A stretch of DNA of 20,000 nucleotides, taken from Fistulifera solaris. Taxonomy: Eukaryota. A program made the position numbers and the translations under genes. The first letter of the stretch is position 1, and the number at the start of each line of letters is the position of its first letter. The notes below the pieces were generated by a model, which saw only the letters and a list, made by a program, of their open reading frames with translations, was not told where the DNA came from and searched no databases. The stretch lies in contig AP026131.1 in assembly GCA_030295235.1 (NCBI GenBank), positions 1,470,475-1,490,474 on the forward strand. The letters are read 5' to 3'. This document shows positions 1 through 20,000 of the stretch, piece by piece.

Positions 1-411
1 TTTTACAGGCAACAAGTGACTCTCAGACACGTGGAGTTACATGTACTATACAATTTTGTGATATCAAGGGAATAAGGGCCTTGAAGTGTTTTTTCGCCTC
101 TACTACGCACTCGACACTCCACATTCAGCTGACTACTGCGGACAAATTTTGTCAGCTTTCGCTACATTGCACTATCGGGCTCATTTTTGTACGATCGCCT
201 TGGGTATTCTAGTATTAGCTTTAATGTTGAGCATGTATCACGGCTGACGGCTGACGGCTGACTAAGACCTCGCAATTGCCAGCGAATTTTCAATCTTCTA
301 AAGACCAGTTGTTACATAACGGAGATACCAGGTGGAGAATGGAGAAGAGTCAAGAGTCAAGTCACGCGCATCGCGGATCGTGATCGTAACGCGAAGACAA
401 ACAAATACTCT

Positions 412-1281
412 GGAAACGACGTTAAAATTCTGCCTCGCCGTAGGCTCTACCATTCGGGTCAAATGAGTTTCTGAGTACTGTAAAATATATAGGACACGAT
501 TACTATATACATTAGTGTATTTTTACGACAGAAATCGTATACCGTGTCAAAATCGACCGTTTTTTCCTCCTCCGCACCACGATGATATCGCGGTTAAACC
601 ATGGTCTTTCGACGATGCACATTGGAGTTGTTTGTGGTGCTGCTTGTGTCGTTTTGCACCATTCGAACAAACGACGTAAGAGCGACAGAACGGTGCGGCC
701 ACGCAACAGCAGCTTGATAGATTGCGGAGATTTATGATCGCCTGTGGAGGACAGGAAAAATTCCTCCCGACACAACGATCTCAGCCTTCGATACCGAAAT
801 GAAGGTTCTCTTTGGATTTCTTTCATCAATGGGTATCGTTTATAGTAATTTACACTATTTCTAAGTTTTGTTATGAGAGATGGACTTTAAGCACCTTTTT
901 GCTTTAAATGCATGTCGAAGCTCATGTTTCGTGCGACCAAACAGAACTCTGAAAACTCGGCACTCTGTGGTTCTCCTTGTGATGTTTTGCGCCATTCTAT
1001 CAACCTGCTCTCGTTTGTTCGAATGGTGCAAAACGACACAAGCAGCACCACAAACAACTCCAATGTGCATCGTCGAAAGACCATGGTTTAACCGCGATAT
1101 CATCGTGGTGCGGAGGAGGAAAAAAACGGTCGATTTTGACACGGTATACGATTTCTGTCGTAAAAACACACTAATGTATATAGTAATCGTGTCCTATATA
1201 TTTTACAGTACTCAGAAACTCATTTGACCCGAATGGTACGTAGAAAATTGTACTGAGAGGCAGAATTTTAACGTCCTTTCC
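412..1281. repeat. ~80-bp palindromic mini-element (copy 1), split by the MITE insertion: left half 412-449, right half 1237-1281
   Basis: GGAAACGACGTTAAAATTCTGCCTCGCCGTAGGCTCTA at 412-449 and TACGTAGAAAATTGTACTGAGAGGCAGAATTTTAACGTCCTTTCC at 1237-1281 rejoin into the unit seen uninterrupted at 5870-5949. The ends form a 25-bp inverted repeat with one mismatch. Confidence 0.9.
450..1236. mobile_element. Non-autonomous TIR DNA transposon (MITE-like, 787 bp) with TA target-site duplication, Tc1/mariner-IS630-like by TSD
   Basis: The left TIR 450-674 (CCATTCGGGTCAAATGAG...) is the reverse complement of the right TIR 1011-1236, apart from one substitution and one homopolymer indel. TA flanks both ends (448-449, 1237-1238). 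The empty site CTCTACGTAG with a single TA is visible in the sister repeats at 5.8-5.9 kb. No recognisable transposase in the 336-bp core. Confidence 0.9.
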
Positions 1282-1628
1282 CCGTAACCTTACAGTACTG
1301 CATGAACAGATGACTGACTAATCTAACACTCATGACTCATCACCCAAGACTATTAGGGAGTCGAGTTATCACCAACAAATTTCTAGGATTTATAAAAAAG
1401 TTGGTAGGTTACCATAAAGCAATACGAAGACACACTCGACGATCGACAATGATGCGAGAGGACTACTAGTAAGAGTAATTCAATCGATCCTCCACGTGAG
1501 TTGCCAGCCTATCATCGCCGCGCAAAGGATCAGAGAGTTTGGTCTACCCCGATTAAAGACGGCGAAATCACAAAATGTCATGTTATTTTTTTGCTGATCG
1601 GTTTTTAAAGAGAAGCTAAACAGAGAAA

Positions 1629-4600
1629 CTAGAAAACCCCCAAAGCCGTCCGGGCACCTCCCTTTTCCAAGAGCTGAATGACGGCTCGTTTCTTGTCCTC
1701 TGACATTTCCACATCTTCTAAGGACTTCAGCAGTACGGCAACTTCTTTTTCTTTTTCTAAGTATTGAAACAAAATCTTCGCCAACTTTTCTTTGGGTAGT
1801 GACATAATGAAAGTCGTTCCTTCCTTGTACACCATTTTCGCGGCTAAAGCAGAGCTAATCGCATTTTTAATGTATTGCTTCGGGACTCTATCGTGCACTC
1901 GATCAAAGGCTAGATCAGCAATCGTCTTTGGTAAATGCATTTGAAACAGAGGCAAAAGAGCTTCCTGATCTGCTTCCGACAAAGAATCCAACGCAAGAGT
2001 CAGCGCATCGGTGGCCGCATTGATACAGTTACTAATGACCTGAGAAATTTCGGGAAGCGAACCTCCGTGTGCCTCATATTCACGAAACAGAAGCTCCGCT
2101 TCCAGTTTGGCCAGCATGCGCAGCTTTTCCAACACTTCTTGCACAATTTGAGCCTTGTTGGCAACAAATTCTTCTTCCGACAACAGCATGGCAGCACAAA
2201 TCTCGTACGACGATGTTATCACACCGCCCTTGTTGGCCGATGAATCTTTGACAATAACGACGCCGGCATCTTGAAAGAGCGAATTTCTGGCGTCTTTTGT
2301 GATGAAAAGATTGGCTCCTTCCACAATGAGCGGTGCTGACGGACGTCCATCTGCCATAATAAAGTTCTTGTAATTGGAGCAATCAATCGTATTCGGACGT
2401 CCTCCGCATGGCAGGAATGCATCTGCTTGAAGTCGATTGTGCATCGTGTTGCGTGCTTTGGTTCCTTCAGGAGTGTCCGTTGTGTGCAATTTGCCCGACG
2501 GTCCGAGCTTAGTCGCGTCGAAATAGGAAATGCAAAGTGCCGAACTGACTAGTCGCAACAGCTCGTCGTGGTTCAGTCCATCCGGATCTTCTGCGCAACC
2601 GGAGTGGTCCGCAATGCCGACAATCTTAACATTTTCACCATATTCACGAACCAAAATTTTGATTTCATTGCCCGCAACATCTCCATCCGGACCGCCCGTC
2701 ATCTTTACAGTGAAAGAGTTCTTTTCTGGATCGATTCCCAGCACGCGGCGAAGTGCGGTATCTAGATACACATTGACGCCTTCGCTTGTTACACCGAATT
2801 GTTTGTGATTGATCCCCGCCCTCGGCTTGCTGCTCATAAAAGCAGCTGGTGTGTTGTACCCTCGCTCCGAGGCTCGCTTCACAATCCATTCAATGTCCCC
2901 CGGAATGATCTGCTCGTCCGGACCCAAATAAAGAACTTCTGGTCGGCCTAAGCGATCAATAACAAACCTTTTGGTCTCCTCGGTTTCTACGATAAGATCC
3001 AAAATGGTATCAGTGAATGCTTTGACCGATTTACGCATCACAAAGTATTTGCCAGAATCGTTCAATCCTGTTGTATTGATCAGCGCAACGGCTTTGGAAC
3101 CTCCCTCGGGGCTGAGTTGGAAAAGCGTGGTTAGGATATTGCTACAACAATAAGTAAAAACTAGGATTTCGTACTTACATATCTTTGTTTTTTAGTTGTT
3201 GCGCAAATGCCAACCCATAGCATTCGTCGTATTGCCGAGCTGATTCCAGAGCATACAATTCCGTGTTGGCGGGTGTCACCAATCGCAGTCCTCCTCGACT
3301 GATATCACGGAATCGTACGTGAAAGCCGTTAAAACGACGACCGTGAACGAATAATACTCCAAACGGCAATTCAGCAGCATTTCCCGGTTCATGCATGACG
3401 GAAGGATCAAGCCGAAGACCCAATGCGTAACGATTTGGCATGTAGGCGTTCGTTTTTAGAGTGCGATCCACAATTTCAAGCATTTTGCTCAAAATCGAGG
3501 TAGCTACCTGATCCTCTACTTCCTTGGAAATCATTTGCGTCAGATCATCACGTCTACTTTGATACGATTCGCCACTCAAAGGATGATCCGGATGAAATCG
3601 ATCGAGAAACAGGTCAGCAATCAATGCTGCATGGCCGATGTGTTGATGCACAACTTCGGCAATATTCGCTTTCGAATACGCCATCGTATTAATCTTGGTC
3701 AACACTGGATGGATCAAGGAGCACATGGCCGTAATCACTTCTCCACGCGCAATTCCCAACCAAGGCTCTTTGCCAAACACCAAATCGACTGTATCCGGGT
3801 CCAACCATTTTGCGCGTTTAAGTTCTTGCGCCAATGTTTGCCAATCCGTCGTGGCATCGGCCGACAACAACGAGGTGGGGCTGATCAACGTCCGCAAAAT
3901 CGTTACACTCCCGTTTTCACCATCCGGCACAATATCCAAACGTGCCCGCTGCACATCAAACTTGTGATGGTACAGCAACTGACACAGATTCTCCAATGCG
4001 ACTTGCGGAATACTGTTCGCGACCGCCATTTCGACCCAATACAGCGGTCCACTCGTTGGTAAATGCATTTCGGGCGTTTGATCGGTCGCCAACCCAATGT
4101 GTACCGCCACTCCTTCGGTCCCCGAGACTTCCGCAAACAACAACCGCTGCATACAAAATCGCGCCGGATTCATAAGACCAATTTGCACGTATGTCGGCCG
4201 ACACATTTTCATGTATTCGACCAGCGATTCTCTTTCCAATAAAGGCGACAACGGCAATTCTTCATCTACCACAATCCCCTGCTGCACATTGGCCGCATAC
4301 TCTAAAATTGGTTCCGCCAAGGCCATGACGTCCATGTCGACATCTTCATCGTGTACGGGTCGATGCCCGTACACAAACATATTCAAGCTCATCGTTTCAT
4401 CCACGGTCGAAAAGACGTGCAATCGACTGAGGGGCATTTCGAGACTGTACTTGTACGGCAATTCTTGCACCATGTGCAACAGCGTACCGGGAGCGGTGCC
4501 GGGACGAATGAACGTCAAGACGGTACGACCATCGAGCGTATGCGATTTGAGATTGAGATAGAGGTCCATATTCGCATCCTTGACGGCCGCAATTGCTTTC

Positions 4601-5055
4601 ATGTGATCCATGCGGTATCTTTCGGGGACTTGTTGAAAGTAGCTGCATAATAGTGAAGGGATTAAATGGTGAGATAGATGTCAAATATAGCGAATCTCAC
4701 AGGAAAACAAAATACGTAACAAATACACTAGCAACATAATCTCACTCTCTTCACGCTCGTTACTTACACTGCCGGCATATTTTCAAGAAACCACGGTACG
4801 ACCGATTCAATTGTTCGTGTTTGTTCATGGATCAATTCATATATCATGGCTTTTTTGTGTGACACGTTGCACTTCGACGTTGTGAGAAGCTTGCCACGCT
4901 TTCTCGGGGGAAAGAGACGTTGGTGTTTCTCCTAAACTTCCGTATTGATGCGACATGCCCGGAATGCGGTACGTGTCATTCTTCGATGTGAAGACTCGAC
5001 GTTGGTTTGTCACTAGACGACGTGACGACGTCGTTAATTTCAACCACAATGTCAT
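1629..5055 (-). CDS. GDH2: Large NAD-specific glutamate dehydrogenase (GDH2 type, ~1077 aa). Exons 5055-4768, 4642-3179, 3111-1629; one extra base in the T6 run at 4851-4856
   Basis: Motifs GFHVRFRDISRGGLR, QQLKNKDIPEGGSKAV (rebuilt exactly by splicing the GTAAGT..CAG intron 3178-3112), YLGPDE, HKQFGVTSEGV, TGGPDGDVAGN, PCGGRP, IVEGANLF and KDSSANKGGVITSSYE. Intron 4767-4643 (GTAAGT..CAG) joins PWFLENMPAV-YFQQVPERYRMDH in frame. The N-terminus MTLWLKLTTSSRRLVTNQRRVFTS resembles a mitochondrial presequence. Confidence 0.93.
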
Positions 5056-5240
5056 GTTCTCGAAAGAGTTCTCGAAAGAGCGTATCAGAACGAATGATGA
5101 TTCGAACAACAGTCGCTGTTGCCTTTGTTTGTGAGGAACGACTCTATCGCAATTTTAACCTTCCTTTGTGAAAGCTTCCAGCGTCAAATCAGAAAGAAGA
5201 ATAACAATTGAAGCTTTCTTGACACTTGCTGTCAAGATGC

Positions 5241-5704
5241 ATGTCTCTTGTCATCCAGAGAGGAAAAACGAAAAAAAGGACGACAAAAATCATCCTCGAG
5301 CGTCGAAAATGACCAGAAACGCGAAGAAACCGAAACCGAACCCAAACACATTCTGCGACTAATTAGAGTGAGAACCGCAAGGATATTTTCAACTGAGTTC
5401 AAAAGAATAGCAACGTACATCGAAGAGGTATTGCATTTAGCAGCTGAAGTACCGGTACCGCTGGAGGCCGACCTTCCGATGATCCCATTTTCTCAGCCAC
5501 CGAACAAGAGGATGAATGAACCGAAGAGCGAGGCGTCTTAGACGTTTTATACGCCCTTGGATACAAATGGCTATCGGAATGAAAGCGTTTCGTGGTCATG
5601 CACTTATTCGTGACGCGGAGGAGGCACCGGACTATCGGGAGATCAGCATATTTGACAGAAATCGATCGTTTTTAAAGTCCAGATTTTTGAGCCTGGTCGT
5701 ATGA
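5241..5704 (+). pseudogene. Possible small hypothetical gene divergent from GDH, frameshifted
   Basis: ATG TCT CTT GTC (MSLVIQRGKTKK) can join ORF 5248-5541 across an A7 run, then ORF 5516-5704 by a second shift. Protein-like but no recognised family. Confidence 0.25.
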
Positions 5705-5785
5705 TACGTCGCTTGTCAAATGATAAGAAAGCAAACGAAACAATAAAACCAAAAGGATGGTAAAATAATAGGAGAGAGTTTGTCT

Positions 5786-6008
5786 GGAAGCGACGTTAAG
5801 ATTCTGCCCGCCGTAGCCGTAGGCTCTACGTAGAAACTTGTACTAAGAGGCAGAATTTTAACGTCCTTCGAAAACGGCGTTAAAATTCTGCCTCGCCGTA
5901 GGCTCTACGTAGAAACTTGTACCGAGAGGCAGAATTTTAACGTCCTTTCGCTCTCAGTACAAACTTCTACGTAGCGCCTACGGCGAGGCAGAATTTTAAC
6001 GTCGTTCC
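5786..6008. repeat. Cluster of three copies of the ~80-bp palindromic mini-element: 5786-5869 and 5870-5949 direct, 5951-6008 inverted and truncated
   Basis: Consensus GACGTTAAAATTCTGCCTCGCCGTAGGCTCTACGTAGAAACTTGTACYRAGAGGCAGAATTTTAACGTC read directly. The first copy has a small internal duplication (GCCGTAGCCGTAG). Confidence 0.92.
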
Positions 6009-6881
6009 ACAACGCTCATCTCGACGAGCTTTATTTTCCTTCATTCTATGATTGTCATCAAAAGGTTAACAATTGTTTGTTTATTCTATCGTCGGTCCAA
6101 CTCCACAAAGGACTTTTTTCGGCGTAGCCCGCTGCGCCCTTTGGATTCGCATTGCAACAAATCCGCCGACCACAATGCAAGAAAAATGAAAAAAAAACCT
6201 TCTTTTTTTTGTACATTCACGAGACGGCAACTTTTCTTGACACTTTCTCTCGTTCCAGCAACACTCCTCTGTATGGAAGAAACAACCCTTTCCGGCTCCA
6301 TAGTGATGCAAGAATTATCATAAGTTCAGGCACTGCGCCAATGAAAAGAGGATCTCGCCTTGGTATTTCATTCCTTTTTCCGGGTAGACGCACAAGGACG
6401 CACATGAATGAACCACGGGTTTGAAGGATGAGAAGTCGATGCTGAGAACATGTCAAAGAGCACAATGGATGCTATCCGACAAACAGAGCGTATCAACGTT
6501 TACGCCCCCACCTAGCGGATAATGGGCAACCGAGACGACAAAGTCTTCTGTTCGACAAAGAAGAAGTAGCAACAGTTCGAATGGTATCCGCAATGACGAC
6601 GACGAAAAGACACAAATTGTCGAGCTTCGACCGCGGGAAGAGAGACTTTGCAAACAACGATATTTGGACCTGTGATATTGAGGTGCTATAAGAAGATTGC
6701 GTGCCTGCATGAAATTCCCTACGATACCCTTAGACCAACACGCTACTATCACTATGTGGACGTCGAATATACTACGGAGTATTTTAGCTACAATCAACCG
6801 AGTTCAATGGAGTGAATTTACAGGAATGATTTTTCAGGAAGTTTCTTGTTCTGTTGGAACTCCATCAAAATCTCTTACAAC

Positions 6882-7321
6882 TTATCCACCACGGCGCACC
6901 TGTATCATGCAAATACTTTGAGAGCATCCTCCAAAATCGACGCAGACATAACTCAGAAGTTTGTTAGAGACCTTTGAGATCGGCACAAGTCGGAATGCGC
7001 ACGTCATACTTACCCATCGCTGCAATCTCGAGACGAACTGCACTCTTTGCCTTCGACTGTGTCACTGACACAAACTACGCCACGTTCGGTTGTCTTGACA
7101 CAGGCAAAGCCACCGTCGCACGTGTCGAACGATCCGGTTTCAAAGTTTTCGCAACCGTAAACCGTACTTCGAAAGTTGCAATCATCGAACAACGGCAAGC
7201 ACAAGGCGTTTGAAAAGAGCGCCGAACGTTCCAACAGCTTGTTGCTTTCCAAGATATCGCCTTTGACGCAGGATGTCTGCAGGAAGAAGAGGTGGATAGC
7301 TACGAACAAATGATGATTCAT
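6882..7321 (-). CDS. Small secreted cysteine-rich protein (~125 aa), exons 7321-7014 and 6951-6882
   Basis: Signal-peptide-like MNHHLFVAIHLFFLQTSCVKG. A GTAAGT donor at 7013, a CTCTAAC branch point and an AG at 6953-6952 define a 62-nt intron. Splicing gives ...KECSSSRDCSDGYVCVDFGGCSQSICMIQVRRGG*, with 11 Cys after the signal peptide. Confidence 0.65.
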
Positions 7322-7837
7322 CGTGATGAAACGTGTTTGTTGTAGCGTTGTTATTTTCGAAGGCTGTTGGGTCAAAGGTCCAAGCGAAGAAGTCATCAAA
7401 TCATTGTTCATCGGAAGAGGGGGAAGATACTGTATCTTTTGTTAGAGACTGAAGCACACGCAGAAGGGCGTCTGGCGTCTGACCGCATAGGCACGTCCCA
7501 TTTCTTCAAAACCGCTCCGATTCGTTCATGTTCTTCATAATCCAGTACGATTTCTACATACGTGACGTCTCCGTAGGATGATGTAACCTTACCAGTTCCG
7601 CATGGCGCGCCTCCGAATTCGGAAAATGGCGGAGCGCTTCGTTTTTCAAAGAACAAAAATCGCAACAATTCTGATTTCTCATTGTCACGAAAGGAAGGAA
7701 TCACTTACTTTATGCTTCGCGTTGTCTTTCTCCCATTCTTTTTCATTGATAAGCTTTAACTGCAATTGAATTGACTGCAAAGTTCCTTCAAAAGCCCCTC
7801 TTTTGCCGTACCTACAAAAAAGAAAGAAGCTATCATC

Positions 7838-9715
7838 ATGACACGTTCGATGGTCGTTGTTTCGGATCATTTTCATTTCAGTCATTTTACCTGGAAGGCT
7901 TCCCCGCAGGATTCGGAAGAAGAGACGACATCGACACCTTTGAAGTTGTCGTCTCCGCCACCGCAAGACATTAAATTGAAACTGTATTCGCGCATTCTTC
8001 ATGATGACGAAAACAACATTCATTTCGGAAAATGGGATCGTGTTTCGCTGGAAGAGAAAGATGCGTATTCACAAGCGGCGCATCGCATGACTGACTATAT
8101 GTACAACGATTTGGCCATACAACTGATTCCGGAACATCGTCGTAATGCCAGCGACTTTCAATACATTGATTTGGGGAGCGGGACAGGAGCGAGTGCCTTG
8201 CGAATTGCTTCCCAATGTACGTTTCCGGGCAAGGTTGTGTGTTTGAATGTATGTCCGCAACAGAACCGCATTGCGCAACGCGCGGTCGCACAAGCCAACT
8301 TACAACAAACGATTCAAATTATGGAAGGCGATTTTGAGCAAATGCCGTTTGCCGAGAATGCCTTTGATGTGGCCTTTTCGCAAGATGCCTTCATTCATGC
8401 GCGCCGCAAACTGCAAGCCTTTCGAGAAGCCTTTCGTGTTGTCCGACCTGCGGGTGCCTTTGTCTTTTGCGATGTCATGGCGGGACCCATGACGACGGAC
8501 GAACAAGTCGAACAACTCTCCAGAGACAATGCCATTTCGAATTTGATGCGTCCGCACGAAACAGTCCAAGCGATGCAAGAAGCGGGTTGGAAGGACGTCC
8601 ACTCGATCAATGTCACGAACGATATGCGGATTAGTTTTCAACTCATGCTACAAAAAGTGCACGCGAGCTTGGAGACGCATCAACAGGATCGCGATTTGTT
8701 AGAGTTGTACCGTCAGCAGATTCAGACGCGCATTGATCAAATTGATCGTGGTATCATTCAGTGGTGTGTGTTTCACGGTCGCAAGCCCGTCGTACTGCAA
8801 ATGTTGTGTCGACCGCCTTTTCCCTTGGTGAATACTTCGGAATTGATTGTGGTAAAAGAACAAGACAACGACCCGACGTCACAAGATCCGTCCATTGTGG
8901 TGGTGGACATTTTGACGCCCATGCCCCGCGCGAAAGTTGAAGCTTTGCCTTCTTCGGTGTCATTGTTGATTACCATGAGTGCCGGACTTGATCACATTGA
9001 CATGGCAGCGTGTCACGAACGCAATATTACAGTGCAACAGGCCGGTCGTCGCGCCATTACATCCCACGTCGCCCAATACGGATTGGCGTTGATTGTGTTG
9101 GGATTGCGGGATGCTTTGTCGCAACAACAGGTTCCGTTTCCATCACAGGGATGGAATTTGACGTGGAATATTCCGGGAAAGCCTCTCGAGGAATCGAAGA
9201 TTGCATTGATTGGTATGGGAACGATTGCGAAAGAATTGGTGCGTCAAATTCGTTGTTTGGCTCCCACCGCCGAAATTCTGTATCATGCCCGATCTCGTCA
9301 TGAAACGGCGGAAGCCGAATATCATTTGCAATATTATGATGATTTGAAGGAAATGGCGTCCCATTGTGATATCTTAGTACCATTGTGTCCTTTGACCGAT
9401 CAGACTCGCAATTTGATCAATGCCGATGTGCTTTACCATTTACCGACGCACGCCGGATTGTTGAATCTGTCTCGCGGCGCCGTGGTCGATACGGAAGCTC
9501 TGACGCATGCTTTAGAAGCGAAGCAGTTTCGGTACGCCATTTTGGATACGACGGCTCCGGAACCTTTGCCGAAAGATCATCCCTTGTGGTCGTTGCCGAA
9601 CTGTTTCATCTTTCCGCACTTTGCCACCAACACTATGGCTGTTCGTCGTGCTTTGGTAGATGACATTCAGCCTTTAGTTGAAGAGTATTTTGGTCTGACA
9701 TGCAGTGATGTGTGA
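7838..9715 (+). CDS. Fusion protein (625 aa): class I SAM methyltransferase of the sarcosine/dimethylglycine-MT / DSYE-like family plus D-isomer-specific 2-hydroxyacid dehydrogenase
   Basis: N-half: NIHFGKW, YIDLGSGTG (motif I), FDVAFSQDAFIH, RVVRPAGAFVFCDVM, QWCVFHGRK. C-half: SAGLDHID, IGMGTIA (Rossmann), PLTDQTRNLI, NLSRGAVVD, LDTTAPEPLPKDHPLWSLPNCFIFPH. One uninterrupted ORF; the exact start codon is uncertain. Confidence 0.92.
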   Translation: MTRSMVVVSDHFHFSHFTWKASPQDSEEETTSTPLKLSSPPPQDIKLKLYSRILHDDENNIHFGKWDRVSLEEKDAYSQAAHRMTDYMYNDLAIQLIPEHRRNASDFQYIDLGSGTGASALRIASQCTFPGKVVCLNVCPQQNRIAQRAVAQANLQQTIQIMEGDFEQMPFAENAFDVAFSQDAFIHARRKLQAFREAFRVVRPAGAFVFCDVMAGPMTTDEQVEQLSRDNAISNLMRPHETVQAMQEAGWKDVHSINVTNDMRISFQLMLQKVHASLETHQQDRDLLELYRQQIQTRIDQIDRGIIQWCVFHGRKPVVLQMLCRPPFPLVNTSELIVVKEQDNDPTSQDPSIVVVDILTPMPRAKVEALPSSVSLLITMSAGLDHIDMAACHERNITVQQAGRRAITSHVAQYGLALIVLGLRDALSQQQVPFPSQGWNLTWNIPGKPLEESKIALIGMGTIAKELVRQIRCLAPTAEILYHARSRHETAEAEYHLQYYDDLKEMASHCDILVPLCPLTDQTRNLINADVLYHLPTHAGLLNLSRGAVVDTEALTHALEAKQFRYAILDTTAPEPLPKDHPLWSLPNCFIFPHFATNTMAVRRALVDDIQPLVEEYFGLTCSDV

Positions 9716-9947
9716 GCCACTTTTTGGAAAATAGATAGCCCAATAGATAAGGGCACTGCATAAATCTCTTATAGACAAAAACATTACATGATGCTTGTTT
9801 CAGTTAAATCAGTTGTAACCTTACGTAGTATTCATTAGAGCGGCCTACGACCGCAAAGGAAACGCAAAAACTAATGATTTGATTGTATTTACTTTAGAAG
9901 GCGAGTTAATGGTTAACCATCCACAGAAATTACCACGGAATTGCTCG

Positions 9948-10736
9948 TCACGAACGGTGGGGTTCGAATGGAGAATCTTCGTTGCGCAAGAGGAAGGACT
10001 CTTTTGAAGTTATCGTGCGGAATCTGGCATCTAAATATTTGTGTTTCTGATAAGGAGTGTCTTTCTTTTTGTGTGTGCTGCGTTTAGGTACATACATCTT
10101 GCTTGGAGAAGTCTCTACATCGGTAGCCATCCAAACACCGGCGTATTGATCCCAAGAATACCCTTTCGGGGCTTTCCCCGGTGGCCGTGTCACAGTCCCG
10201 TCCTTGTTCAGCATAAGGAGGCGCTTGGATTTACGAAACATGGTGGGTGTAGTCTTTGCCAACTTTATTGAGGTCGGTCGTATTTTCCGATCCTTGTTGG
10301 ACTTTCTCGTGTTCTTCTTTGTTTTCGGCAAGCTCTTTTTGTTGGCGGGTTCCTGTTCCGGCGAATGCAGCATCGCTAGTGAATCCATTTGTTGCAGAAG
10401 TTGCTTTGGAATGCCCGAGAACATCTTTTGAGTTCCTACCGATCTCGTAGTGGGACGTTGCAATTTCGGAGGAGACTTTCTTTTCGGCGTTGACACGCTC
10501 GGAGGTTTTCCTTTCGAAGAGCGTGCCTTTTTGGCTGGGTTGATCTTCCGTTTCGAAGGATTTGTCTTTTTTACTGGACTGCTCTTTCGCGGTGCTTTTC
10601 GCGGCATCTTGTACCATTCATTGTGAATCGGATCCCAGGCATGGTCTTTCGGGGCACGTCCTTTGGGTTTAGGAAAAAGATGACATGCTCTTGATATCGT
10701 TGATGACCCACGCGCTTGCGGAGGACGCGAGGACAA
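9948..10736 (-). CDS. Lys/Arg/Pro-rich hypothetical protein, probably nuclear, with two P-x-G-[RK]-A-P-K-x3-W-D-x5-W motifs; 5' end unresolved
   Basis: 262-codon open frame with a duplicated motif (PKPKGRAPKDHAWDPIHNEW and RPPGKAPKGYSWDQYAGVW). The frame opens with TTG; an upstream ATG (MKDKEAAAGDSGDEK, ~10783) is in another frame. Confidence 0.65.
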   Translation of the reverse strand: MSSRPPQARGSSTISRACHLFPKPKGRAPKDHAWDPIHNEWYKMPRKAPRKSSPVKKTNPSKRKINPAKKARSSKGKPPSVSTPKRKSPPKLQRPTTRSVGTQKMFSGIPKQLLQQMDSLAMLHSPEQEPANKKSLPKTKKNTRKSNKDRKIRPTSIKLAKTTPTMFRKSKRLLMLNKDGTVTRPPGKAPKGYSWDQYAGVWMATDVETSPSKMYVPKRSTHKKKDTPYQKHKYLDARFRTITSKESFLLRNEDSPFEPHRS

Positions 10737-11421
10737 CCTTTCTCATCTCCTGAATCACCAGCTGCAGCTTCTTTGTCTTTCATTGCATCTAAATACAGCA
10801 CAAGCGAGGAGCACCAACGCACCTTGGCACCATTTTTCTTTCGGCTACGATCGCCAGTTTACCGACGACATCCTTATTCAGAATCCCATTTTTCACGGCT
10901 CTCCGAAATCAATGAGCGACCCTTTTCTACACTGTTGTGTCAATGTGCGACATTGCGACCGTTTCTTTTCATCAAATAACAACAGCAAAATAATAGGAAG
11001 CCGGTGTTTTCGAGGTGCACTCATTATTTTTGCGCCCTTCCGCAGCGAGCCAGACAGTGCACACCGACATGACATTCGTGTTACTTTCTGGATGCTATAG
11101 TTCTCCACTTACACGATTTCTTCATAAGTGAAGAAACAGTTCACAAATTGAAGAAACTGAAACTCCGAGTAGTTTACGTCGGACTCACAACGTTCGCGGA
11201 CTCATGACTGAACACAGTCGTGGCAATCGTGAATGTATAAGTGCTTCTTTTGAGAGACTTCTTACCTAGATACGAAGGTATCTACTCTAAAAAATGCAGC
11301 TTGGTACTGCTATAGACGACATATGATAAAGCGAAAGACTTTTGAACCTTACAAATGGAAAATGTAGTCACATCCCTAGCACCTATATCAATGAAACTGA
11401 AACCTCGTCTTGATGCACTAA

Positions 11422-13411
11422 TTACATCAAAGCAAGAAGCCATAAGGCCACGGAAGCGCCAGTCGCGAGGCGGAACGAGTGACTACTCTCCTCGGTGGTT
11501 CCCTCGTCGACGACGGGCTGGCAGTCGGCCAAATCGGCAAAAGGAACCGTCTCACAGGGCGGCAATGGCGGGACCATCCAGAATCGTATTGACGATACCA
11601 CCTTTGGGGCACGCTTTCTTGGTCGAAAAGTAACTGAAGGAACCCACGGCTCCACGAAGACACGGCGGTGCAAACGGAGGATCGACGGTCATGTAGTAAC
11701 CGTAATTGCCCGCGCTGTCTTCCTTTCCATTGCATTCATCCAAATCGTACGGCGCATCAACTGTCCTTGATCATCGTGAAATACCGAAAATGGGGAAACC
11801 ATCGCGCGCCCATCCAATGACCGGACTGGCGGGGCCCGTCGCAGGGAACTGGTTGGGCATGTCGGCGTACTCACGAACCTGATCCCCATCTTTCCACCAG
11901 TCGGCACTTTCGGCAAATTCCATTCCGAGCGATTCCAAGAAGCATTTCGGAGGAAGGTGGTAATGATACTGGTGCTTCTTGTCCGAATGCCCATTGCAGC
12001 TGTCATAACTCCAAGTCGGCTTGTGACTATCGAGCAAAATGCCGTTGGTCATGACACCCACCACATCGTCATCTTTCAAGTAAGTTGGTTCGCCCGGAGT
12101 GCCTGGTTCGGAAGGAATGACCATGGTGTAATGCTGATACATCGGATCATAGGTACCATGTGATTCAGTGTGACAGGCGCCACATCCCCCGCACGATGCA
12201 CCACAACCGCCACATCCCCCACAGCCACCACATCCCCCACAGCCGCCACATCCACCCGCGCAGCATCCAGTCGAGTTGGAACCGCATCCGGCCGCACAGC
12301 ATCCAGCACCACATCCGTCAGTCGCATTGGCACCGCAAGAAGCATCGCAGCCCTGCAAGAACCGGTTCGCACTGGCCGCGTCGCATCCAGCCGAACAAGA
12401 GCCACAGCCCGCATCGCATCCAGCCCCGCATCCCGCCGAGCAAGAGCCACATCCGGCGTCGCATCCAGCCCCGCATCCCGCCGAGCAAGATCCACAACCA
12501 GCGTCGCATCCGGCACCAGAGCAAGCTCCACAGCCAGCGTCGCAACCAGCCGAGCAGGATCCACAGCCCGCCGAGCAAGATCCGCATCCGGCCGAGCAGG
12601 ATCCACAGCCCGCCGAGCAAGATCCGCATCCAGCACCACATCCCGCCGAGCAAGATCCGCAACTTGCGCCGCAAGATCCACATCCGCCACCACATCCAGC
12701 GCCACAGGCTCCACACGAGCCGCAAGCCCCACATCCACCTTCACTGCTGGATTCATTTTGACCCGGAATCACGAAATCACCTTGCGGGTTCGCGACCGTT
12801 CCGGTGCTTCCTTGCATATTCGTATGATCGGGACACCCGTTGCTTTCAATCACCATCGAATCGGCTTGCACGGTCACCACAACATCGGAACGGAAACAAT
12901 AGTTGTTCGCTTCGAGATTGGGTTGCGTCGCATCTTCACAAACCACTTGATGCGTCGGTGCTCCTTGATAGTAAGAATCGTCCCAAGTATCTTGAATCGT
13001 TGCCTCAAACGCCAACGGATATCCGGCATCACTGGTTTCCGCGAGCGCTTCATCGTATTGTACCACAACTTTCGGAAACGGACCCGCCGTTTGACTTTCG
13101 ATATACTGTACAGTCGTCGCTTGCGATGCATTGCCGGCCAATTCGAGCAAAATGGAATGAATACCGTCACTATCGGGCGTTTCACTCAACAAGACGTATC
13201 CCGATTCGACACATTTAGGCAACAATTTGCACCAGCCCGTGTGCAGTTGCGGAGTATAAAAGACGTTGATGCCATCGGGGGCACACGGGGCCGTCGGAGA
13301 TGCACCCGTACACAACGCAATGCATTGCTTGTCAATCAAATAGCCCGACAACTCGGCGGCGAGTGTCGTAGAAAACAAGAGAACGCTCAAGAAGATCGAT
13401 TTCATCATCAT
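11422..13411 (-). CDS. Secreted YHYH-domain protein with a Cys/Gly-rich insert and GPI-like C-terminus (~662 aa after correcting three 1-bp indels at ~11780, ~11751 and ~11558)
   Basis: Signal peptide [23 protein letters not shown]-family motifs [48 protein letters not shown] and [16 protein letters not shown]-terminal [22 protein letters not shown] lies in ORF 11422-11673. Confidence 0.85.
12173..12739 (-). repeat. Coding low-complexity repeat: (GCGSCSA)n, GCDA/GCGA and (GGC)n units; 50 Cys in 189 aa
   Basis: Counted from the translation of ORF 11771-13438. The 21-nt units (e.g. CCGAGCAAGATCCGCATCCGG on +) vary at synonymous third positions. Confidence 0.95.
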
Positions 13412-13479
13412 GTTTTTGCGAGATTTGTGTGTTGTCAAAGGAAATCAAATAATCAAATCAATCGTTTCAAAATTGGTCA

Positions 13480-14853
13480 ATGATCAATCGTGTCAAAAAA
13501 TGAGATAGCCGTCGAATGCTGCTCGAGCTCATCCTCCGAAAGCGAATCTTTCACTGAATCATCCTCATGGTCGTCATAAAGATTGAAAATGGGCTCGAGC
13601 AGTTTTGGAGGATGTCGCGATGATTGCCTTGCGGAAAAGGAAGGAGGCTGACGAAAGCGTGCGTCCTAAAGAGGTGCGTCTGTGGATGTCATTTTGTACT
13701 TAGAAAAAAAAAAGGAGATTTATGCAGAGCTTGTCCGTTGCATAAATTCTCAACAGAAAAGATACTACGTACGCGGTACGCGAGGCCCATTCATTCGCGA
13801 GAGAAGTTGAGTCACGAGAGAGTTGCGCCGACAAAGAAAACAAGGATGAGTGAGGAGTCGATAAAGAACAACAACAGCAACAACAACAGCAACACTGTAG
13901 TCTAGTTTCATTCGAAGTGAAGGATGGCACCATCGCTAACAACGCAGCATCAATTTATGGAATGATATAAAAATGTTGCAGTCGACCAGAGACGTCGCTT
14001 GGAAGAGATCGGCTTCGTCATTCATTCAATCCATGAACGGGCCTCCGGTTTGCGACTCGAAGGAATGCTCCAGTATTTTTGCACCATTTACTCTTCTATT
14101 ATTTGTCATAATCCTTCGAATGAGAACGTCAGCTTGTGTTTCCAATTGTATCTTTTATTTCGATACAACACGGCGGCTTGAGGGCAGGTGCGGACGGCAG
14201 TCGTTTTGACGTCAGATCAAACGGAAGATTACATCCATCGCAGGATCGTAGCGAAGGATGAACATTATTGTGGATGTGACTGAAGACTGCCTTGAGAGCT
14301 TTTACGGCACATGCGATTGAGTCATTTTGGAAGTAATCAGTGCAAAGAAATGGATCCAAGCGAAAAAAACGTCGTTTCGTAGAACGAAGCACACAACCGT
14401 CACTCGATGCGCCCCGCTATCGACTTTCAAAAAGAATGATCGCTGCATTTGACGGCTATCTGAAACGGCAAATCATTTTTAGTGACGACTTTGGTTTTCG
14501 AAGGAGAAATGGAATTTGAGAGACGCTAGCAATCACTCTTGGAAGACTCGCAGCTGCTATCCATTACGCGGCAATTATCACATCTTAGCTTCATTCGAAT
14601 GGAAGTGGACCGTATGAGTCAAGTCATCGCGAAGAATCAGACATATTCTCCCACCGCCGTTTGCAGTTGGACGTTATCGCCCAAAACGAGTCGCTCCGGA
14701 CAGCGAACCTCACAAGGTCCGCAGCAAAACAGCGTCTCGTGGCGTTCGGAAAGCGAAAATGGAGAAGTATATCGTTCAATGGGGATGTGTCAAAGAAGAA
14801 TGAAGGATGATAATGAAGAAGTTGCGAGGACGAAGACTTTTCGATCGGCATAA
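13480..14853 (+). pseudogene. Probable hypothetical gene broken by many small indels or stops
   Basis: Protein-like segments chain across frames: MINRVK-NEIAVECCSSSSSESESF, WARAVLEDVAMIALRKRKEADESVRPKE followed by a GTGCGT..CAACAG intron candidate, a poly-Q tract, ORF 13999-14181 and ORF 14539-14853. No family recognised. Confidence 0.35.
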
Positions 14854-15327
14854 AAATAAAATGGCGAAAACACGAAACACGAAACACGAAAGTGAAAACA
14901 GTGAAATTTGTCGTAGCGTTGACCGTTCAAAGTTTACTACCGCTGTAGTGGCTTTTGCTCTAGTATTGCAATAGGCTTAGAGTGTAGTAACACCTAACAC
15001 TTACATAAACTCAAGCCTCGATCCACATTACTCCGTATTTATTTTTCAAAAATGCCTCCACCCTTCACCCTCACCTTCTCATGCAACTCCTTGCAATAAT
15101 GGGAGTAAGAAAGGAAAGCTAGAAAGCTTATTTGTGACAGAGAATCGACAAAGGCATCTTTCAAGAATCAAGAAAGAAGATAATGTTGGAATTCACTTCC
15201 GGCTCGGAGCGACCTGCGGTGTTAAACTTGTAGATCAATTAAGCTCCGAGCTTGTTAGTGAATAGGTAGATCAATAGTCTCTTTCTTGTCTCTTCTTAGT
15301 CTTAATTTTTACTGTCTACTGGATTCA

Positions 15328-15355
15328 TCCGAATCAATGAGCTCATTGATTCGGA
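15328..15355. repeat. Perfect 28-bp palindrome
   Basis: TCCGAATCAATGAG|CTCATTGATTCGGA with no loop. Confidence 0.95.
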
Positions 15356-15626
15356 CGAGCCTGGTTACTCCTCTTCCTGCCACTCGATCAGTCCACGTTA
15401 CCGCTTTACTTGACTGCGCCGATATAGCCGACTGTACGACGACTTAGATGCTCAACGCCCTCTGCTAGTTTAAGCCAGATCGGGAGTCGTTCGAGTCACG
15501 ACCAGTACTTGATTTTCTCCAACAGATAATGCTGTTGTCGCCAAGGTTTTTGTTGCGTTGCAAAAGAGCGATGCACTTCTCCAATTGATTTTACAGCTTT
15601 TCTGTGTGATAAGCTAGTAGTCTTTC

Positions 15627-15749
15627 TTTTCAAGCACGTGAACACACCACTCCCCCAGATTTTCTGGGAAAGTCAAAATACCATAAACCTTACCGCACGA
15701 CCAGATTTTCAAGGCACGTACAAACACAACTCTCCCAGCTTTTCTGGGG
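15627..15749. repeat. Imperfect ~43-bp direct repeat (15627-15669, 15706-15749), each copy ending in a CCCAG-N5-CTGGG hairpin
   Basis: TTTTCAAGCACGTGAACACACCACTCCCCCAGATTTTCTGGG versus TTTTCAAGGCACGTACAAACACAACTCTCCCAGCTTTTCTGGG. Confidence 0.75.
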
Positions 15750-16653
15750 ACGTTTCTGGACAGGGAAAGAAACCAAATACAGTACTCAGAATTTCTGTAT
15801 TATGAAGACGTCGTCAACGTCATCCGCGCCCCGCGCATTTGTTGCTGCGGAAATAAATAGCGATGAATAATGCGAGGGTGAATTATAAAAGCGAATGCAT
15901 CTTTTGCCGCTTTTTGTCAAGTAACAAAAGAGAATACTATTCTCTCAAGCATTCACCGAAACGCGTCACTGCTATCAAAGGTTCTTTGGCACAAAAAATC
16001 TATGTCCGAGGAAGGGCCGACGAAAGTGTCGCGTGTTCATCATGTTGATGAAGGAAGGTATTCCGTTCCTTCATGGCGGTAATCTTTTTGAAGACAAGAT
16101 GCTTGAGTGAGTCTTTCACGGCTTTTAGCTACTGCGGAGCACTCACGAGGATAATGGACTATCAACATCAGCAATTTGCAATTTGCCGCGAGATTTGACA
16201 ACCATCTCAGCGTCCGTTGACCGTCAACAAAAATCCTCTTTTCATTGAATCGAGCAAATCCGTTGCCGCTCCTCAAAAACGGTCGCTTCGGTCTGCGTAT
16301 CAAGTCTCAAAGCTGAAGTGCTCCACTTGATATTCGATTGCTAGTTACAATTTTGAAACAATCGGCCAAAGGCCGCGGCCAATCACTCCATGATCAGCAC
16401 TGTGAAAAGCATCCCTCACAAGATTGACAAGTCGGATGGAGTCAGCACCGGGAATCTGATAGTCCGGCGCGGCGAAGCATCCAGTCCAGCGGTGGCGAAT
16501 TACGTGTTTAAGTCAGGTATTTGACTGGCGACAATAGTGGAATGAGGCGAATAGTCGCTGCTTGTCGCGATTCAAATATTTAAAGTCGTTATCATCTGCA
16601 GGACCATACAACAACGGACGACGATTTGGTAACAGGATGCTGATGACGGCAAA

Positions 16654-17103
16654 TTATTTTTGAATATAGAAGGACCTTGTTGGTTTAAACTGCCGGGCGC
16701 GGATGCATTCTGGTGGTGAGTGGCAGGGCGCTTTCTGATGAATCATCTCTTTGAAAACGACTCTGATGGAGCGTAGTAGCAAGTACATTACCAGGAATCG
16801 TTCTTTCGACCAGATTTGTGAATTGGTCGCTCGTGGCACAGTATTTGGGCTTGCGTTCGCGTGGATGGTTTTCAGTGAGGCTAATTTGTCCAAGGCGATT
16901 GTTTTTTGGAGATCGGCCGTGTCGTCAAAAGCTCTTCGTACATCTGGACAAGCTCGATCCGCGATCACGTCAAGGCAGCAATTGCTTAGATCGCGGAAAG
17001 AGCAAAAAGGGTCTATTGATGGACGTCCACCTTGGCTAGAGTGAAAATAAAAAACGAGAAAACCGAATAGGAAAGCAGCGTTCAGTGTTGATAGAGTGGT
17101 CAT
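16654..17103 (-). CDS. Hypothetical, possibly secreted protein; may be the 5' part of a longer broken gene
   Basis: ATG at 17103 starts MTTLSTLNAAFLFGFLVFYFHSSQG (signal-peptide-like), followed by a Cys-containing segment. No family recognised. Confidence 0.3.
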   Translation of the reverse strand: MTTLSTLNAAFLFGFLVFYFHSSQGGRPSIDPFCSFRDLSNCCLDVIADRACPDVRRAFDDTADLQKTIALDKLASLKTIHANASPNTVPRATNSQIWSKERFLVMYLLLRSIRVVFKEMIHQKAPCHSPPECIRARQFKPTRSFYIQK

Positions 17104-17643
17104 GAAGAAGTACGTGGCTATCGTGGCTATCGCGGCTAGCGAGTAATTGATCTGAATCGAACAGGCCGCGGCTCGTGCGATTGAGATATCAAAAGCCGCC
17201 AAAAGCGAGGACAGGGGGTCAACAGGTTGCTTGGCGGCGACACTGTTTCTTCAAAAAAAGGGCGAGCCTTGTCTGTGTTTTACTGCCTGACTCTGATGCC
17301 TTTTTGTTGCAATCAGCGACACTTTTTGATCAGTTGGTTTCCGAAAGCGTTCATGCTGGAAAGTAAGGAAAAGTATATCGATTGTTCTTCTGGCTCAATT
17401 TATGTGAAAGGGTCGCTTGTGGCAACACACACTCGATCTCGCTACGTTGTTCAGAGCACTTTCGATTGGTTTCGGTTGCGTCCTGTCGCGAAGGCGATGG
17501 AAATGGAGACAGGGGTGTAGAGGCCTGCTAAAAGAGTCTACAAGTGCATACAAAAAACTATAAGATATTGATTGATGAAATAAGCTATTAGAGAATTATC
17601 TTATAGTGTTAGATTATCTGAGGAGAATATTACGGCTAGGTCA

Positions 17644-18134
17644 CTAAACTGAGCAAGATGTACAAAAGTTACCGTTATTTGTGAATTGGAAGGGGCAACT
17701 CGTTTGAAAAAACATATTAAATTGATTGGCGCCTGCGGTGATGTCTTTCATATTTTGTTTAAACAATGTCAAGCTTGAAAGAACATTTTGTCCAAGGCCG
17801 TTGCAGCTGACACGTCCCACCCACTAATGTCTTGGTTGAAGGATGAGGCACGCCCGAACATCATAAACATATTGGTGACTGCGGATGTGTCCCAGTCACC
17901 GATGGGCTGGTTGAAAGCAAGGGCCCTCACAAACATGGCTTGCATATTTGTGACTCTGGATGTGTCCCAGTCCCCAATCGGCTCGTTGAAATTCGTGGCA
18001 CCTTCGAATAGAGAGCTCATATCTGTCATTCTTGAGACATCCCAGCAGTTGGGTGGTGGCCCTGACAGAAATTCCGAGCGCACAGATAGCTCACGGAATT
18101 CAGAATGCGGAATATCCTCACGCAAAGGCGACAA
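17644..18134 (-). pseudogene. DUF285 / BspA-like leucine-rich-repeat surface protein, frameshifted at ~17770; 5' end unresolved
   Basis: About four 25-aa repeats of the form WD[VT]SxxTxMxx[ML]FxxAxxFN[QE]xIxx. After the TGA at 17769 a shifted frame gives TLFKQNM...NMFFQTSCPFQFTNNGNFCTSCSV*, a Cys-capped C-terminus. No intact ATG or signal peptide found. Confidence 0.85.
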
Positions 18135-18551
18135 TCAACCAACTCAACACTCTTTGATGAGATGATCAACTGACAAGCGAAAGCACTGATATCGCAAACA
18201 CTCTTTGATTGCAATGATCAGCAAAGACAACCACACAGTGCGCTTGTTGTTACTTACTCACTGTCTGCCTGCCTGGACTCCAAAGGATGTAGATCGACTA
18301 CGCCAAGGTTTGTGGCCTTGAGAATTTCACCACACAAAGAAGACTCAGTAAACTCGGTATAGATTGATTGATTTCTAATTTTATGAGACCTATTCTAATG
18401 GAAAATGATTGCACACCTTTCTCCAATCTTCATGAACTTGTGCTGAGGTGGCAAAGAAAACAAGTACTGGATTCCTGTAGAAAATGAACATAGCTCCGTA
18501 GGCTTCCGTAGGTTGGCTACGACACGTAAGAAAATGTACTGAAGGTCTACG

Positions 18552-18812
18552 TGACAGTCAGTCGTGGCAAGAGAAGAAACATGTCCACGTCTGCAAAATT
18601 GTCGACGTTGCACTCTCAACGGTATCCAAACCTTGTAACTGCAACTTCAAATAACTCCCAATGGTATCCAAGTGACTCTATCTTCAAATCGACAGTCGAA
18701 GTCTAAATAGCAATACCGATGCGCCGTTTCTGTGTAGTATAAGTAGTACGGTACACAAATACAATGGAAATTCAGTCACTAACATGACTCGATCTTGCTA
18801 AGAAAATTGTCA
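18552..18812 (-). mobile_element. Putative 3' LTR (261 bp) of the copia element
   Basis: On the - strand it begins TGACA directly after the polypurine tract AGAAGACGGGGAG (18825-18813) and ends TGTCA at 18552, a 5-bp terminal inverted repeat. The far boundary cannot be checked against a second LTR. Confidence 0.65.
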
Positions 18813-19656
18813 CTCCCCGTCTTCTCGAAGGCACGGCGGCTGCAATAACTGACTCGCATTCTCGTTGAAGGTCTTCCATTTTCTTCCTAAATCCTAATCA
18901 CTAACACATGCATTTCTCTCTAAACAAATATATCTCTAACCCAAAGTAGTACCTGGTACTCTTTAGTTCTTCAGTTCTGTGGTGTCTCCAGTCCAGAAAA
19001 GTATCGCCTTCAAAGCGATCCCATATCTGCGAATAACCCCAATGTTTGCTGAGAATATCAGCTGGGTTCATCTCCTGGGAATATGCAAGAATGCAACCAT
19101 TCCTGGCCTTAATAGCCTCGCGTACACAGTGAAAAGAGAGCATAGTATGTCTCTTGTGTAGCTTTGCGTGTACCATGGTAGCACTGTTGACGACAGACTC
19201 ATTATCCCCAAACATGTAGGCCTTCTCGCGAATCGGTACCCCTAAATATCGCAGTGTATTGCGGAGATCGATGATCTGCTCAACGCACGTTCTCGCTGCA
19301 ATAAATTGAACCATAAGTAGCAGTCTCAACAGTTGCCTGCTTCTTGGAGTACCACTCGATAGGGGTCTTGTTAAGAAGGTGAAGAATTCCAGTCACAGAT
19401 CTCCCGTAGCCATGCAGTGCATAAGATTCGCATCTACAAAGTGTACTGATGTGACGAAGTTCCCAAGAGGTTTGAAGCATCTTTGGGTTCCGCTTCCTTG
19501 ACATCACCGTACACAGAGCGCGACCATTAAGTACTCAAAATTCGGAGATCAGAGAAGTCTGGTTCTTCAACTTCGAAAGCGTATGGAGGCATGACGCATT
19601 TTAGACACATACCCATAGATCCGTTTAACACGATCCATATGCCCCTTTCTCTGTGC
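18552..19656 (-). mobile_element. 5'-truncated Ty1/copia LTR retrotransposon (CoDi-like): RT C-terminus, RNase H, PPT and 3' LTR, with several frameshifts
   Basis: Translated pieces RKGHMDRVKRIYGYV, DANLMHC, GRSVTGILHLLNKTPIEWYSKKQATVETATYGS, FIAARTCVEQIIDLRNTLRYLGVPI, YMFGDNESVVNS, KLHKRH and NPADILSKHW match the copia RT/RNase H consensus. Confidence 0.95.
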
Positions 19657-20000
19657 TAGGGTTAGGGTTAGGGTTAGGGTTAGGGTTAGGGTTAGGGTTA
19701 GGGTTAGGGTTAGGGTTAGGGTTAGGGTTAGGGTTAGGGTTAGGGTTAGGGTTAGGGTTAGGGTTAGGGTTAGGGTTAGGGTTAGGGTTAGGGTTAGGGT
19801 TAGGGTTAGGGTTAGGGTTAGGGTTAGGGTTAGGGTTAGGGTTAGGGTTAGGGTTAGGGTTAGGGGTTAGGGTTAGGGTTAGGGTTAGGGTTAGGGTTAG
19901 GGTTAGGGTTAGGGTTAGGGTTAGGGTTAGGGTTAGGGTTAGGGTTAGGGTTAGGGTTAGGAGTTAGGAGTTAGGGTTAGGGTTAGGAGTTAGGGTTAGG
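19657..20000 (+). repeat. Telomeric (TTAGGG)n array, ~57 units, G-rich strand running to the window end
   Basis: Read directly; a few TTAGGGG and TTAGGAG variants in the distal part. Confidence 0.99.

What the first reader, a model, noticed from the sequence alone, without database searches (positions are those of the whole stretch)
7838..9715. Methyltransferase + D-2-hydroxyacid dehydrogenase fusion: candidate two-step DMSP-synthesis enzyme (MTOB reductase + MTHB S-methyltransferase)
Seen: one intact ORF joins an SDMT-family SAM methyltransferase (~7970-8790) to a D-2-hydroxyacid dehydrogenase. The catalytic Arg (NLSRG), Glu (APEPL) and His (FPHF) are all present. The strand after GMGTIA ends YHARSR with no acidic residue, which suggests NADPH use. 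Known: the algal transamination route is Met -> MTOB -> D-MTHB (NADPH-linked reductase) -> DMSHB (SAM S-methyltransferase: DSYB, TpMMT, DsyG/DSYE) -> DMSP. From memory, some diatom DSYE proteins were described with a predicted reductase domain, so the architecture may not be new; this needs verifying. Inference: a D-specific reductase fused to the next enzyme fits the poorly assigned MTOB reductase step, with possible channelling. Alternative: a glycine-betaine N-methyltransferase fused to a glyoxylate/hydroxypyruvate reductase.
Basis: partly seen in the sequence, partly recalled or inferred. Interest (0 to 1): 0.82.

Follow-up and report, generated by a model that had tools for sequence, protein, structure and literature searches.

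The report
Methyltransferase–reductase fusion, candidate DMSP enzyme
A diatom gene joins a relative of the only proven diatom DMSP methyltransferase to a reductase of the kind that sits beside the bacterial DMSP methyltransferase gene, so it is a strong, testable candidate for two consecutive steps of DMSP synthesis, one of which has no known enzyme.

Summary
Window 7838-9715 (+) is one intact 625-aa ORF: an N-terminal SAM methyltransferase (MT) and a C-terminal D-2-hydroxyacid dehydrogenase (DH) with Arg546/Glu575/His594 and no acidic residue after strand beta2. One contig runs 7801-9793 without a gap and ends in 23 non-templated A's.

The MT domain belongs to the TpMMT superfamily (42% identical to the T. 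pseudonana protein). It is not DSYE/DsyG and not a betaine N-methyltransferase.

The DH domain is specifically related to the 2-hydroxyacid dehydrogenase gene that lies directly downstream of dsyGD/dsyG in 3 of 3 bacterial loci. It is the top hit in each genome, at about twice the score of the next paralogue.

Most diatom orthologues add a C-terminal class II aldolase-fold domain. Some unnamed relatives also add an N-terminal Phe/Leu-type amino-acid dehydrogenase. These four chemistries match Met -> MTOB -> MTHB -> DMSHB -> DMSP.

The window protein is a derived two-domain form. It most likely acts as MTOB reductase plus MTHB S-methyltransferase (confidence about 0.55). No enzyme assay exists, and the Gynuella reductase candidate was inactive in vitro. 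The large "TpMMT-like" proteins were noted in print in 2022 as being of unknown function.

The parts
7801..9793 (+). Extent of the longest colinear contig that ends in non-templated A's: putative intronless polyadenylated mRNA (5' UTR at least 37 nt, 3' UTR 78 nt)
   Evidence: read laying: the X2 contig covers 7801-9793 with no gaps and has a loose end of 23 A. The genome after 9793 reads CTTGTTT. The X3 contig covers 7807-9767, and three X4 pieces cover 7818-9747. The RNA nature of these runs is the tool's guess, and all four runs belong to one study.
7838..9715 (+). Coding sequence, 625 aa plus stop. This is the first ATG of the contig-supported transcript.
7856..8794 (+). TpMMT-superfamily SAM-dependent methyltransferase domain (residues 7-319)
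   Evidence: Family HMM envelope 7-319 at 438 bits. Pfam PF08241 covers 111-210. It is 42% identical to the T. pseudonana single-domain protein.
8168..8188 (+). SAM-binding motif I, D111-L-G-S-G-T-G117
   Evidence: D111, L112, G113, S114, G115 and G117 are invariant columns in alignment A1.
8795..8821 (+). Conserved structured linker (residues 320-328, ...LCRPPFP...)
   Evidence: P327, V328, P329 and F330 are invariant or nearly invariant in A2. The model has a strand at 318-322 and pLDDT of about 90.
8822..9712 (+). D-2-hydroxyacid dehydrogenase domain (residues 329-625), of the dsyG-linked subfamily
9212..9229 (+). Dinucleotide-binding motif G459-M-G-T-I-A464 (GxGxxA)
   Evidence: G459 and G461 are present in 52 of 52 domains; Ala at position 464 in 37 of 52.
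9281..9298 (+). End of strand beta2, Y482-H-A-R-S-R487: no acidic residue, with basic R485 and R487 (NADP(H)-type signature)
   Evidence: R or K at position 487 in 52 of 52 domains. The stretch aligns with GRHPR 'YTGRQPR'.
9473..9475 (+). Catalytic Arg546 codon
   Evidence: 52 of 52. Aligns with the Arg of GRHPR 'NISRG'.
9560..9562 (+). Catalytic Glu575 codon. Formate dehydrogenases have Gln here (recalled).
   Evidence: 52 of 52
9617..9628 (+). Catalytic His594 and the subfamily motif H-F-A-T (IFPH[FIM]ATN)
   Evidence: H594, A596, T597 and N598 are present in 52 of 52 domains. The motif is shared with 3 of 3 dsyG-adjacent 2HADHs and with 0 of 14 other 2HADHs.

Best explanation
The ORF encodes an expressed, intronless, probably cytosolic bifunctional enzyme of the transamination route to DMSP.

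- **Reductase step (inferred).** The C-terminal D-2-hydroxyacid dehydrogenase domain, probably NADPH-preferring, reduces 4-methylthio-2-oxobutyrate (MTOB) to D-4-methylthio-2-hydroxybutyrate (MTHB).
- **Methylation step (inferred).** The N-terminal TpMMT-family SAM methyltransferase domain S-methylates MTHB to DMSHB.
- **Family context.** The protein is a secondarily shortened member of an algal family. Its usual diatom form adds a C-terminal class II aldolase-fold, three-His domain, a candidate O2-dependent DMSHB decarboxylase. Its longest forms also add an N-terminal Phe/Leu-type amino-acid dehydrogenase, a candidate for Met -> MTOB.

**Shown here:** the architecture, the intact catalytic and cofactor motifs, the contig with a poly(A)-like tail, the phylogenetic placement of the MT domain, and the specific kinship of the DH domain with the dsyG-linked reductase genes.

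**Inferred:** the substrates, the cofactor preference, the order of reactions and any channelling.
For: 1. **MT placement.** In a 49-row maximum-likelihood tree rooted on SDMT-like proteins, the MT domain lies inside a 29-row clade (support 100/100) made of 17 fusion and 12 single-domain proteins. Diatom single-domain proteins, including the T. pseudonana one, are sister (98/90) to the diatom fusion clade that holds the window. DsyG/DsyGD lie in the next group out, and SDMT-like proteins outside that.
2. **Identity of the T. pseudonana protein.** P0186 is 100% identical to P0200, named 'methyl transferase-like protein [T. pseudonana CCMP1335]'. It is 68% identical to a Cylindrotheca homologue and 42% identical to the window. 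This matches what Li et al. 2022 say of TpMMT: about 70% single-domain homologues, Cylindrotheca 0.71, and larger relatives below 50%.
3. **No conserved-site divergence.** Across 49 fusion and 77 single MT domains, 58 columns are at least 90% conserved with the same residue. Only 2 are conserved but different, and those are I/L and I/V.
4. **The reductase partner recurs.** In 3 of 3 bacterial loci found with Gynuella DsyGD (Gynuella sp., Caldora sp., Nodularia harveyana), the gene directly downstream on the same strand is a 2HADH.
5. **The partner is specific.** In each of those three genomes that 2HADH is the best match to the window DH domain (149-151 bits). The next paralogues score 74, 81 and 54 bits, out of 15 matches in all. 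The diatom DH-family HMM gives these three 181-193 bits, against 69-112 bits for 14 other 2HADHs. The motif IFPH[FIM]ATN occurs in 3 of 3 of them and 0 of 14 of the others.
6. **Longer relatives.** P0245 (1131 aa) has ELFV_dehydrog, MT, 2HADH and Aldolase_II in that order. Its N-terminus matches L-Phe dehydrogenase 1c1d at E 2.5e-21.
7. **Precedent for the aldolase-fold domain.** The domain of orthologue P0073 matches NovR decarboxylase (E 1.5e-15) and TqaM (E 5e-11). Both are three-His iron enzymes that oxidatively decarboxylate 2-hydroxy acids with O2, and TqaM accepts only 2R substrates (passages).
8. **Convergent fusion.** A DsyG-side MT is fused to a different 2-oxoacid reductase family, PanE/ApbA, in P0266.
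9. **Intact DH domain.** Catalytic residues are intact and the cofactor site is NADP-type.
10. **The step is unassigned in print.** No algal MTOB reductase is named in the papers searched.
Against: - No member of the fusion family has been assayed.
- Wang et al. 2024 report that the predicted MTOB reductase next to Gynuella dsyGD did not show the expected activity as purified protein under their conditions (passage).
The window MT is only 42% identical to TpMMT, below their 70% rule.
- Many diatoms carry a single-domain TpMMT-type gene next to the fusion gene (locus tags and gene numbers). This raises the question why two MTs are needed, and it allows a different substrate for the fused one.
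- The fused MT domains lack the conserved N-terminal 30-odd residues of the single-domain proteins (HMM coverage starts near position 34 in most).
- The window lineage has lost the aldolase-fold domain, so the pathway would need another decarboxylase.
- That P0200/P0186 is TpMMT is inferred. I saw no accession number.
- The DH profile also scores human GRHPR fairly well (158.7 bits).
Confidence: 0.55

Rival explanations
1. Same two-step logic but a different substrate. The DH domain reduces some other amino-acid-derived 2-oxo acid, and the MT domain methylates that D-2-hydroxy acid, giving an unknown osmolyte or secondary metabolite. TpMMT next door would do the DMSP step.
For: - The fusion MT is a paralogue of the single-domain clade, not an orthologue, at 42% identity.
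- Both genes coexist and are adjacent in several diatoms: SGBAC_008525/6, ACHAXR_013456/7 and Cylindrotheca scaffold6350 genes 4/5.
- The N-terminal lid region differs.
- The amino-acid dehydrogenase domain of P0245 is closest to Phe and Leu dehydrogenases, which does not point to Met in particular.
Against: - No conserved-but-different residue separates the fused MTs from the single ones, apart from I/L and I/V.
- The DH partner is the one linked to proven MSM genes in bacteria.
- The sequence deamination, reduction, methylation, oxidative decarboxylation is, to my knowledge, described only for DMSP.
Confidence: 0.25
2. The MT domain is an MTHB S-methyltransferase, but the DH domain acts after it. 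It would oxidise DMSHB to the 2-oxo acid as part of the decarboxylation, or serve another redox step, rather than making MTHB.
For: - 2HADHs are reversible.
- The Gynuella neighbour showed no MTOB reductase activity.
- In the three-domain proteins the DH domain sits between the MT and the aldolase-fold domain.
Against: - DsyGD alone converts MTHB to DMSP without the neighbouring 2HADH (paper passages).
- The cofactor site looks NADP(H)-type, which is usual for reductive roles.
- The window form keeps the DH domain although it has lost the aldolase-fold domain.
Confidence: 0.08
3. A glycine/sarcosine/dimethylglycine N-methyltransferase fused to a glyoxylate/hydroxypyruvate reductase.
For: - The best named NCBIfam MT model is SDMT (72 bits), and JGI labels some relatives that way.
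- The best solved relative of the DH domain is GRHPR.
Against: - The SDMT score is 72 bits against a cut-off of 550. The proven S-methyltransferase DsyGD scores higher on that model (153 bits).
- The tree puts SDMT-like proteins outside.
- GhrB scores 98 bits against a cut-off of 492.
- GRHPR's HIGSAT is replaced by HFATNT.
- Glyoxylate reduction is not a step towards glycine betaine.
Confidence: 0.03
4. A formate dehydrogenase (as one orthologue is named in NCBI), or an inactive relic.
For: - The top NCBIfam hit is NAD-dependent formate dehydrogenase (117 bits).
- The Skeletonema orthologue carries that name.
Against: - The score is below the cut-off of 329.
- Glu575 is kept in 52 of 52 domains.
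- The ORF is intact, it is 79% identical to its nearest relative, and one contig carries a poly(A)-like tail.
Confidence: 0.02

Closest known systems
TpMMT, the MTHB S-methyltransferase of Thalassiosira pseudonana (Kageyama et al. 2018; paper not held, known to me through Li 2022 and Wang 2024)
   Same: Same MT superfamily clade (100/100). 42% identity over 267 residues. 58 strongly conserved positions are shared. Found in diatoms.
   Different: TpMMT has a single domain of about 310 aa. The window protein carries a fused reductase, lacks the conserved N-terminal segment, and belongs to the sister clade, not the TpMMT clade.
[quoted passage not shown] 2022 (mLife, PMC10989797)
   Same: Very likely the same family. 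They are described as having an MT domain below 50% identity to TpMMT, extra domains and a much larger size (passage). A Fistulifera fragment, P0133, is 73% identical to the window MT.
   Different: That paper gives no domain names and no function, and it excluded them from analysis. I did not see those two accessions themselves.
dsyGD/dsyG with its downstream 2HADH gene (the 'predicted MTOB reductase' of Wang et al. 2024)
   Same: A proven MSM-type MT is paired with a 2HADH of the same subfamily as the window DH domain. The bacteria use an operon where the alga uses a fusion.
   Different: In bacteria these are separate genes. DsyG is only 28% identical to the window MT. The bacterial decarboxylase is a cupin-like DsyD (PF04115), not an aldolase-fold domain. 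The Gynuella reductase was inactive in vitro.
Human GRHPR and bacterial GhrB glyoxylate/hydroxypyruvate reductases
   Same: Best solved relatives of the DH domain (E 3e-29). Same catalytic triad and an NADPH-type loop. Same fold.
   Different: Below the GhrB cut-off (98 bits against 492). A different motif follows the catalytic His. The window domain is fused to an MT.
TqaM and NovR/CloR, class II aldolase-fold three-His iron oxygenases. This bears on the orthologues' third domain, not on the window protein.
   Same: The aldolase-fold domain of orthologue P0073 matches them (E 5e-11 and 1.5e-15), and the HxH...H residues are kept. They perform O2-dependent oxidative decarboxylation of (2R)-2-hydroxy acids.
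   Different: The best PDB hit of that domain is an uncharacterised protein, 3ocr. The window protein has no such domain.

Membership tests
TpMMT-type MTHB S-methyltransferase (MSM) | Class I SAM methyltransferase with motif I | tested here: met
   PF08241 at E 4.5e-19. DLGSGTG is invariant in A1.
TpMMT-type MTHB S-methyltransferase (MSM) | Falls inside the clade of single-domain TpMMT orthologues | tested here: not met
   The window is in the sister clade (fusion clade 100/100, single-domain clade 93/92, union 98/90).
TpMMT-type MTHB S-methyltransferase (MSM) | At least 70% identity to TpMMT and a single-domain structure (the working rule of Li et al. 2022) | tested here: not met
   42% identity and two domains.
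TpMMT-type MTHB S-methyltransferase (MSM) | SAM-dependent methylation of MTHB to DMSHB | not testable with these tools
   Needs an enzyme assay.
DSYE / DsyG S-methyltransferases | Groups with DsyG/DsyGD in a tree | tested here: not met
   Gynuella, Caldora and Nodularia DsyG(D) form a separate clade outside the 29-row TpMMT superfamily. Identity is 28%. No labelled DSYE sequence was available.
Sarcosine/dimethylglycine (betaine) N-methyltransferases | NCBIfam NF041675 equivalog score of at least 550, and tree placement | tested here: not met
   72.1 bits. SDMT-like rows (243-346 bits) lie outside.
D-isomer-specific 2-hydroxyacid dehydrogenase superfamily | Both Pfam domains plus the catalytic Arg/Glu/His | tested here: met
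   PF02826 at 140.7 bits and PF00389 at 27.6 bits, both above their cut-offs. R546, E575 and H594 are aligned to GRHPR.
dsyG-linked 2HADH ('predicted MTOB reductase') | Closer to the dsyG-adjacent 2HADH than to other paralogues of the same genomes; shared motif | tested here: met
   Top hit in 3 of 3 genomes at about twice the bits of the next paralogue. HMM scores are 181-193 bits against 69-112, and the IFPH[FIM]ATN motif occurs in 3 of 3 against 0 of 14.
dsyG-linked 2HADH ('predicted MTOB reductase') | NADPH-dependent reduction of MTOB to D-MTHB | not testable with these tools
   Never shown for any member. The Gynuella protein was negative in vitro (paper passage).
GhrB / GRHPR glyoxylate-hydroxypyruvate reductase | NCBIfam equivalog cut-off | tested here: not met
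   98.1 bits against 492.
NAD-dependent formate dehydrogenase | NCBIfam cut-off; Gln in place of the catalytic Glu (recalled) | tested here: not met
   116.6 bits against 329. Glu575 is present.

The most novel reading that the evidence does not exclude
The family is a modular 'DMSP synthase'.

- Its four-domain members would carry the whole Met -> DMSP route on one polypeptide. A Phe/Leu-type amino-acid dehydrogenase would replace the long-assumed aminotransferase, and its NAD(P)H would be re-used by the fused MTOB reductase.
- A class II aldolase-fold three-His iron oxygenase would be the missing algal DMSHB decarboxylase.
- The single-domain TpMMT would be a split-off piece of such a fusion.
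- The window protein would be the two-step core, MR plus MSM. It would explain DMSP synthesis in diatoms that lack DSYB, DSYE and TpMMT.
Probability: 0.35. Interest if true: 0.92.

Novelty: new variant of a known kind. Interest (0 to 1): 0.8.

Why it matters
DMSP is made at billions of tonnes a year and feeds the climate-active gas DMS (abstracts). In algae only the S-methylation step has known enzymes: DSYB, TpMMT and DSYE. The reductase, the decarboxylase and the first step are unassigned. A 2026 review names none, and the searches found none.

This locus and its relatives give concrete, clonable candidates for up to three missing steps. They also supply an independent argument that the 2HADH beside bacterial dsyG is a real pathway partner. 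If confirmed they would provide new marker genes for predicting DMSP producers from omics data.

Tried and rejected
- **Aldolase II domain or second MT gene in the window.** tblastn with three-domain and single-domain relatives found only the ORF itself. A six-frame scan with the aldolase-domain HMM gave 1.1 bits at best.
- **Whole genome.** None is held. I could not ask whether the organism encodes the aldolase-fold domain, TpMMT, DSYB or DSYE elsewhere.
- **Locus searches.** The search for related loci in genome contigs with the MT alignment found nothing. In metagenome contigs with the whole protein it gave 12 distant prokaryote-like 2HADH loci and no diatom orthologue. The adjacency of TpMMT-type and fusion genes therefore rests on locus tags, gene numbers and equal contig lengths, not on DNA I read.
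- **Sequencing runs.** No RNA holder is listed. The four runs are 'RNA?' by the tool's guess and come from one study. The lack of cover on the flanks in X2-X4 is not used as evidence.
- **Fold searches.** Foldseek against PDB and the ESM Atlas returned only generic 2HADH folds, with nothing new for the MT domain.
- **GDH-like neighbour.** The gene at 1629-4611 (-) looked like a possible link to the amino-acid dehydrogenase domain of P0245. BLASTP shows no similarity, so the idea was rejected.
- **P0071-type proteins.** Their N-terminal region of about 360 aa has no Pfam match at E 0.1.
- **Papers and supplements.**
  - The Kageyama 2018 paper is not held, and no paper links TpMMT to a THAPSDRAFT id.
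  - Paper reading answered 'closed' when I asked for the supplements of PMC9213524. Co-expression of the Skeletonema orthologue with TpMMT under low salinity was therefore not checked.
  - Supplementary Table 3 and the FASTA file of Wang 2024 could not be read. They may list domain structures or accessions that bear on the DSYE/TpMMT comparison.
- **Earlier findings.** The search of earlier findings returned nothing.
Full report
**Observation.** The window holds one intact ORF at 7838-9715 (+) of 625 aa.
- Pfam finds a class I SAM methyltransferase (PF08241, residues 111-210, E 4.5e-19) followed by both halves of a D-isomer-specific 2-hydroxyacid dehydrogenase (PF00389 at 349-451; PF02826 at 437-596, E 4.1e-41).
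- No NCBIfam equivalog cut-off is reached. Formate dehydrogenase scores 117 bits against 329, GhrB 98 against 492, and sarcosine/dimethylglycine N-methyltransferase 72 against 550.
The stretch after GMGTIA (459-464) is Y482-HARSR-487 opposite GRHPR's YTGRQPR, with no acidic residue.
- In 52 distinct DH domains of the family, Arg546, Glu575 and His594 are invariant. Position 487 is always Arg or Lys, and the third glycine of the dinucleotide motif is Ala in 37 of 52.
- An AlphaFold2 model built on 43 family sequences is confident (mean pLDDT 85.2, pTM 0.79). Only residues 1-5 and 20-48 are disordered.

**Transcript.** Four coded runs of one study hold the stretch.
- One contig (X2) covers 7801-9793 with no gap and then carries 23 A's. 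The genome continues CTTGTTT at that point. This is what a poly(A) tail looks like.
- It fits an intronless mRNA whose first ATG is 7838 and whose reading frame ends at the stop seen in the genome.
- The tool only guesses that these runs are RNA, so this is a hint and not proof of expression.

**Family and architecture.**
- The whole protein finds 108 relatives at E <= 1e-3. Nearly all that are named come from diatoms: Amphora, Seminavis, Cyclotella, Thalassiosira, Skeletonema, Cylindrotheca and a Bacillariaceae MAG. One comes from Chromera velia.
- Five of five proteins of about 840-900 aa that I scanned have the order MT, 2HADH, class II aldolase/adducin domain.
- Among the 243 proteins on hand at that stage, 40 were MT-DH-AL, 39 MT-DH (many are fragments), 130 MT alone, 1 MT-AL and 2 DH-AL.
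- The window has no aldolase-fold domain in any frame.
- In the trees, the window and its two closest relatives (79% and 68% identical, both ending just after the DH domain) form a fully supported clade. That clade is nested among three-domain proteins, so the two-domain form is a secondary loss.

**The methyltransferase domain.**
- *Nearest single-domain relatives.* Searching with residues 1-330 finds many single-domain diatom proteins of 303-320 aa at 40-47% identity. One is 'methyl transferase-like protein [Thalassiosira pseudonana CCMP1335]' (P0200, a truncated model).
- *Why I take this protein to be TpMMT.* P0186 is its full-length twin (100% over 228 residues). It is 68% identical to the Cylindrotheca protein and 42% identical to the window. 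This fits what Li et al. 2022 write of TpMMT:
  - single-domain homologues at about 70% identity in 17 of 82 diatom transcriptomes (Cylindrotheca closterium 0.71 in their Table S3);
[quoted passage not shown] I saw no accession number, so the identification is an inference.
- *Tree.* I built a 49-row maximum-likelihood tree with rows picked by hand: 17 fusions, 12 singles, 3 DsyG(D), 6 SDMT-like and 11 other hits. It was rooted on the SDMT-like rows.
  - All fusions and singles form one clade (100/100).
  - Diatom singles (93/92) are sister to diatom fusions (100/100), and the union has support 98/90.
  - DsyG/DsyGD and some unnamed proteins form the next group out. SDMT-like proteins lie outside that.
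  - Fused forms also occupy the deepest branches of the clade, so the single-domain enzyme may itself derive from a fusion.
- *Conserved sites.* Between 49 fused and 77 single MT domains, 58 columns are at least 90% conserved with the same residue. Only two are conserved but different (I/L and I/V). The fused domains lack the conserved N-terminal segment of the single proteins.
- *The SDMT model does not discriminate.* The window scores 72 bits, a TpMMT-type protein 81, and the proven S-methyltransferase DsyGD 153.

**The dehydrogenase domain.**
- An exhaustive HMMER search of 1.84 billion representatives with the MT domain gave 6180 hits at E <= 1e-3 and 20 at E <= 1e-30.
- One hit is a 494-aa protein with PF08241 at 76-175 and PF04115. 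Its cluster holds the Gynuella sunshinyii protein. Its length, domains and coordinates match the published description of DsyGD (passage).
- With it I fetched three bacterial loci: Gynuella sp. (94% identical), Caldora sp. SIO3E6 (46%, DsyGD type) and Nodularia harveyana (56%, DsyG alone).
- In 3 of 3 loci the gene directly downstream on the same strand is a 316-345-aa 2HADH. The other neighbours differ between loci.
- These three proteins are 33-34% identical to the window DH domain (151-156 bits).
- The diatom DH-family HMM scores them at 181-193 bits. It scores 14 other 2HADHs at 69-112 bits: 11 metagenome loci retrieved by similarity to the window plus 3 proteins. L012 was left out because its match was too short.
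- The motif IFPH[FIM]ATN after the catalytic His occurs in 3 of 3 of the dsyG-adjacent proteins and in 0 of 14 of the others.
- Searching the three whole genomes with the window DH domain gives 15 matches. The dsyG-adjacent gene is first in each genome (149-151 bits), and the next paralogues score 74, 81 and 54 bits.
- Against all solved structures the family profile's best 2HADH is GRHPR at 158.7 bits, then 128 bits. This was a different profile, so the figures are only roughly comparable.
- The reductase partner of an MSM-type methyltransferase is therefore the same subfamily in a gammaproteobacterium, in two cyanobacteria and in diatoms. In bacteria it is a neighbouring gene and in diatoms a fused domain.

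**Longer relatives.**
- The same search revealed proteins of 1131-1234 aa. P0245 has ELFV_dehydrog, MT, 2HADH and Aldolase_II in that order. P0248, P0249 and P0255 have an N-terminal region of about 350-420 aa without a Pfam match, followed by the same three domains.
- The first 317 residues of P0245 match Rhodococcus L-phenylalanine dehydrogenase (E 2.5e-21 over residues 9-282) and leucine dehydrogenases. The GGxK lysine is aligned.
- The aldolase-fold domain of orthologue P0073 best matches an uncharacterised protein (3ocr) and adducin. It also matches 'Decarboxylase NovR' (E 1.5e-15) and TqaM (E 5e-11), and it keeps the HxH...H metal ligands.
- CloR/NovR are three-His non-heme iron enzymes that convert a mandelate-type 2-hydroxy acid to the acid one carbon shorter, using O2 (passages of PMC13111500).
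- TqaM has the class II aldolase fold and three His ligands, uses one O2, and accepts only 2R-configured 2-hydroxy acids (passages of PMC13351049).
- D-2HADHs make (R)-2-hydroxy acids (established knowledge).
- The four domain chemistries are amino acid -> 2-oxo acid, 2-oxo acid -> (R)-2-hydroxy acid, methylation, and oxidative decarboxylation. They reproduce Met -> MTOB -> MTHB -> DMSHB -> DMSP as drawn in Wang et al. 2024 (figure legend), except that a dehydrogenase stands where an aminotransferase is assumed.
- A further, independent fusion joins a DsyG-side MT to a PanE/ApbA-family 2-oxoacid reductase (P0266, 693 aa).

**What this means for the window.** The most likely function is MTOB reduction followed by S-methylation of MTHB. 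The product DMSHB would be decarboxylated by something else. [quoted passage not shown]

**Against this reading.**
- No fusion protein has been assayed.
- The Gynuella reductase candidate lacked the expected activity in vitro.
- Identity to TpMMT is modest.
- Many diatoms keep a TpMMT-type gene right beside the fusion gene: consecutive locus tags SGBAC_008525/6 and ACHAXR_013456/7, Cylindrotheca scaffold6350 genes 4 and 5, and equal contig lengths in four more pairs. The fused MT could therefore have another substrate.

I put the DMSP reading at about 0.55, another substrate with the same logic at 0.25, and the remaining alternatives well below 0.1 each.

**Comparison with what is known, and novelty.**
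- DSYE and TpMMT are described as single-domain.
- The large TpMMT-like proteins were noticed but set aside as being of unknown function.
- Searches for the accessions, for 'TpMMT-like', for 'MTOB reductase', for DMSHB decarboxylase with diatom, and for MTOB/MTHB/DMSHB/reductase since 2023 found no paper that assigns them a role or names an algal MTOB reductase. A 2026 review names none (passages).
- The thing is thus a new, uncharacterised variant of a known kind of enzyme. The comparative argument makes several missing steps of a globally important pathway directly testable.
- Supplements that might bear on this could not be read.

Noticed in passing
window 19657-20000: The window ends in 56.7 copies of TAGGGT, a TTAGGG-type telomere repeat. 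The fusion gene therefore lies about 10 kb from a chromosome end.
   Followed up: no
window 11771-13438 (-): A 555-aa ORF starts with a signal-peptide-like N-terminus and ends in a YHYH domain (PF14240, E 8e-11). A long Cys/Gly/Ser/Ala repeat region (CGSCSAG-type units) sits in the middle. It corresponds to the G+C-rich tandem repeats at 12180-12697.
   Followed up: partly
window 1629-3065 (-) and 3175-4611 (-): Two 478-aa ORFs lie 109 bp apart. Both match large NAD-glutamate dehydrogenase models (ELFV_dehydrog at E 8e-32, and Bac_GDH_CD). They are probably one gene with an intron. They are unrelated to the amino-acid dehydrogenase domain of the four-domain relatives.
   Followed up: partly
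window 9948-10736 (-): A Lys/Pro/Ser-rich 262-aa ORF with no Pfam match runs convergent to the fusion gene. Its end lies 155 nt beyond the putative poly(A) site.
   Followed up: no
P0266 (693 aa; its 90% cluster has 7 members, on contigs up to 308 kb): This is an independent fusion of a DsyG-side methyltransferase with a ketopantoate-reductase (PanE/ApbA) family domain. In the tree it is sister to a Paulinella micropora protein. It may be another case of MSM plus 2-oxoacid reductase.
   Followed up: partly
P0245, P0248, P0249, P0255 (1131-1234 aa, unnamed sources): These four-domain proteins run amino-acid dehydrogenase-like N-terminus, MT, 2HADH, aldolase-fold domain. P0071, P0069 and P0075 look like fragments of the same type. 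Their organisms are unknown.
   Followed up: partly
P0073 (545 aa, MMETSP transcript): This relative has the MT and the aldolase-fold domain but no dehydrogenase domain, and it groups with the Chromera velia three-domain protein. Domain shuffling in the family is therefore frequent.
   Followed up: no
P0186 (EukProt record labelled Alexandrium tamarense): It is 100% identical over 228 residues to the Thalassiosira pseudonana protein P0200. This is probably diatom contamination of that data set.
   Followed up: no
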